From the NCBI GenBank assembly GCA_964576525.1, contig CAZNVH010000015.1:39883-103882 (forward strand): a stretch of DNA of 64,000 nt, read 5' to 3'. Of this stretch, positions 1 through 64,000 are shown in pieces. The position numbers were made by a program, and so were the translations under genes. The DNA is from an uncultured Enterobacteriaceae bacterium (GTDB taxonomy: Bacteria; Pseudomonadota; Gammaproteobacteria; Burkholderiales; SG8-39). Within the stretch, counting starts at the first letter, position 1. Each line of letters starts with the position of its first letter. The notes beneath the pieces were generated by a model. The model made no database searches and was not told where the DNA came from. It saw only the letters and a list, made by a program, of their open reading frames with translations.

Positions 1-1008
1 GTAGAACTCGATGGCGCGCGCCTCGCGGTCCTGCTCCTTGATGGCGAGGCCCATGGCGACGCGCATGAAGAACGCCTGCGGCAGCTCGATCCTCTGCCCG
101 TCGCTGTGCAGGAAATAGCGGTCGTACAGCGTCTGCAGCCCGAGGTAGCCGAACTGCAGGTCGCGCTGCGCCTTCAGCGCCTTGCCCAGGCGGGCAAGAT
201 CGAAGCGCGCCAGCTCCGGATCCAGCAGCTCGGCGGCGATGCCGCGATCGATGAACGCCGCGAAATAGGCGGCGTAGCGCGTCTCCATGTCGGCCTGGGT
301 GGCCGGGTCGCCGAGCACCTCGAGCCGGATGATGTCGAGCAGCAGCCGCGCCGTGACGTAGCTGTAGGCCGGGTCCTTCTCGATCAGCGCGCGCGCCGCG
401 AGCACCGCCGACTTGCGCACCTCTTCCATCGGCACGCCGTCGTACAGGTCGCGCAGCGTCGCCTCGACGATGCCGTCGGGCGCGGCGTCGGCCAGGCCTT
501 CGCAGGCCGCCGCCACCAGGCGCTGCAGGCGCTCGCGGTCGAGCGGCTTGCGCTGCCCCTGCTCGATCACAGTGATCCCGCCCTCGGTCTTCTTTGCCGC
601 CTTTTCCGCCGCACGCGCCTTGGTGCGCTCTTCGCGGTACAGCACGTAAGCGCGCGCCACGTCGTGCTCGCCCGAGCGCATCAGCGCGAGCTCGACCTGG
701 TCCTGGATGTCCTCGATGTGGAAGGTGCCGCCCTGGGGCTGGCGGCGCAGCAGCGCCGCCACCACCGCGTCGCTCAGCCCGGCCACCAGCTCGCGGATGC
801 GCGCCGAGCCGGCGCCCTGGCTGCCGTTGACCGCCAGGAACGCCTTGGTCACCGCCACCGAGATCTTGCCGGGCTCGAAGCCGACCACGGCGCCGTTGCG
901 GCGGATGGTCTGGTACTCGGAATACGGGTTGCGGGCGGCGGCGGCGGACTCAGGAACGGCGCCACCCAGGCTGGGGGCGGCGGCGGCGTTCTCCTGAGCG
1001 ATCTGCAT
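1..1008 (-). CDS. nrdA: Ribonucleoside-diphosphate reductase alpha subunit (class Ia), N-terminal 336 codons; runs off left edge
   Basis: Absent from the ORF track because it has no in-window stop. Reverse complement from ATG at 1008 reads MQIAQENAAAAPSLGG...YSEYQTIRRNGAVVGFEPGKISVAVTKAF...LQTLYDRYFLHSDGQRIELPQAFFMRVAMGLAIKEQDREARAIEFY and stays open to nt 1. Listed + ORF 106..1071 is its Arg/Ala-rich antisense shadow. Confidence 0.85.
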   Translation of the reverse strand, partial: MQIAQENAAAAPSLGGAVPESAAAARNPYSEYQTIRRNGAVVGFEPGKISVAVTKAFLAVNGSQGAGSARIRELVAGLSDAVVAALLRRQPQGGTFHIEDIQDQVELALMRSGEHDVARAYVLYREERTKARAAEKAAKKTEGGITVIEQGQRKPLDRERLQRLVAAACEGLADAAPDGIVEATLRDLYDGVPMEEVRKSAVLAARALIEKDPAYSYVTARLLLDIIRLEVLGDPATQADMETRYAAYFAAFIDRGIAAELLDPELARFDLARLGKALKAQRDLQFGYLGLQTLYDRYFLHSDGQRIELPQAFFMRVAMGLAIKEQDREARAIEFY

Positions 1009-1084
1009 GGTTCTGTCCCCCGTGTGGCTGTTTCCGGGACCGTCCGCCGCCTTGTGGTTGCGGTTTCGTGACGACCTCCCGTAC

Positions 1085-1108
1085 TACTTACAACATCTAG
1101 TGTAAGTA
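1085..1108. promoter_or_regulatory. Perfect 8-bp inverted repeat (TACTTACA-N8-TGTAAGTA) upstream of nrdA; NrdR-box-like
   Basis: Read directly. The core ACAACATCTAGTGT loosely resembles the NrdR box consensus acaCwAtATaTwGtgt, and it lies 77-100 nt upstream of the nrdA ATG. Confidence 0.3.
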
Positions 1109-1171
1109 CCGTGACCCAACACAATTAGCGGTACCAGCCTACCCGTGAAAAAAACTCTTGGCAAGCGCGGA

Positions 1172-1187
1172 CCACTAAATATCGGGT
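1172..1187. promoter_or_regulatory. Second NrdR-box-like 16-mer CCACTAAATATCGGGT
   Basis: About 12/16 match to the NrdR box consensus by eye, in the 270-nt nrdA/ampD intergenic region. Spacing to the first site (about 82 bp) is not the classical tandem spacing. Confidence 0.25.
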
Positions 1188-1278
1188 ACACCCCCCGCCG
1201 GAGGCCCAGATTTAGTAGTCTGAAAGGAAACGCCGCCGGGCCAATGCGGCGGTGCAGCGAAGCGCCCCGTTTAGGGGA

Positions 1279-1818
1279 TCAGGACTGCGCGAGGCGGGAG
1301 AGCAGCCGCGCCCAATCGAAGTGCGCGCCCGGATCGGTCTTGCGCCCGGGCGCCACCTCGCTGTGTGCGGCGATGTCCCGCAGCGGCAGCTTGGCGCGCA
1401 GCTTGCGCACCAGGCGCGCGAGCGCGGCGTACTGCCGCTGCGTGAAGGAATCCCGCTCGCTGCCCTCGAGCTCGACGCCGACCGAGAAGTCGTTGCAACG
1501 GCTGCGTCCACGCCAGGCCGAGGCCCCGGCATGCCAGGCGCGGCGCTCGACCGGCACGAACTGCACCACCTTGCCGTCGCGCCGCACCAGGAAGTGGGCG
1601 GACACTTTCAGGCCGGCGATCTCCCGGAAATAGGGATGCGCCGCCGGGTCGAGGCGATTGGTGAACAGCCGCTCGATCGCGTCGCCGCCGTACTTCCCGG
1701 GCGGCAGGCTGATCGAGTGCAGCACGAGGAGCGTGATGCGGCTGCCCGCCGGGCGCTCGTCGCAGTTCGGCGAGCGGACGATCCTCACCGGGTCAGCGGT
1801 CGTCTTCGCGGATGGCAA
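1279..1818 (-). CDS. ampD: 1,6-anhydro-N-acetylmuramyl-L-alanine amidase AmpD
   Basis: 179 aa with SPNCDERP, LLVLHSISLPPGKYGG, AHFLVRRDGKVVQFV and AWHAGAS..W motifs typical of AmpD/amidase_2. The start at 1818 is TTG (26-nt overlap with the pilR stop); an alternative GTG is at 1788. Confidence 0.85.
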   Translation of the reverse strand: MPSAKTTADPVRIVRSPNCDERPAGSRITLLVLHSISLPPGKYGGDAIERLFTNRLDPAAHPYFREIAGLKVSAHFLVRRDGKVVQFVPVERRAWHAGASAWRGRSRCNDFSVGVELEGSERDSFTQRQYAALARLVRKLRAKLPLRDIAAHSEVAPGRKTDPGAHFDWARLLSRLAQS

Positions 1819-3136
1819 GGCGCTGCATGCGGTAGCGCAACTGGCGGAAGGTAACCCCGAGCAGCTTGGCGGCCGCGGTGCGGTTGAAGCCGGTCTTGCC
1901 GAGCGCCTCGAGGATGCGCTCGCGTTCGACCTGGTCGAGGTAGTCGGGCAGCGGCCCGGCGGCGACGTCCGCTTCCGCCGCCGGCGCGGCGGCCGGCGCG
2001 AGGCGCAGGTCGTCGGGGCCGATCTCCTCGCCCGGCGACAGCGCCAGCGCGCGCTCGAGGATGTTCTCCAGCTCGCGCACGTTGCCGGGGAAGTCGTAGT
2101 CCAGCAGCTCCTCCAGCGCGTCGGCCGACAGGCGCGGCACCGCCGCCCCGCTCTGACGCGCGAGCCGCCCGATGATGATCGAGGCGAGCGTCGCGATGTC
2201 CTCGCGGCACTCGCGCAGCGGCGGCATCGGCAGCTCGATCACGTTCAGCCGGTAGAACAGGTCCTGGCGGAAGCGGCCGGCGGCGACCAGCTCGCCGAGC
2301 CGCTGGTGCGTGGCGCAGACGATGCGCACGTCGACCGGCTCCTCCTGCGTGGCGCCGACCTTGCGCACGCGCTTCTCCTGGATCGCGCGCAGCAGCTTGA
2401 CCTGCATGGCGAGCGACAGCTCGGCGACCTCGTCGAGGAACAGCGTGCCGCCGCTCGCCGCCTGGAAGAAGCCGTCGCGGTCATCAAGCGCGCCGGTGAA
2501 CGCGCCCTTCTTGTAGCCGAAGAACTCGCTCTCCATCAGGTTCTCGGGGATCGCGCCGCAGTTGACCGGGACGAAGGGCTGGGCGCGGCGCGCGCCCTTG
2601 CCGTGGATCAGGCGCGCGGCCAGCTCCTTGCCGCTACCCGACTCCCCCGAGATGTACACCGGCGCCTGGGTGCGCGCCAGCTTGGCGATCAGCTCGCGCA
2701 CCTGCGCGAGCGGCGCGCTTGAGCCGAGGAGCTGCTCGCCCTCCGGCGCCGGCGCCTCGGCGCGGTCCGGCAGCGACAGCGCGGATTTGACCAGGGCGCG
2801 CAGCTGCTCCAGCCCGACCGGCTTGGAGACGTAGTCGAAGGCGCCCGCCTTGAGCGCCGCGACCGCGTTCTCGGCGCTGCCGTAGGCGGTGATCACCGCC
2901 ACCGGCAGGTCCAGGCCGAGCGCGGCGATGTGGCGCACCAGCTCCAGGCCCTCGCCGTCGCCCAGGCGCATGTCGGTGAGGCACAGGTCGTAGCGCTCGG
3001 CGCGCAGGCGCTCCTTCGCCTCGGCGATCGAGCCCACCGACTCCACGTCCAGCCCCATCTTGACCAGGGTCAGCTCGAGCAGCTCGAGAATGTCGGGCTC
3101 GTCGTCCACCACCAGCACCTGGGCGACGCGCCTCAT
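1793..3136 (-). CDS. pilR: Sigma-54-dependent Fis-family response regulator (PilR-like)
   Basis: 447 aa re-trimmed from the 944-aa listed ORF, starting MRRVAQVLVVDDEPD. It has a receiver domain, the AAA+ motifs GESGSGKE and ESEFFGYKKGAFTG, and a C-terminal Fis HTH. Its ATG overlaps the pilS TGA (ATGA at 3133-3136). Confidence 0.8.
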   Translation of the reverse strand: MRRVAQVLVVDDEPDILELLELTLVKMGLDVESVGSIAEAKERLRAERYDLCLTDMRLGDGEGLELVRHIAALGLDLPVAVITAYGSAENAVAALKAGAFDYVSKPVGLEQLRALVKSALSLPDRAEAPAPEGEQLLGSSAPLAQVRELIAKLARTQAPVYISGESGSGKELAARLIHGKGARRAQPFVPVNCGAIPENLMESEFFGYKKGAFTGALDDRDGFFQAASGGTLFLDEVAELSLAMQVKLLRAIQEKRVRKVGATQEEPVDVRIVCATHQRLGELVAAGRFRQDLFYRLNVIELPMPPLRECREDIATLASIIIGRLARQSGAAVPRLSADALEELLDYDFPGNVRELENILERALALSPGEEIGPDDLRLAPAAAPAAEADVAAGPLPDYLDQVERERILEALGKTGFNRTAAAKLLGVTFRQLRYRMQRLAIREDDR

Positions 3137-4686
3137 GCGGCGCGCGCCTGCCGGCAGACGACGCGGAAATGCGCCCCCGGCGTGTCGTCGACGTACTCGA
3201 GGCTGGCGCGGTTGGCGCTGCACAGCTCGCGCGCCAGGTACAGCCCGAGCCCGGTGCCCTTCGCCTCGGTGGTGAAGAAAGGCTCGAACAGCTGGCCCTG
3301 GATCGTCTCGGGCACGCCCGGCCCGTTGTCGATCACCGAGAGCTCGACGCGGTCGGCGTAGCCGCCGAGCGCGATGCGCACGCTGCGCGGCTCGGTGCGC
3401 GCGTAGCGCACCGCGTTGCGCAGCAGGTTCCACATCACCTGGTGCAGGTGCTCGCGGTCGAACTCGACCCAGGCCTCGCGCACCGCCTCGAGCGCGAAGC
3501 GCTCGCGCGGCAACGATTCGTTGGCGACGAACTCGGCGACGAAACCGTCGAGCCAGGGCTGCAGGCGCAGCGGCGCCGCCGAAACGCGGTCGCGCCGGTT
3601 GAGCTGCAGCACGTCGGACACCAGGCGGTCGAGGCGCCTGGCGTTGTCGTTGACGATGCGCGTCAGGCGCTCGCGGTCCTCGCCGCGCGCCTCCTCGCGC
3701 AGCAGCTCGGCCGCGTGGCTGATGGCGGCCAGCGGGTTGCGGATCTCGTGCGCGATGTTGGCGGTCAGGCGCCCGAGCGCGGCCAGCTTGAGCTGCTGCG
3801 CCTGCTCGCGCGCGCGCGTCGTGTCCTCGACCAGCAGCACGGTGAAGTCCTCGCTGGCGTGGCTGTCGAGGGGGTGCAGCCGGATGTCGCGGCCGTGGAC
3901 CTCGAGGTCGGCGCTGCCGGCGAAGCCCGGCGCGAAGCGCTCGATGCTCTCGCCCAGCAGGCTGGCGGCGCCGAGCAGGTGCTGCGCCTGCGGATTGTGC
4001 TGCACCACGCGGCCGCGGCGGTCGAGCACCAGCACGCCGTCGTGCATCTCCTCGATGACCAGCTGGTTGACGCGGGTCTGCATCGCCAGCTCGCGCCCGC
4101 GCTGGCGCGCCAGGCGCTCGTTCGCCGCCACGCGCTGCGCCAGCCAGCTGGTGACGCCGCCGGTGGCGAAGCAGCCGATGGCGAGCAGCCCGGGTTGCAG
4201 GAAGGTGGCGGTCGGCGCGTCGTGCTCCAGCACCCAGTAGCATTGCTCGAGCAGCAGCGCGATGGCGGCGATCGCCGCGTACAGGAAGGTCAGGCGCCGC
4301 GGCGCCACGATGGCGGCGCCGGTGAGCGAAATCAGCAGCATCACGCCCAGGCCGCTGCGCATGCCGCCGCTCGCCGACATCAGCAGCGTGATCGCGATGA
4401 TGTCGAGGCCGGTGTGCAGGGACAGCTGCAGCTCGAAGCGGTCGCGCAGGTCGCGCAACACACCCTGGAACACCGCGCCGACGAACAGATAGCCCGCGGC
4501 GACGTAGCGGAACAACGCCAGGTTGTGCGTGCCGAGGTTGAGCGCGTCGTCGGTGACCAGCGTGATGCCGAGAAACAGCGCCGCCAGCGCCATGCGGTAC
4601 AGGTTGAAGTATTGCAGCGAAATCCACAGCGACTCCGGGATGCGCTCCTCGGGCGCGTGCTCGGGCCGGCGCAGCGCGGCGTCCAT
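3133..4686 (-). CDS. pilS: Sensor histidine kinase, PilS-like (multi-TM N-terminus, PAS, HisKA, HATPase_c)
   Basis: 517 aa from MDAALRRPEH. It has hydrophobic N-terminal helices (GGMRSGLGVMLLISL), the H-box LTANIAHEIRNPL and the ATPase motif DNGPGVP..FEPFFTTEAKGTGLGL. The listed start at 4860 adds an Arg-rich extension that overlaps the upstream gene. Confidence 0.8.
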   Translation of the reverse strand: MDAALRRPEHAPEERIPESLWISLQYFNLYRMALAALFLGITLVTDDALNLGTHNLALFRYVAAGYLFVGAVFQGVLRDLRDRFELQLSLHTGLDIIAITLLMSASGGMRSGLGVMLLISLTGAAIVAPRRLTFLYAAIAAIALLLEQCYWVLEHDAPTATFLQPGLLAIGCFATGGVTSWLAQRVAANERLARQRGRELAMQTRVNQLVIEEMHDGVLVLDRRGRVVQHNPQAQHLLGAASLLGESIERFAPGFAGSADLEVHGRDIRLHPLDSHASEDFTVLLVEDTTRAREQAQQLKLAALGRLTANIAHEIRNPLAAISHAAELLREEARGEDRERLTRIVNDNARRLDRLVSDVLQLNRRDRVSAAPLRLQPWLDGFVAEFVANESLPRERFALEAVREAWVEFDREHLHQVMWNLLRNAVRYARTEPRSVRIALGGYADRVELSVIDNGPGVPETIQGQLFEPFFTTEAKGTGLGLYLARELCSANRASLEYVDDTPGAHFRVVCRQARAA

Positions 4687-4904
4687 CAGCGCTCCGGCCC
4701 GAGGCGGGCGTGCTCGTCGCCGCAGTACTGGCGCCCGTCGGCCTGGCGCGCCTCGGCGCGCGGCAGGTGCACGCCGCAGCGCGCGCAGCTCACCAGGTCG
4801 CCCTCGAGCGGCGGCGGGGCGGCGGGCGGCTTGCCGCGCAGCGCCCGCCGGATCAGCCACACGGCGAGCACCGCGAGGACTACCAGGACCAGAAGCCGGG
4901 TCAT
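4686..4904 (-). CDS. Small membrane-anchored zinc-ribbon protein (PP0621-family-like)
   Basis: 72 aa with an N-terminal TM helix (LLVLVVLAVLAVWLI) and a C-terminal CARCGVHLP...YCGDEH Cys/His motif. Its stop shares one nt with the pilS ATG (TGATG). Confidence 0.6.
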   Translation of the reverse strand: MTRLLVLVVLAVLAVWLIRRALRGKPPAAPPPLEGDLVSCARCGVHLPRAEARQADGRQYCGDEHARLGPER

Positions 4905-4959
4905 CGCGCGATTATCCTACCGACGACGGGTGGGGGTGGTTCGACTGCAGGCGGGGGAG

Positions 4960-5036
4960 TGGTCGGGGCGACTGGATTTGAACCAGCGACACCTGCGTCC
5001 CGAACGCAGTACTCTACCAGGCTGAGCTACGCCCCG
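4960..5036 (-). tRNA. tRNA-Pro (anticodon CGG)
   Basis: Reverse complement is CGGGGCGTAGCTCAGCCTGGTAGAGTACTGCGTTCGGGACGCAGGTGTCGCTGGTTCAAATCCAGTCGCCCCGACCA. It folds as a cloverleaf with anticodon loop TTCGGGA and an encoded CCA. Confidence 0.93.
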
Positions 5037-5071
5037 ACCGGGGCCGATTCTGCGAACCAGCTGCAAGAATC

Positions 5072-6037
5072 CTAGCTGCTGCGGGTCACGGAAAAGGACG
5101 CCAATTCTAGCAAAGATTGCTTGAATTCCGACCCCGGCAGCGGCGCCACGGCGCGCGCCGCCGCCTCGGCCTCGCCCTGCGCCGCGGCGCGCGCGTAGTC
5201 GAGCGCGCCGCAGGCGCGGATCGCCTCCAGCACGCCGGCGAAATCCTCCCGCCCGCCATCGCGGATCGCGCGGCGCACCAGATCGGCCTGCGCGCTCGAG
5301 CCGCTGCGCATGGCATAGATCAGCGGCAGCGTCGGCTTGCCTTCGGCGAGGTCGTCGCCCAGGTTCTTGCCGATCTCGGCGGTGTCGGCCGAGTAGTCGA
5401 GCACGTCGTCGATCAGCTGGAACGCGGTGCCGACGTGCCGGCCGTATTCCGCCAGGTTTTCCTCCAGACCAGCTTTTCCCGAAAGAACGGCGCCGAGCCG
5501 CGCCGCGGCCTCGAACAGCTTCGCGGTCTTGCGCCGGATCACCTCCAGGTAGCGCGCCTCGTCGACCCCGGGATCGTGGCTGCCGATGAGCTGCAGCACC
5601 TCGCCCGCGGCGATGGTGTTGGTCGCCTCCGCCAGCACCTGCATCACCCGCATGTCGCCGACCTCGACCATCATCTGGAAGGCGCGCGAGTAGAGGAAGT
5701 CGCCGACCAGCACCGCCGCCGCGTTGCCGAAGGCGGCGTTGGCGGTCTCGCGCCCGCGGCGCAGCCCGGAGGCGTCGACGACGTCGTCGTGCAGCAGCGT
5801 GGCGGTATGGATGAACTCGATCACCGCGGCGAGGGCGATGCGCTGCTCGCCGCGGTAGCCGGTGGCGCCGCACGCAAGCAGCACCAGGGCGGGCCGCAGC
5901 CGCTTGCCGCCGGACGCGACCAGGTATTCGGCCACCTGGCGCACCAGCGCCACGTCCGAATCCAGGCGGCTGCGGATCAGCGCGTCCACGCGCTGCAAGT
6001 CCGCCGCGACCGGTGATAGCGTGGACAGCAAACTCAT
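5072..6037 (-). CDS. ispB: Octaprenyl-diphosphate synthase
   Basis: 321 aa from [14 protein letters not shown], with the polyprenyl synthase DDxxD motifs LLHDDVVD and QLIDDVLD. The listed 442-aa ORF carries a spurious N-terminal extension antisense to rplU. Confidence 0.9.
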
Positions 6038-6051
6038 GATTCGCTTATAAT
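6022..6051 (+). promoter_or_regulatory. Putative sigma-70 promoter of rplU-rpmA(-obg-proB)
   Basis: TGGACA (6022-6027), an 18-nt spacer, then TATAAT (6046-6051), ending 31 nt upstream of the rplU ATG. Confidence 0.4.
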
Positions 6052-6082
6052 TCCAAGTCTTTTCGGACGCAAGGCAATTCCA

Positions 6083-6394
6083 ATGTACGCGGTCATCAAA
6101 TCGGGCGGGAAGCAATACCGTGTCGAATCGGGCGCGCAGTTGCGCGTCGAGGCGCTGGTCGCCGAAGTCGGCGCCACGGTCGCCTTCGACGAAGTGCTGC
6201 TGGTCGGCTCGGGCGATGCGGTGAAGGTCGGCGCGCCGCTGGTGTCGGGCGCGAAGGTCAAGGCCACGGTGCTCGCCCACGGGCGCGGCGACAAGGTGAA
6301 GATCTTCAAGCTGCGCCGGCGCAAGCACCACCAGAAATCGCAGGGCCATCGGCAGTCGTACACCGAGGTCCGCATCGACGACATTCAAGGCTAA
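6083..6394 (+). CDS. rplU: 50S ribosomal protein L21
   Basis: [14 protein letters not shown]...[26 protein letters not shown], a canonical L21 sequence. Confidence 0.95.
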
Positions 6395-6412
6395 AGGCAC
6401 GGGCTAGGACTC

Positions 6413-6682
6413 ATGGCACACAAGAAAGCAGGCGGCAGCTCGCGCAACGGCCGCGATTCGCAGTCGAAGCGCCTGGGCGTGAAGGTCTACGGCGGCGAGC
6501 AGGTCAACGCCGGGCAGATCCTGGTGCGCCAGCGCGGCACGCGCGTGCATCCGGGCACCAACGTCGGCATCGGCCGCGACCACACGCTCTATGCGCGCGT
6601 CACCGGCCAGGTGCTGTACGCGGTGCGCGGCCAGGACCAGAAGAACACGGTCAGCGTAGTCGCGAAAAGTTCTCCGGCGTAA
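6413..6682 (+). CDS. rpmA: 50S ribosomal protein L27
   Basis: [29 protein letters not shown]..., a canonical L27 sequence. Confidence 0.95.
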
Positions 6683-6702
6683 GCCGGTCCTGACCAAAAC
6701 AG

Positions 6703-8839
<2,137 letters not shown>

Positions 8840-8847
8840 CAGCGCAA

Positions 8848-9378
8848 CTACATCCCCTGGTCCGGCGGCGGCGGCTGCATCCCGCGGCGGCGCAGCGCGC
8901 CGATGGCCTCGCCGGCGCTGGCGACGACCTGGCTCTGCGGACAGAAGAACTCGCGGTATAGCGCGTTGTGCCAGCGCTGCACGCTGCGTGCCTCGATCGT
9001 GTGCCACACGCCCGGCCTGCTGCCCCAGCGGCCGTCGCGCCCGACGGCGTAGAGGCGCACTTCGCGGGTGGCGCAGCGCATGCCCTCGTAGCTGACGTTC
9101 TGCGCGCCCTGGTCACTGCGCGCGACCAGCACGTAGTGCACGACGCCGCCGGCGACGGTGAGGGTGGCGGCATCGACGAAGAAGCGAAAGCCGCTGGTGG
9201 CCGCAACATAGAACTCCACGAGCGAGCGGCCGTCGGGATACGGCGGTGACGGCGGCACCGGCTGCTCCGGCAGCGGCAGGCGCTCCTCGCGCTCGCGCTC
9301 CCAGTCGCTCATCGGCGGGCGCGGCTGGCCGCAGGCCGCGGCCGCGACGCAGGCGAGGACCGCGAGGAGCCGCTTCAC
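8848..9378 (-). CDS. CNP1-like family lipoprotein
   Basis: 176 aa with the lipoprotein signal LAVLACVAAAACG. The body (FYVAATSGFRFFVDAATLTV..VHYVLVARSDQGAQNVSYEGMRC) resembles the CNP1-like family often found next to proB. GTG start overlaps the upstream stop (GTGA). Confidence 0.55.
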   Translation of the reverse strand: MKRLLAVLACVAAAACGQPRPPMSDWEREREERLPLPEQPVPPSPPYPDGRSLVEFYVAATSGFRFFVDAATLTVAGGVVHYVLVARSDQGAQNVSYEGMRCATREVRLYAVGRDGRWGSRPGVWHTIEARSVQRWHNALYREFFCPQSQVVASAGEAIGALRRRGMQPPPPDQGM

Positions 9379-9878
9379 GCCAGGTCGGCGAGCAACGCGG
9401 CGCGCTGCTCGGGAGTCGGCTTGACCGCCGCGCGGTACTCGGCGTGGTCGGTGCCGATGCTCAGGCGGGCGCCACCGCGCAGGCGCTCGCGCATCGCCGC
9501 CGGCAGCTCGAAGCGCACAAAATGCACCGCCGCCGTCTTTTCCTCGTTCTCGCGCTCGAGGTCCTCGTCGGCGATGGCGTAGACGCGCCCGGCGCCCTCG
9601 ACCTCGACCCAGGTGCGCCGCTCGATGCCCTTGAGGCGCGCCAGCATGCGCCGGCGCTCCTCGACCTCCGGGTACTCGATGAACAGGGTCGCCTTCCAGT
9701 TGCCGCCGTCGGGGAGCAGCGGGTTGTAGACGTCGAGCTCGCCCTGGATGCCGCTCTCCTCGAAGATGCGCTCGATGCGCAGCATCTCCTGGACCTGGTA
9801 GCGGATCAGCAGCTCGTCCTCGAATTGCAGGGTGAGGTGCTCGCCGACATGCAGCGTGCGGCGCTTCTTGTGCTCCAT
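9375..9878 (-). CDS. DUF3501-family protein
   Basis: 167 aa, acidic. LTLQFEDELLIRYQVQEMLRIERIF...ATLFIEYPEVEERRRML is recalled as DUF3501-like. Function unknown. Confidence 0.5.
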   Translation of the reverse strand: MEHKKRRTLHVGEHLTLQFEDELLIRYQVQEMLRIERIFEESGIQGELDVYNPLLPDGGNWKATLFIEYPEVEERRRMLARLKGIERRTWVEVEGAGRVYAIADEDLERENEEKTAAVHFVRFELPAAMRERLRGGARLSIGTDHAEYRAAVKPTPEQRAALLADLA

Positions 9879-9946
9879 GACGCGCGCGCGGAAGGCGTCG
9901 CGCTGGCGCGCGTAGGCCTCGAGCGACAGCAGGCTTTCCCGGGTGA

Positions 9947-10573
9947 TCAGCGGATCGCCGCCTCGATCTCGGAGAAGGTGCGCGCCACCTCGCCGCCCGC
10001 CGGCAGCGCGACGCCGAGCTGGCGCGCGATCTGCGAGATCGAGAAGATGCCGCGCACCATGCTGCGCCGCGACGGCCGCTCGAGCGGCCGGCCGGCCGGG
10101 ATCTCGTCGAAGTCGACCACCAGCGCGTGCTGGCGCCCGGCGCGGCGCAACGTCTCCAGGACGTGGCCGACGCGCGCGCCCTCGACGTCGGCGAGCGCGA
10201 TCACCTCGACGCGCGAGGCCGGCGTCATGACGTCGGCAACGGTGAGCTCGTCGCGCCTCAGGCCGCGCTCGGTCGCGGCGAGCATCGGCCGCTCGCCGAG
10301 GATGTCGGTGGCGGTGATCACGCCGACCACGTTCTCGTGGTCGTCGACCGCGAGCAGCAGGCGCACGCCGCGCGTGATCATGAACTGGTTGGCGCCGCTG
10401 AGCGGCGCCTGCGGCCGGATGGTCGCCGGGCTGACCCGCGCCAGGTCGGTCATCACCTGCAGGGCCGGCGACTCGGGGGTCACGCGCGCCGCGGGCGGCG
10501 GCTGCGTCGGGCGGCGAAAGCCCGCCGCAGCGCCAAGCTCTCGGATCGGCAGCGCTTGATAGTTGCGTTCCAT
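9947..10573 (-). CDS. CBS-domain protein
   Basis: 208 aa from MERNYQALPI with a tandem CBS-like region (VMTDLARV..LLAVDDHENVVGVITATDILG; VADVMTPASRVEV..HALVVD). The listed start at 10639 would overlap rppH. Confidence 0.65.
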   Translation of the reverse strand: MERNYQALPIRELGAAAGFRRPTQPPPAARVTPESPALQVMTDLARVSPATIRPQAPLSGANQFMITRGVRLLLAVDDHENVVGVITATDILGERPMLAATERGLRRDELTVADVMTPASRVEVIALADVEGARVGHVLETLRRAGRQHALVVDFDEIPAGRPLERPSRRSMVRGIFSISQIARQLGVALPAGGEVARTFSEIEAAIR

Positions 10574-10583
10574 GGTCCCCCCG

Positions 10584-11111
10584 TCAGCCGAGCGCGGCCG
10601 GCTGCGCCGCGCCTGCGGCGCCGCGGCGGTCGGCGGCAAGATAGCGGTGCAGCTCGGTGAGCGCCTGGCGGTAGACCTCGCGCTTGAAGTCGATCACCGT
10701 CTCGAGCGGCACCCAGTAGTCGTGCCAGCGCCACGCGTCGAACTCCGGATGGCCGCTGGCGCGCAGCTTGACGTCGCAGTCGCGCCCCACCAGGCGCAGC
10801 AGGTACCAGATCTGCTTCTGCCCGCGGTAGGGGCCGCCCTTGGCCTCCTTGGCGCGCCGCGCCCAGCGCTCGGGCACCTCGTAGCGCAGCCACTCGCGCG
10901 TGCGCCCGAGAATGCGCACGTGCGCGCGCCCCAGGCCGACCTCCTCCTCGAGCTCGCGGTACATCGCCTGCGAGGGGGTCTCGCCGGACTGGATGCCGCC
11001 CTGGGGAAACTGCCAAGCGTGCTGGTTCACCCGCTTGCCCCAGAACACCTCGTTGCCCTGGTTGGCGAGGATGATGCCGACGTTCGGCCGGTAGCCTTCC
11101 TTGTCGAGCAC
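10584..11111 (-). CDS. rppH: RNA pyrophosphohydrolase (Nudix)
   Basis: (GTG)[14 protein letters not shown]...[28 protein letters not shown] contains the Nudix box and matches the RppH/NudH N-terminus. Confidence 0.9.
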
Positions 11112-11187
11112 CGCAGCACCGCCTTAAGTTAGAATCCCTGACGATTTTTCCACACCGCATCGACAAACACAACGGCGGTGCGGCCCC

Positions 11188-12879
11188 ATGAAAACCTCGA
11201 AGCTTTTCATCACGACGCAGAAGGAAAGCCCGGCCGAGGCCGAGATCGCGAGCCATCGGCTGATGCTGCGCGCCGGCATCATCCGGCGGCTGTCCGCCGG
11301 CATCTATTCCTGGCTGCCGCTCGGCCTGCGCGTGCTGCGCAAGGTCGAGGCGGTGGTGCGCGAGGAGATGAACCGCGCCGGCGCGCTCGAGCTCAGCCTG
11401 CCGGTGGTGCAGCCCGGCGAGCTGTGGCAGGAGTCGGGCCGCTGGCAGGCCTACGGGCCGGAATTGCTGCGCTTCAAGGACCGCCACGAGCGCGATTTCG
11501 TCCTCCAGCCGACCTCGGAAGAAGCGATCACCGAGTTGGCGCGCGCCGAGCTGAAGAGCTACCGCAGGCTGCCGGTGCACTTCTACCAGATCCAGACCAA
11601 GTTCCGCGACGAGCGTCGGCCGCGCTTCGGCATCATGCGCGGGCGCGAGTTCATCATGAAGGACGGCTATTCGTTCCACGCCGACCTTGCCGACCTCGAG
11701 CGCGAGTACCGCAACATGCACGACACCTACACGCGCATCTTCACGCGTTTAGGGCTCAGGTTCCGCGACGTCGCCGCCGACACCGGCGCCATCGGCGGCA
11801 CCGGCTCGCACGAATTCCACGTGCTCGCCGACTCGGGCGAGGACGCGATCGCCTTCTGCCCGCAGTCGGACTACGCGGCAAACGTGCAGCTGGCGGAGGC
11901 CGTCACCCGGGAACAGAGAAAGAGTCCTGCCGAAAAGATGCACAAGGTCCCGACGCCCGGAAAGACCACCTGCGAGCAGGTCGCCGAGCTGCTCGGGATC
12001 GACTTGAGGAAAACGGTCAAGGCCGTCGCGGTGATGCGCGACAAGGCGTTCCACCTGCTGTTCGTGCGCGGCGACCATTCGCTGAACGAGGTGAAGACGC
12101 AGAAGCTGATCGGCGAGTTCCGCTTCGCGAGCGAGAAGGAGATCGAGGCCGCGCTGCACTGCAAACCCGGGTACATCGGGCCGGTCAATGTCAAAGTCAA
12201 AGTCATCGTCGACCGTGCAGTGGCAGCGCTGAGCGACTTCGTGTCCGGGGCGAACGAGGAGGGCTTTCACCTCGCCGGCGTGAACTGGGGGCGCGACCTG
12301 CCCGAGCCGCAGGTCGCCGACCTCCGCAACGTCCTCGCCGGCGACCCGAGCCCGGACGGCAAGGGAACGCTCGAGATCGCGCGCGGCATCGAGGTCGGCC
12401 ACATCTTCCAGCTGCGCACCAAGTACTCCGAAGCGATGAAAGCCAGCTTCCTGAGCGAGGGCGGCGAGGCGAAGCCCTTCGAGATGGGCTGCTACGGCAT
12501 CGGGGTGACGCGCATCGTCGCCGCGGCGATCGAGCAGAACCATGACGCGCGCGGCATCGTGTTCCCGGCGCCGATGGCGCCGTTCGCCGCCTGCCTGGTG
12601 CCGATCGGCTACCGCAAGAACGCCGCGGTGCGCGCCGCGGCCGAACGCCTGTACGGCGAGCTCGCGGCCGCCGGCATCGACGTGCTGATGGACGACCGCG
12701 ACGAGCGCCCCGGGGTGCTGTTCGCCGATATGGAGCTCATCGGCATCCCGCACCGCGTGGTGCTGTCGGAGCGCGGCCTCGCCGCCGGCAACGCCGAGTA
12801 CAAGGGGCGGCGCGACGAGAAGCCGCAGGACATTCCGCTGGCCAGCGCAGCGAGCTTTCTGCAAGAGCGCCTGCGGTGA
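11188..12879 (+). CDS. proS: Prolyl-tRNA synthetase
   Basis: 563 aa with class II motifs ([40 protein letters not shown]), an INS editing domain and an anticodon-binding C-terminus. Confidence 0.95.
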
Positions 12880-13466
12880 GGGCCGTCCTTGCCGCCCTGC
12901 TCGCCTGGCCGCTGGTGGCGCTGGCGGGGGCGCAGCAGTACGAGCCGCTCGCCGACAGCGTGCGAGCACGCCTGTCGCGCCAGGTGGCGGATCGCGGGCC
13001 GGCGAAGATGCATTTCCGCTCGGTGACCGACGCCGAGCGCTGGCTCAGCGAGATGGACCGGCGCCTCGAGAAGCGCATCCCCGACCGCAAGCTGCGCCTC
13101 GAGCTGCTGCGCGCCGTGCAGTACGAGGCGACGCGCGCGCGGCTCGACCCGCAGCTGGTGCTCGGCGTGATCGAGGTGGAGAGCGGCTTCCGCAAGTACG
13201 CGGTGTCGCGCGCCGGGGCGCGCGGCTACATGCAGGTGATGCCGTTCTGGATCAAGCTGATCGGCGAGCCCAAGCACAACCTGTTTCACCTTCGGACCAA
13301 CCTGGCGTACGGCTGCGCCGTCCTGCGGCACTACCTCGACGTCGAGAACGGCGACTACCAGCGGGCGCTGGGCCGCTACAACGGCAGCCTCGGCAAGAAA
13401 GGCTACCCGGAGCTGGTGCTCGCGGCGTGGCACGGGCGCTGGAAATACGACGGCCCCAAAGCATGA
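12876..13466 (+). CDS. Lytic transglycosylase domain protein (Slt-type)
   Basis: 196 aa with a signal peptide and the catalytic region [30 protein letters not shown] start overlaps the proS TGA. Confidence 0.8.
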
Positions 13467-13482
13467 ATGCGATCCTTCTGAC

Positions 13483-14484
13483 ATGATCGGACGCCTGCTC
13501 GAGCGCAACCCGCGATTCGCCAACTGGATGTACGGCTTCGTGCCGCCGGAGCGCGGCACGGTGGTGCTGGTGCACCGCCGGGTGTACATCGTGCCGACGC
13601 GCCTGGGCTGGTTCTTCGGCGGCACGCTCACCATCCTGCTGATCGGCTCGATCAACTACGCGCTGTCGCTCGGCTTCGCGCTCACCTTCCTGCTCGCCGG
13701 CCTGGCGCTCGCCGGCATGGTGCATACCGCGCGCAACCTGGCGCGCATCGCGGTGAGCACCGGGCGCAGCGAGCCGGTGTTCGCCGGCGAGTCGGCGCAG
13801 TTCCGCCTGTTTCTCGACGGTCGCGCCGCGTTCGACCGGCCCTCGATCCTCGCGCGCCATCTCGGCTCGGGCGCGCAGCTGGTGGTCGACATCCCGGCGC
13901 GCGGCATCGCCGAGGTGGTGCTCGGGGTGCCGGCGCCGCGCCGCGGCTGGCTGCCCCTGGGCCGCGTGATGCTCGAGACGCGCTTTCCGCTGGGCCTGTT
14001 CCGCGCCTGGAGCTACCTCGAGCCCGAGGCGCGCTGCCTGGTCTATCCGCGCCCGGAGCGCTCGCCGCTGCCGCCCTACAGCGGCGCGGCGGCCGCCGGC
14101 GCGCTGCAGACGCAAACCCCCGGCAACGACGACTTCACCGGCCTGCGCGGCTACCAGCGCTCCGATTCGCCGCGCCACGTCGCCTGGAAGGCCGTGGCGC
14201 GCAGCGACACCCTATCCACGCGCAGCGACGACATGTTGACCAAGCAGTTCGCCGGCGACGCCGCAGCCGAGCTGTGGCTCGACGCGCGCCTGCTGCCGCC
14301 CGGCCTGGGCCTCGAGCAGCGGCTGTCGCGCCTCGCCGGCTGGGTGCTGGCCGCCGAGCGCGCCGGCGCGCAGTACGGCCTGCGCCTCGCCGGCGTCGAG
14401 ATCGCGCCCGGCCGCGGCGAGGCGCACCGCGCCTCCTGCCTGCAGGCGCTCGCGCTGCATCAAGCCATGAAGACGGACGCATGA
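13483..14484 (+). CDS. DUF58 domain protein
   Basis: 333 aa with two N-terminal TM helices and DDFTGLRGYQRSDSPRHVAWKAVAR, typical of DUF58 (vWA-like). Precedes a TgpA-type transglutaminase. Confidence 0.75.
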   Translation: MIGRLLERNPRFANWMYGFVPPERGTVVLVHRRVYIVPTRLGWFFGGTLTILLIGSINYALSLGFALTFLLAGLALAGMVHTARNLARIAVSTGRSEPVFAGESAQFRLFLDGRAAFDRPSILARHLGSGAQLVVDIPARGIAEVVLGVPAPRRGWLPLGRVMLETRFPLGLFRAWSYLEPEARCLVYPRPERSPLPPYSGAAAAGALQTQTPGNDDFTGLRGYQRSDSPRHVAWKAVARSDTLSTRSDDMLTKQFAGDAAAELWLDARLLPPGLGLEQRLSRLAGWVLAAERAGAQYGLRLAGVEIAPGRGEAHRASCLQALALHQAMKTDA

Positions 14485-16451
14485 CGCCGAACGCGCACCC
14501 GCTCGCCCCCGAGCTGCGCCCGGTCAGCACGCGCGACCTCGCCTGGCTGATCGCCTCGCTCGCGCTGGTGATCGCGCCGCATGCGCAGCGCGCGCCCTGG
14601 TGGCTGACCCTGCTCACGCTGTGCCTGTTCGGCTGGCGCGCCACCTTGACGCTGAACCGAGCGCCGCTGCCCTCGCGCTGGCTGGTGCTCGGGGTCGCGG
14701 CGGTGTCGATGCTCGGCATGTGGATCGAGTTCCGCACGCTGTTCGGGCGCCAGTCCGGGATCCTGCTGCTGGTGCTGTTCTCGGGCCTGAAGCTGCTCGA
14801 GACCCGCAGCCACCGCGACGCCACGATCGCCGTGTTCCTCGGCTATTTCCTGGTCGTCACCAATTTCCTGTACACGCAGACCATCCCGACCGCGGTGGCG
14901 ATGAGCGTGGCGGCGTTCATGCTCACCACGACGCTGGTCGTGTTCAGCGCCCCGCATCGCTCGACGCGCGCCAACCTGCGCACCGCCGGCCTGCTGCTCG
15001 CGCACGCGGCGCCGGCGGGGCTGGCGCTGTTCCTGCTGTTCCCGCGCGTGCACGGCCCCCTGTGGGGGCTGCCGCAGGACGCCTACATCGGAGTGACCGG
15101 GCTGTCCGACAGCATGAGCCCGGGAAACCTGGCGAGCCTGGCGCAATCCGACGCGATCGCGTTCCGCGCCGAGTTCCAGGGCGAGTCGCCCCCGCCGGCG
15201 CTGCGCTACTGGCGCGGCCCGGTGCTGTGGGACTTCGACGGCCGCACCTGGACCATCGGGCCGTCCTACCTGGTCGAATTCGTCGCGCCGCGCGGCGGGC
15301 GCGCGAGCTACCGCTACGAGGTGGTGCTCGAGGCGCACAACCGCCCCTGGCTGTTCGCGCTCGAGACCGCCGCCACGCTGCCCGAGCGGGCGCGCATGAG
15401 CCACGACGGCCAGCTGATCTCGACCTCGCTGGTGCGCACGCGCATGCGCTACGAGCTCGCTTCGGTGATCGCGCCCGAGCCCGACCTGAAGGAAGGCCCG
15501 GGAATTCTGCGCCGCGCGCTGCGCCTGCCGGCGGGCCTCAACCCGCGCGCCGCGGCGCTCGCCGGCGAGTGGAGTGCGGCGTCGGCCAGCGACTTCCAGG
15601 TGCTGCTGCGTGCCATCGACTTCTTGAAGAAGGGCGGCTACGAATACACGCTCGAGCCGCCGCTGCTCGGCGCCGACTCGGTCGACGAGTTCCTGTTCTC
15701 CACCAAGGCGGGGTTCTGCGAGCACTTCTCGGCGGCGTTCGTGTTCCTGATGCGCGCCGCGGGCGTTCCGGCGCGCGTCGTCACCGGCTACCAGGGCGGC
15801 GAGCTCAACTCGATCGACCGCATCATCACCGTGCGCCAGTCCGACGCGCACGCCTGGGCCGAGGTGTTCCTGGCCGGCCGCGGCTGGGTGCGCGTCGATC
15901 CGACCGCGGCTGCGGTGCCCGGGCGCATCGAGTCGGGTATGGCGCGCGCCGTGCCGCAGACCGGGACGCTGCCGCTGATGATGCGCCCGCAGCTGGAGTG
16001 GCTGCGCGGCGTGCGTGACCGCTGGGACGCGCTGGCGCACAAGTGGAACGTCTGGGTGCTCGGCTACAACCCGGACCGCCAGCGCGACCTGATGAGATTC
16101 GTCGGCATGGACCAGGCGGACTGGCGCGCGCTGACCGCGGCGCTGTTCACCTTCCTCGGCGCGATGACCCTGCTGCTGCTCGCCTGGTCGTTCCGGCGCC
16201 TGGCGCGCCCGGACCTGGTGCAACGGGCCTGGCGCGCGTTTTGCCGCAAGCTGGCGAAGCGCGGCGTCGAGCGCGCCCCGAGCGAGGGGCCGCGCGACTT
16301 CGCGGTGCGCGCGGCGCGCGAGCTGCCCGCCTCCGGCCGCAGCATTCTGCGCATCGGCGCCCTGTACATCGGCCAGCGTTACGGCGCGCGCGCCAGCGCC
16401 GCCGGCACGCGCCGCCTGCGGCGCCGCGTGCGCGAGCTGCGCCTGACATGA
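14481..16451 (+). CDS. Transglutaminase TgpA-like membrane protein (DUF3488 + transglutaminase core)
   Basis: 656 aa from MTPNAHPLAPEL with a multi-TM N-terminus and the core GFCEHFSAAFVFLMRAAGVPARVVTGY...DAHAWAEV (Cys-His-Asp). ATGA overlap with the DUF58 gene. Confidence 0.8.
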   Translation: MTPNAHPLAPELRPVSTRDLAWLIASLALVIAPHAQRAPWWLTLLTLCLFGWRATLTLNRAPLPSRWLVLGVAAVSMLGMWIEFRTLFGRQSGILLLVLFSGLKLLETRSHRDATIAVFLGYFLVVTNFLYTQTIPTAVAMSVAAFMLTTTLVVFSAPHRSTRANLRTAGLLLAHAAPAGLALFLLFPRVHGPLWGLPQDAYIGVTGLSDSMSPGNLASLAQSDAIAFRAEFQGESPPPALRYWRGPVLWDFDGRTWTIGPSYLVEFVAPRGGRASYRYEVVLEAHNRPWLFALETAATLPERARMSHDGQLISTSLVRTRMRYELASVIAPEPDLKEGPGILRRALRLPAGLNPRAAALAGEWSAASASDFQVLLRAIDFLKKGGYEYTLEPPLLGADSVDEFLFSTKAGFCEHFSAAFVFLMRAAGVPARVVTGYQGGELNSIDRIITVRQSDAHAWAEVFLAGRGWVRVDPTAAAVPGRIESGMARAVPQTGTLPLMMRPQLEWLRGVRDRWDALAHKWNVWVLGYNPDRQRDLMRFVGMDQADWRALTAALFTFLGAMTLLLLAWSFRRLARPDLVQRAWRAFCRKLAKRGVERAPSEGPRDFAVRAARELPASGRSILRIGALYIGQRYGARASAAGTRRLRRRVRELRLT

Positions 16452-17428
16452 ACCGCATTGCGGTTTTCCTGCTGGGTTTCCTCGCTGCGCCGGTCCTGGC
16501 GAGCTCGTACGCCGACCGCCCCGAAGTCGAGGCCTTCGCCCGCGACCTGATGCAGCGCCACGGCTTCGTCGAGCGCGAGCTGAAGCTGGTGTTCTCCAAG
16601 GCGCAGCGCCTCGAGCCGGTGCTCGAGGCGATCAGCCGCCCCGCGGAGCGGGTGCGGCCCTGGGAGGACTACCGCGCGGCGCTGCTCACCGAGCGGCGCA
16701 TCGCCGAGGGCGTCGCGTTCTGGAAGCGCCACCGCGGCACGCTCGGGCGCGCGCAGGCGCGCTTCGGCGTGGCCCCCGAATACGTGGTGGCGATCATCGG
16801 CGTCGAGACCTACTACGGCAAGAACACCGGCAGCTGGCGCGTGGTCGACGCGCTCGCCACGCTCGCTTTCGACTATCCGCCGCGCGCGCGCTTCTTCCGC
16901 AGCGAGCTCGAGCAGTACCTGCTGCTGGCGCGCGAGGCCGGCGTGGACGTGTTCTCGATGCGCGGCTCCTACGCCGGCGCCATCGGTATCCCGCAGTTCA
17001 TGCCGAGCAGCCTGCGGCGCTATGCGGTGGATTTCGACCGCAGCGGCGCGATCGACCTGCAGCGCAGCACCGCCGACGCCGTCGGCAGCGTGGGGAACTT
17101 CCTCAAGGCGCACGGCTGGCAGCGCGACGCCGACGCCGCGGTCGAAGCGCGGGTGAGCGGCGACGCCTGGCGCGCCTTCGCCGACGGCAGCATCGAGCCG
17201 CGCCATTCGCTCGGCGCGCTGCGCCAGGCCGGCGTCGAGTTCGACTCGCCGCGCCCGGCCGGCGCGACCGCGGCGCTGGTCGAGCTGCCTTCCGCGCGCG
17301 CCGGCGCCTACCGCGTCGTGCTGCGCAACTTCTACGTCCTCACGCGCTACAACCGCAGCAATCTCTACGCCGCCGCGGTCACCGACCTGGCGGGCGAGTT
17401 GCGCAAGGCCTACGGCGCGGAGCCCTAG
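16448..17428 (+). CDS. mltB: Lytic murein transglycosylase B
   Basis: 326 aa from MNRIAVFLLGF, with IIGVETYYGKNTGSWRVVDALATLAFDYPPRARFF...GIPQFMPSS. ATGA overlap with the upstream gene. Confidence 0.8.
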   Translation: MNRIAVFLLGFLAAPVLASSYADRPEVEAFARDLMQRHGFVERELKLVFSKAQRLEPVLEAISRPAERVRPWEDYRAALLTERRIAEGVAFWKRHRGTLGRAQARFGVAPEYVVAIIGVETYYGKNTGSWRVVDALATLAFDYPPRARFFRSELEQYLLLAREAGVDVFSMRGSYAGAIGIPQFMPSSLRRYAVDFDRSGAIDLQRSTADAVGSVGNFLKAHGWQRDADAAVEARVSGDAWRAFADGSIEPRHSLGALRQAGVEFDSPRPAGATAALVELPSARAGAYRVVLRNFYVLTRYNRSNLYAAAVTDLAGELRKAYGAEP

Positions 17429-18249
17429 GACTTGGGCAGGTAGAGCAGCGGGTCGACCGCCGCCGCGCCCTTGCGGATCTGGAAGTGCAGCTTCGGCCGG
17501 TCGGCATCGGTGCTGCCGAGCTCGGCGATCTTCTGGCCGCGGGCCACGGCCTGCTGCTCCTTCACCATGATGTCCTTGTTGTGCGCATACACCGTGATGT
17601 AGCCGTGGTCGTGCTTGATCACCACCAGCTTGCCCAGGCCGGGAATGCCGCTGCCGACGTAGGTGACCCGTCCGGCCGCCGACGCGATCACCGGGTCGCC
17701 GGGCTTGCCGTCGATATCGATGCCCTTGCGGCGCGGCTCGGCGAACCCGGCGAGCAGCTTGCCCTTGGCCGGCCAGACGAACTGCTGGGGCGGGCCCGCC
17801 GGCGCCGGTGACGGCTCAGGCTTGGCAATTTCAGGTTTGGGTTTTTGTTCAGGAAGCGAATCCAGCGGGCGGGAATCGACGCGCCCGGCCGGCCGGCCGG
17901 CGCCGACCTGCACCGCCTGCTGCGGCGGCGCCTTCACGCGCAGTTGCTGGCCGACGCGCAGCTTGGAGGGATCATCGAGGTTGTTCCACTGCGCCAGCTC
18001 GCGGTAGTCGCCGCCGTGCTCGAGCGCGATGCTGTAGAGGGTATCGCCGCGCTTCACCGTATAGAACTCGTCGGCGGCCGGCTGGGCCGGCGCGGCGGCC
18101 GGGGCCTTCGCCGGCGCCGGCTTCTTCGCCGCCGCCGACTTGCCCGACCCGGGCGGCCGGCGGTCCTCGACCGGCGCGGGGCCGCGCTGCTGAGCGCAGC
18201 CGGCAAGCGCGCTCAGCACGGCCGCAAGCACCAGTACCGCCGCTTTCAC
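17425..18249 (-). CDS. nlpD: LysM / M23 peptidase lipoprotein NlpD
   Basis: Lipobox LSALAGC, LysM (YTVKRGDTLYSIA), a Pro/Ala-rich linker and an M23 domain (GIDIDGKPGDPV..GKLVVIKHDHGYITVYAHN). Confidence 0.85.
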   Translation of the reverse strand: MKAAVLVLAAVLSALAGCAQQRGPAPVEDRRPPGSGKSAAAKKPAPAKAPAAAPAQPAADEFYTVKRGDTLYSIALEHGGDYRELAQWNNLDDPSKLRVGQQLRVKAPPQQAVQVGAGRPAGRVDSRPLDSLPEQKPKPEIAKPEPSPAPAGPPQQFVWPAKGKLLAGFAEPRRKGIDIDGKPGDPVIASAAGRVTYVGSGIPGLGKLVVIKHDHGYITVYAHNKDIMVKEQQAVARGQKIAELGSTDADRPKLHFQIRKGAAAVDPLLYLPKS

Positions 18250-18878
18250 GCCTTGCCGACCTCCATGGGAACGAAACGCACCGTGTCGAGCTCCGACTCG
18301 AGGAAGCCGCGGCCGTTGTGCTCGACCAGCACCAGCCGCTGCGCCGCGCCAGCGTGCAGCGGCAGCACCATTCTGCCACCGGGGGCGAGCTGCCGTAACA
18401 GCGCCTCGGGCATGCTGCGTGCCGCCGCCGCGACGATGATCGCCTGGAACGGCGCGGCCTTCTCCAACCCGGCGTAGCCGTCGCCGTGCGCCAGGCGCAG
18501 GTTCGCCAGGCGCAGCGCGAGCAGGTTGGCGCGCGCGCGCTCGAGCAGCGCCTTGATGCGCTCGATCGAGTACACCTCCGGGAACACCTGCGCCAGCACC
18601 GCGGCCTGGTAGCCGCAGCCGGTGCCGACCTCGAGCACGTTTTTGGGAGTCTGCTTCGCGATCAGAACCTCGATCATCCGGGCGACCACGTAGGGTTGCG
18701 AGATCGTCTGGGAGAAGCCGATCGGCAGCGCGCTGTCCTCGTAGGCGCGGCTGGCCAGCGCCTCCTCGACGAACAGGTGCCGCGGCACCGCCGCCATCGC
18801 CGCGAGCACGCGCTCGTCGCGGATCCCCTTCTCGCGCAGCCGCTCGATCATGCGCCCGCGGGTGCGGCTGGAAGTCAT
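18246..18878 (-). CDS. pcm: Protein-L-isoaspartate O-methyltransferase
   Basis: MTSSRTRGRMIERLREKGIRDERVLAAMAAVPRHLFV...VLEVGTGCGYQAAVLA. The ATG at 18878 is preferred over the listed GTG at 18917. Confidence 0.9.
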   Translation of the reverse strand: MTSSRTRGRMIERLREKGIRDERVLAAMAAVPRHLFVEEALASRAYEDSALPIGFSQTISQPYVVARMIEVLIAKQTPKNVLEVGTGCGYQAAVLAQVFPEVYSIERIKALLERARANLLALRLANLRLAHGDGYAGLEKAAPFQAIIVAAAARSMPEALLRQLAPGGRMVLPLHAGAAQRLVLVEHNGRGFLESELDTVRFVPMEVGKA

Positions 18879-18901
18879 GCCGATGCCCGCCAGGTTCTTG
18901 G

Positions 18902-19645
18902 TCACTTCGCGAGCCACTCCTGCGCCAGGGCGAGCTGCGCCTGGTGTGTCAGGTCCATGCGCAGCGGCGTCACCGAGACGCGGCCCGCCTCGACCGCGTG
19001 GAAATCGGTGCCGGGGCCGCAGTCGGCGGCGCTGCCCGCCGGCCCGATCCAGTAGGCGGTTTCGCCGCGCGGCGTCTGCAGCTTTTCGACCGGCTCCGCC
19101 TTGTGCCGGCGGCCGAGCCGCGTCACCTCGATGCCGCGCAGCATCGCCGCGGGCACGTCGGGCACGTTGACGTTGAGCAGCACCGGCTCGCGGAACGGCG
19201 CGCGCCTGAGCCGCTCGACGAGCTCGAGCGCGATGCCGGTAGCGCTATCGAAATGCTCCCCGGTCTTGCTGGCGAGCGACAGCGCCAGCGACGGGATGCC
19301 GAGCAGGTAGCCCTCGGCGGCGGCCGCGACCGTGCCCGAGTAGATGGTGTCGTCGCCCATGTTGGCGCCGAAGTTGACGCCCGAGACCACCACGTCGGGC
19401 GTGAACTCGAGCAGGCCGGTCACCGCGATGTGCACGCAGTCGGTCGGCGTGCCGTTGACCGAGTAGAAGCCGTTCGGCATACGGCGCACGGTGAGCGGGC
19501 GGTCGAGCGTGAGCGAGTTGGAGGCGCCCGAGCGGTCGCGCTCCGGCGCCACCACGGTCACCTCGCCGAGCTGGCGCAGCGCCTCGGCGAGCAGCACGAT
19601 GCCCGGCGCGAAGTAGCCGTCGTCGTTCGACACCAGGATTTTCAT
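18902..19645 (-). CDS. surE: 5'/3'-nucleotidase SurE
   Basis: [16 protein letters not shown]...NGTPTDCVH...[22 protein letters not shown], a canonical SurE sequence. Confidence 0.92.
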
Positions 19646-19670
19646 GCGGGCTATCGCGGATGCCTGAATT

Positions 19671-19747
19671 TGGTCGGGGCGGTGAGATTTGAACTCACGA
19701 CCACCGGCACCCCATGCCGGTACGCTACCAGGCTGCGCTACGCCCCG
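19671..19747 (-). tRNA. tRNA-Pro (anticodon GGG)
   Basis: Reverse complement is CGGGGCGTAGCGCAGCCTGGTAGCGTACCGGCATGGGGTGCCGGTGGTCGTGAGTTCAAATCTCACCGCCCCGACCA, with anticodon loop ATGGGGT and an encoded CCA. Confidence 0.92.
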
Positions 19748-19759
19748 AGAGAGCGGATT

Positions 19760-20182
19760 TTACCCTTGCAGCTGCTCGAGGACCGCGCGCAATTCGCGCT
19801 TGATCGCCGCCACGTCGACGCCCGGGCCGGGCGCGGCGCGCGGCTCGCGGGCATCGCGCACCTGCGGCTCGGGCTTGTCGTCGTCGCCATCGTCGAGGCG
19901 CGCGCTGTTCAGCCGCGCATTGTCCAGCCGGTTGCGCGCGCCGCTGATGGTGAAGCCTTCCTCGTACAGCAGCTCGCGGATGCGCCGGATCAGCAGGACT
20001 TCGTGGTGCTGGTAGTAGCGGCGGTTGCCGCGACGCTTGACCGGCTTGAGCTGCGTGAATTCCTGCTCCCAGTAGCGCAACACGTGCGGCTTCACCCCGC
20101 AAAGGTCGCTGACTTCACCGATGGTGAAGTAGCGCTTCGCCGGGATCGGCGGGAGCTCAGCTTTCCTGCGGCTTGGCTCCAT
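19760..20182 (-). CDS. MerR-family transcriptional regulator (conserved downstream partner of ihfA)
   Basis: [33 protein letters not shown] is a MerR HTH. The gene overlaps the ihfA 3' end by 26 nt. Confidence 0.8.
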
Positions 20183-20468
20183 GGCGCGCCTTCTCGACCA
20201 TCGCCTTCAGCTTCTGGCTGGCATGGAAGGTCACGACGCGCCGGGCGCTGATCGGGATCTCCTCACCGGTCTTGGGGTTGCGGCCGGGCCGCTGGGGTTT
20301 GTCGCGCAGCTGGAAGTTGCCGAAGCCCGAGAGCTTGACACTCTCGCCACGCTCGAGGGCACCGCGGATCTCCTCGAAGAAGGCCTCGACCATGTCCTTG
20401 GCCTCGCGCTTGTTCAGCCCGACCTTCTCGAACAGCAGGTCCGCCAGCTCGGCCTTCGTCAACGTCAT
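20157..20468 (-). CDS. ihfA: Integration host factor alpha subunit
   Basis: [35 protein letters not shown]...[26 protein letters not shown]. The ATG at 20468 is preferred over the GTG at 20471. Confidence 0.92.
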
Positions 20469-20491
20469 CACGAGCTCCCCTGATTTCCCTT

Positions 20492-22861
20492 TTATGTTCG
20501 GAGACTTGCGGCAAATTTACGGCCCAGCAGCGCTACCAACGCGTCGCGGGCAGCATCTGCCTCCGCATCCGTAAGGGTTCGTTCAGTATGTTGCATAACT
20601 ACCCGGAAAGCAAGGCTTTTTCTGTTCCCAGGGATGCCCTGACCGCGGAATAAGCTGAGCAAACTTACAACCCCGACGATCGCCGGTTTTTCGGCCTGGA
20701 TGGCGTCGAAAATGGCCTGGACCGGGGTCTCCAGGGGGAAAAGCAGGGAGATGTCCCGCACCACGGTCGGCTGGTCCGACGGGACCTCCAGCCGGGGCAG
20801 CGGGACCGCTTCCAGGGCCTCGGCCTCCACCTCGAAGAGCACCGGCGCCTGGGGCAGGCCGTACTTCTGCAGCCACTTCGGATGCAGCTCGCCGATCCAT
20901 CCCGCCGCTGCGCCCTCGAGCCGCACGCGCGCCGAGCGCCCGGGATGGAAGGCGGGATGCGCCGCCGGCTCGAAGCGCGCCGCGAGCGGCGCCAGCAGGT
21001 TCTCGAGGTCTCCCTTGACGTCGAAGAAGTCGACCGCGCGCGGTGCCGCGTCCCACTGTTCGGCGCGCGCCGGACCGAAGGCGGCCGCGGCGATGCGCAT
21101 CGGCTGGCGCAGGCCCGCAACCGACAGCGGGCCGTCCTGCGCCGCGGCGTCGCGCAGGAACACGCGGCCCACCTCGAAGACGCGGATGCGCGGCACTTTC
21201 CGCGAGTGGTTCTTGCGCACTACCTCGACCAGCGAGCCGATGAGCGAGGTGCGCATCACCGATTGCTGGCTGGCGATCGGGTTCAGCAGCCGGATCGGGG
21301 AGTGCCCGCCGGGCGAATCCGGCTTCCCGAAATCATTCTCCCATTGGGGCTCGACGAAGCTGAAGTTGATGACCTCGTGGTAGTCCGCGGCAGCGAGGCG
21401 CTCGCGCAGGGCGTGCAGGCTGCGGCGGGTTTCCGGGACCTTCAGCATCGTGGCCGCGGCACGCGGCGGGTGCGCCGCGATGCGCTCGAAGCCGTACAGG
21501 CGCGCCACCTCCTCGATCAGGTCCTCCTCGATCGCGATGTCGAAGCGGTAGGACGGGGGGGAGACCAGGAATTGCCCGTTCTTGAACTTCACGGGGAAAA
21601 CCAGGCGCTTGAAGATCGAGGCCATTTCCTTCTGGTTGATCGCCACCCCGATCACCTTCTGCGCCCGCGCCACGCGCATCGCTACCGGCTTGCGCTGCGG
21701 CAGCCGCGCTACGGTATCGACCGTCGGCCCCGGCTCGCCGCCGCAGAGCTCGAGGATCAGGCGCGTCGCGCGCTCGATGCCGTCGACGTTGTTGCCGTAG
21801 TCCACGCCGCGCTCGAAGCGGTGCGAGGCGTCGCTCGTGAAGTTGTAGCGGCGCGCGCGCCCGGCCACCGCGTCGGGATAGAAGAAGGCCGACTCGAGGA
21901 ACACGTTGGTGGTCTTCTCGTCGGCCTTGGTGCTCTCGCCGCCCATGATGCCGCCGAGGCCGATCGCCCCCGAGTCGTCGGTGATGCACAGCACCGAGGC
22001 ATCGACCTCGACCTCCTGGCCGTTCAGCAGCAGCAGCTTTTCGCCCCGCCGCCCCCAGCGCACGTCGATCGGGCCGCGCAGCTTGTCGAGGTCGTAGACG
22101 TGCAGCGGCCGCCCGAGCTCGAGCATGACGTAGTTGGTGACGTCGACCAGCGCCGAGATCGAGCGCTGGCCGGCGCGCTCCAGGCGCTGGCGCATCCACG
22201 CCGGCGTCGGCGCGGCGGCATCGACGCCGCGGATGACGCGCCCGGCGAACCGGCCGCAGCCCTTGGGCGCCGAGAGGCGAACCCGGTGCGCCGCTTTGCT
22301 TTTCGGCGGGACTTTCTTGATCGCCGGGATCGTCAGTTTGGTTCCCGTCAGCGCCGCGACTTCGCGCGCCACCCCGAGAACCGAAAGGCAGTCGGCGCGG
22401 TTCGGCGTGAGCTTCAGCTTCAGGACGTGGTCGTCGAGCCCGAGCAGCTTGCGCGCGTCCGCGCCCGGCTGCGCGTCGCCCGGCAGCTCGAGCAGGCCGG
22501 AATCGTCGTCGGACAGGCCGAGCTCACGCGCCGAGGCGAGCATGCCGTGGCTGTCGACGCCGCGCACCGCCTTTGTTCCGACTTGCGCGAGCGCAGCCTT
22601 CATGCCAGCGCGCACGTTGGGCGCGCCGCACACCACCTGCACCGTCTCCTTCCCGATCCTCACCTTGCACACCGTCAGCTTGTCGGCGTTCGGATGCTTG
22701 TCGACCGAGAGCACCTCGGCAACCACGACCTTGCCCGGCGGCGCGCCGAGCGGCTGATAGGCCTCGACCTCGATGCCGGCCATCGTCAGCTTGTCGGCCA
22801 GCACGCGGCCCGACAGGCGAGGATTGCAGAACGTCCGCAGCCAGCTCTCGGGAACGTTCAT
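20492..22861 (-). CDS. pheT: Phenylalanyl-tRNA synthetase beta subunit
   Basis: 789 aa from [14 protein letters not shown], with tRNA-binding, B3/4, B5 and FDX-ACB domains. ATGA overlap with the pheS stop. The listed 904-aa ORF has a spurious N-terminal extension. Confidence 0.9.
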
Positions 22862-23856
22862 GGGAATTGCTCGAGAAAACGCAGGTCGCCGTCGAAGAAC
22901 AGGCGCAGGTCCTCGATGCCATGGCGCAGCATCGTCAGGCGCTCGAGCCCCGAGCCGAATGCGAAGCCGATATAGCGCTCGGGATCGAGGCCGAAATTGC
23001 GCACCACCTGCGGATGCACCTGCCCCGCGCCGGAGATCTCCAGCCAGCGGCCTTTCAGCTTCATGTCGATCTCGGCCGAGGGCTCGGTGAACGGGAAGAA
23101 CGACGGCCGGAAGCGCACTTCGAGCGCGTCGTTCTCGAAGAAGCGCCGCAGGAACTCCGTGTACACGCCCTTGAGGTCGGCGAAGCTGATGTGCTCGTCG
23201 ATCCACAGGCCTTCGACCTGGTGGAACATCGGCGAGTGCGTGGCGTCCGAATCGACGCGGTAGGTGCGCCCGGGCGCGATCACCTTGATCGGGGGCTTGT
23301 GCATGCGTGCGTAGCGCACCTGCATCGGGCTGGTATGCGTGCGCAGCAGCAGCGGCAGGCCCTGCGCGTCCTTCAGGTCGACGTAGAACGTGTCCTGCAT
23401 CGAGCGCGCCGGATGGTTCTCCGGGTTGTTCAGCGCCGTGAAGTTGTACCAGTCGGTCTCGATCTCCGGACCGTCGGCGACCTCGAAGCCGATCGAGCGC
23501 CAGATCTGCTCGACGCGCTGCCAGGTGCGGATGACCGGATGGACGCCGCCGCGGCCGCGGCCGCGGCCGCGGCCGGGCAGGCTGACGTCGAGCCCCTCCT
23601 CGCCCAGGCGCGCCGAGAGCTTCGCCTCGGCCAACTCGGCGCGGCGCGCCTCAAGCGCCGCCTCGATGCGCTGCTTGGCGGCGTTGAACGCCGCGCCGGC
23701 GGCCTTGCGCTCCTCGGGACTGCCCTGCGGGCGGAAGCCCGCGAGTTCGCCGCCCTTGCCGAGGTAGCGCGCCTTCGCGTTCTCGAGGGACGCGGGGTCG
23801 CCCGCCGCGCTGAAATCGGCGAGCGCGCGCGAGACGATGCCGTCTAGGTCTTGCAA
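22858..23856 (-). CDS. pheS: Phenylalanyl-tRNA synthetase alpha subunit
   Basis: 332 aa with [24 protein letters not shown] and [11 protein letters not shown]. The start codon is TTG, placed directly against the rplT TAG. Confidence 0.9.
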
Positions 23857-24216
23857 CTAGTGGGCGAGGCTCGCTTTGACCTGGCTCGCGATTTGCGCGA
23901 ACGCGGCCTTGTCGCTTACTGCCAGATCCGCCAGCACCTTGCGGTCGATCTCGATGTTGGCGCGCTTGAGGCCGGCCATGAACACGCTGTAGCTCATGCC
24001 CAGCTCGCGCACCGCGGCATTGATGCGCGCGATCCACAGCGAGCGGAACGTGCGCTTCCTCTGCCGGCGGTCGCGGTACGCGTATTGCCCCGCCTTCATC
24101 AAGGCCTGCTTGGCGACGCGGAACACGTTCTTGCGGCGGCCGCGGAAACCCTTGGTCTGCCTGAAAACCTTCTTGTGGCGCGCTCGCGCCGTGACTCCCC
24201 GTTTTACTCTTGGCAT
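23857..24216 (-). CDS. rplT: 50S ribosomal protein L20
   Basis: [55 protein letters not shown], a canonical L20 sequence. Confidence 0.95.
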
Positions 24217-24226
24217 GGCGCGCTCC

Positions 24227-24427
24227 TCAGGACGAGTACGGCAGCATCGAACGCACCGCGCGCGTATTGGTCTGGTCGACGGCGCTGGTGCGCCGCAGCT
24301 GGCGCTTGCGCTTGGTGCTCTTCTTGGTGAGGATGTGGCGCCGGTAGGCGCCGCCGCGCTTGATGCTGCCGCTGGCGCGCACCCTGAAACGCTTGGCGGC
24401 GCCGCGCTTGGATTTCATCTTCGGCAT
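24227..24427 (-). CDS. rpmI: 50S ribosomal protein L35
   Basis: [45 protein letters not shown], a canonical L35 sequence. Confidence 0.95.
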
Positions 24428-24508
24428 GACGAACGGACTCCTTCTGTTCTAGCTTGACGCCGGGCGGCCTGCTAAGCAGGCGCTTGATGCCACGGCTATC
24501 ACTTGTAA

Positions 24509-25129
24509 CTACGCCGCCTGGCGCTTGGGTGCGGCGGCTGTTGCTGCCTTCTCTGCCTTCTCTGCCTTCTCTGCCTTGCCGACCTTGCTCGGCTTCGCCT
24601 TCGGCGCCGGGGCCTTCTTCTTCGGCGCCAGCACCATCACCATCTGCCGGCCTTCGAGCTTGGGAAACTGCTCGACCAGGCCAATCGCATCCAGATCCTT
24701 TCTCACCCGCTCGAGCAGGCGCTCGCCGAACTCCTTGTGCGCCATTTCGCGGCCACGGAAGCGCAGCGTCACTTTCGCCTTGTCGCCTTCCTCGAGGAAC
24801 TGGATGAGCTTGCCGAGCTTGATCTTGTAGTCGCCGTCGTCGGTGGCGGGGCGGAACTTGATTTCCTTGACCTGGATCTGCTTCTGCTTGAGCTTCGCCT
24901 CGTGCGCCTTCTTCTGCTCGCGGTAGCGGAACTTGCCGTAGTCCATCAGCTTGCAGACCGGCGGCACCGCGAGCGGCGCGATCTCCACCAGGTCCACGTT
25001 CTGCTCCTCGGCGAGCCGCAGCGCTTCCGACACCGGCTTGATCCCGAGCTGGTCACCGTTTTCCGCCACCAGGCGCACCTCCGGGGCGGTGATTTCCCGG
25101 TTGATGCGCTGCGATCTTTCGAGTGCGAT
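24509..25129 (-). CDS. infC: Translation initiation factor IF-3, probable non-canonical ATC start, with Lys/Ala/Pro-rich C-terminal tail
   Basis: The frame is open upstream of the listed GTG (25078). Hand translation gives (ATC)[30 protein letters not shown]..., matching the conserved IF3 N-terminus. GGAG lies 10 nt upstream of the ATC at 25127-25129. Confidence 0.8.
24544..24577. repeat. 9-bp tandem repeat (ctgccttct x3.8) inside the infC 3' end
   Basis: Read directly. It encodes (K-A-E)n: [11 protein letters not shown] within the IF3 C-terminal tail. Confidence 0.9.
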
Positions 25130-25160
25130 GTGTGAAAAGCTCCTCAGTAGGTTAAAAAAG

Positions 25161-27074
25161 TTAGCCGTGCACCTGCGCTATCGCCTCGGCTTGGAGGCGC
25201 GCGGTGAAGGCATCCAGGCTCATGGCCCCGAGGTCTTCGCCGCTGCGCGTGCGCACGGCCACCGTTTCAGCTTGCATTTCCTTGTCGCCGACCACCAGAT
25301 GGTAGGGCAGCTTCTGCAAGCTATGTTCGCGAATCTTATAAGAAATCTTCTCGTTCCGCAAATCCAAAATCGCTCTAAATCCTTGATTCACGAGTTTATT
25401 TCTCACTGAGGCGGCATATTCGGCCTGCCGCTCGGTGATGTTCATCACCACGATCTGGTGCGGCGCGAGCCACAGTGGAAACGCGCCAGCGTAGTGCTCG
25501 ATGAGGATGCCGATGAAGCGCTCGAACGAGCCGACGATCGCGCGGTGGAGCATCACCGGGGTGTGGCGCGCATTGTCCTCGCCGACATACTCCGCGCCGA
25601 GGCGCCCCGGCATGCTGAAATCGACCTGCATGGTGCCGCATTGCCAGACGCGGCCGATGCCGTCCTTCAACGAGTACTCGATCTTCGGCCCGTAGAAGGC
25701 GCCCTCGCCTGGTGCCAGGGAAAAGGTGATTCTTGATTTCTCTAAGGCTTTGAGGAGTGATTTCTCCGCCCGATCCCACGAGTCATCCGAACCGATTCTC
25801 TTCGCAGGTCGGGTCGCAATCTTGTAGATCACCTCGCTGAAGCCGAAATCGCGGTAAACCCGCTGCAGCAGCTCGGTGAACTTCACGCATTCATCGAGGA
25901 TCTGCTCCTCGGTGCAGAAAATGTGGCCGTCGTCCTGCACGAAGCCGCGCACGCGCATCAGCCCGTGCAGCGCGCCCGAGGGCTCGTTGCGGTGGCAGGA
26001 GCCGAACTCGCCGTAGCGCAGCGGCAGCTCGCGGTAGCTGCGCACGCCCTTGTTGTAGATCAGGATGTGGCCCGGGCAGTTCATCGGCTTCAGCGCGTAG
26101 TCGCGGTTCTCCGACGAAGTGGTGAACATGTTGTCGCGGAAGTTCTCCCAGTGGCCGGTCTTCTCCCACAGGCTGCGGTCGAGAATCTGCGGCGCGCGCA
26201 CCTCGTGGTAGCCGTTGTCGCGGTACACGCGGCGCATGTACTGCTCGACCGCCTGCCACAGCGTCCAGCCTTTGGGATGCCAGAACACCAGCCCGGGCGC
26301 CTCTTCCTGCATGTGATAGAGGTCGAGCTGCGTGCCGAGGCGCCGGTGGTCGCGCTTCTCCGCCTCCTCCAGCATCTTCAGGTACGCGTCCTGGTCCTCC
26401 TTTTTCCCCCAGGCGGTGCCGTAGATGCGCTGGAGCATCTCGTTCTTCGAGTCGCCGCGCCAGTAGGCGCCGGCGACGCGCATCAGCTTGAACACCTTCA
26501 GCTTGCCGGTGGAGGGCACGTGCGGCCCGCGGCACAGGTCGATCCAGTCGCCCTGGCCGTAGAGCGAGATCGTGTCCTTCTCGGGAATCGAGGCGATGAT
26601 CTCCGCCTTGTATTTCTCCCCCATGTCGGAGAAAAACTTGACCGCGGCGTCGCGCGGCATTTCACGCCGCTGAACGGGCAAGTCCTTCTTGGCGATCTCG
26701 GTCATCCGCTTCTCGATCGCGGCGAGATCTTCGGGCGTGAAAGGACGCTTGTAAGCGAAGTCGTAGTAGAAGCCGTTCTCGATCACCGGGCCGATGGTCA
26801 CCTGCGCCTCGGGATAGAGCTCCTTCACCGCCTGCGCCAGCAGGTGCGCGGTCGAGTGGCGCAGGATCTCGACGCCGTCGGGGTCGCGCTCGGTGACGAT
26901 CTGCACCGCGGCGTCGCGCTCGACGCGGGTGCTGGTGTCGACCAGCTTGCCGTCCACCCGGCCGGCGAGCGCGGCGCGCGCCAGGCCGGCACCGATCGCG
27001 GCCGCGATCTCGGCGACGGTGACGGGTGCGGGGAACGACTTCGACGAGCCGTCGGGGAGACGGATGTTGGGCAT
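25161..27074 (-). CDS. thrS: Threonyl-tRNA synthetase
   Basis: 637 aa from [14 protein letters not shown], with TGS, editing, class II core ([14 protein letters not shown]) and anticodon-binding domains. Confidence 0.95.
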
Positions 27075-27099
27075 TGCGCGCGAGTCCTTGCATACTAGC

Positions 27100-28050
27100 A
27101 TGATGAATCTTCCGCTGACCCTCGCCTGCAGTCCCTACGACCACGTGCGCGACCTGCGGCCGCGCGGCATCGAGCTCACGCTGCTCGAGCTGCCGATCGA
27201 GGAGATCTTCTTCCGCTTCACCAAGTTCCAGGAATGGCACGCCTCCGAGATGTCGTTCGGTAAGGTGGCGTCGCTCGCCGCGCAGGCCGACTCGCCGATC
27301 GTGGTGCTGCCGGTGTTCCTGTCGCGGGTGTTCCGGCACTCCGCGATCTATGTGGGGAAGAACGCGTCGATCAAGACCCCGAAGGACCTGGAAGGCAAGC
27401 GCGTCGGCATCCCCGAATGGGCGCAGACCGCCGGCATCTACGTGCGCGGCACGCTGCAGCACGAGTACGGCGTGGATCTCGCGCGCATCCAGTGGTTCCA
27501 GGCCGGGGTGAGCCAGCCCGGGCGCGTGGAGAAGGTCGAGCTGCGCCTGCCCGCTGGAGTCAAGATTGTTTCGAAACCCCAGGACACCCTGGCCAGCATG
27601 CTCGGGAGCGGCGAGCTCGATGCGGTGATCTCGGCGCGCGCGGTCGACGGACAGCGCTTGTTCGCCGACTACCGCGAGGTGGAGCGCGAATACTTCAAGA
27701 AAACGCGCATCTACCCGATCATGCACGTGCTGGTGCTGCGCCGGGACGTCTATGAGCGCGACCGCTGGGTGGCGCGCAACCTGATGGACGCCTTCGAGGA
27801 GGCGAAGAACCGCAGCGTCGAGCGCATCGCCGAATTCGGCCTGTCGCACGTGCCGCTGCCGTGGGTGCCCGACCACGCGCGCCAATGGAAAGAGCTGGCC
27901 GGCGCGGATTTCTGGCCCTACGGCATCGAGCCGAACCGGCCGACGCTCGAAGCCTTCCTGCGCTATTCCTACGAACAGGGCGTGGCGTTCAAGCCGCTCA
28001 AGGTGGACGAGCTGTTCGCGCCGGAGACGCGCGAGAAGTTCAAGATCTAA
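27100..28050 (+). CDS. 4,5-dihydroxyphthalate decarboxylase-like (NMT1/THI5-like periplasmic-binding fold) protein
   Basis: 316 aa from [19 protein letters not shown]...[25 protein letters not shown]. The pattern is recalled from the PhtD-like family. The listed 385-aa ORF has an N-terminal extension antisense to thrS. Confidence 0.55.
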
Positions 28051-29000
28051 TCGATCTTGATGCCGATATCCTTCACCGCTTTCGCGTACTTGGCGTAGTC
28101 GCGGCGGATCAGCGCCGCAAATTCTTCCGGCGTGGCGACGTAGGGGTCGAGGCCGCCGGCCGCGTTCAGCTTCTCCTTCACGTCCGGGGATTCGAGAACG
28201 CGCCGCAGTTCGGTTCTCAAGCGATTGAGGATTGCCTCGGGAATATTCGCCGGGCCAAACAAGCCGAGCCAGATCGAGTTCTCGAAGCCCGGATAGAACT
28301 CGCCGATCGTCGGCAGCTCGGGATACTGCGCCGAGCGCTTCGCGCCGGACACGGCGAGCGGCCGCAGCCGGCCGGCCTTGATCTGCGGCGCGTTCGAGCT
28401 TCCCGACCACATCGCCATGGTGTCGCCCGCCACGGTCGCGGTCGCCGCCGGGGCGCCGCCCTTGTAGGGCACGTGCAGCAGGTTGATGCCGGCGCGCTGC
28501 TTGAGCATCTCCATGGTGAGATGGTGCTGGCTGCCGTTGCCGCCCGAGGCGTAGGCGAGCGGCGGGTTCGCTTTGCGCGCGTACTCGATGAACTCCGGGA
28601 AAGTCCGCACCGGCAGCGACGGATGCACCGTCAGCACGAACTGGTTGACCGCCACCGTCGACACCGGTGTCAGGTCGCGCAGCGTGTCGATCGGCATCTT
28701 GTACAGGTGCGGGTTGATCGCGATCTGGCTGTCGGCGAGCAGCCCGAGGGTATGGCCATCGGGCTGGGCCCGCGCCACGAGCTCGTTGGCGATGTTGCCG
28801 TTCGCGCCGGCGCGGTTCTCGATCACCACCGGCTGGCCGAGGTTCTCGGCGAGCTTGTGCCCGATGACGCGCGCCGCGATGTCGGGCGCGCCGCCGGGCG
28901 GGATGGGCACGATGATGGTGATCGGCCGCGACGGAAACTGCGCGAACGCGCTCGCCGCGAAGTACAGCAGCGCGAAGAGAAGAAGAGCTCGAGCCTTCAT
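28047..29000 (-). CDS. Tripartite tricarboxylate transporter substrate-binding protein (Bug/TctC family)
   Basis: 317 aa from MKARALLLFALL, with FPSRPITIIVPIPPGGAPDI..VVIENRAGANG..HVPYKGGAPA, hallmark Bug-family motifs. Confidence 0.85.
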   Translation of the reverse strand: MKARALLLFALLYFAASAFAQFPSRPITIIVPIPPGGAPDIAARVIGHKLAENLGQPVVIENRAGANGNIANELVARAQPDGHTLGLLADSQIAINPHLYKMPIDTLRDLTPVSTVAVNQFVLTVHPSLPVRTFPEFIEYARKANPPLAYASGGNGSQHHLTMEMLKQRAGINLLHVPYKGGAPAATATVAGDTMAMWSGSSNAPQIKAGRLRPLAVSGAKRSAQYPELPTIGEFYPGFENSIWLGLFGPANIPEAILNRLRTELRRVLESPDVKEKLNAAGGLDPYVATPEEFAALIRRDYAKYAKAVKDIGIKID

Positions 29001-29016
29001 TGCCAACTCGAAAGGT

Positions 29017-29244
29017 TCAGGCCGCCAGGCCTCGCGCGTGCGCGATCTCGCCACCGCCTACCTCCCTCAGTTGCCCGGTAGACAAGGTAGTCACCGCGAC
29101 CGTCTCCCCGTCCAGCGCGATGAACTCGACCTCATAGCCCCCGCCGTCGCCATGGACGAGCACTACCGTACCGACATCGCCACGCTTCAGGCCATGTTCA
29201 GGCAGGTCACACTCCAGGACTACGGCATCCAGCTCGCGGATCAT
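29017..29244 (-). CDS. DUF4926-like small protein
   Basis: 75 aa from MIRELDAVVLECDLPEHGLKRGDVGTVVLVHGDGGGYEVEF. ATGA overlap with the upstream small gene. Confidence 0.55.
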   Translation of the reverse strand: MIRELDAVVLECDLPEHGLKRGDVGTVVLVHGDGGGYEVEFIALDGETVAVTTLSTGQLREVGGGEIAHARGLAA

Positions 29245-29588
29245 GGCGATTTCCTCTTCAGCGGATGCGCGGTAGCAAACCGCGGCACCGATGTCGTTTC
29301 GCTTATAAACCATACGCTGCGCACGTTCAAGATTCTACCGTCGGGCGCGGCCAGTGGGCCGTCAACTACATAACGCGTGCCGTACGGCGTGTTCCTGACT
29401 GAAGCGACGACATTCTCCGCGGCATGCCGGCGCAGCGCTTCAGCGAGCGCTCGCCAGTTTTTCACCGTAAACCCGTGCTTCCCGAAGAATTCGGCCTTGC
29501 TCCGCCCCGCCGGGTGGGTTGACGAGAGTAAATACCGGACGATCTTTGCCTCGGAGATCTCCGCCTTATCGGCATCGGGTAATCCCAT
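29241..29588 (-). CDS. DUF6883-like small protein
   Basis: 115 aa from MGLPDADKAEISEAKIVRYLLSSTHPAGRSKAEFFGKHGF. The pattern is recalled as DUF6883. It is paired with the DUF4926-like gene in a TA-like two-gene cassette. Confidence 0.5.
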   Translation of the reverse strand: MGLPDADKAEISEAKIVRYLLSSTHPAGRSKAEFFGKHGFTVKNWRALAEALRRHAAENVVASVRNTPYGTRYVVDGPLAAPDGRILNVRSVWFISETTSVPRFATAHPLKRKSP

Positions 29589-29684
29589 TTGATCTGCTTC
29601 TCGCTGGATCCAAGCAGGTAACGCGGCCTGGCCCGCTGCAGTTGACGCGCTCGACCGCGAGCGCCGACGCATCCCAGAACCGCA

Positions 29685-29975
29685 TTAGCGGCGTTCCCGG
29701 TCCTCGGCGATCAGGCGCGCGGCATCGGCCGCCTTGCGCAGCTTCGCCGGCCTCGGCAGGCGCCGCGGCGGCGCCTTGCGCCCGAGGCGGACGATGCCGC
29801 GTCTCTCGAGCTCGGCGAGGCGCGCGTCCTGCTGCGTCCGCGTCCCGGGTTCGAGCGGCGCGAGACGCGCCACCGGTCGTCCGCGATCGGTGATCAGAAT
29901 CGTCTCGCCACCCCGCACGCGATCGACGTAGGCCGAAAGACGGTTCTTCGCTTCCGAGATCGAGGCTCGCTTCAT
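29685..29975 (-). CDS. Phd/YefM-family type II antitoxin (no cognate toxin ORF seen)
   Basis: 96 aa from MKRASISEAKNRLSAYVDRVRGGETILITDRGRPVARLAPL, a classical Phd/YefM N-terminus. The listed start at 30092 adds Gly/Arg-rich junk. Confidence 0.75.
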   Translation of the reverse strand: MKRASISEAKNRLSAYVDRVRGGETILITDRGRPVARLAPLEPGTRTQQDARLAELERRGIVRLGRKAPPRRLPRPAKLRKAADAARLIAEDRERR

Positions 29976-29994
29976 CTGGCCACTATAGCCAGAT
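29974..29994. promoter_or_regulatory. 7-bp inverted repeat ATCTGGC-N7-GCCAGAT overlapping the antitoxin start codon (candidate operator)
   Basis: Read directly. On the coding strand it is ATCTGGC-TATAGTG-GCCAGAT-G, with a TATAGT -10-like hexamer in the spacer and the ATG formed by the right arm. Confidence 0.3.
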
Positions 29995-30145
29995 CGCCAG
30001 GCTGCGGGTAACGCGCCGGGCCCGCCTCCGCCGGTCGGCGGACCAAGGCGGGCACCGGTGCGGGCCGCGGGAACCGCGGCCGTTCTCATCATGGCGGGCC
30101 CTGGACGCCCGAGTGCTCACCCGGTGCGACCGTAATCGCGCCGGC

Positions 30146-31375
30146 TCAGGCGTTCGGGCGTGCTGGCGACGCGCAGGCCGTTGTTGTTGTTGCGGTTAGA
30201 AGTCGTGTTGTTGTTGCGGTTGGCGGAGCGCAGGTTCTGTGGATTGTTGTTCCACGAGCCGCCACGCTGGACGCGCTGCGCACAAAGGGCCAGCCAGGCT
30301 CGCGCGGCGCCTCGTTCGACGGATCGAACCAGCCGCCGCGAAAGATCGCGCGCCTCAGGCGCCAGGTGTCGGCATGTTCGGCATGCGCGATCCAGGCGCC
30401 GATGCGCCGCACAACTTCCTCTCCTGTCACCGTGCCCGCGCGCCAGCGGTCGCGCAGCCCGCGCAGCCGGTTGCGGAAGCGCCTCACATTGTCTTCCGGC
30501 AGCCGGCGGTAGCCGCGCGGCGCGAGCACGTAGCCGAGAAAACGCGCCGGCGCGGCGCTCTCGGCGATGTGCGTCTTTTCGGGGTGAAGCAGGAGCCGCC
30601 TGCCGCAGAGAAAGCGCGCAAGCTCGCCCCGCCACGCTTCGAGGGTATCCACGCCGTCCGCAAACAGGGCGAAGTCGTCGACGTAGCGCACATAGGGGGC
30701 GCGCAGCACTTCCGTGGCGAAGTGATCCAGGCAGTCGAGATACAGGTTGGCGAAGAACTGGCTGGTGAGGTTGCCGATCGGCAGGCCGCGCCTGCGCCCA
30801 AAGGGCGAGAACAAATCATCTCCGGGAAAATAACGCTCGACCGGCTCCTGGCGATTGGCGCCGTCGACGATGGCATCGAGCAGCGCGAGTGTGCGCGCGC
30901 AGGCGATGCGGCGCCGGAACTCCGCCTTCAATATTTCATGATCGACGGCCGGGAAATAGCGGTAGACGTCGCAGCGGAGCACGTGGCGGTGCCGGTCGCG
31001 GTAGCGCTCGTAGCAGGCGACCGCGCGGTGCGAGCCCTTGCCCGTGCGGTTGGCATACGTGTTGGCGATGAAACCGCGCTCGAAGAGCGGCTCGACCACC
31101 GCGCAGAGCGCGTGGTGCACGACGCGGTCGCGAAACGGCGCCGCGGAGATGTTGCGCGGCTTGGGATCGAGCACGCGGAAGGTGACGTAGCCGCCGGGCC
31201 GCCAGCTTCCCTCCAGCAGCCCGCGCTCGAGCTTGAGCAGCTCGCGCTCCAGGTTGGCCATGAACGCTGCGGCGCCGGGCTTCCTGCGCTTGCCCGTGAC
31301 GGCCCGCAGCGCCGCTTCGTGCAGCGCGCGAAAGTTCGCGATGCGCGCAAAGAGGTCTTCAGCCCTGCGCGGCAC
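30146..31375 (-). CDS. DGR reverse transcriptase (Brt-like)
   Basis: Motifs KPRNISAAPFRDRVVHHAL, YANRTGKGSHRAV, LPIGNLTSQFFANLYL, YVRYVDDFALF, FLGYVL and AHAEHADTWRL. The probable start is GTG 31375 (17-nt overlap with avd), with an alternative ATG at 31453. The last 60 or so codons read through the TR in another frame (TTT runs). Confidence 0.88.
   Translation of the reverse strand: MPRRAEDLFARIANFRALHEAALRAVTGKRRKPGAAAFMANLERELLKLERGLLEGSWRPGGYVTFRVLDPKPRNISAAPFRDRVVHHALCAVVEPLFERGFIANTYANRTGKGSHRAVACYERYRDRHRHVLRCDVYRYFPAVDHEILKAEFRRRIACARTLALLDAIVDGANRQEPVERYFPGDDLFSPFGRRRGLPIGNLTSQFFANLYLDCLDHFATEVLRAPYVRYVDDFALFADGVDTLEAWRGELARFLCGRRLLLHPEKTHIAESAAPARFLGYVLAPRGYRRLPEDNVRRFRNRLRGLRDRWRAGTVTGEEVVRRIGAWIAHAEHADTWRLRRAIFRGGWFDPSNEAPREPGWPFVRSASSVAARGTTIHRTCAPPTATTTRLLTATTTTACASPARPNA
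30163..30285 (-). repeat. DGR template repeat (TR), 123 nt, AAC-rich
   Basis: Coding-strand sequence is TTGTGCGCAGCGCGTCCAGCGTGGCGGCTCGTGGAACAACAATCCACAGAACCTGCGCTCCGCCAACCGCAACAACAACACGACTTCTAACCGCAACAACAACAACGGCCTGCGCGTCGCCAG. It aligns to 31794..31922 with differences only at TR adenines plus one 6-nt indel. Confidence 0.9.
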
Positions 31376-31721
31376 GGTTCGCCTTCTTCCAGCCGCCGAC
31401 CAGGCGCCCCGTCTCGTCGAGGTTGCGCGCCGCGTGCTCGTAGCGGCGCGCATCGAGGAGCCTCAGGTCGTGCGCGAGGCGAAACAGGATGCGCAGCTTG
31501 TCCAGGCCTAGGTTCGCCGCGTCGAGCGCCTGCTCGCGCCGGCGGTCGTAGGTGGCCTCGATCAGGCGCTCGAGCACGTCGAGCGCGCCCGCCTGGATGC
31601 GGTCGCCGAGCAGGAACTTCTGCGAGCGCGGGAACTTCTCCACCGTCGGGATGAGCCACAACAGAAACCGGTACAGCGCTTCAAGAGCCGGGCCGGTTTT
31701 GCGCGCTGAGCTGTCCGCCAT
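31359..31721 (-). CDS. avd: DGR accessory variability determinant (Avd, four-helix-bundle protein)
   Basis: 120 aa with LEALYRFLLWLIPTVEKFPRSQKFLLGDRIQAGALDVLERLIEA, typical of the four-helix-bundle/Avd family. It sits between the target and the RT. Confidence 0.8.
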   Translation of the reverse strand: MADSSARKTGPALEALYRFLLWLIPTVEKFPRSQKFLLGDRIQAGALDVLERLIEATYDRRREQALDAANLGLDKLRILFRLAHDLRLLDARRYEHAARNLDETGRLVGGWKKANRAAQG

Positions 31722-31729
31722 TCAAATTT

Positions 31730-31753
31730 CCGCCGCGCCTCACGGCGCGGCGG
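31730..31753. other. Perfect 10-bp GC stem / 4-nt loop hairpin between the VR-bearing gene and avd
   Basis: CCGCCGCGCC (31730-31739), loop TCAC, GGCGCGGCGG (31744-31753). The loop on the coding strand is GTGA. It lies 40 nt downstream of the VR 3' end. Confidence 0.7.
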
Positions 31754-31783
31754 CAAGAGTCAAGGAGTCAAAGATGCAAGAGG

Positions 31784-33640
31784 CTAGTTTGTCCTGGCGA
31801 CGCGCAGGCCGAAGTCGAAGCCGCGGTAAGAAGCCGAGTAGCTGAAGTAGCCGCGGACGGCGGAGCGCAGGGACCGCGGATTGATGAACCACGAGCCGCC
31901 ACGCTGGACGCGCCGCGCACAATTGCTGGAAGTCCACGCGCTGCCGTCGCCCGGCGCCCCGGCATAGTTCGAATTCCAGCAATCCTCGACCCATTCCCAG
32001 ACGTTGCCATGCACGTCGTACAGCCCGAAAGCGTTCGGCGAATATTTTCCAACCTCCACCGTCTTGCCTTCTTTCGTCCCGGTCGGGCTCCCCGCGTAAG
32101 AGACCGAGGCATCATAGTTTGCCTGCTGCGGCGAGATGCTGTTGCCCCAGGAGAATGCGGTCGTCGTGCCGGCGCGCGCGACGTATTCCCATTCCGCCTC
32201 GGTGAGCAGCCGGTAGCTCTTGCCCGTCTTGCGCGAGAGCCAGGCGACGTACTGCTTCGCGTCATCCCACGAAACGTGGATGACCGGCCGCCGGCCGCGG
32301 CCGGAGTCGCTCGGGTTATGGCTGCAGCCGTTTTCGCGCACGCAGGCGTCCCATTCGTCGAAGGTGACTTCGTATTTGCCCGCGGCGAAGGAACGGGAGA
32401 TTGTTACCTGGTGCTGCGGGCCTTCGTCGCCGCCTCGCCCAGGCTCGGACTGGGGCGATCCCATCATGAAGCTGCCGGGCGGGATCATGATCATCTCGGG
32501 GCAGACATCGCAGTCGCGGAAGCTCGTGCCGGGCCGGGCCGAAGGAGGCGAGACCACGCTCGGCGGCGCGACAACGACCACCTGCTGCGGCGGCGGCGCG
32601 GAAATCGTGGGCGCGACAACGGTCACCTGCGGTCGCGGGGCGGAAACCGCGGGCGCGGCGGCTGGGGCCGGCGCGGGGCTCAACGCCTTCAGGCGGGCGC
32701 GGGCGACGCCGGCAAAGCGGCCCTTCGGGTACTGCTCGAGATAGGCGTTGAGCTCATCGGCGTTGCGGCTGTTCCTGACGCTCTCCCACAGCGCGAGCTC
32801 GAGCGCCACGGGATCGGTGGCGGGGGTTGCTGCCGCGGGAGTTGGCGTGGTCTGGGGAGCAGCAGCGACCTGGGTCCCAGGCCGGAAGTAGAAGTCGCCA
32901 ACCAGAGAGGTCGATTCCCAGGGCGTCTGCTTGCCGCCGGTTTCCCTGACCACGCCGGCGCGGGTGCGCTGGAAGACCTTGAGGAGATCGGTATCAGACT
33001 GATTCAGGCTCGCGAGCAGATGCTTGGTGTACGTGCCGTTGCGTCCCGCACCGTCCGCCGCCACTGAGCCGGGCGCGGTGGCGAAGGCGATGACGCTGCC
33101 AGTAGCGGCGTTCATCTGCGCGAGCCCGCGCGACGCCGAACGGAAGCTGCGCGCGAAGGGATTGTTGCGGCAGGCATCGAGGACGATGATGCTGACCTTG
33201 ACCTGCGCCTCTTCCATGGTGCGCAGCGCGAGGTTCGCATTGATCGCCAGGTCCTCGGCCTCGGCTTCGCTCTGGATGTCGGCCCCGACAGGGACGAGGT
33301 AGTTCTCCCCTTTCACCTGCACGCCGTGGCCCGCGAAAAAGAAGAGGCCGACCTGAGCGCGTCGCAGCTCGGCGCCGAACTCGCGAATCGCTTGCCGCAT
33401 GTCGCGGCTGCCGGCATTGCGCTTGAGGATAACCTTGAAGCCGAACCGCTCGAGAGCCTTGGCGATGTCCGCCGCGTCATTCGCCGGGTTGGCGAGCGGC
33501 GAGTCCTTGTAGGCCGAGTTGCCGATCACGAGCGCCACGCGCTGCTCGCCCGCCTGGGCGGGAGCGACATTGAGGTTGCGCTGCGCGGCGGCGGTGGCCG
33601 GCACAGCGGAAATCAGGACCGCGAGAAGAATCCGCCACAT
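31784..33640 (-). CDS. DGR target protein: signal peptide + caspase-like peptidase C14 domain + Pro/Ala-rich linker + FGE-sulfatase (C-type-lectin fold) domain carrying the VR
   Basis: 618 aa from MWRILLAVLISAVPATAAAQ (ATG 33640 preceded by GGGAGGG; the listed start at 33658 is TTG). Caspase His/Cys dyad contexts are FFFAGHGVQ and IVLDACRNNPF. The FGE-sulfatase region is MIMIPPGSFMMGSP...VSWDDAKQYVAWLS...RLLTEAEWEYVARAG...GLYDVHGNVWEWVEDCW...RVQRGGSW. Confidence 0.85.
   Translation of the reverse strand: MWRILLAVLISAVPATAAAQRNLNVAPAQAGEQRVALVIGNSAYKDSPLANPANDAADIAKALERFGFKVILKRNAGSRDMRQAIREFGAELRRAQVGLFFFAGHGVQVKGENYLVPVGADIQSEAEAEDLAINANLALRTMEEAQVKVSIIVLDACRNNPFARSFRSASRGLAQMNAATGSVIAFATAPGSVAADGAGRNGTYTKHLLASLNQSDTDLLKVFQRTRAGVVRETGGKQTPWESTSLVGDFYFRPGTQVAAAPQTTPTPAAATPATDPVALELALWESVRNSRNADELNAYLEQYPKGRFAGVARARLKALSPAPAPAAAPAVSAPRPQVTVVAPTISAPPPQQVVVVAPPSVVSPPSARPGTSFRDCDVCPEMIMIPPGSFMMGSPQSEPGRGGDEGPQHQVTISRSFAAGKYEVTFDEWDACVRENGCSHNPSDSGRGRRPVIHVSWDDAKQYVAWLSRKTGKSYRLLTEAEWEYVARAGTTTAFSWGNSISPQQANYDASVSYAGSPTGTKEGKTVEVGKYSPNAFGLYDVHGNVWEWVEDCWNSNYAGAPGDGSAWTSSNCARRVQRGGSWFINPRSLRSAVRGYFSYSASYRGFDFGLRVARTN
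31794..31922 (-). repeat. DGR variable repeat (VR), 129 nt, at the 3' end of the target gene
   Basis: Coding strand is TTGTGCGCGGCGCGTCCAGCGTGGCGGCTCGTGGTTCATCAATCCGCGGTCCCTGCGCTCCGCCGTCCGCGGCTACTTCAGCTACTCGGCTTCTTACCGCGGCTTCGACTTCGGCCTGCGCGTCGCCAG. It ends 7 nt before the TAG stop. Confidence 0.9.
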
Positions 33641-33751
33641 GAACCCTCCCTGGCTCAAGGCGAACTAGGCGAAGGTATTGTAGGCCTACGGGAGCAAGCA
33701 GCGGCGGTGCTGCTGCACCGACCTATAGCGGAATATCACCTGCCAGAGAAC

Positions 33752-34381
33752 CTAGAAGGAGAACTTGAGCCGCAGGTCCCAGGCGTCGACCCGGAGGTCG
33801 TCGAGGATCTGGAACCGGGTCCAGGCGATCCCAGCCGAGAGGCCTCCGGCCAGCATGTACGACGCGCCGACCCCGAAGTACGGCGAGACGCCTTCGTCCG
33901 ACGAGGCCGCGGGAACGGGCTTGTTGTCGAAGGTACCCGCGCCCGTCGCGGTCACGTCCGCGCTCCAGAAGTAGCCTCCCATGCGCGCATTGAGCCTGAA
34001 GCGCTCGATGTAGGTCTCGAAAACCGGCCCGAGAAACACGCCCGCACTCTCGATTCTCACGTTGAGCGGGCCGGGCGAATTGAACTTCAGCCGGCCGATC
34101 GCACCGGCTTGCGGCCCGGGGGCGCTGATCCCGGTCTCGCCGAGGTCGCGGTATCCGGCTTCGATGCCGACGAAACGGTTGAACATGTATCCGATGCCGA
34201 CCGACCAGGTCGCGTCGGCGCGATCCGACGAGAAACCCTGGTCCTCGAAGTCGTTGTAGTTCGTCAGCCCCTTGCCGAGGGCGACTTCGGCGAAGAACTG
34301 GGCCTGCGCCGCGAGCGCGCAAAGCCAGAGCGCGAGCCCAACGCAGAGCGAAAGCACAGGCTTCAATCGAACCTCCTTCAC
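33752..34381 (-). CDS. Outer-membrane beta-barrel protein (OmpA-like barrel / OMP_b-brl family)
   Basis: 209 aa with a signal peptide ending AAQAQ, alternating amphipathic strands and a C-terminal ...WDLRLKFSF (terminal Phe). GTG start. Confidence 0.65.
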   Translation of the reverse strand: MKEVRLKPVLSLCVGLALWLCALAAQAQFFAEVALGKGLTNYNDFEDQGFSSDRADATWSVGIGYMFNRFVGIEAGYRDLGETGISAPGPQAGAIGRLKFNSPGPLNVRIESAGVFLGPVFETYIERFRLNARMGGYFWSADVTATGAGTFDNKPVPAASSDEGVSPYFGVGASYMLAGGLSAGIAWTRFQILDDLRVDAWDLRLKFSF

Positions 34382-34391
34382 CGGAGAAATC

Positions 34392-34468
34392 TGGTAGGCG
34401 CGATTGGACTCGAACCAACGACCCCCACCATGTCAAGGTGGTGCTCTAACCAGCTGAGCTACGCGCCT
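34392..34468 (-). tRNA. tRNA-Val (anticodon GAC)
   Basis: Reverse complement is AGGCGCGTAGCTCAGCTGGTTAGAGCACCACCTTGACATGGTGGGGGTCGTTGGTTCGAGTCCAATCGCGCCTACCA, with anticodon loop TTGACAT and an encoded CCA. Confidence 0.92.
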
Positions 34469-34501
34469 AGGGTGGGAGAAATTTTATCCTAGACTAGCCC
34501 C

Positions 34502-34939
34502 GTGGAACTGATCCTGTGGCGGCATGCGGACGCCGAAGACGGCGCGCCGGACCTCGAGCGGCGCCTGACGAAGAAGGGGCGCAAGCAGGCGGCGCGCGTC
34601 GCCGCGTGGCTGCTCGAGCACCTGCCGCGGGATTTCGAGGTGGTCGCCAGCCCGGCGCTGCGCGCGCAGGAGACCGCCGCAGCGCTGAAGCGGAACATCC
34701 GCACCGAGCGCGAGATCGCGCCCGGCGCCTCGGTGGCGAAGATCCTGAGGACGGCGGGTTGGCCCGCGGGTGGTGGCACCGTGGTGCTGGTCGGCCACCA
34801 GCCCGACCTCGGGCGCGCCATCGCCACCTTGGTGTCGGGCGAGGACCGCGAGTGGCGCCTGATGAAGGGCGGCCTGTGGTGGCTGGAGAGCGGCGAGACC
34901 GCGCTGGTCAAGGCCGCGATCTCACCGGACTTGCTTTAA
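34502..34939 (+). CDS. sixA: Phosphohistidine phosphatase SixA
   Basis: (GTG)ELILWRHADAE...RLTKKGRKQA...VLVGHQPDLG, a histidine phosphatase RHG-type motif, 145 aa. Confidence 0.8.
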   Translation: MELILWRHADAEDGAPDLERRLTKKGRKQAARVAAWLLEHLPRDFEVVASPALRAQETAAALKRNIRTEREIAPGASVAKILRTAGWPAGGGTVVLVGHQPDLGRAIATLVSGEDREWRLMKGGLWWLESGETALVKAAISPDLL

Positions 34940-36454
34940 GACCGATACCTTCTTGTCCGAGAGGCCGCTGACCTCGAGCTTCATGTCGACCGCTTTCCAG
35001 TGGCCGGCCTCGGCGTCCAGCGCGTCGGCCGACAGCGGGTTGTCGTCGATCCAGGACTGAGGCAGGTCGATGGCGAAGCCGCCGGCATCGGCGGCGACGC
35101 GCAGGAACGGCAGGCGCGCATCGCTGCGGCTCCTCAGGATGAGCGAGGCGAGGCGCAGCGCGAACACCAGCTTCCAGTCGGCGCCCTCCAGGCCCGCGTC
35201 CTGCACCTTGGCGAGCTTGCCGCGGTGCGCGAGCACGATGCGCGCCAGGCGCGCCTGCTCCATGCGCGAGAACCCCGGCATGTCGGCGTTCGACAGCACG
35301 TACGCCGAATGCTTGTGGTACGCGGCGTGCGCGATCGACAGGCCGATCTCCGCCAGGCGCGCCGCCCACTCGAGCATCAGGCGATCGGCGTCGTCCTCGC
35401 GCTCCGTCCCCGGAGCGAGACCATCATAAATTTTTATTGATAACGCCCTGGTTCTTTCCGCCTGCACGGCATCCACGTGATAGCGGCGCATGAACTGCGC
35501 CACCGTCGCCTCGCGCATGTCGCGGTGCTGCACGCGCCCGAGCAGGTCGTAGAGCACGCCGTGGCGCAGCGCGCCCTCGGAGATCTTCATCGCCTCGAGG
35601 CCGAGCGCGTCGAACACCGCGGTCATGATCGCGAGCCCGCCGGGCAGCACCGGCGCGCGGTTCGGCCGCAGCCCGGCGATCCGATCCGGGTCGGCTCTTT
35701 CGTTCTTCAACAACAAGGTTCTCAATCGTTCCAGGCCTTCGCGGGTAATCCCGTCCCCGGCGAAGCCGTTCTCGCGCAGGATGTTCTCGATCGAGCGCGC
35801 GGTGCCCGAGGAGCCGACCGCCTCGTCCCAGCCGGCGGTGCGGTAGGCCTGGATCAGCGCGGCGAGCTCCTGGCGCGCGGCGAGCTCGGCTGCCTTCATG
35901 CGCGATTTGTCGATGCGGCCCTCGGGGAAGTATTTCAGGCTGTAGCTGACGCAGCCCATGTAGAGCGACTCGGTGAGCTGCGGCTCGAGGCCGGTGCCGA
36001 TGATGAACTCGGTCGAGCCGCCGCCGATGTCGACCACCAGGCGGCGCGCCTTTTCCGATCCTGGCGAGGCCGGCATCGCATGCGCCACGCCGAGGTAGAT
36101 CAGGCGCGCCTCCTCGCGGCCCGAGATCACCTCGATCGGGAAGCCGAGCGCGGCGCGCGCCTCGCGCAGGAACTGCGGCGCGTTCTTCGCCACGCGCAGC
36201 GCGTTGGTGCCGACCGCGCGCACCGCGGGCCGCGCGAAGCCGCGCAGCCGCTCGCCGAACTTGGCCAGCGCCTCGAGCGCCACCGCCTGCTTCGCGCGGT
36301 CGATGCGCCTCTCGGGGGTCAGCCCGGCGCCCAGGCGCACCACCTCGCGCACCGCGTCGAGCGGGTAGATCTGGCCGTCGACCACGCGGCCGATCTCGAG
36401 GTGGAAGCTGTTGGAGCCGAGGTCGACCGCGGCAAGCGTTTCATGGCGTGCCAT
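34922..36454 (-). CDS. ppx: Exopolyphosphatase (Ppx/GppA family)
   Basis: 510 aa with AAVDLGSNSFHLEIGRV, VRAVGTNALRVAKN, ISGREEARLIYLGV and VVDIGGGSTEF. Divergent from ppk. Confidence 0.9.
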   Translation of the reverse strand: MARHETLAAVDLGSNSFHLEIGRVVDGQIYPLDAVREVVRLGAGLTPERRIDRAKQAVALEALAKFGERLRGFARPAVRAVGTNALRVAKNAPQFLREARAALGFPIEVISGREEARLIYLGVAHAMPASPGSEKARRLVVDIGGGSTEFIIGTGLEPQLTESLYMGCVSYSLKYFPEGRIDKSRMKAAELAARQELAALIQAYRTAGWDEAVGSSGTARSIENILRENGFAGDGITREGLERLRTLLLKNERADPDRIAGLRPNRAPVLPGGLAIMTAVFDALGLEAMKISEGALRHGVLYDLLGRVQHRDMREATVAQFMRRYHVDAVQAERTRALSIKIYDGLAPGTEREDDADRLMLEWAARLAEIGLSIAHAAYHKHSAYVLSNADMPGFSRMEQARLARIVLAHRGKLAKVQDAGLEGADWKLVFALRLASLILRSRSDARLPFLRVAADAGGFAIDLPQSWIDDNPLSADALDAEAGHWKAVDMKLEVSGLSDKKVSVLKQVR

Positions 36455-36548
36455 GGTCCTAACGTATCAGAGGGTTGCGTGCGGTCACAAACCAGTCATC
36501 AAAACCCCCGGCCCGCCGGTGCACAATGTCCGCCAGGAGCCGTTCACG

Positions 36549-38732
36549 ATGGAATCCAAGGAGCTCAGGCAAGGCCCGGAGCGGGTCATTTCTCCGGCCG
36601 GGGCGGAGCTTGCAATGGCGCTTTCGGTTCCCGTTCCCGGGCAGCCGATGACCCGCAGACTCCCGCTTCCCGCGCAGTTCCTCAACCGCGAGCTCGGCAT
36701 CCTGGCGTTCAACCGCCGCGTGCTGGCGCAGGCGGCCGACGAAACCATCCCGCTGCTCGAGCGGCTGCGCTTCATCACCATCGTGTCGTCGAACCTCGAC
36801 GAGTTCTTCGAGATCCGCGTCGCCGGCCTGAAGGAGACGATCAAGCTCGGGCTGACCGAGCCCGGGCCCGACGGCCGTGCGCCGACCGAGGTGTTCGAGG
36901 CGGTGAGCCGCGAGGCGCACGCCATGGTCGCCGACCAGTACCAGCTGCTCAACCAGTCGGTGCTGCCGGCGCTCGCCGAGCAGGGCATCTTGTTCCCCAA
37001 GCGGGAGGAATGGACCGGCGCGCAGCGGCAGTGGATCCGCGACTACTTCTTCCGCGAGCTGCTCCCGGTTCTCACGCCCATCGGCCTCGACCCGGCGCAC
37101 CCGTTCCCGCGCGTGTTCAACAAGAGCCTCAACTTCGCCGTCGAGCTCGAGGGCCGCGACGCCTTCGGGCGCAACTCGGGCGCGGCGATCGTGCAGGCGC
37201 CGCGCGCGCTGCCGCGCGCCATCCGCCTGCCGCAGGCGATCGCCGGCGACGCCGAGTACGCCTTCGTGTTCCTGTCGTCGGTGCTGCACGCGCACATGGA
37301 CGAGCTGTTCTCCGGCATGCGGGTGCAGGGCTGCTACCAGTTCCGCGTCACGCGCAACTCGGACCTGTTCGTCGAGGAAGAGGAGATCAAGAACCTGCAC
37401 ACCGCGCTGCAGGGCGAGCTGTTCCACCGCCACTTCGGCGACGCGGTGCGCCTGGAGGTGGCCGACAACTGCTCGCAGCGCATGGTCGAGTTCCTGCTGC
37501 AGCAGTTCGGCCTGCGCGAGGTCGATCTCTACCGCGTCGACGGACCGGTCAACCTGTACCGCATGCGCGAGGTCCCCGACCAGGTGGAGCGGCCGGACCT
37601 GAAATACCCGCCGTTCCAGCCCGGGCTGCCGCCGGCGCTCGACACCGGCGAGCTGTTCGAGGTGCTGAAGAAGCAGGACCTGCTGCTGCACCACCCCTTC
37701 CAGTCCTTCCTGCCGGTGCTCGACTTCATCCGCACCACGGCGAACGACCCCAACGTGATCGCGATCAAGCAGACCGTGTACCGCACCGGCACCGATTCGG
37801 AGCTGATGGAAATCCTGGTCGACGCCGCGCGCAAGGGCAAGGAAGTGACCGTGGTGGTCGAGCTGATGGCGCGCTTCGACGAGCAGGCCAACCTCAACTG
37901 GGCGGCGCGCCTCGAGGAAGTCGGCGCGCACGTAGTCTACGGCGTGGTCGGGCACAAGACCCACGCCAAGATGGCGCTGGTGGTGCGGCGCGAGGACGGG
38001 CCCGAAGGCAAGGTGCTGCGCCGCTACGCGCATCTCGCCACCGGCAACTACCACCCCAGCACCGCGCGCCACTACACCGACTTCGGCCTGATGACCGCGA
38101 ACGAGGAGATTTGCGCCGACGTGAGCGAGGTGTTCAAGCAACTCACCGGGCTAGGCCGCGCGGCGAGGATGAAGCACCTGTGGCTGTCGCCGTTCACGCT
38201 GCACAAGCGCATCGTCGCCGCGATCCGCAACGAGGCCGCGCTCGCCACGGAAGGCAAGTCCGCCCGCATCATCGCCAAGATGAATGCGCTGCTCGAGCCG
38301 CGCATCATCGAGGAGCTCTACGCCGCGTCCATGGCCGGCGTGAAGATCGACCTCATCGTGCGCGGCGTGTGCGCGCTCAAGCCGGGCATCGAGGGGCTGT
38401 CGGAGAATATCCGCGTGCGCTCGGTGGTCGGCCGCTTCCTCGAACACTCGCGCGTCTTCTACTTCGGCAACGGCGGCGCCGAGGACGTGTACCTCTCGAG
38501 CGCCGACTGGATGGACCGCAATTTCTTCCGCCGCATCGAACTCGGCTTCCCGGTGCTCGACGCCGCGCTCAAGCGCCGCGTGATCCGCGAGGGGCTGCAG
38601 CCCTACCTCGACGACAACTGCCAGGCCTGGGTGATGGGCGTCGAGGGCGGGTACGAGCGCCTCAAGCCGCGGCGCGGGCGGCGGCGCTCGGCGCAGGAAG
38701 AGCTGCTCTTCACGCTCGGCATCCCGGCCTGA
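36549..38732 (+). CDS. ppk: Polyphosphate kinase 1
   Basis: 727 aa from MESKELRQ (AGGAG 9 nt upstream), with FLNRELGILAFNRRVLAQA, SNLDEFFEIRV and HxK PLD-like repeats (VGHKTHAKMALV). The listed start at 36411 overlaps ppx. Confidence 0.88.
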   Translation: MESKELRQGPERVISPAGAELAMALSVPVPGQPMTRRLPLPAQFLNRELGILAFNRRVLAQAADETIPLLERLRFITIVSSNLDEFFEIRVAGLKETIKLGLTEPGPDGRAPTEVFEAVSREAHAMVADQYQLLNQSVLPALAEQGILFPKREEWTGAQRQWIRDYFFRELLPVLTPIGLDPAHPFPRVFNKSLNFAVELEGRDAFGRNSGAAIVQAPRALPRAIRLPQAIAGDAEYAFVFLSSVLHAHMDELFSGMRVQGCYQFRVTRNSDLFVEEEEIKNLHTALQGELFHRHFGDAVRLEVADNCSQRMVEFLLQQFGLREVDLYRVDGPVNLYRMREVPDQVERPDLKYPPFQPGLPPALDTGELFEVLKKQDLLLHHPFQSFLPVLDFIRTTANDPNVIAIKQTVYRTGTDSELMEILVDAARKGKEVTVVVELMARFDEQANLNWAARLEEVGAHVVYGVVGHKTHAKMALVVRREDGPEGKVLRRYAHLATGNYHPSTARHYTDFGLMTANEEICADVSEVFKQLTGLGRAARMKHLWLSPFTLHKRIVAAIRNEAALATEGKSARIIAKMNALLEPRIIEELYAASMAGVKIDLIVRGVCALKPGIEGLSENIRVRSVVGRFLEHSRVFYFGNGGAEDVYLSSADWMDRNFFRRIELGFPVLDAALKRRVIREGLQPYLDDNCQAWVMGVEGGYERLKPRRGRRRSAQEELLFTLGIPA

Positions 38733-39112
38733 TGTCGAGCCCGTACAAGGCGACCGGGCTGCGCCGGGTCGCGAACGCCGTGCGCTATTCGTTCGCCGGC
38801 CTCGCCGCCGCCTGGCGGCACGAGGCCGCGTTCCGCCAGCTCGCGATCCTCTGCTTGGTGCTGGTGCCCCTGGGGCTATGGGCCGGCGACACCCCCGTCG
38901 AGCGGGCGTTGCTGGCCGGCAGCGTGCTGCTCGCGCTGCTGGTCGAGCTGGTCAACGCGGCGATCGAAGCGGCCGTGGACCGCGTCTCCTATGAGCCGAA
39001 CCCGCTGGCGAAGCGCGCCAAGGACCTCGGCAGCGCCGCGGTGATGCTGGCGCTGGCGAACGCGGCCCTGATCTGGCTGCTGATCCTCGTGCCGCGCTGC
39101 CTTACTGCCTGA
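38732..39112 (+). CDS. dgkA: Diacylglycerol kinase
   Basis: 126 aa from MSSPYKATGLRRVANAVRYSFAGLAAAWRHEAAFRQ...ELVNAAIEAAVDR. It is the only genuine part of the listed 1211-aa ORF 35477..39112. TGATG junction with ppk. Confidence 0.85.
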   Translation: MSSPYKATGLRRVANAVRYSFAGLAAAWRHEAAFRQLAILCLVLVPLGLWAGDTPVERALLAGSVLLALLVELVNAAIEAAVDRVSYEPNPLAKRAKDLGSAAVMLALANAALIWLLILVPRCLTA

Positions 39113-39701
39113 AGCCGTAGAAGCTCATCCACAGGCTGACTTCATCGCCGACCGCGACCGGCAGGCCGAACTTCATGCCGAAGTCCGAGCGCTTGAAGCT
39201 GCCGGTGGCGTTGCCGCCGCACTGATAGCGCGCACCCTTGGTGCGCATATCGGGCCCGCACTTCCAGCGCACGATGTTAAGAGTCACCGGCTTGGTGACG
39301 CCAAGCAGCGTAAGGTTGCCTTCGACGCTCACCACGTCGTCGCCCTTGAAACGCACGGCGGTGGACTTGAACGTCATCGTCGGAAACTCGGCGGAGTTGA
39401 AGAAGTCCGGGTTTTTCAGATGCTCGTCGCGCGTGCGCGGCCGCTCGCCGCGCTCGGTGTCGCCGGTGCTGACCGAGGCGGTCTGGATCACGACCTCGAG
39501 CGTGCCGGTCTTGGCGCCGCGGTCGACGCTGAAATTGCCCGTCGCGCGGTCGAAGCGCCCGCGCATGGTCGCAAAGCCGAGGTGATCGGTCTCGAAGTAC
39601 GGCACGGTGTGGTACTGGTCGATGACGTACTTCTCGACCTGCGCCGCCGCGGCGAACGGCAATGCGAGGGCGCACACGCCCACCAGGTATCTGCTTTTCA
39701 T
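39102..39701 (-). CDS. YceI-family periplasmic polyisoprenoid-binding protein
   Basis: 199 aa from MKSRYLVGVCALALPFAAAAQ, with HTVPYFETDHLGFATMRGRF and FFNSAEFPTMTFKST..VEGNLTLLGVTKPVTL. Confidence 0.8.
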   Translation of the reverse strand: MKSRYLVGVCALALPFAAAAQVEKYVIDQYHTVPYFETDHLGFATMRGRFDRATGNFSVDRGAKTGTLEVVIQTASVSTGDTERGERPRTRDEHLKNPDFFNSAEFPTMTFKSTAVRFKGDDVVSVEGNLTLLGVTKPVTLNIVRWKCGPDMRTKGARYQCGGNATGSFKRSDFGMKFGLPVAVGDEVSLWMSFYGFRQ

Positions 39702-39733
39702 CGGATTCACTCCTCCTTGTGCGGCTATTCTAT

Positions 39734-40525
39734 CTAAGGCGCACCGCGCGTCGTCAGATAGGCGCTGGCAACCGCCGCGGCGCCGCAGGCGAGGGTGTAG
39801 AACGACGCGAGGACGGACTGGCCCCACACCGGCCAGCGCGGGGGAAGTGGGAAGCGTGCCGCGAGCGGCACCAGAGCGAGGACCGCGAGCTCGATCCAGC
39901 GCAGGCCGGCGAGCATCAGCGAGGCGGCGGCGATCAGCGCGCCGATTGCGCCCGCAGTCAGGGTGAAGGTGAGCCCGGCCTCGATGCGCCGCCCGGCGAT
40001 CATCTGCACCAGCAGAAATGCCCCGCAGGCCGCGCCCAATCCCATACCGTACTGCGCGAGCGAGGCCGAGGCCGCCATCAGCGCGGCGAATCCCGCGCCC
40101 AGCCCGAGGCCGAGGCCGGCGGCGCCGGCGCGCACCGAGTCTGTGCGCAGCGAGGCCATCGTGCCCACCGTCCACGCGACGTACAGCGCGACGCCGCAGC
40201 CGGCGAGCAGCGCCGCCGCGAGCTCGCGCTGCGCGAGCACGGTCGAGAACATCCAGGCCGAGCCGATGCCGAACAGCACACCGAGGACGATGTCGGTGGC
40301 GCGCGTCGCCTTGAAGGCGAAATCGGCGAGCAGGCCGATCGCCGGCGCCGCGACCGCGAGCACCATCAGCTTGCGCGTCGCGGTCAAGGGCGTGAAGTGC
40401 AGACCGCCGGCGAGCCAGGCGGTGGTGCAGAACCCGGCGATCGCCGCGAGGCCGCCGAGCCTGAACTTGAACAGCAGTACGGCGACCGCGAGGCCCGCCA
40501 GGAACGGCGCCAGGCTCGCCTGCAC
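39734..40525 (-). CDS. Integral membrane protein of unknown function (Gly/Ala/Leu-rich, about 8 predicted helices)
   Basis: 263-aa hydrophobic ORF immediately downstream of relA on the same strand. No recognisable motif. Confidence 0.5.
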   Translation of the reverse strand: MQASLAPFLAGLAVAVLLFKFRLGGLAAIAGFCTTAWLAGGLHFTPLTATRKLMVLAVAAPAIGLLADFAFKATRATDIVLGVLFGIGSAWMFSTVLAQRELAAALLAGCGVALYVAWTVGTMASLRTDSVRAGAAGLGLGLGAGFAALMAASASLAQYGMGLGAACGAFLLVQMIAGRRIEAGLTFTLTAGAIGALIAAASLMLAGLRWIELAVLALVPLAARFPLPPRWPVWGQSVLASFYTLACGAAAVASAYLTTRGAP

Positions 40526-40567
40526 GATCGGGTCGCTCAGCCAGGCGTCCAGGTCAGCCCCCGCAGC

Positions 40568-42739
40568 TCATCCTCTGGCGACGCGGATCACGCCCTTCAG
40601 CCCGCGCACCAGCACGAAAGCGCGCCTGAGCTGCGCCAGGTTCGTCACCTCGAAGGTGAAACGCATGAACGCGAGCTCGTCGCGGGTCTGGGTCCGCACC
40701 GCGGTGACGTTGATCTTCTCGCGCGCCAGCGCGTCGCCGATGTCGCGCAGCAGGCCGCGGCGATCGGTTGCCGTCACGGTCATGTCGACCGTGTAGCTCG
40801 CCTCCTGGGGACCATCGCTGCGGCCCCAGGCGGTTTCCACGACGCGCTCGGGCTGGCGTTCCGCCAGCCGACGCAGGCTCGGGCATTCCTCGCGGTGCAC
40901 CGACACGCCCCGGCCCCGCGTGACGAAGCCGCGGATCGCATCCGGCGGCACCGGCTTGCAGCATTTCGCGAGCTGCGTAGCGAGCCCGCCCATGCCCACC
41001 ACCAGCATCGAGGCGTTTGCGGCCGGGGTTTTCTTTTTCCTGATTTCCGGGATGACCGGCGCGGGCTCCGTCCCCTTGAGCGCAACCTGCAATTGCCTGA
41101 GGTTCACCTCGTCGCGCGCCACCGCCGCGAACATCTCGTCGGGCTTCGCAAAGCCCAGCTTGGTCGCTAGTCCTTCCAAGCTGACCTGCGTCGCGCCTTC
41201 GCGGCGCAGCTCCTTCTCCACCGCTGCGCGGCCGGCCGCAACGGTCTCGGCGAGCGCCTTGGCGTTGAACCACTGGCGGATCTTGTGGCGCGCGCGCGCG
41301 CTATGGACGAAGCCGCGCTCGGCGTTCAGCCAGTCGCGCGACGGCCCGCCGCTCTTGGCGGCGACGATCTCGACGCACTGGCCGCTGGCGAGGCGCGCAT
41401 CGAGCTTCACCAGGCGGCCGTCGACGCGCGCGCCGCGGCAGCGGTGGCCGAGGTCGGTGTGCAGCGCGTAGGCGAAGTCGATCGGCGTCGACCCGGCGGG
41501 CAGGTCCACCACCTTGCCTTGCGGCGTCAGGACGTAGACGACGTCGTCGAGCGGCGCCGCGCCTTTCGCCCGGCCGACCGGCAGCTCGTCGCGCCAGGCG
41601 AGCAGCTCCCGCAGCCAGGCGAGCTTCTGCTCGAAGGTCCTCGAGGTTTTCGCCTTCTCCTTGTACTGCCAGTGCGCGGCGACCCCGTATTCCGCCTGCC
41701 GGTGCATCTCCTCGGTGCGGATCTGCACTTCGAGGGTCTTGCCGGCGGGGCCGAGCACCGCGGTGTGCAGCGACTGGTACAGGTTGCCCTTGGGGCGCGA
41801 GATGTAGTCGTCGAACTCCTTCGGGATCGGCTGCCAGAGGTTGTGCACCACGCCGAGCGCGGCGTAGCAGTCCTTCACCTCGGGCACGATCACGCGCAGC
41901 GCGCGCACGTCGTACAGCCCGGTGAAGTCCACCTGCTTCGCGCGCATCTTGTTCCAGATGGAGTAGATGTGCTTCGGCCGGCCGTTGACGCTCGAGCGCA
42001 GGCCGATCGCCTCCAGCTCCCGGCCGAGAACCTTCACCGCCCCGGCGATGTACTGCTCGCGCTCGAGGCGCTTCTCGTCGAGCATCTGCGCGATGCGCTT
42101 GTAGAGCTCGGGCTCGAGGTAGCGGAACGACAGGTCCTCCAGCTCCCACTTCAGCTGCCCGACGCCGAGGCGGTTGGCGAGCGGCGCGTAGATGTCGAGG
42201 GTTTCCCGGGCGTACGCGGTGCTCTCCGGGGAAGGATTCTTCGAGAAAAACCTCAAGGTCTGCGTCCGGCTGGCCAGCCGGATGAGGACCACGCGCGGAT
42301 CCTCGACCATGCCGAGCACCATCTTGCGCAGCACCTCGTTCTGCGAGCGTGCGCTTTCGGCCGAGCTTCCGCGCGTCGCCAGGCGCAGCTGGTAGAGCTT
42401 CTCGACCCCGGCGGCGAGCTCGGCGATCTCGTCGCCGAACTCCGCGCGCAGGCGTTCAAGGTTGGCGAGGACCTTCGGCGCCGCGAACAGGATGCCGGCG
42501 GCCCGCCCGGGGGCGTCCAGCCCGATCGACGCCAGGCCCGCGGCCAGGCCGAGCGCGTGGCCCCAGGTCGGCTCGCCGGTCGAAAGAAGCTGCCCGGCAT
42601 ACAGCGGCTCGGCGAATTCGAGCGCGCGCGCGATCAGCGCGCGCTCGGGCGCCGCCAATCCGCCGGCGAGCGCATCGAGCGCCGCCGCGCCGGACTGCGG
42701 GTGCAGGTGCACGACCTGCGGCTGGGAGCCTGAGCGCAT
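40568..42739 (-). CDS. relA: GTP pyrophosphokinase RelA ((p)ppGpp synthetase I)
   Basis: 723 aa from MRSGSQPQVV, with a degenerate HD region, the synthetase motifs GRPKHIYSIWNKM and DVRALRVIV..YISRPKGNLYQSLHT, and TGS and ACT domains. Confidence 0.88.
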   Translation of the reverse strand: MRSGSQPQVVHLHPQSGAAALDALAGGLAAPERALIARALEFAEPLYAGQLLSTGEPTWGHALGLAAGLASIGLDAPGRAAGILFAAPKVLANLERLRAEFGDEIAELAAGVEKLYQLRLATRGSSAESARSQNEVLRKMVLGMVEDPRVVLIRLASRTQTLRFFSKNPSPESTAYARETLDIYAPLANRLGVGQLKWELEDLSFRYLEPELYKRIAQMLDEKRLEREQYIAGAVKVLGRELEAIGLRSSVNGRPKHIYSIWNKMRAKQVDFTGLYDVRALRVIVPEVKDCYAALGVVHNLWQPIPKEFDDYISRPKGNLYQSLHTAVLGPAGKTLEVQIRTEEMHRQAEYGVAAHWQYKEKAKTSRTFEQKLAWLRELLAWRDELPVGRAKGAAPLDDVVYVLTPQGKVVDLPAGSTPIDFAYALHTDLGHRCRGARVDGRLVKLDARLASGQCVEIVAAKSGGPSRDWLNAERGFVHSARARHKIRQWFNAKALAETVAAGRAAVEKELRREGATQVSLEGLATKLGFAKPDEMFAAVARDEVNLRQLQVALKGTEPAPVIPEIRKKKTPAANASMLVVGMGGLATQLAKCCKPVPPDAIRGFVTRGRGVSVHREECPSLRRLAERQPERVVETAWGRSDGPQEASYTVDMTVTATDRRGLLRDIGDALAREKINVTAVRTQTRDELAFMRFTFEVTNLAQLRRAFVLVRGLKGVIRVARG

Positions 42740-42755
42740 GCGGTATTTTACGGGG

Positions 42756-43496
42756 ATGGGCTGGCTCACCGACTGGCGCCGCAGGCGCGTGCTGAAGAAG
42801 CACCGCATCGACGAGGCGCTGTGGCAGGCGGCCACCGCGAATCTCGCCTTCCTGCCGAAAAGCGACAAGCTGCGCCGGCTCGCGCTGCTGTTCCTCGCCG
42901 AGAAGCAGTTCGTCGGCACGCACGGCCTGCAGGTCAGCGACGCGATGCGCGTGTCGATCGCGGCGCAGGCCTGCCTGCCGATCCTCGAGCTCGGCCTGGA
43001 CTGGTACGCCGGCTTCACCGGCATCGTGGTGTATCCGGGGGACTTTCGCGTGCGCCGGGCGCAGACCGACGCGGCCGGCGTGGTGCACGAGTGGGAGGAC
43101 GAGCTCGCCGGCGAGGCCATGCCCGGCGGCCCGGTGGTCATCTCCTGGGATGCATTGGCGAACGATTCACAGATGAACGTCGTGATCCACGAGTTCGCGC
43201 ACAAGCTCGACATGCTGGACGGCGTCGCCGACGGCCTGCCGCCGCTGCATCCCGGCATGGCGGTCGCCGCCTGGGCCGCCGCCTTCGACGAGGCCTACCA
43301 GGGCTTCAGCGACGCGCTCGAGCGCGGCAAGGACACCTGGCTCGACCCCTATGCCGCCGAGCACCCCTCCGAGTTCTTCGCGGTGATCAGTGAGACGTTT
43401 TTCACGGACCCTGCCGAGACCCGGCGCCGTTATCCCGGCGTCTACCAACAGCTGAAGCTGTTCTACCGGCAGGACCCCAATCCGCCCCGGAATTGA
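42756..43496 (+). CDS. mtfA: MtfA-like zinc-dependent peptidase (M90)
   Basis: 246 aa from MGWLTDWRRRRV. The HExxH motif is NVVIHEFAHKLD and the C-terminal motif is EFFAVISETFF. An upstream in-frame ATG at 42738 would overlap the relA start. Confidence 0.8.
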   Translation: MGWLTDWRRRRVLKKHRIDEALWQAATANLAFLPKSDKLRRLALLFLAEKQFVGTHGLQVSDAMRVSIAAQACLPILELGLDWYAGFTGIVVYPGDFRVRRAQTDAAGVVHEWEDELAGEAMPGGPVVISWDALANDSQMNVVIHEFAHKLDMLDGVADGLPPLHPGMAVAAWAAAFDEAYQGFSDALERGKDTWLDPYAAEHPSEFFAVISETFFTDPAETRRRYPGVYQQLKLFYRQDPNPPRN

Positions 43497-43532
43497 GGCA
43501 GAATTCCCGCAGGGAGTCCTCATGCGGGGGGA

Positions 43533-44201
43533 ATGAAGATGGGGTTGCTCGATGATCTCAAGCGCCAGGCCGACATGGCGCGCACGCACACCAGCCTGCA
43601 GAAAAGCAACCTGCAGGAAAACTCGCGCGTGGTCGACGAGGGGATGCACAAGACCTTCCTCTACCTGCTCGAGCTGTTCAAGCAGCTCGAGGTGCTGAAG
43701 CCGGCGAACCCGATCGTCTACCCGATCATCGGCGTCGGCGAGCTGCGGGACCTCAAGTACATCAGCGCCTTCGTCGACCCGCGCAAGAAAAAGTTCGCCG
43801 ACCGCGACGTCTACGACTTCATGGACTTCTACGTGAAGTGGGCCGCGCCCACCAGCATGGTGATCGAGCGCGACATGCCGCAAACCATCAAGAAGGTGCG
43901 CGACATGCTGTGGTCGGTGAACATCAAGGCCGCCGAGGTCGAGACCAAGTCGTCCTACGGCTCGGTCTCCAAGGTGCAGTTCACCATCCCGGCGGCGGTG
44001 ACGGTCAATTTCACCCTCAAGTCCGACATCGAGGGGCGGCGACTGCTGTTCTACGGCAAGAACGCCCTGGAGCTCGGCACCCAGGACTTCGTGGTGCCGG
44101 CCGACGAGCTGAACGAGGAAGTGCTCGAGGAGCTCGCCAAGCTGCTGATCTGCCAGCGCAGCAACTTCACCCGCTTCCGCACCGCGCTCAAGCGCACGTA
44201 G
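43533..44201 (+). CDS. Hypothetical protein
   Basis: 222-aa ORF with coding-like composition (Lys/Glu/Asp-rich, unlike shadow ORFs). No motif recognised. Confidence 0.55.
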   Translation: MKMGLLDDLKRQADMARTHTSLQKSNLQENSRVVDEGMHKTFLYLLELFKQLEVLKPANPIVYPIIGVGELRDLKYISAFVDPRKKKFADRDVYDFMDFYVKWAAPTSMVIERDMPQTIKKVRDMLWSVNIKAAEVETKSSYGSVSKVQFTIPAAVTVNFTLKSDIEGRRLLFYGKNALELGTQDFVVPADELNEEVLEELAKLLICQRSNFTRFRTALKRT

Positions 44202-44208
44202 CGACCCG

Positions 44209-44967
44209 TCAGAGCAGCTTGCGCAACGCTGCCAGCGCGCGTCGCGCCCGCTCGCGCGCATCGAACGGGCCGGCGTGGGGCACCTCGAGGCTGATCGGCA
44301 AGCCGGGCGGCAGCGCGCCGAGCAGGCCGCGCAGGTCGAGCCCGCCTTCTCCCGGGAACAGCCGATCGCCGCGCGCCTGCCGGATGAGTTCCTGGGGGTC
44401 GGAGGGACGTTCGGGCCGCGCATCGCAGAACTGGGCGTAACGGACCTCGCGCGGAATGTCCTCCAGCCGGTTGTCGGCGCGGAAGAAATGGATCGGATCG
44501 ACCAGCACTGCGCTATTTTTCCGCCCTGCGCGCTCGAGGACCTGCTTCGCCTGGTTGACGGTCGCGATGTCGACCCAAGGCATCGGCTCGAGGTTCGCAT
44601 TCAGCCGGTACTGCAGGGCCAGGTCGCAGAAGCGGGACAAGGTTTCCGCCAACCTTGCTTCGACCGGATCGGCGCCGTGCAGCAGCAACTCGGTCGCTTT
44701 CATCCGCGCGCTGAGCGCCATCGTCGGCTCGAATGCCCTCACATCGGTGTCGGGCTCCAGCCTGAAAACCTCCACGTCGAGCACGCTTACCCCGGTGTCG
44801 GCGAGGCGCTGCTCCAGCTCGCGTTGATCGAACGCCGGCAGCGTCTGCCCGGCCACCGGGATGAGGCGCAGGCCGACATGCGTATACCCAAGCTGCGCGG
44901 CGAGCGATACCTGCGCGGGCGGCGCGAGTTCCGGGACGGTGAGCCAGGCGAGCCCGATGCTGCTCAC
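44209..44967 (-). CDS. Sugar phosphate isomerase/epimerase (xylose isomerase-like TIM barrel)
   Basis: 252 aa from (GTG)SSIGLAWLTVPEL, with GTGA overlap with the upstream dehydrogenase stop. Family call is from overall pattern only. Confidence 0.55.
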   Translation of the reverse strand: MSSIGLAWLTVPELAPPAQVSLAAQLGYTHVGLRLIPVAGQTLPAFDQRELEQRLADTGVSVLDVEVFRLEPDTDVRAFEPTMALSARMKATELLLHGADPVEARLAETLSRFCDLALQYRLNANLEPMPWVDIATVNQAKQVLERAGRKNSAVLVDPIHFFRADNRLEDIPREVRYAQFCDARPERPSDPQELIRQARGDRLFPGEGGLDLRGLLGALPPGLPISLEVPHAGPFDARERARRALAALRKLL

Positions 44968-45809
44968 GAGACGAACGCCCGGAAACAGGCTTCCATTCTT
45001 GCGGCATCGGCGTCGCGCCCGGTGAACAGCTTGAATCCGCGGATCGCCTGGCCGACGTTCATGTGGCCGCCATCGGCCGTAGCGCAGCCGGCGCGCCGCG
45101 CTGCCTTGAGCAGCTCGGTCTCGAGCGGCACATAGACGATCTCGGACACCCACATCGAGGGACGGAGTAGCGCTTCGGGCAGCGGCATCCCCGGATGCCC
45201 CGCCATGCCGGTCGGCGTGCAGTGGATGAGCCCGGTGGCGGCCTGCACGGCCGTTTTCAGGTCCTTAGCTTGAACGACTTTCTTCCCCGCGAATTGCGCG
45301 CCGAGGCCGGCGGCAAGCGCAGCAGCCCGGGCCGGATCGACATCGAAGATCGACAGCTCCGAGACGCCCAGTTTCAGCGCTGCATATCCGACCGCAGCGC
45401 CGGCGCCGCCTGCGCCGAGCAGCACCACCCGCGAAAGATCCGCTTTCGGCAACGCGCGCCGGAAACCCCAGCCCCAGCCCGGGCCGTCGGTATTGTGGCC
45501 GGTCAGCTTTCCGTCCGTGATCACAACGGTATTCACAGCGCCGATCGCGCGCGCTTCCTCCGACAGGCCGTCGAGCAGCGGCATGACCGCCTGCTTGCAT
45601 GGAAAAGTGATGTTGAGCCCGCGATAGCCCTCGCGCACAGCGTCGCGCAGCAGCCCGGGGAGCGCGTCACTGCCCACGCCAAGCACGTCCAGGTCGATCA
45701 GCCGGTAACGCACCTGCAGCCCGTGGTGCCGCCCCTCCTCCTCGTGCAGCGCGGGAGAGAGCGAGCGCTGGATGCCGGCGCCGATCAGGCCGAGGAGCAG
45801 CTTGCTCAT
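44964..45809 (-). CDS. Shikimate/quinate 5-dehydrogenase (AroE/YdiB family)
   Basis: 281 aa with GLIGAGIQRSLSPALH, GLNITFPCKQ, GAVNTV and LLGAGGAGAAV (Rossmann). Confidence 0.8.
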   Translation of the reverse strand: MSKLLLGLIGAGIQRSLSPALHEEEGRHHGLQVRYRLIDLDVLGVGSDALPGLLRDAVREGYRGLNITFPCKQAVMPLLDGLSEEARAIGAVNTVVITDGKLTGHNTDGPGWGWGFRRALPKADLSRVVLLGAGGAGAAVGYAALKLGVSELSIFDVDPARAAALAAGLGAQFAGKKVVQAKDLKTAVQAATGLIHCTPTGMAGHPGMPLPEALLRPSMWVSEIVYVPLETELLKAARRAGCATADGGHMNVGQAIRGFKLFTGRDADAARMEACFRAFVS

Positions 45810-46390
45810 TCGATTTCTCCCGCGCTCAACGAGTAGGCCGGGCGATAGAAGCCGACAACGCCCTCGGGCAGATTCGTGGTTACCGCTTCCCTATCGTGGC
45901 CGCCGACAAGGAGGATCCTGTCCGCGGTCGCATCCCCGCCGCGGATCTTCTGCTCCGCCGTCGCAGCCGGCATGGGCTGCGATTCAAGGAGATGCACCCC
46001 GGTCAACCCTTTGCGTTTCGGTAGATCGGACAATGCTTTGGAAAGACGGATCGTGGCCAGCGTATGCGGCAGCCCGCCACCCCAACCCCCTCGAAGCACG
46101 CACAGACTGCGCACCATGTTGCGATGCTGCGGCATCATCTTTCGCGACCACGGCGTGGGGTTATTCAGGCGCTCGAGGTAGGCCCCGCCGGTGATCGCTG
46201 TCAATTGCGCTACTTCGTAAAGAACGAAATAGGACGGCTCGCCGGAGAGAGCGACCCAGCGCGTGCCGCGCAGGAATCCCGGTATCCCAAGGCGCTCGGG
46301 CATGTGCTCGTGCGAGTGCCAGTGCTCGAACTCCGATTTCATCGCCGGCGCGATGTCCCACCACATGGCGACCGCCGCGCTGCCGAGCAT
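45806..46390 (-). CDS. Hypothetical protein (conserved-looking, His/Trp-rich N-terminus)
   Basis: 194 aa from MLGSAAVAMWWDIAPAMKSEFEHWHSHEHMPERL. It sits between the TRAP permease and the dehydrogenase. Confidence 0.45.
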   Translation of the reverse strand: MLGSAAVAMWWDIAPAMKSEFEHWHSHEHMPERLGIPGFLRGTRWVALSGEPSYFVLYEVAQLTAITGGAYLERLNNPTPWSRKMMPQHRNMVRSLCVLRGGWGGGLPHTLATIRLSKALSDLPKRKGLTGVHLLESQPMPAATAEQKIRGGDATADRILLVGGHDREAVTTNLPEGVVGFYRPAYSLSAGEIE

Positions 46391-46391
46391 G

Positions 46392-47687
46392 TCAGCCCTT
46401 GTAGCCCAGCAGCCGGGGCAGCCAGAGGACGAGCTCCGGCACGAAGGTAATGAGCGCGAGCGCACCGATCATCACCCAAAGGAACGGCAGCACCTCGCGC
46501 ACCAGGTCCTGGAGCGACACTTCGGCGATCTTCACCATCATGAAGAGCAGCAGGCCGTAAGGCGGCGTCACCAGGCCGATCATGATGTTGACGACGCAGA
46601 CGACGCCGAAATGCACGGGGTCGATGCCGAGCGCGTGCGCGGTGGGGAGCAGGACCGGAACGATCACCAGCAGGATCGTCGTGCCTTCCAGGAAGCAGCC
46701 GAGGATCAGCAGCAGGATGTTCGCCGCCAGCAAGAAGACGATCGGCGAGAGCTCGTACGCCTTCAGGGCGGCGCTGAGCGTCTTCGGAATGTTCTCGACC
46801 GTGATGACGTAGTTGAACACCAGCGCGCCGGCGATCAGCATGCCGATCGAGACGGTGATGCGCGCGCTCGTCAGCAGCGAGTTGTAGATGTCGCGCCAGC
46901 CGATGGTGCGATAGAGAATGACCGAAACCAGTAGCGCGTACGCGGCGGCGACGGCGGCGGCTTCCGTGGGCGTGGTCACCCCGCTGTACAGGCAGCCGAG
47001 CAGGATCACCGGCATCATCAGCGCGGGGAAGGCTTCCCAGGTGACACGCGGCATCTCGCGCAGCGGAACCTTCACCTCGACCGGGAAGTTGCGCTTCCTG
47101 GCGGTAGACGCGATCAGGCCCATCTGCACGGCGCCGATGAGCAGGCCCGGGATGACGCCGCCAAGGAACAGGAAGCCGATGGACGTATCGGAGACCAGCG
47201 CATAGAGAATCAGCGGGATCGACGGCGGAATGATCGGCCCGATCACCGAGGACACCGCCGTCAGGGCGGCGGCATAGGCCTTCGGATACCGGCCGTCCCG
47301 CGTCATGAGGGACTGCATCAACTTGCCGGAGCCCGCGGCGTCCGCGAGCGCGGAGCCCGACATGCTGGCGAAGATGATGCTCTGCACCACGTTCACCTGC
47401 GCGAGGCCGCCGCGGAAGCGCCCGACGATCGCGTTGCAGAAGCGCAGCAGCCGATCCATGATGCTGCCGCTGTTCATGAACTCCGCGGCGAGGATGAAGA
47501 GCGGGATCGCGAGCAGCACAAAGCTGCCGTACATGCCGTTGAGCAGCTGCTCCGCCGCGGTCCCCATGTCGAGGCCCTTGGCGTAGAGGTAGAGAATCGA
47601 TCCGCCGATCATGGCGTGACCGATGGGCAGCCCGAGCAGGCTGAGGACGACGATCGCCCCAAGGGCGAGCGCAAAGGCGGTCGTCAC
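46392..47687 (-). CDS. TRAP transporter large permease (DctM family)
   Basis: 431 aa from (GTG)TTAFALALGAIVV with 12-TM character and motifs such as SGSALADAAGSG. GTGA overlap with the small permease stop. Confidence 0.85.
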   Translation of the reverse strand: MTTAFALALGAIVVLSLLGLPIGHAMIGGSILYLYAKGLDMGTAAEQLLNGMYGSFVLLAIPLFILAAEFMNSGSIMDRLLRFCNAIVGRFRGGLAQVNVVQSIIFASMSGSALADAAGSGKLMQSLMTRDGRYPKAYAAALTAVSSVIGPIIPPSIPLILYALVSDTSIGFLFLGGVIPGLLIGAVQMGLIASTARKRNFPVEVKVPLREMPRVTWEAFPALMMPVILLGCLYSGVTTPTEAAAVAAAYALLVSVILYRTIGWRDIYNSLLTSARITVSIGMLIAGALVFNYVITVENIPKTLSAALKAYELSPIVFLLAANILLLILGCFLEGTTILLVIVPVLLPTAHALGIDPVHFGVVCVVNIMIGLVTPPYGLLLFMMVKIAEVSLQDLVREVLPFLWVMIGALALITFVPELVLWLPRLLGYKG

Positions 47688-48190
47688 AAGCCCGAGCTCG
47701 TTTTGGTCACGTCGCCCGCCTTCGGGTCCTTGCCGCGCAGGAGCTGCCACAGCAGCCAGAGGTAGCGGGCGATGATCGCGGCGAGGAACACCAGGTAGAT
47801 GGAATACAGCCAGTCCATGCGGATCTTGAGGTACGAGGACCTCTCGACCTTCATGAAGGTCACGTAGTCGAAGGACGCCTTGAGCGACGCGCCGTAGAGA
47901 ACGACGATCGCGAGCGCAAAGACGATCGCCATGGCGATGCGCGTGTGGGGAGCGACCGCGCTGTAGATGAGGTCGAAGCGGATCTCCTCCTTCTCCCTCA
48001 ACACGAAGGCCGAGCCCCACAGGACGAGCCACAGCCACATCACCACGGTCAGCTCGGAAGTCCAGCCGACCGGGAAATTGAACGCATAGCGGAAGACGAT
48101 CTGGATGATGAAGGCGGCGAACATCACCGCGAGCATGGCTGCGGCGACGTTCTCTGCCCGCCGCCGCAGCCAGGCACCTGCCTTCCGCAT
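47684..48190 (-). CDS. TRAP transporter small permease (DctQ family)
   Basis: 168 aa from MRKAGAWLRRRAENVAAAMLAV with four hydrophobic helices. Confidence 0.75.
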   Translation of the reverse strand: MRKAGAWLRRRAENVAAAMLAVMFAAFIIQIVFRYAFNFPVGWTSELTVVMWLWLVLWGSAFVLREKEEIRFDLIYSAVAPHTRIAMAIVFALAIVVLYGASLKASFDYVTFMKVERSSYLKIRMDWLYSIYLVFLAAIIARYLWLLWQLLRGKDPKAGDVTKTSSGL

Positions 48191-48204
48191 CACCTTGGCG
48201 GACG

Positions 48205-49194
48205 CTATTTCAGGGCGTTGATCTTCTCCAGCATCCCCTGCGGCCACGCCTTCGCCTCGTCGGACGCCAGGTAGACCTTCTGCGCGTGCGCGCGGAAAGC
48301 CTTCTGGTCCGGGGCGTAGACCTGCAGGCCCTGCTTGCGGAACCCGTCGGCGAGCTCCGCCTCGCGCTTCGCGTGTTCGGCCGCACTCCAGCCGATGGCC
48401 TTGTCGGCAGCAGCCTGGAAGGCCTTCTGCTTCGCCGACGACATGCCGGTCCAGGTCTTCAGGTTCACCGTCAGCAGGTCGTAACCGACGAGGTGCGAGG
48501 TCAGCACGATCTGCGACATCACCTCGTAGAACTTCATGTTCTGCACGTTCGGCAGCGGATTGTCCTGGCCGTCGATCGCACCGGTCTGCAGGCCGGTGTA
48601 GACCTCCGCGTACGCCATGGGCGTCGGGTTCGCTCCGAGCGAGCGGCCCAGGAGCTGCCAGGCGTCGCCGGGGGGCATGCGCAGCTTGATGCCGGCCAGG
48701 TCGGCGGGGGTGTTGATCTTCTTGTTCGGCTTCAGGCCGACCTGCCGCGTGCCGAAGAACGTCGGCCCGAGGATCTTCACCTTGACCTCGTCCTCGGCCT
48801 GCTTCTTGAACTGCGCGCCGAGGCTGCCCGACCAGAAGGCGTTCAGGTGACTGGCGTCGCGGAACAGATACGCCGAGGTGAGGAGCGACCACGCGGCGAT
48901 CTGCTTGGAGATGTCCTGCGGCGCGATGTTGCCCATCTCCAGGTTGTCGCGCTGCAGGGCCACCAGCTCGGTGCCCTGCTTGAAGAGCGATCCGTTGTAG
49001 AACGGCTCGACGTTGAAGTCGCCGCCCACCTCTTTTGCGAACAGGCGGATCATGTCCGCGCGGATGTCCTTGTCGGAGAACACCGCGGCGAAGCGCAGGG
49101 TGGGCTTGGCCTGCGCCCAGGCGGGCAGCGCGGCTGATGTAGCGAGGGCGGCCCCCGCTTTGAGCGTCGAACGACGGTCGATCTTGAAGTCCAT
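48205..49194 (-). CDS. TRAP transporter substrate-binding protein (DctP family) with twin-arginine-like signal
   Basis: 329 aa from MDFKIDRRSTLKAGAALATSAALPAWAQA, with a DctP-type body (GTRQV..KLRMPP). Confidence 0.85.
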   Translation of the reverse strand: MDFKIDRRSTLKAGAALATSAALPAWAQAKPTLRFAAVFSDKDIRADMIRLFAKEVGGDFNVEPFYNGSLFKQGTELVALQRDNLEMGNIAPQDISKQIAAWSLLTSAYLFRDASHLNAFWSGSLGAQFKKQAEDEVKVKILGPTFFGTRQVGLKPNKKINTPADLAGIKLRMPPGDAWQLLGRSLGANPTPMAYAEVYTGLQTGAIDGQDNPLPNVQNMKFYEVMSQIVLTSHLVGYDLLTVNLKTWTGMSSAKQKAFQAAADKAIGWSAAEHAKREAELADGFRKQGLQVYAPDQKAFRAHAQKVYLASDEAKAWPQGMLEKINALK

Positions 49195-49207
49195 TTCGTT
49201 TTCTCCT

Positions 49208-49879
49208 CTAGGTGTTCATCAGGTAGCTGAGAATCACTTCGGCTACGGTTTCTCGACGGCGACGGACATCCCCCTTGGCGCCCATGTCGCGCTGGAAGAT
49301 GGCGCCAAAGGTGTACTGGTTGGTGACGTTGAACATCCCCAGGGCGGCGATCGCCCGGTGGACCTCCACCGGGTCGACGTCCCGGCGGAACCTGCCCTCG
49401 GCCTGGCCGCGCTCGATCACGCGGGCCAGCATGTCGATGATCGGGCGATTCAGCGTGCGCATGGCCTTCGACTTCCTGAAATGCCGCCCCTTCGCCTGGT
49501 TCTCGGCCACCACGATGCGTACGAAGTACTGGTGGGAAAGGTAGTAGTCGTAGGTGAACTCCACGATGCGCCGGATCGCGTCCACCGGCGCGAGGTGCTC
49601 GAGATCGAGCAAGCTTTCCGCGTGGCGAATCTCGGCATAGACCTGCTCGAGCACCGCCAGGTAGACCTGCTCCTTGCCGCCGAAGTAGTAGTTGATCATC
49701 GCGCGCGTCGTATGGGTGCGCGACGCGATGGCGTCCATGCTCGCCCCCTTGAAGCCGCGCGAGGCGAATTCGTCCATCGCCGCCTGGATGATGCGGGCGC
49801 GATTGGCTTCGGGCGCCTTGGGCTTGCGCATGGCGGCGGTCCGGCCGGACGACGCTACTGCGGCTTCCACTGCCTTCAT
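49208..49879 (-). CDS. TetR/AcrR-family transcriptional regulator
   Basis: 223 aa with the N-terminal HTH RIIQAAMDEFASRGFKGASMDAIASRTHTTRAMINYYFGGKEQ. Confidence 0.85.
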   Translation of the reverse strand: MKAVEAAVASSGRTAAMRKPKAPEANRARIIQAAMDEFASRGFKGASMDAIASRTHTTRAMINYYFGGKEQVYLAVLEQVYAEIRHAESLLDLEHLAPVDAIRRIVEFTYDYYLSHQYFVRIVVAENQAKGRHFRKSKAMRTLNRPIIDMLARVIERGQAEGRFRRDVDPVEVHRAIAALGMFNVTNQYTFGAIFQRDMGAKGDVRRRRETVAEVILSYLMNT

Positions 49880-49965
49880 GCTCGATGCTTTGAATTAACG
49901 AAGCTGTTAGGATAACTTAACGCTTTCGACAATTCACTACTGCGGCGCAGCATTGGGTTCCTGAC

Positions 49966-50820
49966 ATGACGATCGCCGAGCACCACCCCGAACCGTCGAA
50001 CCCGGTCGGCATCGACGGCATCGAGTTCATCGAGTTCGCTACCTCGCAGCCGCAGGCGCTGGGCACCGTGCTGCAGAAGATGGGCTTCGCCGCGGTGGCG
50101 CGGCACCGCTCGCGCGAGGTCACGCTTTTTCGGCAAGGCGCGATGAATCTCATCGTCAATGCGCACGACGCCAAGGAATTGACGCCGGAGATCAAGGCCA
50201 TCGCGTTGCGGGTGCGCGATGCCGGCCAGGCCTGGGCGCACGCGCTCGCCATGGGCGCCTGGGAGATGCCGACGCGCGCGTCGGCCATGGAGCTCAACAT
50301 CCCCGGCATCCACGGCGTCGGCGACAGCCTGCTGTATTTCGTCGACCGCACCCGCGATTTCTCGATCTACGACGTGGATTTTGTCTTCGAAACCAATACC
50401 AACCCCAAGCCGCCGGCGCTGGCCGGGCTGCATTACTTCGGCGTGGTGCAGAGCATCTACGGCGACCGCACGCGCGACTGGGTCGACTTCTACCGCAGCC
50501 TGTTCGGCTTCTCGGTGCTGCCCGAGGGCCAGTACTTCGGCGTGCTGCCGAAGGGCACGCTGCTCGAGAGCCCCTGCCACAAGTTCTACCTGCAGCTGAT
50601 CGAGCCGCCGCCGGGATCCGAGGAGATCCACTGGCAGGAGCAGCTGGTGCGCGTCGGCCTGGGCGCCGCCGACGTGCCGGCCGCGACGCGCGCGCTGAAG
50701 GAGCGCGGCGTGGTGTTCGTCGACCGCGGCCCGGTGCAGCCGAGCGACAAGGGCGCGCTGACGCAGGTGTATCTCGGCGGCGTGACGTTCGAGCTCGTCG
50801 TAAGCCACCTGAAACCATGA
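49966..50820 (+). CDS. 4-hydroxyphenylpyruvate dioxygenase-like VOC-fold protein (QuiC C-terminal-domain-like)
   Basis: 284 aa with GIDGIEFIEFATSQP, GIHGVGDSLLYFVD and FYLQLIEPP. ATGA overlap with the next gene. Confidence 0.65.
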   Translation: MTIAEHHPEPSNPVGIDGIEFIEFATSQPQALGTVLQKMGFAAVARHRSREVTLFRQGAMNLIVNAHDAKELTPEIKAIALRVRDAGQAWAHALAMGAWEMPTRASAMELNIPGIHGVGDSLLYFVDRTRDFSIYDVDFVFETNTNPKPPALAGLHYFGVVQSIYGDRTRDWVDFYRSLFGFSVLPEGQYFGVLPKGTLLESPCHKFYLQLIEPPPGSEEIHWQEQLVRVGLGAADVPAATRALKERGVVFVDRGPVQPSDKGALTQVYLGGVTFELVVSHLKP

Positions 50821-51686
50821 ATCTGGATCACTTCGGCATGGACACCATCACGCTGGCCGGGCCGCTGGAGGCCAAGCTGCGCGCGGTCGGCGAAGCCGGG
50901 TTCACGCAGATCATGCTGAACGCCAACGACATCGCCGGGCACCCCGCCGGGGCGCAGGCGGCGGTCGAAGCCGTGCGCCGCAGCGGGCTGCGCGTCACCG
51001 GCTTCCAGGTGCTGCGCGACTTCGAGGGCCTGTCGGGGCACCTGCACGCCTACAAGATCGACATCGCCAAGGCGATGCTCGAGATGTGCCACGCGCTCGG
51101 CTCGCGCGTGCTGCTGGTGTGCTCCTCGACCTCGGCGCACGCCACCGCCGACCCGGATTCGCTGGTGAAGGACCTGCGCAAGCTCGCGATGCTGGCGGTG
51201 CCGCACGGCATCCGCATCGCCTACGAAGCCCTGTCCTGGGGGCGGCACGTAAGCGAGTTCACCCAGGCCTGGGACCTGGTCGCCGAAGCCGACCGCGCGA
51301 ATCTCGGGCTGGCGATCGACTCGTTCCACATCCTGGCCACCGGCACCGCCACCGAGCAGGTGGACGAGATCGCGCCGGAAAAGATCTTCCTGGTGCAGCT
51401 CGCCGACTTCATGTGGCAGGAAATCCGCTCGCGCGAGGAGCGCATCAACACCGCGCGCCATTTCCGCGTGTTCCCCGGCGAGGGCGTGCACAGCGCGGAG
51501 GTGGCGCAGCTGGTGCGCAGCCTCGACCGCATCGGCTACCGCGGCGACTACAGCTTCGAGGTGTTCAACGACGACTACGCGGCGCTGCCGGCGCCGGTCG
51601 TCGCCGAGCGCGCCCGGCGTTCGGTAAAATGGCTGACCGACCAAGTGTCGCGGCGCAGCCTGCCGCTACGCGGGGCCGCACGTTGA
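50817..51686 (+). CDS. Sugar phosphate isomerase/epimerase TIM barrel, probable 3-dehydroshikimate dehydratase
   Basis: 289 aa with GFTQIMLNANDI, IAYEALSWGRHV, GLAIDSFHILATG and FLVQLADF, matching the QuiC/AsbF-type pattern and the catabolic context. Confidence 0.6.
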   Translation: MNLDHFGMDTITLAGPLEAKLRAVGEAGFTQIMLNANDIAGHPAGAQAAVEAVRRSGLRVTGFQVLRDFEGLSGHLHAYKIDIAKAMLEMCHALGSRVLLVCSSTSAHATADPDSLVKDLRKLAMLAVPHGIRIAYEALSWGRHVSEFTQAWDLVAEADRANLGLAIDSFHILATGTATEQVDEIAPEKIFLVQLADFMWQEIRSREERINTARHFRVFPGEGVHSAEVAQLVRSLDRIGYRGDYSFEVFNDDYAALPAPVVAERARRSVKWLTDQVSRRSLPLRGAAR

Positions 51687-52802
51687 ATGCAATCGCTCCG
51701 GATCTACGACGAGCTCACCGCCGCACGCACGCGCTTCCTGCGCGTCGACGAGCTATGCCGCCGCGCGGCGGAAAAGAGCGCGCTCCCTGCCGCTGACGCG
51801 CTGGCGGCGGAAGCGCGCCTGCCGCTGAAGGAAAAGAAGGGGCTGGAGAAGGCGCAGGGCGAGTTCCTCGCCGAGATCCTCGGCAACCCGGTGGCCGGCA
51901 CCCACCTGTGCCACGCCATGCTTCTCCCCCGGGAGGAAGCCAAAAAGCAATTGCCGGAATATCAAAAGCGCGGAGAAGCGACGTTCACCGGCGCGCACCT
52001 CAAGCGCCACGGCAAGGCCTCAGTGCTCACTATGAGCAACCCGCGCTACCTGAACGCCGAGGACGAGTCGACGCTCGACGGCATGGAGATCGCGGTCGAC
52101 CTGGCGCTGCTCGACCCGCGCACCGAGGTCTGCGTGCTGCGCGGCGACACCGTGACGCACCCCAAGTACGCCGGCAAGCGGCTGTTCGGCGCCGGCATCA
52201 ACCTCACGCATCTGTACGAGGGAAAGATCCGCTACCTCTGGTACCTGATCCGGGATCTGGGCTTCGTCAACAAGTTCTACCGGGGGCTGGCGTCGCCGGA
52301 CCAGTCGCCGGAAATTTCCTCCACCGAGAAGCTGTGGATCGCCGCGGTCGAGGGCTTCGCCATCGGCGGCCATTGCCAGGTGCTGCTCACCATGGACTAC
52401 ACCCTCGCCGCCGAGGATGCCTACCTCACCCTGCCGGCGCGCAAGGAAGGCATCGTGCCGGGCGCGGCCAACCTGCGCCTGCCGCGCTTCGTCGGCGACC
52501 GCATCGCGCGCCAGGCGATCCTCGCCGAGCGGCGCATCGACTGCGCGAGCCCCGAGGGCAGGATGATTTGTGATGAGGTGGTGCCTTCGAACCGAATGGA
52601 CGACGCGGTCGCGGCAACGGTTGAAAAGCTCACCTCGTCGGGGGTGGTGAGCGCCGCGGGCAACCGGCGCGCGTTCCGCGCCGGCGAGGAGCCGCTCGAC
52701 ACCTTCCGGCGCTATATGGCGGTCTACGCCCGGGAGCAGGCATACTGCCACTTCAGCCCGGCGCTGGTCGCCAACCTAGAACGGAACTGGAAGAAAAAAT
52801 GA
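51687..52802 (+). CDS. Crotonase-fold (enoyl-CoA hydratase/isomerase family) protein, DpgC-like length and N-terminal extension
   Basis: 371 aa with the crotonase core FGAGINLTHL...AAVEGFAIGGHCQVLLTMDYTLA. No finer assignment is possible by eye. Confidence 0.55.
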   Translation: MQSLRIYDELTAARTRFLRVDELCRRAAEKSALPAADALAAEARLPLKEKKGLEKAQGEFLAEILGNPVAGTHLCHAMLLPREEAKKQLPEYQKRGEATFTGAHLKRHGKASVLTMSNPRYLNAEDESTLDGMEIAVDLALLDPRTEVCVLRGDTVTHPKYAGKRLFGAGINLTHLYEGKIRYLWYLIRDLGFVNKFYRGLASPDQSPEISSTEKLWIAAVEGFAIGGHCQVLLTMDYTLAAEDAYLTLPARKEGIVPGAANLRLPRFVGDRIARQAILAERRIDCASPEGRMICDEVVPSNRMDDAVAATVEKLTSSGVVSAAGNRRAFRAGEEPLDTFRRYMAVYAREQAYCHFSPALVANLERNWKKK

Positions 52803-53248
52803 AAATCCTGGTCCTGCACGGCCCCAACCTGAACCTGTTCGGGCGGCGCGAGCCGCACATCTACGGCTCGACCACGCTCGCGCAGATCAACCAGAAGCTG
52901 CAGAAGCTGGCGAAGGAGCTCGGGGCGAAGCTGGCGGTGATCCAGTCCAACCACGAGGGCGAGCTGCTCGACTTCCTCCACAAGCACATGGATAGCGCCG
53001 ACGGCGCCATCCTCAACCCCGGCGGCCTGACGCAGCACGGCGTGTCGCTGCACGACTGCATCAAGGCCATGCCGTTCCCGGTGATCGAGCTGCACATGTC
53101 GAACCTCGCGACGCGCGAGCAGTGGCGCACCCACTCGATCATCTCGTCCGCCGTAAAGGGGACGGTGCAGGGCTTCGGCTGGCGCTCCTACCTTGCGGCG
53201 CTGCGCCTCGCGACCGAGCTCGCCGGAGAGGCGAAGAAAAAAAGCTAG
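52799..53248 (+). CDS. aroQ: Type II 3-dehydroquinate dehydratase
   Basis: MKILVLHGPNLNLFGRREPHIYG...QSNHEGELLD...ILNPGGLTQHGVSLHD...ELHMSNL, canonical AroQ motifs. Confidence 0.93.
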   Translation: MKILVLHGPNLNLFGRREPHIYGSTTLAQINQKLQKLAKELGAKLAVIQSNHEGELLDFLHKHMDSADGAILNPGGLTQHGVSLHDCIKAMPFPVIELHMSNLATREQWRTHSIISSAVKGTVQGFGWRSYLAALRLATELAGEAKKKS

Positions 53249-53254
53249 GCTCTG

Positions 53255-55150
53255 ATGGACGTCATCACCATCGGGCGCTGCTCGGTCGATCTCTACGGCC
53301 AGCAGATCGGTTCGCGCCTCGAGGACATCGCCACCTTCGCCAAGTCGGTCGGCGGCTCGCCGGCCAACATGGCGATCGGCACCGCCCGCCTGGGATTGAA
53401 GTCGGGCCTCATCACCCGCGTCGGCGACGAGCAGATGGGGCGCTTCGTCCTCGAGCAGATGCGCCGCGAAGGCGTGGCGGTCGAGGGCATCAAGGTCGAC
53501 CCGCAGCGGCTCACCGCGCTGGTGCTGCTGGCGGTCGAGGACGAAGGCGTGTCGCCGACGATCTTCTACCGCACCGATTGCGCCGACATGGCGCTCGGCG
53601 AAGAGGACATCGACGAGGCCTACATCGCCTCCGCCGGCGCGATCGTCGTCACCGGCACCCATTTCTCGCGCCCGAACAGCGACGCCGCGCAGCGCAAGGC
53701 GATCCGCATCGCCAAAAAGAACGGGCGCAAAGTCGCTTTCGACATCGACTACCGGCCGACCCTGTGGGGCCTGACGGGCCACGCCGCGGGCTTCGAGCGC
53801 TATGTGAAGTCAGATCAGGTTTCTCAAAAAATAAAAACAATTCTGGTCGACTGCGACTTGATCGTCGGCACCGAGGAGGAAATCCGCATCGCCGCCGGCG
53901 TGGACGACGTGCTCGGCGCGCTAAAGGCGATCCGCGCGCTATCGAGAGCGACGATCGTGCTCAAGCGCGGCCCCATGGGCTGCATCGTCTACGACGGCGC
54001 GATCACCGAGCTCGAGGATGGGATCGTCGGCAAGGGCTTTCCGATCGAGGTCTACAACGTGCTGGGCGCCGGGGATGCCTTCATGTCGGGGTTCCTGCGC
54101 GGCTGGCTGAAGGGCGAGCCGCTGGCGACCGCCGCCACCTGGGCGAACGCCTGCGGGGCTTTCGCGGTGTCGCGGCTGCTCTGCTCGCCCGAATACCCGA
54201 CCTGGGCTGAGCTCAGCCACTTCCTCAAGCACGGCAGCGCGCAGCGCGCGCTGCGCAAGGACGCGGCAATCAACCACGTGCACTGGGCGACGACGCGGCG
54301 CCCGCAGCCGGACACGTTGATGGCGCTGGCGATCGATCATCGCGCGCAGCTCGAGGCGATCGCGGACCGGCACGGTGTGGCGCGCAGCCGCATCGACGAA
54401 TTCAAGGTGCTGGCGGTCGACGCCGCGCTGCGGGTGGCCAAGGGCCGGCCGGGATTCGGCATGCTGCTCGACTCGACCTACGGCCAGAAAGCGCTGTACC
54501 GCGCGGCCAAGCATGGGTTGTGGATAGGCCGGCCGGTCGAGAAACCCGGCTCTCGCCCACTGGACTTGGAGCAGCACCATCTGGCGGAATGGCCGATCAC
54601 TCACACGGTGAAATGCCTTTGCTTCTATCACCCCGACGACGACGCGGAGCTGAAATCGCGCCAGGAGCGCGAGCTGGCACGTGTCTACGACGCCGCACGC
54701 ACCGCCGGCCGCGAGCTCCTCATCGAGATCATCGCCGGCAAGCACGGGCCGCTCGCCGACACCACGGTCGCTGCGGTGCTCGCCCGGCTCTACGCGCTCG
54801 GCATCAAGCCGGACTGGTGGAAGCTCGAGCCGCAGAAGAGTCCCGCCGCCTGGCGGGCGATCGCGCAGGTGATCGCCGCCAACGATCCCTATTGCCGCGG
54901 CATCGTCCTGCTCGGGCTGGAGGCGCCGGAGGCCGAGCTCGCCGCCGCCTTCCGCGCCGCCGCGGCGAGCCCGCTGGTCAAGGGGTTCGCCGTGGGCCGC
55001 ACGATCTTTGCCGATGCCGCGGACCAGTGGTTATCCGGCAAAATGACGGACGAGGAAGCCGTGGCGGATATGGCGGCCAGGTTCGAGAGCCTCGTTTCGG
55101 TATGGAAAGAGACCCAACATGTCCAAACTCCACGTAAAACCGCGCGCTGA
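53255..55150 (+). CDS. iolC: Bifunctional 5-dehydro-2-deoxygluconokinase (IolC) / DUF2090 aldolase-like domain
   Basis: 631 aa with a PfkB kinase N-terminal half (GGSPANMAIG..., NVLGAGDAFMSGFL) and a DUF2090-type C-terminal half (DWWKLEP). Confidence 0.8.
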   Translation: MDVITIGRCSVDLYGQQIGSRLEDIATFAKSVGGSPANMAIGTARLGLKSGLITRVGDEQMGRFVLEQMRREGVAVEGIKVDPQRLTALVLLAVEDEGVSPTIFYRTDCADMALGEEDIDEAYIASAGAIVVTGTHFSRPNSDAAQRKAIRIAKKNGRKVAFDIDYRPTLWGLTGHAAGFERYVKSDQVSQKIKTILVDCDLIVGTEEEIRIAAGVDDVLGALKAIRALSRATIVLKRGPMGCIVYDGAITELEDGIVGKGFPIEVYNVLGAGDAFMSGFLRGWLKGEPLATAATWANACGAFAVSRLLCSPEYPTWAELSHFLKHGSAQRALRKDAAINHVHWATTRRPQPDTLMALAIDHRAQLEAIADRHGVARSRIDEFKVLAVDAALRVAKGRPGFGMLLDSTYGQKALYRAAKHGLWIGRPVEKPGSRPLDLEQHHLAEWPITHTVKCLCFYHPDDDAELKSRQERELARVYDAARTAGRELLIEIIAGKHGPLADTTVAAVLARLYALGIKPDWWKLEPQKSPAAWRAIAQVIAANDPYCRGIVLLGLEAPEAELAAAFRAAAASPLVKGFAVGRTIFADAADQWLSGKMTDEEAVADMAARFESLVSVWKETQHVQTPRKTAR

Positions 55151-55916
55151 GCGCGGCAAGGTCATCAGCATCACGCCCGAGAGCGCCGGCTGGAAGCATG
55201 TCGGCTTCGACGTGCACAAGCTCGCCGTGGGCGAAAGCGCGGCCGCCAGGACCGGCGAGCGCGAGGTCTGCCTGGTGCTGGTCTCGGGCAAGGCCAGGGT
55301 CAAGGCGGGCGGCAAGGACTTCGGCGTCCTCGGCGAGCGCATGACGCCGTTCGCGGGCAAGCCGCATGCGGTCTATGTCCCCGGCGGCAGCGACTGGCGC
55401 GCCGAGGCGGCGACCGAGGTCACCCTGGCGGTCTGCTCGGCGCCGTCGACCGGCGGCAAGCTTGCGGCGCGGCACATCGCGCCGCAGGACATGGGACAGG
55501 AAACGCGCGGCAAGGGAACCAACGTGCGCTACGTCACCAACATCCTCCCGGAAAACGCGCCGGCGGACTCGCTCCTGGTCGTCGAGGTGCTCACGCCCGG
55601 GGGGCATACGTCGAGCTACCCGCCGCACAAGCACGACCAGGACAATCTGCCGGCCGAATCCTTCCTGGAAGAGACTTACTACCACCGCCTCAATCCGCCG
55701 CAGGGCTTCGCCTTCCAGCGCGTCTACACCGACGATCGTTCGCTCGACGAGGCGATCGTGGTCGAGGACGGCAGCGTGGTCATGGTGCCCGAGGGCTATC
55801 ACCCCGTGGCGGCCATCCACGGCTACGACCTCTACTATCTCAATGTCATGGCCGGCCCGCGGCGCACGTGGAAATTCCACAACGCGCCCGAGCACGAATG
55901 GCTGATGAAGCCCTGA
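55119..55916 (+). CDS. iolB: 5-deoxy-glucuronate isomerase
   Basis: 265 aa with GGHTSSYPPHKHD and YYLNVMAGP..W, matching IolB. It overlaps the iolC 3' end by 32 nt. Confidence 0.85.
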   Translation: MSKLHVKPRAERGKVISITPESAGWKHVGFDVHKLAVGESAAARTGEREVCLVLVSGKARVKAGGKDFGVLGERMTPFAGKPHAVYVPGGSDWRAEAATEVTLAVCSAPSTGGKLAARHIAPQDMGQETRGKGTNVRYVTNILPENAPADSLLVVEVLTPGGHTSSYPPHKHDQDNLPAESFLEETYYHRLNPPQGFAFQRVYTDDRSLDEAIVVEDGSVVMVPEGYHPVAAIHGYDLYYLNVMAGPRRTWKFHNAPEHEWLMKP

Positions 55917-55932
55917 TCTCCGAGAACCCGCT

Positions 55933-56886
55933 TTACTCGGGCTGGATGCCGGCTTCCTTGACGATCCGGCCCCACTTGTCGACCTCGATGCGGATCACCT
56001 CGGCGAATGCCTCCGGCGTGCCGCCCTGGATCTCGATGCCGGCGCCCATCAGGCGCGCGCGCACGTCCTCGAGCTTGAGTGCGGCGTTCATCGCGGCGTT
56101 CAGCTTCGCCACCGCGTCTTTCGGCATCCCCGCCGGCCCGAGGATCCCGCCCCAGGTGCTGGCGTCGTAGCCGGGAAGACTTTCGGCGATCGTCGGCAGC
56201 TCGGGCATTGCGCTCGAGCGCTTGGCGGTGGTGACCGCGATCCCGCGCACCGTGCCCGCTTTCACGTGGCCGCGGATCGCGGTGATGGTGTCGAAGATCA
56301 TCGCGGTGCGGCCGGCCAGCAAGTCGGGGTGCGCAGCGGAGCTGCCCTTGTAGGGGACGTGCTGCATCTTGGTCCCGGTCATGCTCATGAACAGCTCGGC
56401 CGCCATGTGCAGCGAGCTGCCCGGCCCGCTCGAGGCGTAGACCGCCTTGCTTGGATTCGCCTTGATCCAGGCCACGAGTTCGGGAACGGTTTTCGCCTGA
56501 ACCGACGGGTGTACCGCGAGGAGCAGCGGCACGACGTGCGTGTAGACCACCGGCTCGAAATCCTTGATCGGGTCGAAGGGCATCTGCTTGAACAGATGCT
56601 TGTTGGTCGCGTGGCTGGAAGCGACGATGACCAGCGTGTAGCCGTCGGGCGGGCTCTTGGCGACGAAATCGGTGCCGAGGTTGTTGGAGGCGCCCGGCTT
56701 GTTCTCGACCACCACCGGCTGCCCGAGCGCCGGGGTCAGCTTTTCGGCGAGGCTGCGCGCGATCAGGTCGATCGCGCCGCCCGGCGTCGCCGGGACCACG
56801 ATCTTGATCGAGCGGCTTGGCCAGGTTTGCGCGCTTGCCTGTTGCAGGCCGAAAAGCACGACTGCGATTGCTATCAACACCCTCAT
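55933..56886 (-). CDS. Tripartite tricarboxylate transporter substrate-binding protein (Bug/TctC family)
   Basis: 317 aa with WPSRSIKIVVPATPGGAIDL, VVVENKPGASNN and HVPYKGSSAA. Confidence 0.85.
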   Translation of the reverse strand: MRVLIAIAVVLFGLQQASAQTWPSRSIKIVVPATPGGAIDLIARSLAEKLTPALGQPVVVENKPGASNNLGTDFVAKSPPDGYTLVIVASSHATNKHLFKQMPFDPIKDFEPVVYTHVVPLLLAVHPSVQAKTVPELVAWIKANPSKAVYASSGPGSSLHMAAELFMSMTGTKMQHVPYKGSSAAHPDLLAGRTAMIFDTITAIRGHVKAGTVRGIAVTTAKRSSAMPELPTIAESLPGYDASTWGGILGPAGMPKDAVAKLNAAMNAALKLEDVRARLMGAGIEIQGGTPEAFAEVIRIEVDKWGRIVKEAGIQPE

Positions 56887-57082
56887 TTCGTTCCCCTTGA
56901 GTTGTTTTCCAGTGTCCGAGGCGAATTCTGCGCTAAGTGCATGATCTTCTTGCTTGACAGACCTTTACCCCCGGTCCTTAATGATCCTGCTAAGGTATTG
57001 AAGTAGCTACTGCTTCTACAAACGTACCCGGCTGCAGATCGTAGCCGGGACCAACAACAAACAGCAGGACCGCGGGGGAAAG

Positions 57083-58492
57083 ATGAGTGGCGGGTTGGCC
57101 ACAATTTCGGGCGGCCGGCGACCAGCCGGCTCCGTCATCGCGGCGGGGATCGTGCTCGAGTTGCACGCGGCCGTGCTCTCGCAAGAGGGCCTGGCGCAGT
57201 CTGCCACCGCCCTCGCCACCGAACTGGCGAAGGCGCTGCGCTGCGACCGGGTTACCGTGGGGTGGCTCGAGCGCGGCAGCTGCCGCGTCATCGCGACCTC
57301 GCACAGCGTCGAGTTCGACGCGCGCCACAAGCTGTTCGAGAAGATCGGCGCGGCCATGGACGAGGCGATCGAGCAGTCGGCCACGATCGTGCTGCCGGCG
57401 CCGGAGCCTTCCGGCCCGTTCGTAACGCTCGCCCACGGCGAAGTGCTCGCCTTGCTGGGCGGCAGTGTCTGCACCGTTCCCCTGGTCGATGCCGGACGCC
57501 CGGTCGGCGTCATCACGCTGGAGCGTGCTGGCAGCGCGTTCGGCCTGACGGAAGCGGCGTTTTGCGAGGACGTAGCCTGCCTCGCCGGACCGCTGCTCGA
57601 GATGAAGCGCAGGGGCCAGCGATCGCCGGCGCAGGTCGCGCTCGACGCGTGGCGCGAGTCGGCCTCCCGGCTCACCGGCCGGGGCCGCGCGGGCAAATGG
57701 GTGGGCCTGGGGATCGCCGCGATCGCGGCTGTCGCCCTGCTGGTTCCGGTTTCCCATCACGTAGGCGCGCCGGCCCGCCTCGAGGGCTCCATCCAGCGCA
57801 TCGTAGCGGCGCCGGTCGACGGCTTTCTCGAGCAGGTCAACGTGCGTCCCGGCGACCGGGTCCGCGCCGGCGACGTCATCGCCGAGCTGTCCCTGCGCGA
57901 CCTGCAGGCGGAGCGCGCCAAGCGCCAAAGCGAAGTCACGCAGCAGGAGAACCTCTACGGGGCGGCGATGGCCCGCGCCGACCGGACGCAATTCGTCATC
58001 CACCACGCGAAGGCAGCCGAGGCGCTCGCGCAGCTGGCGCTGGTCGAGCACCAGATGCAGCGCGCGCGCATCCGCGCGCCGTTCGACGGCGTGGTGATCA
58101 AGGGCGATCTGACGCAGTCGCTGGGCGCCCCGGTGCAGCGCGGCGAAGTCCTGATGACGCTGGCGCCGGACGAGCGCTTCCGCCTGATCGTGGAAGTCGA
58201 CGAGCGCGACCTGGCGCAGGTGCAGCCCGGATCGCGCGGCCGGCTGGCGCTGGCGGCGGCGCCGGGAGAGACGTTCGAGTTCCGCGTGAGCCGCATCCTG
58301 CCGGTGGCGGTGGCGGCCGACGGCCGGAATTTCTTCGAAGTGGAAGCGGTGGTCGAAACGGCGAGCGCTACGCTGCGCCCGGGGCTGCGCGGCGTCGCCA
58401 AGATCTCCGCCGGCGAGCGTTCGTTGGTTTGGATCGCGACGCATCGCGCCGTGGAATGGGTGCGCCTCGCGATCTGGTCGCTCGGCGCCTAG
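57083..58492 (+). CDS. GAF-domain / HlyD-family membrane-fusion (periplasmic adaptor) protein
   Basis: 469 aa. The N-terminal 170 or so aa are GAF-like (CDRVTVGWLERGSCRVIATSHS...VCTVPLVDAGRPVGVITLER). Then come one TM helix (WVGLGIAAIAAVALLV), a biotinyl-lipoyl-like hairpin (VAAPVDGFLEQVNVRPGDRVRAGDVIAEL ... IRAPFDGVVI) and a coiled coil. Confidence 0.75.
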   Translation: MSGGLATISGGRRPAGSVIAAGIVLELHAAVLSQEGLAQSATALATELAKALRCDRVTVGWLERGSCRVIATSHSVEFDARHKLFEKIGAAMDEAIEQSATIVLPAPEPSGPFVTLAHGEVLALLGGSVCTVPLVDAGRPVGVITLERAGSAFGLTEAAFCEDVACLAGPLLEMKRRGQRSPAQVALDAWRESASRLTGRGRAGKWVGLGIAAIAAVALLVPVSHHVGAPARLEGSIQRIVAAPVDGFLEQVNVRPGDRVRAGDVIAELSLRDLQAERAKRQSEVTQQENLYGAAMARADRTQFVIHHAKAAEALAQLALVEHQMQRARIRAPFDGVVIKGDLTQSLGAPVQRGEVLMTLAPDERFRLIVEVDERDLAQVQPGSRGRLALAAAPGETFEFRVSRILPVAVAADGRNFFEVEAVVETASATLRPGLRGVAKISAGERSLVWIATHRAVEWVRLAIWSLGA

Positions 58493-60631
58493 GTGGCCGA
58501 GTCTCTCTTCAGCCCGTTCTGGTACCGCGTGAGCGAGCTGCATCCGCGGCTGCGGGCCGGGGTGAAAGCGCAGCGGCAGATCTACCGCGGCGAGACCTGG
58601 TATCTGCTGGTCGACGGCGCGAGCGGGCGGCAGCAGCGCATCAACCGCTCGGCCTACGAGCTGATCGGGCGCTTCGACGGCCGCGCCTCGGTCAACCGGG
58701 TGTGGACGCTGCTGCTGGAAAAATTCGGCGACGACGCCCCGACGCAGGACGAAGTGGTGCGCATCCTGTCGCGGCTGAGCGAGAGCGAGGTGGTGCAGTT
58801 TGAGTCCGCACCGGACATCGCGGGGCTGTTCCGCCGGCGCGCGGAGCGTTCCCGCCGCCGCGCGTGGGTGAACCCGCTCGCCTTCTCCATGCCGCTGTTC
58901 GACCCTTCGCGCCTGCTCGATCGCCTCGAGCCGGCGCTGCGCCGGCTGCTGCATCCCCTCGCGTTCGCGTTCTGGGTGGCTGCGGTGCTGCTGGCGGCGG
59001 CTGTGGCCGCCGCGCACTGGGGCGCGCTGCAAGCCCATGCGACGAAATACATGGCGACGGCGTACTACCTCACGCTCGCCTGGATCTGCTACCCGCTCAT
59101 CAAGGGCCTGCACGAGCTCGCGCACGGCATCGCCGTGCGGCGATGGGGCGGTGAAGTTCACGAAATGGGCGTGACCCTGTTTTTCTTCACCCCCGCGCCT
59201 TATGTCGACGCCTCGGCGGCGAACGCATTTCGCGACCGCAGGCAGCGGGCGGCGGTCAGCGCGGCGGGGATCGTGGTCGAGCTCGGCCTCGCCGCAGTGG
59301 CGCTGTTCCTCTGGCTCGCCATCGAGCCCGGGCTGCTGAGCGACCTCGCGTTCGTGACGCTGTTCCTGTGCGCCGCCTCGTCGTTCCTTTTCAACGCCAA
59401 CCCGCTGCTGCGCTTCGACGGCTATCACGTGCTGTGCGACCTGCTCGAGCTGCCGAACCTCGCGATCCGCAGCCGGGCCTACTGGATGCATCTTGCGCTG
59501 CGGCTGCTCGGCGGCGCGGCGCAGGCGTCGGCGCCGGTGATCACGCGCGGCGAGCGCAAGTGGCTGCTGCTCTACCTGCCGGCGTCGCTCGCCTATCGCC
59601 TTGCCCTGGGCCTTGGCCTGGTCCTCTGGCTCGGAGCCAAGTCGCAATGGCTGGGCTGGCTGGCTGCGGCTCTGTTCCTGGCTTACATGGTGGCCCTCCC
59701 GGCCTGGAGCGCGGTTCGCTCGCTCCTCGGTTCGCTGCCGCCGGGACGTCCGCGACGGCGTGCGGCGCTGGTCCTCGCGCCGGCAAGCCTCGGCGTGCTC
59801 GCGTTGCTCCCCATCGTGCCGTTTCCCAGCATGCTGGTCGTGCAGGGAGTGGTGTGGCCCCCCGAGCAGGCGCAGGTCAGGGCGGAAACCGAAGGCTTTG
59901 TCCTGAAGGTTCTTGCGCGCGACGGCGACCTCGTCCAGCCCGGGACGCCGCTGGTGGAGCTGGCCGAGCCGACGCTGCGCGCCGAGCACGAAGCGCTGCG
60001 CTGGCGAGTGCAAGGGCTGCAGGCGCAGCAATACCGCCTGCTGCTGAGCGACCCGGCGCAGGCGAAGAACGCGATCGAGGAGCTGGGCCGCGCGCAGACC
60101 GAGCTGGAGCGCGTCGAGGAGCGCGTCGGTCACCTGACCGTGCGCAGCAAGGCCACCGGCCGGCTGATCCTGCCGCACAGCGAGGACCTCCCCGGGTCGT
60201 TTGCGCAGAAAGGCAAGACGCTGGGCTACGTTCTGACCTCGGCGCCCATGGCCGTGCGCGCCGTCGTTCCGAACGAGAGCGCCCCGCGGATCCGCGGGGC
60301 GAACCGGGGCGTCGAAGTCTTCCTGCCGGGGCGGGAATCGCCGACGCCGGCGCGGCTGGAGCGCGAGGTGCCGGCGGCCGGGAACGTGCTCCCCAGCGCG
60401 GCGCTGGGCGAGCGCGGCGGCGGCCAGCATGCCACCGATCCCGCCGACAAGGACGGCACACGCACGGTGGGGCCGGTATTCGTTTTCGACGTCGTGCTGG
60501 AAGGCGAGGCGTCGCAGAGCGTCGGGCAGCGCGCCTGGGTGCGCTTCGAGCTCGAGCACGAGCCGCTGGCCGCGCAGTGGTACCGGCACCTGCGCCAGCT
60601 CCTGCTCAGGCATTTCAATCCCGCGGCATGA
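58493..60631 (+). CDS. Site-2-protease (M50)-like polytopic metalloprotease fused to a C-terminal HlyD-like adaptor region
   Basis: 712 aa with a GTG start abutting the upstream TAG. HELAH is at 59111-59125 and NANPLLRFDG (S2P NxxPxxxxDG motif) at 59393-59422. It has multiple TM helices, and the C-terminal half has a lipoyl-like hairpin plus coiled coil (VRAETEGFVLKVLARDGDLVQPGTPLVEL..LQAQQYRLL). Confidence 0.75.
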   Translation: MAESLFSPFWYRVSELHPRLRAGVKAQRQIYRGETWYLLVDGASGRQQRINRSAYELIGRFDGRASVNRVWTLLLEKFGDDAPTQDEVVRILSRLSESEVVQFESAPDIAGLFRRRAERSRRRAWVNPLAFSMPLFDPSRLLDRLEPALRRLLHPLAFAFWVAAVLLAAAVAAAHWGALQAHATKYMATAYYLTLAWICYPLIKGLHELAHGIAVRRWGGEVHEMGVTLFFFTPAPYVDASAANAFRDRRQRAAVSAAGIVVELGLAAVALFLWLAIEPGLLSDLAFVTLFLCAASSFLFNANPLLRFDGYHVLCDLLELPNLAIRSRAYWMHLALRLLGGAAQASAPVITRGERKWLLLYLPASLAYRLALGLGLVLWLGAKSQWLGWLAAALFLAYMVALPAWSAVRSLLGSLPPGRPRRRAALVLAPASLGVLALLPIVPFPSMLVVQGVVWPPEQAQVRAETEGFVLKVLARDGDLVQPGTPLVELAEPTLRAEHEALRWRVQGLQAQQYRLLLSDPAQAKNAIEELGRAQTELERVEERVGHLTVRSKATGRLILPHSEDLPGSFAQKGKTLGYVLTSAPMAVRAVVPNESAPRIRGANRGVEVFLPGRESPTPARLEREVPAAGNVLPSAALGERGGGQHATDPADKDGTRTVGPVFVFDVVLEGEASQSVGQRAWVRFELEHEPLAAQWYRHLRQLLLRHFNPAA

Positions 60632-62589
60632 ACCTGCGACCGGCCGACCTTCCCATCCCCGGCGTGCTCTGGGGTCGCTATCCCGAGCGGCGCTGGAACG
60701 GCCCGGGGTGGCTCGCGGGCTGGGGAGCGATGTTTGCCGGTCGCGCGCCGCGCGACGCTGCTTTCCTGCGCGCGGTCGAAGCGCTGCAGCCTGCGATGCT
60801 GCAGCTGTCCTTGGAGCAATGCGCCGCCGAAGCGCACAGGCTGCGCCAGCAGCTCGCGCGCCGCGGAATGGCGCAGGATCTGGTGGCGGCGGTATTCGCC
60901 CTGTTCTCCGAAATCTCGCGCCGCCAGACCGGCCGGCGCCCGTACGGCACGCAGATGGTCGCGGCGCGCGCCATGCTCGGCCGTCGCCTGGTGGAGATGG
61001 CGACCGGCGAAGGCAAGACGCTGGCCGCCGCGCTGGCCGCAGCGACCGCGGCGCTCGCGCGGATCCCCGTCCACGTCATCACCGCCAACGAGTATCTCGC
61101 CCGGCGCGATGCCGACGCCCTGCGGCCGCTCTTCGGCGCGCTCGGGCTGCAGGTCGGCGTGGTGACGCATGCGCTCGATCGGGAGGCGCGCCGGGCCGCT
61201 TACCGCTGCGACGTGACCTATTGCACGGCGAAGGAGCTGGTCTTCGATTACCTGCGCGACCGCCTCCTGCGTCCCGACGTCGACGGAGATTTGCGTAGCC
61301 GGGCCTATCGGCTGGCGACCCGGGACGCCGGCGGGGGCACGTTGCTGCGCGGGCTGTGCATGGCGATCGTCGACGAAGCCGACAGCGTGCTGATCGACGA
61401 GGCGAGCGTGCCGTTCGTCCTGTCACGCGCGGGGGAGAGCCGCGGCAACCGCGAGCATTGGGCGCACGCCCTCGAGCTCGCGCGCGGCTTCGCGTCCCGC
61501 GAAGACTTCACCGTCGATCCGGAATCGAAGGCGGTGGAGCTCACGGCTGACGGGCGCGCCAGGGCCGAGTCCCAGCCGGCGCATGCCGATCCGCTGTGGC
61601 GCGTCCGGCGCTACCGGGAAGAGGCCTTGTGCCTGGCGCTGGCCGCGATCCATCTCTATCACCGCGACCGGCACTACCTGGTGCGCGACGGCACCGTGCA
61701 GATCATCGACGATACCAGCGGGCGGGTGGCCGCCGGCCGCGCCTGGTCCCGCGGCCTGCACCAGCTGATCGAGCTCAAGGAAGGCTGCCGGCCGAGCGCC
61801 GAGTTCACTCCTGCCGCGCAGATCACCTACCAGCGCTTCTTTGCGCGCTACCTCCATCTCTGCGGCATGAGCGGCACGCTGCTCGAAGGGCGCTCGGAGC
61901 TGCGCTCGGTCTACGGTGCGCCCGTGGTCCGGATCCCGCTGCGCAAGCCCTCGCGCCGGGCGGTCCTGCCGACGCGCGCGTTCGGCACCCATGAGGCGCG
62001 CTGGCGATACGTCGTGCGGCGCACGAGTGAACTTCACGCGCGGGGCGGCGCGGTGCTCATCGGCACCGACTCGGTGGCCGATTCGCAGTCTCTCTCCCAG
62101 AGCCTGGGCGCCGCGGGCATCGCGCACGTCGTGCTCAACGCGCGGCAGGACCGGCACGAGGCGCACGTCATCGCCACGGCCGGCCAGCCCGGCCGCGTCA
62201 CCGTGGCCACCAGCATGGCGGGCCGGGGCACCGACATCGAGCTCGCGGATGACGTTGCCCGGGACGGCGGGCTGCACGTGATGCTTTGCCAGGCGAATGC
62301 CTCGCGACGGGTGGACCACCAGTTCACCGGCCGCTGCGCGCGGCGCGCCGAGCCGGGAAGCTGCGAGACGCTGCTGTCGCTCGAGTCGGCGCCGGTCCTC
62401 GCGGTCCTGCCGGCGTGGATCAGCCGCTGGGCCGCTCGCGCGGAGGAAATACGCCCGCGCTGGGCCGGGATTACGCTCGCGCGCGCTGCTTTGTGGTGGG
62501 AAGAGCGCAGACGCCGCTGGCAGCGCGCCCAGCTGCGCCTGCAGGACGAGGCCCTCGAGCGCCAACCGATGCTAGGCTCAGGCAGATGA
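60628..62589 (+). CDS. SecA-like DEAD-motor ATPase, truncated (no C-terminal scaffold/wing/zinc domain)
   Basis: 653 aa from MNLRPADLPIPG. Walker A is MATGEGKT (60997-61020), followed by IVDEADSVLIDEASVPF (DEAD at 61372-61383), QITYQRFFARYLHLCGMSGT, ATSMAGRGTDIEL and GGLHVM..ASRRVDHQFTGRCARRAEPGS. These are colinear with SecA NBD1/PPXD/NBD2. ATGA overlaps on both sides. Confidence 0.8.
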   Translation: MNLRPADLPIPGVLWGRYPERRWNGPGWLAGWGAMFAGRAPRDAAFLRAVEALQPAMLQLSLEQCAAEAHRLRQQLARRGMAQDLVAAVFALFSEISRRQTGRRPYGTQMVAARAMLGRRLVEMATGEGKTLAAALAAATAALARIPVHVITANEYLARRDADALRPLFGALGLQVGVVTHALDREARRAAYRCDVTYCTAKELVFDYLRDRLLRPDVDGDLRSRAYRLATRDAGGGTLLRGLCMAIVDEADSVLIDEASVPFVLSRAGESRGNREHWAHALELARGFASREDFTVDPESKAVELTADGRARAESQPAHADPLWRVRRYREEALCLALAAIHLYHRDRHYLVRDGTVQIIDDTSGRVAAGRAWSRGLHQLIELKEGCRPSAEFTPAAQITYQRFFARYLHLCGMSGTLLEGRSELRSVYGAPVVRIPLRKPSRRAVLPTRAFGTHEARWRYVVRRTSELHARGGAVLIGTDSVADSQSLSQSLGAAGIAHVVLNARQDRHEAHVIATAGQPGRVTVATSMAGRGTDIELADDVARDGGLHVMLCQANASRRVDHQFTGRCARRAEPGSCETLLSLESAPVLAVLPAWISRWAARAEEIRPRWAGITLARAALWWEERRRRWQRAQLRLQDEALERQPMLGSGR

Positions 62590-63431
62590 ACCGGCCCGCC
62601 ATGATGAAGACCTGCGTGGCAGCGCTCCTCGGCGCCGCGAGCTGTTGGGACGCGGGCGCGCAGCCGCTCGGGTGCCTGATCGAGCCGTTTCGCGTGACCG
62701 AGGTCGGCAGCCCGGTCATCGGCGTGCTCGAGTCGGTCAAGGTCGAGCGCGGCGATCGCATCGCCAAAGGGGCCGTCATCGCCGTGCTGCGCGCCGACGT
62801 GGAGCGGGCGGCGGTCGGGGTCGCGTCCACCCGGGCAAAGGTGGTCGCGGAGGTCCAGGCGGCGCAGGCGAACCACGAGCTGGCACGCCAGAAGCTGACG
62901 CGCGCCCGGGAGCTCAGGCGCCAGAACTTCATTTCCGAGCAGGCGCTGGAGCAGGCGCGCGCGGAGGCCGACGTGGCCGAACAGAGGCTGAAGCAGACGC
63001 AGGAGCAGCGCGGCATCTGGGCGCGCGAGCTGCAGCTCGCCGAAGCGCAGCTCGAGCTGCGCACCATCCGCAGCCCGGCCGACGGCATCGTTGTGGAGCG
63101 CTACATGTCGGGCGGCGAGCGGGTGGAGGAAAAGCCGATCGTGCGCATCGCGACGATCGATCCGCTGCGGGTGGAGATCGTCGTTCCCGCGGCGCAGTAC
63201 GGCACGATTTCGCTCGGCGCCGTGCTCACCGTCACCCCCGATCTGCCGCACGCGAAGCCCCTGCGGGCGAAAGTCGTCCTGGTCGATCCGGTGGTCGACG
63301 GCCCGAGCAATACGTTCCGGGTCCGGCTCGAGCTGCCGAACCCGAACTACGAGCTGCCGGCCGGCGTACGCTGCAAAATCGGCCTCGGTTTCGACGCCAA
63401 GGTCGCCGCCGAGCGCAACCTCAAGCGATGA
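62586..63431 (+). CDS. HlyD/RND-type periplasmic adaptor, probable lipoprotein
   Basis: 281 aa from MNRPAMMKTCVAALLGAASC (lipobox-like), with a lipoyl hairpin (VGSPVIGVLESVKVERGDRIAKGAVIAVL ... IRSPADGIVV), a coiled coil and a beta-barrel. Confidence 0.8.
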   Translation: MNRPAMMKTCVAALLGAASCWDAGAQPLGCLIEPFRVTEVGSPVIGVLESVKVERGDRIAKGAVIAVLRADVERAAVGVASTRAKVVAEVQAAQANHELARQKLTRARELRRQNFISEQALEQARAEADVAEQRLKQTQEQRGIWARELQLAEAQLELRTIRSPADGIVVERYMSGGERVEEKPIVRIATIDPLRVEIVVPAAQYGTISLGAVLTVTPDLPHAKPLRAKVVLVDPVVDGPSNTFRVRLELPNPNYELPAGVRCKIGLGFDAKVAAERNLKR

Positions 63432-64000
63432 TGCGCCGGCGCCCGATCGTAGAAGCGCTCGAGCCGCGGCTGCTGTACTCGGCCGACAGTGCGGCGCTGG
63501 CCGCGGCGGTCCTGGGGCCGCCCGCGACGGAGCAGCGCGTCATCGACGGCGATGCCGAGTTCGCGCCCCAGACCGAGCAGGCGGTGCAGAACGCCTCGCG
63601 CGAAGTCGTGTTCATCGATGGCCGCACACCCGACTACGAGCTTCTGGTCCAGGACATCGCCGCGCAGAGCGGACGGCAGGTCGACGTCGTCATGCTCGAT
63701 ACCACGCGTGACGGGCTGGAGCAGATCACCGAAGCGCTCGCGGGCCGGGAGAACGTCGCCGCGCTGCACATCATCGCCCACGGCGACGAGGGCGTTGTGC
63801 AGCTGGGCAACGCCCTGGTCACGGCCGACAGCCTTCAGAACAATCAATACCGGATCGAAGCCTGGAGCAAGGCGCTCACCGCCGACGCCGACATCCTCCT
63901 CTACGGCTGCGACGTCGCGGCGAGCGTGCAGGGACAACTGTTCGTCGACGCGCTCGCGCGCCTTACCGGGGCCGACGTCTCCGCCTCGGACGATGCGACC
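63428..64000 (+). CDS. N-terminus of a LEPR-XLL / DUF4347 domain protein (probable giant secreted adhesin-like protein); runs off right edge
   Basis: Not in the ORF track because it has no stop in-window. Hand translation from ATG 63428 gives MMRRRPIVEALEPRLLYSADSAALAAA...REVVFIDGRTPDYELLVQDI...VVMLDTTRDGLEQITEALAGRENVAALHIIAHGDEGVVQLG...ILLYGCDVAAS..GQLFVDALARLTGADVSASDDAT, which fits the DUF4347 pattern. The listed ORF 63091..63711 is in the wrong frame. Confidence 0.8.
   Translation, partial: MMRRRPIVEALEPRLLYSADSAALAAAVLGPPATEQRVIDGDAEFAPQTEQAVQNASREVVFIDGRTPDYELLVQDIAAQSGRQVDVVMLDTTRDGLEQITEALAGRENVAALHIIAHGDEGVVQLGNALVTADSLQNNQYRIEAWSKALTADADILLYGCDVAASVQGQLFVDALARLTGADVSASDDAT

What the first reader, a model, noticed from the sequence alone, without database searches (positions are those of the whole stretch)
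60628..62589. Motor-only SecA paralogue
The 653-aa protein keeps the SecA ATPase signature blocks in order: MATGEGKT, VDEADSVLIDEA, QITYQRFFARY..MSGT, MAGRGTDI and SRRVDHQFTGRCARRAEPGS. It ends about 80 residues after the last block. It therefore lacks most of the helical scaffold, the helical wing and the C-terminal zinc/SecB-binding tail of housekeeping SecA (about 900 aa). The N-terminal 100 or so residues are also not SecA-like. Its position inside an adaptor/protease operon argues for a specialised role rather than general Sec translocation.
Basis: partly seen in the sequence, partly recalled or inferred. Interest (0 to 1): 0.65.

Follow-up and report, generated by a model that had tools for sequence, protein, structure and literature searches.

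The report
Short SecA-like motor beside giant-protein gene
This is a real, conserved, shortened relative of the protein-export motor SecA that sits in an operon with three periplasmic adaptor proteins and a membrane protease, most likely to export the giant surface protein encoded next to it; the gene family and its neighbourhood were already described by comparative genomics in 2015, and no experimental test turned up in the literature searched.

Summary
The 653-aa ORF at 60628-62589 (+) is real. It has SecA's NBD1, preprotein cross-linking domain (PPXD) and NBD2, then one long scaffold helix. It lacks the helical wing, two-helix finger and C-terminal tail. The PPXD is kept, so it is not strictly motor-only. 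Only about 45 N-terminal residues, not 100, are un-SecA-like, and they carry a family-invariant motif.

[quoted passage not shown] They reported the same locus of GAF-HlyD, Peptidase_M50-HlyD, SecA_DEAD and HlyD genes, and proposed a type-I-secretion-like role.

Three points are added here.
- The M50-like protein has an N-terminal PqqD-like peptide-recognition domain, invariant site-2-protease motifs and a C-terminal MexA-like adaptor.
- All operon genes are translationally coupled to a downstream giant gene. That gene starts with the NCBIfam "LEPR-XLL" motif and DUF4347, and has no Sec signal peptide.
- LEPR-type giant genes occur in 21 of 41 module loci and 0 of 42 canonical-SecA/SecA2 loci.

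Best reading: the ATPase of a Sec-independent, tripartite exporter for giant adhesin-like proteins. I could not check whether the source genome also has a canonical secA.

The parts
57083..58492 (+). Gene 1: cytoplasmic GAF domain, one transmembrane helix (residues 206-224), then a periplasmic HlyD/RND-type membrane-fusion (adaptor) domain; 469 aa
   Evidence: Pfam GAF 41-165, HlyD_D23, HlyD_3 and Biotin_lipoyl_2; NCBIfam RND_mfp 97.6 bits, above its cut-off of 94.9; hydropathy; conserved upstream of the module in other loci
58493..60631 (+). Gene 2: 712-aa fusion of a PqqD-like peptide-recognition domain (residues ~16-102, nt 58538-58798), a ~7-helix site-2-protease-like membrane domain with HExxH (H207 E208 H211, nt 59111-59125) and NxNPxxxxD (N301-D309, nt 59393-59419), and a C-terminal MexA/MacA-like adaptor with an alpha-hairpin (residues 443-707, nt 59819-60613)
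   Evidence: Pfam and NCBIfam daptide_HExxH E 4e-51; motifs invariant in 58 representatives; PqqD in 39/58, Peptidase_M50 in 55/58 and HlyD_3 in 54/58 members; family profile hits PqqD structure 3g2b at E 4e-6; AF2 pLDDT 88.6; Foldseek top hits are MexA, AcrA and MacA; 3398 representatives at E<=1e-30
60628..62589 (+). Gene 3, the finding: 653-aa short SecA-like ATPase (NBD1 + PPXD + NBD2 + one scaffold helix); no transmembrane segment
60628..60759 (+). Family-specific N-terminal peptide (residues 1-44) with invariant P11 G12 G16 Y18 P19 E20; it takes the place of SecA's N-terminal segment
   Evidence: Alignment A1; residues 1-38 mostly low-confidence in the AF2 model; outside all SecA alignments
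61453..61773 (+). Preprotein cross-linking domain (PPXD, residues 276-382), retained
   Evidence: Pfam SecA_PP_bind E 2e-23, profile positions 4-110 of 110
62458..62562 (+). Single long C-terminal helix (residues 611-645), read as the first helix of the SecA helical scaffold; nothing follows it (no wing domain, no two-helix finger, no Zn/SecB-binding tail)
   Evidence: AF2 secondary structure; Foldseek alignments to SecA span 610-625 columns of the 653-residue query. The equivalence to the scaffold helix was not checked residue by residue
62586..63431 (+). Gene 4: 281-aa HlyD/RND-type adaptor with a short N-terminal signal and a lipobox-like LLGAASC; its start overlaps the SecA-like stop (ATGA)
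   Evidence: Pfam HlyD_D23 and HlyD_3; NCBIfam RND_mfp 128.8 bits, above cut-off; junction sequence; gene call in L001
63428..64000 (+). Gene 5 (5' end only; runs off the window): giant repeat protein. LEPR-XLL motif at residues 7-26 (nt 63446-63505: IVEALEPRLLYSAD...), DUF4347 from residue 60 (nt 63605 onward). No hydrophobic signal peptide. Its start overlaps the gene 4 stop (ATGA)
   Evidence: Pfam DUF4347 E 5e-43; NCBIfam NF012209 LEPR-8K 22.6 bits, above its cut-off of 17; continues for more than 692 aa with a cadherin-like repeat in L001; junction; hydropathy

Best explanation
The protein is the cytoplasmic ATPase of a Sec-independent, type-I-secretion-like envelope exporter that handles giant adhesin-like proteins, here the LEPR-XLL/DUF4347 protein encoded immediately downstream.

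Proposed mechanism:
1. The giant protein has no Sec signal peptide. It carries a short N-terminal LEPR-XLL leader.
2. The cytoplasmic PqqD-like recognition domain of the 712-aa membrane protein binds that leader. Its site-2-protease-like HExxH core may cleave the leader off. This would parallel the C39-peptidase ABC exporters and RiPP leader peptidases such as YydH and the daptide protease.
3. The SecA-like motor keeps the ATPase core and the PPXD polypeptide clamp but has lost the SecY-directed two-helix finger and wing. It grips the unfolded chain and feeds it, using ATP, into the membrane platform formed by gene 2.
4. The three adaptor domains (genes 1, 2 and 4) build the periplasmic conduit to a TolC-like outer-membrane factor encoded elsewhere.
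5. The GAF domain of gene 1 gates or regulates the system.

Shown here: the domain content, the conservation of catalytic residues, the operon coupling and the conserved synteny.

Inferred: substrate identity, leader recognition and cleavage, which protein forms the pore, what the motor docks to, and the outer-membrane partner.
For: ATPase and clamp are intact. Walker A K130, DEAD D249/E250, motif V R533-D536 and motif VI G568/R569/R572 are invariant in 45 family members. The PPXD is a full-length Pfam match. The AF2 model fits substrate-engaged SecA best (6itc and 5eul, TM 0.78, rmsd 4.1-4.2 Å).

The SecY-directed parts are missing. There is no SecA_SW match and only one helix after NBD2. The protein has no transmembrane segment.

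The partners look like a tripartite exporter. There are three adaptor-fold proteins. Gene 2's C-terminus matches MexA, AcrA and MacA and includes the alpha-hairpin. Gene 2 has about 7 transmembrane helices and invariant site-2-protease motifs. Its PqqD-like domain is supported by Pfam in 39 of 58 members and by PDB entry 3g2b at E 4e-6.

The five genes are coupled. Genes 1 and 2 abut, and the next three junctions are ATGA overlaps.

The module order is conserved in Beta-, Gamma- and Alphaproteobacteria, Planctomycetota and Verrucomicrobiota.

The cargo link has statistical support. LEPR-motif large ORFs occur in 21 of 41 module loci and in 0 of 42 canonical-SecA/SecA2 loci (Fisher p = 1e-8). 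With the regex fixed in advance the counts are 12 and 0 (p = 8e-5). Four further module loci have adjacent giant ORFs whose N-termini lie off the locus: RTX plus a matrixin-like domain, Big_9/cadherin/dockerin, and RHS.

Two more distant DUF4347 homologues fetched independently also have the module directly upstream (L086, L089), as do two close relatives (L084, L085).

Literature. Kamneva et al. 2015 proposed the T1SS-like ATPase role from the same synteny and saw OEP/TolC-type genes in some loci. Giant Omnitrophota and actinobacterial proteins carry wing-less SecA_DEAD plus PPXD domains, which their authors suggest help export the giant protein.
Against: There is no experimental evidence anywhere for export, ATPase activity, leader binding or leader cleavage.

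No ABC transporter or TolC/OEP gene was seen in the operon or among the 20 other window ORFs scanned. The outer-membrane partner is therefore assumed.

No site-2-protease-family protein is known to conduct a polypeptide across a membrane.

Adjacency is not universal. About 16 of 41 module loci show no giant neighbour within the flanks. Of six other DUF4347 loci sampled, none has the module adjacent, although two carry a clear LEPR motif and two a weaker variant. Genome-level co-occurrence was not tested.

The LEPR HMM was seeded from these same loci, so it is partly circular. It is controlled by the pre-fixed regex and by NCBIfam's independent model.

In Methylobacterium extorquens AM1 the SecA-like, M50 and HlyD genes were barely expressed in exponential phase.
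Confidence: 0.55

Rival explanations
1. It is an accessory SecA2-type motor that still delivers selected substrates, such as the giant protein, to the ordinary SecYEG channel. The adaptor and protease proteins act only later, in the periplasm.
For: The nearest relatives outside the module clade in the scan include actinobacterial homologues of 742-787 aa. Kamneva et al. place the family next to actinobacterial SecA2. Mycobacterial SecA2, which lacks the wing domain, is understood from the literature to work with SecYEG (established knowledge). The PPXD clamp is kept.
Against: All SecA2 equivalog models score far below cut-off, for example 400.8 against 725 and 367.9 against 930. The two-helix finger and the rest of the scaffold that face SecY are absent, not only the wing. 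The cargo N-terminus has no hydrophobic signal peptide. The gene is translationally coupled to membrane and adaptor partners, not to secY2 or asp genes.
Confidence: 0.12
2. It is not a translocation motor. It is a cytoplasmic unfoldase or holdase, or a regulator, that presents a substrate to the membrane metalloprotease, as in regulated intramembrane proteolysis or leader processing. Export itself is driven by another system.
For: Gene 2 has an intact site-2-protease active site and a peptide-recognition domain. The GAF domain suggests signal sensing. E. coli SecA truncated to N68 keeps ATPase activity but not coupled translocation (established knowledge; the 5k9t structure is among the fold hits).
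Against: Three separate adaptor-fold domains with alpha-hairpins make little sense without a trans-envelope conduit. The conserved neighbours are extracellular-type giant proteins.
Confidence: 0.15
3. The module exports or matures a small ribosomally made peptide (RiPP-like) or a non-protein substrate, and the neighbouring giant gene is incidental.
For: The PqqD-like domain and the HExxH protease resemble RiPP machinery: daptide_HExxH at E 4e-51 and YydH/LiaK at E 3e-7, both below their cut-offs. Half of the sampled LEPR/DUF4347 genes lie away from the module.
Against: No precursor-sized ORF or modifying enzyme lies in the tightly packed operon; genes abut or overlap by 4 nt. A polypeptide-clamp motor of the SecA type is not needed for a small peptide. 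The giant gene is translationally coupled to gene 4. The enrichment of LEPR giant genes at module loci has p = 1e-8.
Confidence: 0.07
4. It is a truncated or decaying secA pseudogene, or an assembly artefact.
For: It is about 250 residues shorter than housekeeping SecA.
Against: There are thousands of homologues. The top 120 are almost all 600-676 aa with the same architecture. Catalytic residues are invariant. The same ORF occurs on an independent contig (L001). Module-linked copies in five bacterial lineages (three proteobacterial classes and two other phyla) have matching lengths.
Confidence: 0.01

Closest known systems
Secondary SecA_DEAD domain proteins and their conserved locus (Kamneva, Poudel & Ward, PLoS One 2015, PMC4452313)
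   Same: The protein architecture is the same: SecA_DEAD with the wing-scaffold domain lost or reduced to a fragment. The four-gene neighbourhood is the same: GAF+HlyD, Peptidase_M50(+HlyD), SecA_DEAD, HlyD/Biotin_lipoyl. The phyletic spread is the same: Proteobacteria, Planctomycetes and Verrucomicrobia. So is the proposed T1SS-like role with the M50 protein as the possible inner-membrane component.
   Different: Nothing essential differs; this is a betaproteobacterial member. The paper names no substrate and mentions neither PqqD, DUF4347 nor adhesins. It states that the biological role is "completely unknown". The cargo link, the peptide-recognition domain and the invariant protease motifs are additions made here.
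Housekeeping SecA (TIGR00963 / NF009538)
   Same: NBD1, PPXD and NBD2 share ~33% identity with B. subtilis SecA over residues 68-587. The Walker A, DEAD, motif V and motif VI residues are kept.
   Different: It has no wing domain, no two-helix finger, no C-terminal linker or Zn finger, and a different N-terminus. It scores 453 bits against a cut-off of 814. Its neighbours are adaptors and a protease rather than the usual housekeeping context.
E. coli SecA-N68 laboratory truncation (PDB 5k9t)
   Same: The extent is nearly the same: DEAD motor plus PPXD without the C-terminal regulatory third. It is among the fold hits at E 4e-45.
   Different: N68 is an engineered fragment. This is a natural, conserved protein with an added scaffold helix and its own N-terminal motif.
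Peptidase-containing ABC exporters of type I secretion (C39-domain PCATs; HlyB/HlyD/TolC)
   Same: The logic is the same: leader recognition and (in PCATs) cleavage at the inner-membrane component, an ATPase, membrane-fusion adaptors, and very large RTX or cadherin-type cargo without Sec signals.
   Different: There is no ABC transporter. The ATPase derives from SecA, the protease is site-2-protease-like rather than C39, there are three different adaptor proteins, and the putative signal is N-terminal (LEPR-XLL) rather than a C-terminal T1SS signal.
SecA_DEAD + PPXD domains embedded in giant Omnitrophota and actinobacterial proteins (West-Roberts et al., bioRxiv 2023, 10.1101/2023.11.21.568195)
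   Same: These are wing- and scaffold-less SecA motors associated with giant proteins, and their authors suggest they export the giant protein itself.
   Different: There the motor is fused into the giant protein and lies beside a type-II-secretion-like locus. Here it is a free-standing 653-aa protein in an adaptor/protease operon.

Membership tests
Canonical SecA | DEAD-type motor (NBD1 + NBD2) with Walker A/B and the arginine motif | tested here: met
   Pfam SecA_DEAD E 4e-82 and P-loop_SecA E 1e-36; K130, D249/E250, R533-D536 and R569/R572 invariant
Canonical SecA | Preprotein cross-linking domain | tested here: met
   SecA_PP_bind at residues 276-382, profile positions 4-110 of 110
Canonical SecA | Helical scaffold + helical wing (SecA_SW), including the two-helix finger | tested here: not met
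   No SecA_SW hit; PDB alignments stop at residue ~590; the model has a single helix at 611-645 and then ends
Canonical SecA | Scores above the NCBIfam equivalog cut-off | tested here: not met
   453.4 bits against 814 (NF009538) and 452 against 800 (TIGR00963)
Canonical SecA | Works with SecYEG and is essential | not testable with these tools
   Needs biochemistry or genetics
SecA2 (accessory Sec systems) | Scores above the SecA2 model cut-offs | tested here: not met
   TIGR04221 400.8 against 725; TIGR03714 367.9 against 930; TIGR04397 421.9 against 1085; NF012136 315.7 against 1100
SecA2 (accessory Sec systems) | Neighbourhood with secY2/asp genes, or SecA2-only usage in Gram-positive bacteria or mycobacteria | tested here: not met
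   The neighbours are GAF-HlyD, PqqD-M50-HlyD, HlyD and a giant gene
Secondary SecA_DEAD domain proteins (Kamneva 2015) | SecA_DEAD present, SecA_SW absent or a fragment | tested here: met
   definition
Secondary SecA_DEAD domain proteins (Kamneva 2015) | Conserved locus with GAF-, Peptidase_M50- and HlyD-domain proteins | tested here: met
   description
Secondary SecA_DEAD domain proteins (Kamneva 2015) | Groups phylogenetically apart from canonical SecA | tested here: met
   In a neighbour-joining tree of 74 sequences, one split separates all 37 module-linked proteins from canonical SecA and SecA2. This is a distance tree without support values
Secondary SecA_DEAD domain proteins (Kamneva 2015) | Is an additional copy beside a canonical secA in the same genome | not testable with these tools
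   No canonical secA among the 20 other window ORFs scanned.
Type I secretion system (ABC-MFP-OMF) | Membrane fusion (periplasmic adaptor) protein | tested here: met
   Three adaptor-domain proteins
Type I secretion system (ABC-MFP-OMF) | ABC transporter as the inner-membrane energiser | tested here: not met
   None in the operon; Kamneva et al. found none either
Type I secretion system (ABC-MFP-OMF) | TolC-type outer-membrane factor | tested here: inconclusive
   Not seen in the operon or in 20 other window ORFs. Reported in some loci by Kamneva et al.. The window ends inside the giant gene
RiPP leader-peptidase systems (PqqD-type recognition element + HExxH membrane protease) | PqqD-like recognition domain and an intact HExxH metalloprotease | tested here: met
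RiPP leader-peptidase systems (PqqD-type recognition element + HExxH membrane protease) | Small precursor peptide and modifying enzymes in the cluster; score above the family cut-off | tested here: not met
   daptide_HExxH 174.5 bits against 300 and LiaK 30.4 against 225; no room for further genes in the operon
LEPR-XLL domain proteins (NCBIfam NF012209), for the downstream gene | N-terminal LEPR-XLL motif scoring above cut-off | tested here: met
   22.6 bits against a cut-off of 17; 28.9 bits in L003

The most novel reading that the evidence does not exclude
The five-gene unit is a distinct, still unnamed class of Gram-negative protein secretion system. A SecA-derived motor replaces the ABC transporter. 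A site-2-protease-like membrane protein with a RiPP-type recognition domain reads, and perhaps removes, an N-terminal LEPR-XLL leader. Three different adaptors bridge to an outer-membrane channel. This would explain how a widespread class of giant adhesin-like proteins without Sec signals, about 8,000 aa to judge from the NCBIfam name "LEPR-8K", leaves the cell. The machinery was sketched in 2015. I did not find the cargo link or the leader-recognition idea in the literature I could search.
Probability: 0.35. Interest if true: 0.85.

Novelty: new member of a known kind. Interest (0 to 1): 0.5.

Why it matters
If the proposed mechanism is right, SecA's motor has been re-used outside the Sec pathway to push giant proteins through a TolC-type conduit. 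That would be a new energising principle for tripartite exporters, and it would answer how LEPR-XLL/DUF4347 giant proteins are secreted.

The marker protein (gene 2) has about 3,400 representatives at 50% identity clustering (E<=1e-30). The module was seen here in three proteobacterial classes and two other phyla, and Kamneva et al. add Nitrospirae and Chlorobi. The system is therefore common in soil and water bacteria.

The work here turns a decade-old synteny observation into a testable model with a named candidate substrate, a candidate signal, a candidate receptor domain and point mutants to make. As a genome-scan finding, however, it re-discovers a published family.

Tried and rejected
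- **Canonical secA in the same genome.** I could not test this. The genome-collection scan returned only the 80 best loci, none from the source organism (best species representative 52% identical), and it is capped at one. Cluster look-up gave no accession for the source protein.
- **Metagenome scan with the DUF4347 N-terminus.** It returned only two close relatives, too few for a reciprocal statistic. I therefore sampled eight homologues by exact look-up. Adjacency was mixed, with the module upstream in 2 of 8.
- **PDB sequence search with the LEPR/DUF4347 region.** Nothing significant came back, so the idea that DUF4347 is a caspase-like His/Cys module stays untested.
- **Promoter and terminator scan of 56500-64000.** No promoter-like site was found, and terminator-like sites were at background level. 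This is uninformative for a 70% GC genome.
- **Midpoint rooting of the distance tree.** It put the root inside the long-branched module group. I use only the unrooted split.
- **Literature.** Searches for experimental follow-up used SecA-like/HlyD/M50, DUF4347, LEPR-XLL, the M. extorquens locus tags and "secondary SecA". They found only the 2015 paper, one later paper that cites it, and passing mentions.
- **Pseudogene or truncation artefact.** Rejected on conservation.

Full report
**Observation.** It ends 75 residues after the last block. Its ATG overlaps the stop codon of the upstream gene as ATGA.

Pfam assigns SecA_DEAD to residues 45-425 (E 4e-82), SecA_PP_bind to 276-382 (E 2e-23) and the NBD2 model P-loop_SecA from residue 450 (E 1e-36). 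It assigns no SecA_SW. NCBIfam SecA and SecA2 models match only their first ~550 of ~790 positions. They score 316-453 bits against cut-offs of 725-1493. Solved SecA and SecA2 sequences align to residues 47/68-587 and no further.

An AlphaFold2 model built on 45 family members has pLDDT 82.9 and pTM 0.78. It shows NBD1, PPXD and NBD2 followed by one long helix at 611-645 and then the end of the protein. Foldseek returns only SecA and SecA2 structures at the top. The best superposition is on substrate-engaged SecA-SecY complexes (6itc and 5eul, TM 0.78). The engineered E. coli truncation SecA-N68 is also among the hits.

The PPXD is kept, so the protein is not strictly motor-only. One scaffold helix is kept. 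Only about 45 N-terminal residues, not about 100, lie outside the SecA alignment. Residues 1-38 are mostly low-confidence in the model, yet they carry a family-invariant motif (P11 G12 G16 Y18 P19 E20; consensus LPxPGxLWGxYPERR).

**It is a conserved family, not a truncation.** The protein search gave more than 7,800 hits. The best 120 are 528-676 aa, nearly all 600-676, with the same three Pfam domains. Their source names are inconsistent: "preprotein translocase subunit SecA", "DEAD/DEAH box helicase", "prepilin peptidase" and "hypothetical". Walker A K130, DEAD D249/E250, motif V R533-D536 and motif VI R569/R572 are invariant.

Across 80 loci from a scan of species-representative genomes, SecA homologues next to the module are 618-706 aa. 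Homologues without it are almost all 742-1162 aa, which covers canonical SecA and Gram-positive or actinobacterial SecA2. Four shorter ones have no detected module: L027, L038, L054 and L055. In a neighbour-joining tree, one split separates all 37 module-linked proteins from the rest. That tree is a distance tree without support values, and its rooting is unreliable.

**Surroundings.** The gene is third in a tightly coupled operon.
- *Gene 1 (57083-58492).* A cytoplasmic GAF domain, one transmembrane helix and a periplasmic HlyD/RND-type adaptor.
- *Gene 2 (58493-60631, 712 aa).* It abuts gene 1. It combines an N-terminal PqqD-like domain, a site-2-protease-like membrane core and a C-terminal adaptor.
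- *Gene 4 (62586-63431).* A third adaptor with a lipoprotein-like signal. It starts in an ATGA overlap with the SecA-like stop codon.
- *Gene 5.* It starts at 63428 in another ATGA overlap and runs off the window.

Upstream lie unrelated inositol-catabolism-like and Bug/TctC-type genes on either strand. The rest of the window is ordinary chromosome.

**Gene 2 in detail.** In 58 representatives of its family, H207, E208, H211, N301, N303, P304 and D309 are invariant. These are the HExxH and NxxPxxxxDG motifs of site-2 proteases. Scanned individually, 55 of 58 members hit Peptidase_M50, 54 of 58 hit HlyD_3 and 39 of 58 hit PqqD. A family profile hits the PqqD structures 3g2b (E 4e-6, nearly full length) and 5sxy (E 5e-4). 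It also hits MacA, MexA, EmrA and HlyD adaptors.

The AF2 model (pLDDT 88.6) shows three strands and three helices at the N-terminus, which is the arrangement expected of a PqqD-type recognition element. About seven transmembrane helices follow, then an adaptor with an alpha-hairpin at 493-546. Foldseek's top hits are MexA, AcrA and MacA. The family is large and constant in length. It has 3,398 representatives at E<=1e-30 among 1.84 billion clustered proteins, and nearly all of the best 150 are 706-730 aa.

**The downstream gene.** Its product begins MMRRRPIVEALEPRLLYSAD. It has no hydrophobic signal peptide. It matches NCBIfam NF012209 ("LEPR-8K", LEPR-XLL domain) above cut-off and Pfam DUF4347 from residue 60. 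On an independent contig from the same organism it continues for more than 692 aa with a cadherin-like repeat before the contig ends.

**Conservation of the neighbourhood.** The order GAF-adaptor, PqqD/M50/adaptor, SecA-like, adaptor recurs in these groups:
- Betaproteobacteria;
- Gammaproteobacteria (Nevskia, Frateuria);
- Alphaproteobacteria (Sphingobium, Mesorhizobium, Asaia);
- Planctomycetota;
- Verrucomicrobiota.

A LEPR-motif HMM finds large ORFs, usually directly after gene 4, in 21 of 41 module loci. It finds none in 42 loci that carry canonical SecA or SecA2 (Fisher p = 1e-8). A regex fixed before building the HMM gives 12 against 0 (p = 8e-5).

Four more module loci have adjacent giant ORFs whose N-termini lie outside the fetched DNA. 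These carry RTX repeats plus a matrixin-like domain, Big_9/cadherin/He_PIG/PKD/dockerin repeats, or RHS plus cadherin repeats. All are extracellular-type architectures.

The reverse association is weaker. Ten DUF4347 loci were fetched independently. Four have the module directly upstream, and two of those four are close relatives of the window. Six do not. Of those six, two carry a clear LEPR motif, two carry a weaker variant, one has an ordinary Sec signal peptide instead, and one shows no motif. Cargo genes, if that is what they are, can evidently lie elsewhere in the genome. Genome-wide co-occurrence remains to be tested.

**Mechanism.** The best-supported reading is that the SecA-like protein is the ATPase of a Sec-independent, type-I-secretion-like exporter for giant adhesin-like proteins.

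Shown: an intact ATPase and polypeptide clamp; loss of the SecY-directed finger and wing; three adaptor-fold partners; a polytopic partner with an intact metalloprotease site and a peptide-recognition domain; translational coupling to a giant gene that lacks a signal peptide; and conserved synteny.

Inferred:
- the recognition domain binds the LEPR-XLL leader;
- the protease removes that leader;
- the motor feeds the unfolded chain into a platform formed by gene 2;
- the adaptors reach a TolC-type channel encoded elsewhere;
- the invariant N-terminal peptide of the motor is its docking element;
- the GAF domain regulates the system.

I put this reading at 0.55. The rivals are listed with their tests in the report sections:
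- a SecA2-like motor that still uses SecYEG (0.12);
- a cytoplasmic unfoldase or presenter for the protease, not a translocation motor (0.15);
- export of a small RiPP-like product (0.07);
- a pseudogene (0.01).

**Comparison with what is known.** The family and its locus were described by Kamneva, Poudel and Ward in 2015. They called the proteins "secondary SecA_DEAD domain proteins" and noted that the wing-scaffold domain was lost. [quoted passage not shown] They reported the same locus of GAF, Peptidase_M50, SecA_DEAD and HlyD/Biotin_lipoyl genes and occasional OEP genes. They placed the family as sister to actinobacterial SecA2. They also proposed a T1SS-like machine with the M50 protein as a possible pore.

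The paper names no substrate and does not mention PqqD, DUF4347 or adhesins. It calls the biological role "completely unknown". I found no experimental follow-up in the searchable literature.

A 2023 preprint reports wing-less SecA_DEAD plus PPXD domains fused into giant Omnitrophota and actinobacterial proteins. Its authors suggest these domains help export the giant proteins. That is an independent parallel.

The window's gene fails the membership tests for canonical SecA and for SecA2. It meets the three tests that could be run for the Kamneva family. It resembles a type I system in adaptors and cargo type but lacks the defining ABC transporter.

**Verdict.** I classify it as a new member of a known kind.

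Its remaining interest is that the function is unproven and potentially important. The cargo, leader and recognition-domain model assembled here makes that function directly testable.

The main gap is that I could not verify a canonical secA in the source genome.

Noticed in passing
window 30146-33658 (- strand): Likely diversity-generating retroelement. A reverse transcriptase ORF (RVT_1, 30146-31453) lies next to a caspase (Peptidase_C14) protein with a C-terminal FGE-sulfatase/C-type-lectin-fold domain (31784-33658). A 126-nt imperfect repeat pairs 30160-30285 (template-like) with 31791-31922 (at the 3' end of the target gene). In the 70-nt block all 10 mismatches fall on T of the + strand, which is A on the coding strand. 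That is the adenine-specific signature.
   Followed up: partly
window 63605-64000; L001 6973-7476: The DUF4347 domain has a His-Gly ... Gly-Cys pair (ALHIIAHGDEG ... ILLYGCDVAA) that recalls the catalytic dyad of caspase/CHAT-fold proteases. It might be a self-processing module just after the LEPR-XLL leader. A PDB sequence search found nothing, and no structure prediction was run.
   Followed up: partly
window 60628-60759 (SecA-like residues 1-44): Residues 1-38 are mostly low-confidence in the model, but the consensus LPxPGxLWGxYPERR has six invariant residues across 45 family members. It takes the place of SecA's N-terminal segment and may be a docking peptide for a partner.
   Followed up: partly
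P0008: A 78%-identical homologue is named "prepilin peptidase" in NCBI (MDP2242162.1). Others are named SecA, DEAD/DEAH helicase or hypothetical. Public annotation of this family is inconsistent and sometimes wrong.
   Followed up: no
L002/L003 3084-5201 and 1897-2637; L086 14276-18527; L093 2986-4527: GGDEF/EAL, PAS-GGDEF or Crp-type cyclic-nucleotide regulator genes lie near the module or the giant genes in several loci. Together with the GAF domain of gene 1, this hints at second-messenger control, as in Lap-type adhesin systems.
   Followed up: no
L090 9001-9522: One DUF4347 protein has an ordinary Sec-type signal peptide (MLALSAVLVGLMGSPLGGSAALASARPAQA) instead of the LEPR-XLL motif, and no module nearby. 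DUF4347 and the LEPR leader therefore appear separable.
   Followed up: partly
window 1-56000: The remainder of the window is ordinary chromosomal content: obg, proB, proS, pheS/pheT, thrS, ppk, ppx, relA/spoT, a PilS-like histidine kinase, a TgpA-type transglutaminase, a lytic transglycosylase, TctC/Bug receptors and a TRAP DctM subunit. No canonical secA, ABC exporter or TolC-type gene was seen among the 20 ORFs scanned.
   Followed up: partly

Follow-up and report, generated by a model that had tools for sequence, protein, structure and literature searches.

Why should an intramembrane protease be joined in a single polypeptide to a periplasmic export adaptor, and on what would such a protein act? 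The question is raised by a 712-aa open reading frame (the target ORF; positions 58493..60631, + strand, GTG start, stop codon included) in the window analyzed here, that is, the whole 64,000-nucleotide stretch of DNA. A preliminary description had recognized in it a site-2 protease (S2P) active site, a C-terminal half resembling HlyD and other membrane-fusion proteins (MFPs), and a PqqD-like N-terminus resembling RiPP-recognition elements (RREs). All three assignments are upheld by the HMM, profile, structure-prediction, and fold-search results. What had been missed is that the RRE-S2P-MFP fusion is no local oddity; it is a very large existing family. A homologue search returned 2,968 matches, the best 120 of which are all ~711 to 717 aa long. 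We found 3,398 family clusters at E ≤ 1e-30, and more than 3,000 clusters (50% identity) have the same ~715-aa architecture. The family occurs in Beta-, Gamma-, and Deltaproteobacteria, Nitrospirota, Omnitrophota, and Myxococcota. Given these thousands of full-length homologues, the fusion is far beyond what chance would produce. We dismissed a long minus-strand ORF (56990-60613, 1207 aa) as a mere shadow of the high GC content, all homology being on the + strand.

The S2P-like core (aa ~153-446; 58949..59830, + strand) comprises seven transmembrane (TM) helices and was delimited by hydropathy, AF2 helices, a match to the daptide_HExxH model, and Foldseek. Read from the sequence, the zinc-binding and catalytic motif HELAH (aa 207-211; H207, E208, and H211) lies at 59111..59125 and the second S2P motif, NANPLLRFDG (aa 301-310), at 59393..59422, both on the + strand and exactly where the preliminary description had placed them. 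Residues H207, E208, H211, N301, N303, P304, L305, and D309 are invariant in three alignments (A1, A3, and A4, with 72, 33, and 36 sequences, respectively), and D309 is presumably the third zinc ligand. HELAH falls within a predicted 28-residue helix (190-217), near the cytoplasmic face, which in the AF2 model is followed by a membrane-re-entrant beta-hairpin (aa 225-238); NANPLLRFDG stands at the end of helix 281-301. Both motif features of M50/S2P enzymes, an HExxH in a TM helix and an NxxPxxxxDG in a later TM helix, are present. Canonical S2Ps (3b4r, RseP, and SpoIVFB) have the same HExxH helix and re-entrant hairpin, and the same spacing of two helices between HExxH and the second motif. 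In contrast to them, the target ORF is very divergent, has RRE and MFP parts instead of PDZ or CBS domains, and belongs to loci without a sigma-factor context.

The divergence is evident in the scores. The Peptidase_M50 model (PF02163) matches the target ORF with an E value of 4.1e-5 and 23.5 bits, under its gathering score of 27.2. When 36 diverse family members were each scanned singly for Pfam domains, the same model matched 28 of them at E ≤ 1e-3, from which we infer that the protease family is M50-related but divergent; HlyD_3 was found in 29 members, HlyD_D23 in 20, and PqqD in 15. The TM core modelled alone (pLDDT 86.8, pTM 0.83) has the Methanocaldococcus jannaschii S2P (3b4r_A) as its best and only credible Foldseek match in the PDB (probability 1.00, TMt 0.46, with a weak E value of 1.3e-2), and the remaining matches have probabilities of 0.16 or less. 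A profile of the TM-core sequence searched against all PDB sequences at E ≤ 10 found no match, solved S2Ps included.

The RRE domain (aa ~18-102; 58544..58798, + strand) was placed by Pfam and TIGR matches, the family profile, and the AF2 model. Its score against Pfam PqqD (E = 3.9e-4, 21.1 bits) is just under the gathering threshold of 23.4, and that against TIGR03859 (E = 2.4e-4, 20.9 bits) is below the cut-off of 46; the family profile matches the PqqD structure 3g2b (E = 2.6e-5). In the model, strands 24-31, 34-41, and 47-50 are followed by helices 52-58, 67-81, and 85-97, which is the three-stranded sheet and three-helix (winged helix-turn-helix) arrangement of a PqqD-like domain. At the other end, the MFP half (aa ~447-712; 59831..60628, + strand), identified by HlyD_3, HlyD_D23, and Foldseek, has the lipoyl, alpha-hairpin, and beta-barrel fold of the MFP/HlyD family: lipoyl-like half-motifs, a hairpin of helices 493-519 and 521-546, and a barrel. 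HlyD_3 scores 28.4 bits here, above its gathering score of 22.2, HlyD_D23 matches as well, and the family profile matches MacA and MexA in a profile search. Foldseek retrieves MexA (1vf7, E = 1.8e-12) along with AcrA, MacA, and EmrA, with E values of ~1e-12 to 1e-10 for MexA, AcrA, and MacA. The C-terminal ~265 residues share their fold with HlyD, MexA, AcrA, MacA, and EmrA; the TIGR01843 score of 33 is far from its cut-off of 209. The full-length AF2 model has a pLDDT of 83.6. Hydropathy and the positive-inside rule yield a topology of seven TM helices with basic loops (aa 111-125, 245-253, and 412-423) facing the cytoplasm, the MFP half in the periplasm, and the RRE domain, by this prediction, in the cytoplasm. 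The initial assignment would have been refuted by the lack of M50 and HlyD relationships or by an HExxH lying outside the membrane plane; both relationships were detected, and the HExxH is predicted to lie in a TM helix.

The target gene is the second gene in a translationally coupled five-gene operon on the + strand. The preliminary description had overlooked this conserved cassette, in which a truncated SecA-like ATPase is encoded together with two MFPs besides the target ORF. Gene 1 (57083..58492) encodes a 469-aa protein that has a single TM segment, with a GAF domain in the cytoplasm and an MFP part in the periplasm, and its stop codon abuts the target ORF's start (58492/58493). It matches Pfam GAF (E = 5e-8), HlyD_D23 (2.7e-20), and HlyD_3 (1.4e-19), and exceeds the TIGR01730 RND_mfp cut-off (97.6 versus 94.9 bits); its GAF region has no match among PDB sequences. 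Gene 3 (60628..62589), which encodes a 653-aa SecA-like ATPase, overlaps the target ORF by an ATGA (60628-60631) and is in turn overlapped in the same way (62586-62589) by gene 4 (62586..63431), which encodes a third MFP paralogue of 281 aa with an N-terminal signal sequence (TIGR01730 RND_mfp 128.8 bits against the same cut-off of 94.9; HlyD_D23 1e-17). The stop codon of gene 4 overlaps the start of gene 5 (63428-63431). In the third MFP, a cysteine past the signal peptide ("CLIEP") was taken up as a conserved residue and then dismissed, being glycine in many relatives and resembling part of an ordinary first MFP strand. Rfam and promoter/terminator scans of the 56.5- to 64-kb region gave nothing credible, and no upstream riboswitch was found. 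In a sample of 81 related loci, the GAF-MFP gene is directly upstream of the protease gene in 71 of 73 and the third MFP gene lies downstream on the same strand in 51 of 59; the cassette's gene order is conserved across many phyla (~80 loci). Signaling genes were also seen around some cassettes: in L001, L083, and L087 the cargo gene is followed by a hybrid kinase gene together with REC-cyclase or REC-GGDEF-EAL genes, and GGDEF, EAL, or cNMP genes flank L002 and L086.

The SecA-like gene is directly downstream of the protease gene in 67 of 70 related loci. It is absent from three otherwise intact ones (L001, L016, and L035), and the motor may therefore be dispensable or supplied in trans. The protein retains NBD1 and NBD2, the preprotein cross-linking domain between them, and the beginning of the scaffold helix; it ends after the first scaffold helix, has no helical wing, no two-helix finger, and no C-terminal tail, and aligns only to residues ~31-530 of Bacillus subtilis SecA. 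Matches to SecA_DEAD (E = 4e-82), SecA_PP_bind (2e-23), and P-loop_SecA (1e-36), together with a Walker A GEGKT and a VDEAD motif, satisfy what is expected of a DEAD motor with a cross-linking domain, whereas a score of 453 bits against NCBIfam SecA (cut-off 814) does not satisfy what is expected of the full-length architecture. Accessory SecA2 systems likewise have a second SecA paralogue that serves particular large surface proteins, a dedication that rests here on gene context; in contrast to them, the cassette's paralogue is shortened, has no SecY2 or Asp partners, and scores under the cut-offs of all NCBIfam SecA and SecA2 models. One related locus, L053, also has a separate, canonical-looking SecA.

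Gene 5 (63428..64000, + strand, cut by the window's end) encodes a LEPR-XLL and DUF4347 protein that we presume to be the cassette's cargo. The core of its N-terminal signal, LEPRLLYSAD (63458..63487, + strand), follows a basic stretch, MMRRRPIVEA. The protein exceeds the cut-off of the LEPR-XLL model NF012209 (26.4 versus 17 bits), as do its orthologues and other cargo proteins, and matches DUF4347 (E = 2e-42), a region without a match among PDB sequences. The preliminary description was right that a LEPR-XLL protein is encoded downstream, but it lies three genes away and is not the immediate neighbor of the target ORF. An orthologue on contig L083 is 1456 aa long with cadherin-like and tandem-95 repeats, and complete cargo proteins carry such repeats. 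At least 22 related loci have LEPR-XLL at the N-terminus of a giant protein adjoining the cassette, among them a 4,187-aa protein without DUF4347 ("VVEPRILYSAD"). In many other loci an ORF of 2,000 to 2,600 aa enters from upstream; the N-termini of giant ORFs were mostly outside the examined DNA, and several upstream ones were unreadable because of frameshifts or locus ends. Wherever the N-terminus of a large cadherin-type protein adjoining the cassette was visible, it was of the LEPR-XLL type. Three loci were looked up in reverse, starting from LEPR genes. In L087, a 529-kb contig on which the start was a LEPR-DUF4347 protein, the complete cassette is directly upstream; in L088 none lies in the 10 kb before the LEPR gene, and in L089 the contig ended; a cargo-first protein search gave only short fragments. 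The LEPR-XLL tag is annotated by NCBI and mentioned only in passing in the literature that we searched (PMC10868602).

A link between the RRE domain and this signal is suggested by residue W36, which is retained in all 17 loci with a canonical signal and is S or G in 6 of 8 loci with a variant signal (hypergeometric P of ~1.6e-4, without phylogenetic correction). In the absence of binding data, this covariation is the only evidence for leader binding by the RRE, and it is indirect.

We propose, with a probability of roughly 0.6, that the target ORF is the central inner-membrane part of a dedicated, envelope-spanning machine that exports and processes large proteins with LEPR-XLL leaders; binding, cleavage, and export are all inferred. 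The RRE domain would capture the cargo's basic/LEPRxLxSAD N-terminus in the cytoplasm, as RREs capture RiPP leader peptides, and the SecA-like ATPase, with its DEAD motor and preprotein clamp and without SecY-docking parts, would drive the unfolded chain into the membrane complex. During or after threading, the protease, with its active site near the cytoplasmic face, would remove the leader; the M50 enzyme EpeP/YydH and, in bacteriocin ABC exporters, the peptidase domain offer analogies. The three MFP paralogues may form a mixed periplasmic tube leading to a TolC-family outer-membrane channel, and a signal received by the GAF domain, a small molecule or second messenger, may gate the machine. 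Coupled cleavage and export had been suggested from the fusion alone; with a LEPR-XLL substrate it remains an inference, strengthened by the gene order in ~80 loci and by the recurrent LEPR-XLL adjacency. Against an exporter counts the absence of an obvious inner-membrane channel besides the S2P domain. S2Ps usually cleave transmembrane or membrane-associated segments, and the LEPR-XLL region is not hydrophobic. TolC-family (OEP) genes adjoin the cassette in three loci (L033, L046, and L062); the window's operon has none, and one may lie elsewhere in the genome.

The best curated matches of the target ORF are RiPP proteases. The daptide_HExxH equivalog (NCBIfam NF041824) aligns with aa 18-405 across model positions 1-367 of 379 (E = 3.6e-51), so that the part in common is the RRE-like N-terminal region plus the HExxH intramembrane protease core, and YydH/LiaK (NF058609) also matches (E = 2.9e-7). 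Because M50 proteases remove RiPP leaders, with EpeP thought both to cleave and to export its peptide (PMC10885120; PMC7026026), and are known from the epipeptide and pearlin pathways (PMC10885120), and because the target ORF has a PqqD-like RRE, it could be a leader peptidase/exporter for a small modified peptide, akin to EpeP/YydH or the daptide proteases, with the LEPR-XLL protein a mere neighbor. We regard this as improbable. Both equivalog cut-offs are missed widely (174.5 versus 300 bits and 30.4 versus 225 bits), and judged by these scores the target ORF is a homologue of daptide proteases and not a member of their family. The operon's genes overlap and thus leave no room for a precursor gene; no RiPP precursor or modification enzyme (radical SAM, cyclodehydratase, or other) and no ABC exporter was found in the window's operon, nor any precursor or modification enzyme in the annotated related loci. 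The daptide, YydH, EpeP, and LiaK proteases free ribosomal peptides of their leaders at the membrane, but they lack an MFP half. In their Gram-positive hosts they act on small peptides, in company with ABC exporters and modification enzymes, whereas the target ORF, in diderm bacteria, has as conserved partners MFPs, a SecA paralogue, and proteins that range from 1,000 to over 4,000 aa. Database names of relatives ("efflux RND transporter periplasmic adaptor subunit" and "site-2 protease family protein") and the MFP folds, which are typical of efflux pumps, would fit a more ordinary part, either the adaptor of a small-molecule pump or an S2P that cleaves a regulator such as an anti-sigma factor, with the giant proteins uninvolved. 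That explanation is very improbable in our judgment: it offers no role for the RRE domain or the SecA paralogue and leaves the conserved LEPR-XLL adjacency unexplained, and neither a pump gene (RND, MFS, or ABC) nor a sigma/anti-sigma pair belongs to the conserved cassette.

It is also conceivable that the adhesin is exported by other means, such as a type I secretion system (T1SS) encoded elsewhere, held at the envelope by its N-terminus, and cut by the S2P when the GAF-MFP senses a signal, a regulated release functionally like the control of LapA by LapG/LapD. The fusion of a partner MFP to a GAF domain, the signaling genes that follow the cargo gene or flank the locus in the cases named above, and the possible loss of the SecA-like gene all agree with it, as does at least one published LEPR-XLL giant protein, from Vibrio, with C-terminal RTX/serralysin domains (PMC10868602), by which some family members may leave through a classical T1SS. 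However, no T1SS C-terminal or RTX domain was detected in four complete cargo proteins, the window's operon has no T1SS-type ABC gene, and a motif scan (1.26 Mb of flanks) found none in the 81 loci. A SecA-type translocation motor is kept in 67 of 70 loci, and, with the protease active site predicted at the cytoplasmic face, the cargo's N-terminus would have to stay cytoplasmic. We therefore consider regulated release unlikely, if less so than a RiPP or an efflux role.

A dedicated export and processing machine for LEPR-XLL proteins would have partial precedents. PCATs, in which a C39 peptidase is fused to a bacteriocin exporter, couple leader cleavage to export. They have in common with the target ORF the logic of a leader protease fused to an export component and acting on an N-terminally tagged substrate, without any sequence relationship; PCATs use a cysteine C39 peptidase, ABC energy, and peptide substrates, whereas here we have a zinc M50 protease, a separate SecA-like ATPase, and giant proteins. 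T1SS adhesins, like the LEPR-XLL cargo, are large repeat-rich surface proteins. In contrast to the adaptors of T1SSs and tripartite pumps, those of the cassette are three different MFP paralogues without an ABC, RND, or MFS partner, and the target ORF is anchored by a seven-TM protease, not by a single TM helix. In the LEPR-XLL system the presumed targeting element is N-terminal, and in T1SS it is C-terminal. With an N-terminal signal, secretion could begin before the huge cargo is fully translated, which is impossible for a T1SS with its C-terminal signal. We further conjecture, at somewhat less than even odds, that the cassette represents an undescribed class of double-membrane secretion system, in which an RRE taken over from the pathways of peptide natural products recognizes giant adhesin-like proteins by their N-terminal LEPR-XLL leader, a truncated SecA paralogue instead of an ABC protein energizes transport, the S2P-MFP protein serves as inner-membrane platform and leader peptidase, and three MFPs dock to TolC. 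In our searches we found neither a published description of this system nor a curated family for it.

If these proposals are true, thousands of environmental and some cultured diderms, with Neptuniibacter, Ramlibacter, and Methylomicrobium-type genomes as examples, export their largest surface proteins by a machine made of familiar parts in an unfamiliar combination. The LEPR-XLL tag would gain a function, leader recognition of the RRE type would no longer be confined to small peptides but would reach proteins thousands of residues long, a SecA motor would be found working outside the SecYEG context, and site-2 proteases would gain a role as secretion leader peptidases. The question can be tested directly, on a single operon of five genes, a short peptide motif, and a pair of catalytic residues.

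The target ORF (58493-60631, + strand) starts with GTG, encodes 712 amino acids and is a genuine gene, within 64 kb of DNA of about 70% G+C whose closest relatives are metagenome-assembled Burkholderiales. An opposite-strand frame of 1,207 amino acids over the whole region (56990-60613, − strand) is without homology support and was rejected as a high-GC shadow ORF. The preliminary description had proposed a site-2-protease (S2P) active site fused to a HlyD-like adaptor half (membrane-fusion protein, MFP), with a PqqD/RRE-like N-terminus (RRE, RiPP recognition element), and all three assignments are upheld. The RRE-like module (residues ~18-102) is matched by TIGR03859 (E = 2.4e−4) and, slightly below threshold, by Pfam PqqD (E = 3.9e−4), while a 72-homologue profile matches the solved PqqD structure 3g2b (E = 2.6e−5). 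The AF2 model (pLDDT 83.6) gives it the RRE topology, with three strands ahead of three helices.

In the protease-like middle module (residues ~125-446), both catalytic motifs lie where they had been placed, HELAH at codons 207-211 (nt 59111-59125) and NANPLLRFDG at codons 301-310 (nt 59393-59422). The NCBIfam daptide intramembrane metalloprotease model aligns with residues 18-405 (E = 3.6e−51; 174.5 bits, below the 300-bit equivalog cutoff), and weaker matches were obtained to the YydH/LiaK model (E = 2.9e−7) and, under the gathering score, to Pfam M50 (E = 4.1e−5). A sequence search with the transmembrane (TM) core retrieved no solved S2P structure at E ≤ 10. When residues 125-450 were modeled separately by AF2 (pLDDT 86.8, pTM 0.83), the best structural match and the only one of high probability was the M. 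jannaschii site-2 protease 3b4r (probability 1.00, TMt 0.46, with a weak E of 1.3e−2). The model has the S2P core layout, with an HExxH helix (190-217), a re-entrant beta-hairpin (225-238), two helices and the NxNPLLRFDG loop in that order. Because H207, E208, H211, N301, N303, P304 and D309 are invariant in all alignments, the protease is very probably active, a judgment made from sequence without proteolysis data.

The C-terminal half (residues ~447-712) scores above the gathering threshold of HlyD_3, and its model matches MexA, AcrA, MacA and EmrA (E = 1e−12 to 1e−9). Hydropathy delineates seven TM segments (153-176, 190-214, 255-278, 282-306, 357-381, 386-410 and 424-446), with Arg-rich loops before TM1, TM3 and TM7. 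Under the positive-inside rule, the RRE is predicted to be cytoplasmic, the MFP half periplasmic and the zinc site within the membrane, close to the cytoplasmic face. An HExxH outside the membrane plane, which would have counted against the preliminary description as a whole, is thus not what the topology predicts.

Database searches indicate that the RRE-S2P-MFP fusion is an old, large family. A word-indexed search with the target gave 2,968 matches, the best 120 of which are all 699-735 amino acids long with 97-100% query coverage, and when 50%-identity representatives were searched exhaustively, 3,398 clusters matched (E ≤ 1e−30), the best 150 being nearly all ~715 amino acids. A one-genome-per-species scan yielded 455 relatives. 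The 80 that were retrieved represent Beta-, Gamma- and Deltaproteobacteria, Nitrospirota, Omnitrophota, Myxococcota and others, with cultured Neptuniibacter and Ramlibacter among them. When 36 diverse members were scanned singly, HlyD_3 was detected in 29, Peptidase_M50 in 28, HlyD_D23 in 20 and PqqD in 15. Relatives carry generic names ("putative peptide zinc metalloprotease protein," "site-2 protease family protein," "efflux RND transporter periplasmic adaptor subunit").

Five + strand genes of the window follow one another so closely that each stop codon abuts or overlaps the next start codon: a GAF domain-one TM-MFP gene (57083-58492), the target, a SecA paralogue of 653 amino acids (60628-62589), a third MFP with a signal sequence (62586-63431) and a presumed cargo gene running from 63428 past the window end, whose product starts MMRRRPIVEALEPRLLYSAD and continues into DUF4347. 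On the orthologous contig L083 (92% identical), the cargo has 1,456 amino acids with DUF4347, cadherin-like and tandem-95 repeats; next come a hybrid histidine kinase and a REC-nucleotide-cyclase protein. Directly upstream of the cassette (51687-56886) are genes for an enoyl-CoA hydratase-like protein, a type II dehydroquinase, a PfkB kinase-DUF2090 fusion and a KduI/IolB-like isomerase, and next a divergently transcribed periplasmic binding protein, of Bug/TctC type by eye. Since the orthologous contigs L001 and L083 have upstream neighbors identical in kind, the cassette occupies a stable chromosomal site and not a mobile element.

The gene order recurs among 81 non-redundant loci searched by tblastn with the window proteins. 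Where the flank sufficed, GAF-MFP lies directly upstream of the target homologue in 71 of 73 loci, the SecA-like gene directly downstream in 67 of 70 and the third MFP downstream on the same strand in 51 of 59. At least 22 loci have, either right behind the third MFP or in divergent orientation upstream, a gene whose product carries the LEPR-XLL motif, (phi)x(phi)EELEPRxL(F/Y/L)SA(D/G), after a basic N-terminus; LEELEAQVLYSAD and LEAVEPRLLFSAG are additional forms of the leader. DUF4347 is missing from some cargo proteins that nevertheless carry the signal, such as one of 4,187 amino acids with DUF7948, SBBP and cadherin domains that starts "...VVEPRILYSAD." At ~20 other loci, an ORF of 700 to >2,600 amino acids crosses the upstream end of the fetched DNA and terminates a few hundred bases short of GAF-MFP, its N-terminus lying beyond that DNA. 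In reverse look-ups from LEPR-DUF4347 proteins, a complete cassette lies directly upstream on a 529-kb contig (L087), none was found within 10 kb upstream on L088, and on L089 the protein sits at the contig end. The DUF4347 domain of the cargo (window 63428-64000; P0277, P0318 and P0326 elsewhere) keeps "H(I/V)(I/V)xHG" and "LLYGC(D/N)VA," a His/Cys pair that we presume to resemble that of clan-CD (caspase/CHAT-like) cysteine peptidases; a PDB sequence search with this region gave no match.

TolC-family genes adjoin the cassette in three loci (L046, 15157-16548, −; L062, 15093-16457, −; L033, 5845-7233, −). SapC-family genes also recur (L046 6680-7477, Pfam-confirmed; L021, L037 and L056, by similar N-termini). 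A motif scan of 1.26 Mb of flanks detected only two ABC ATPases, one from an importer, and no T1SS-like one; no RTX or T1SS C-terminal domain was detectable in four complete cargo proteins. Signal-transduction genes recur nearby (L083 19306-22142; L001 16040-19617; L087 15276-19527; L002 3618-7642; L086 6121-7977), among them hybrid PAS-HisKA-REC-Hpt kinases with a REC-nucleotide cyclase or REC-GGDEF-EAL protein, and HD, GGDEF-EAL and cNMP-binding genes. These genes and the GAF domain of the first MFP hint at second-messenger control.

The SecA paralogue retains Walker A (GEGKT), the DEAD box, the preprotein cross-linking domain and NBD2, aligns with B. subtilis SecA only over residues ~31-530, and lacks the helical wing, two-helix finger and C-terminal tail; we read its own tail as resembling the start of the scaffold helix. 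It scores under the cutoff of every NCBIfam SecA and SecA2 model. Cassette paralogues (window 60628-62589; downstream genes of L003-L082) are all ~630-690 amino acids, end past the first scaffold helix and have in common an N-terminal "G-x-Y-P-E-(R/K)" motif absent from canonical SecA; locus L053 has a separate canonical-looking SecA 6 kb from the cassette. The gene is absent from three otherwise intact cassettes, L016, L035 and L001 (12136-13002), the last being a syntenic orthologue with 74% identity whose genomic neighborhood is that of the window. L002 has a split or degraded copy. The cassette may be able to do without this motor or to substitute another for it.

Beyond the architecture, invariant catalytic residues, operon structure, conserved synteny and recurrent LEPR-XLL neighbors, which are observed, we infer a mechanism in which the cytoplasmic RRE would bind the LEPR-XLL leader, the SecA-like ATPase would push the unfolded chain, the S2P module would remove the leader from the cytoplasmic side, and a mixed tube of the three MFP paralogues would lead up to a TolC-type channel, with regulatory input via the GAF domain. 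The pairing of RRE and leader is indirectly supported by W36 (window codon 58598-58600, second RRE strand), examined together with the RRE domains of 24 loci: it is W in 17/17 canonical-signal loci and S or G in 6/8 variant-signal loci, the S/G residues being limited to loci with a variant cargo leader (…SAG or LEAQVLYSAD). This apparent co-variation (our hypergeometric P ~ 1.6e−4) is only suggestive, because there are only about three independent lineages. The scheme is weakened by a leader that is not hydrophobic and has no identified cleavage site, by the lack of an identified inner-membrane conduit, and by the three loci, the syntenic orthologue included, from which the SecA-like gene is missing. 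A Vibrio LEPR-XLL giant protein is reported with C-terminal RTX/serralysin domains (PMC10868602), so the N-terminal tag may sometimes coexist with classical T1SS export.

There is precedent for leader removal, and possibly export too, by the RiPP-pathway M50 enzymes EpeP/YydH, TglG and TmoG (PMC10885120; PMC7026026). That the cassette is itself a small-peptide RiPP system is unlikely, as neither a precursor gene nor a modifying enzyme is present and the genes leave no space between them. The most serious alternative, drawn by analogy with LapG/LapD, is a regulated tether-and-release device, which is favored by the signal-transduction neighbors and the GAF domain; it is at odds with the conserved SecA motor, the lack of an ABC exporter in the scanned flanks and the lack of a detectable T1SS signal on the complete cargo proteins. 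A generic efflux or anti-sigma role for the target would explain none of the conserved context.

By homology, the target is closest to the daptide and epipeptide RRE-plus-M50 leader peptidases, but it falls below their curated membership thresholds and lacks their gene context. Its C-terminal half is a true MFP, yet the system has neither the ABC partner nor the C-terminal signal that define T1SS. The functional likeness is greatest to protease-fused bacteriocin exporters (PCATs), whose parts are entirely different. None of the four cassette proteins has a model of its own in NCBIfam release 20, and literature searches for the combination found no description. The target thus joins an S2P, an MFP and an RRE of known kinds in an uncharacterized yet catalogued family; we tentatively suggest, with a probability of roughly 0.4, that the whole cassette is a distinct, undescribed secretion system.
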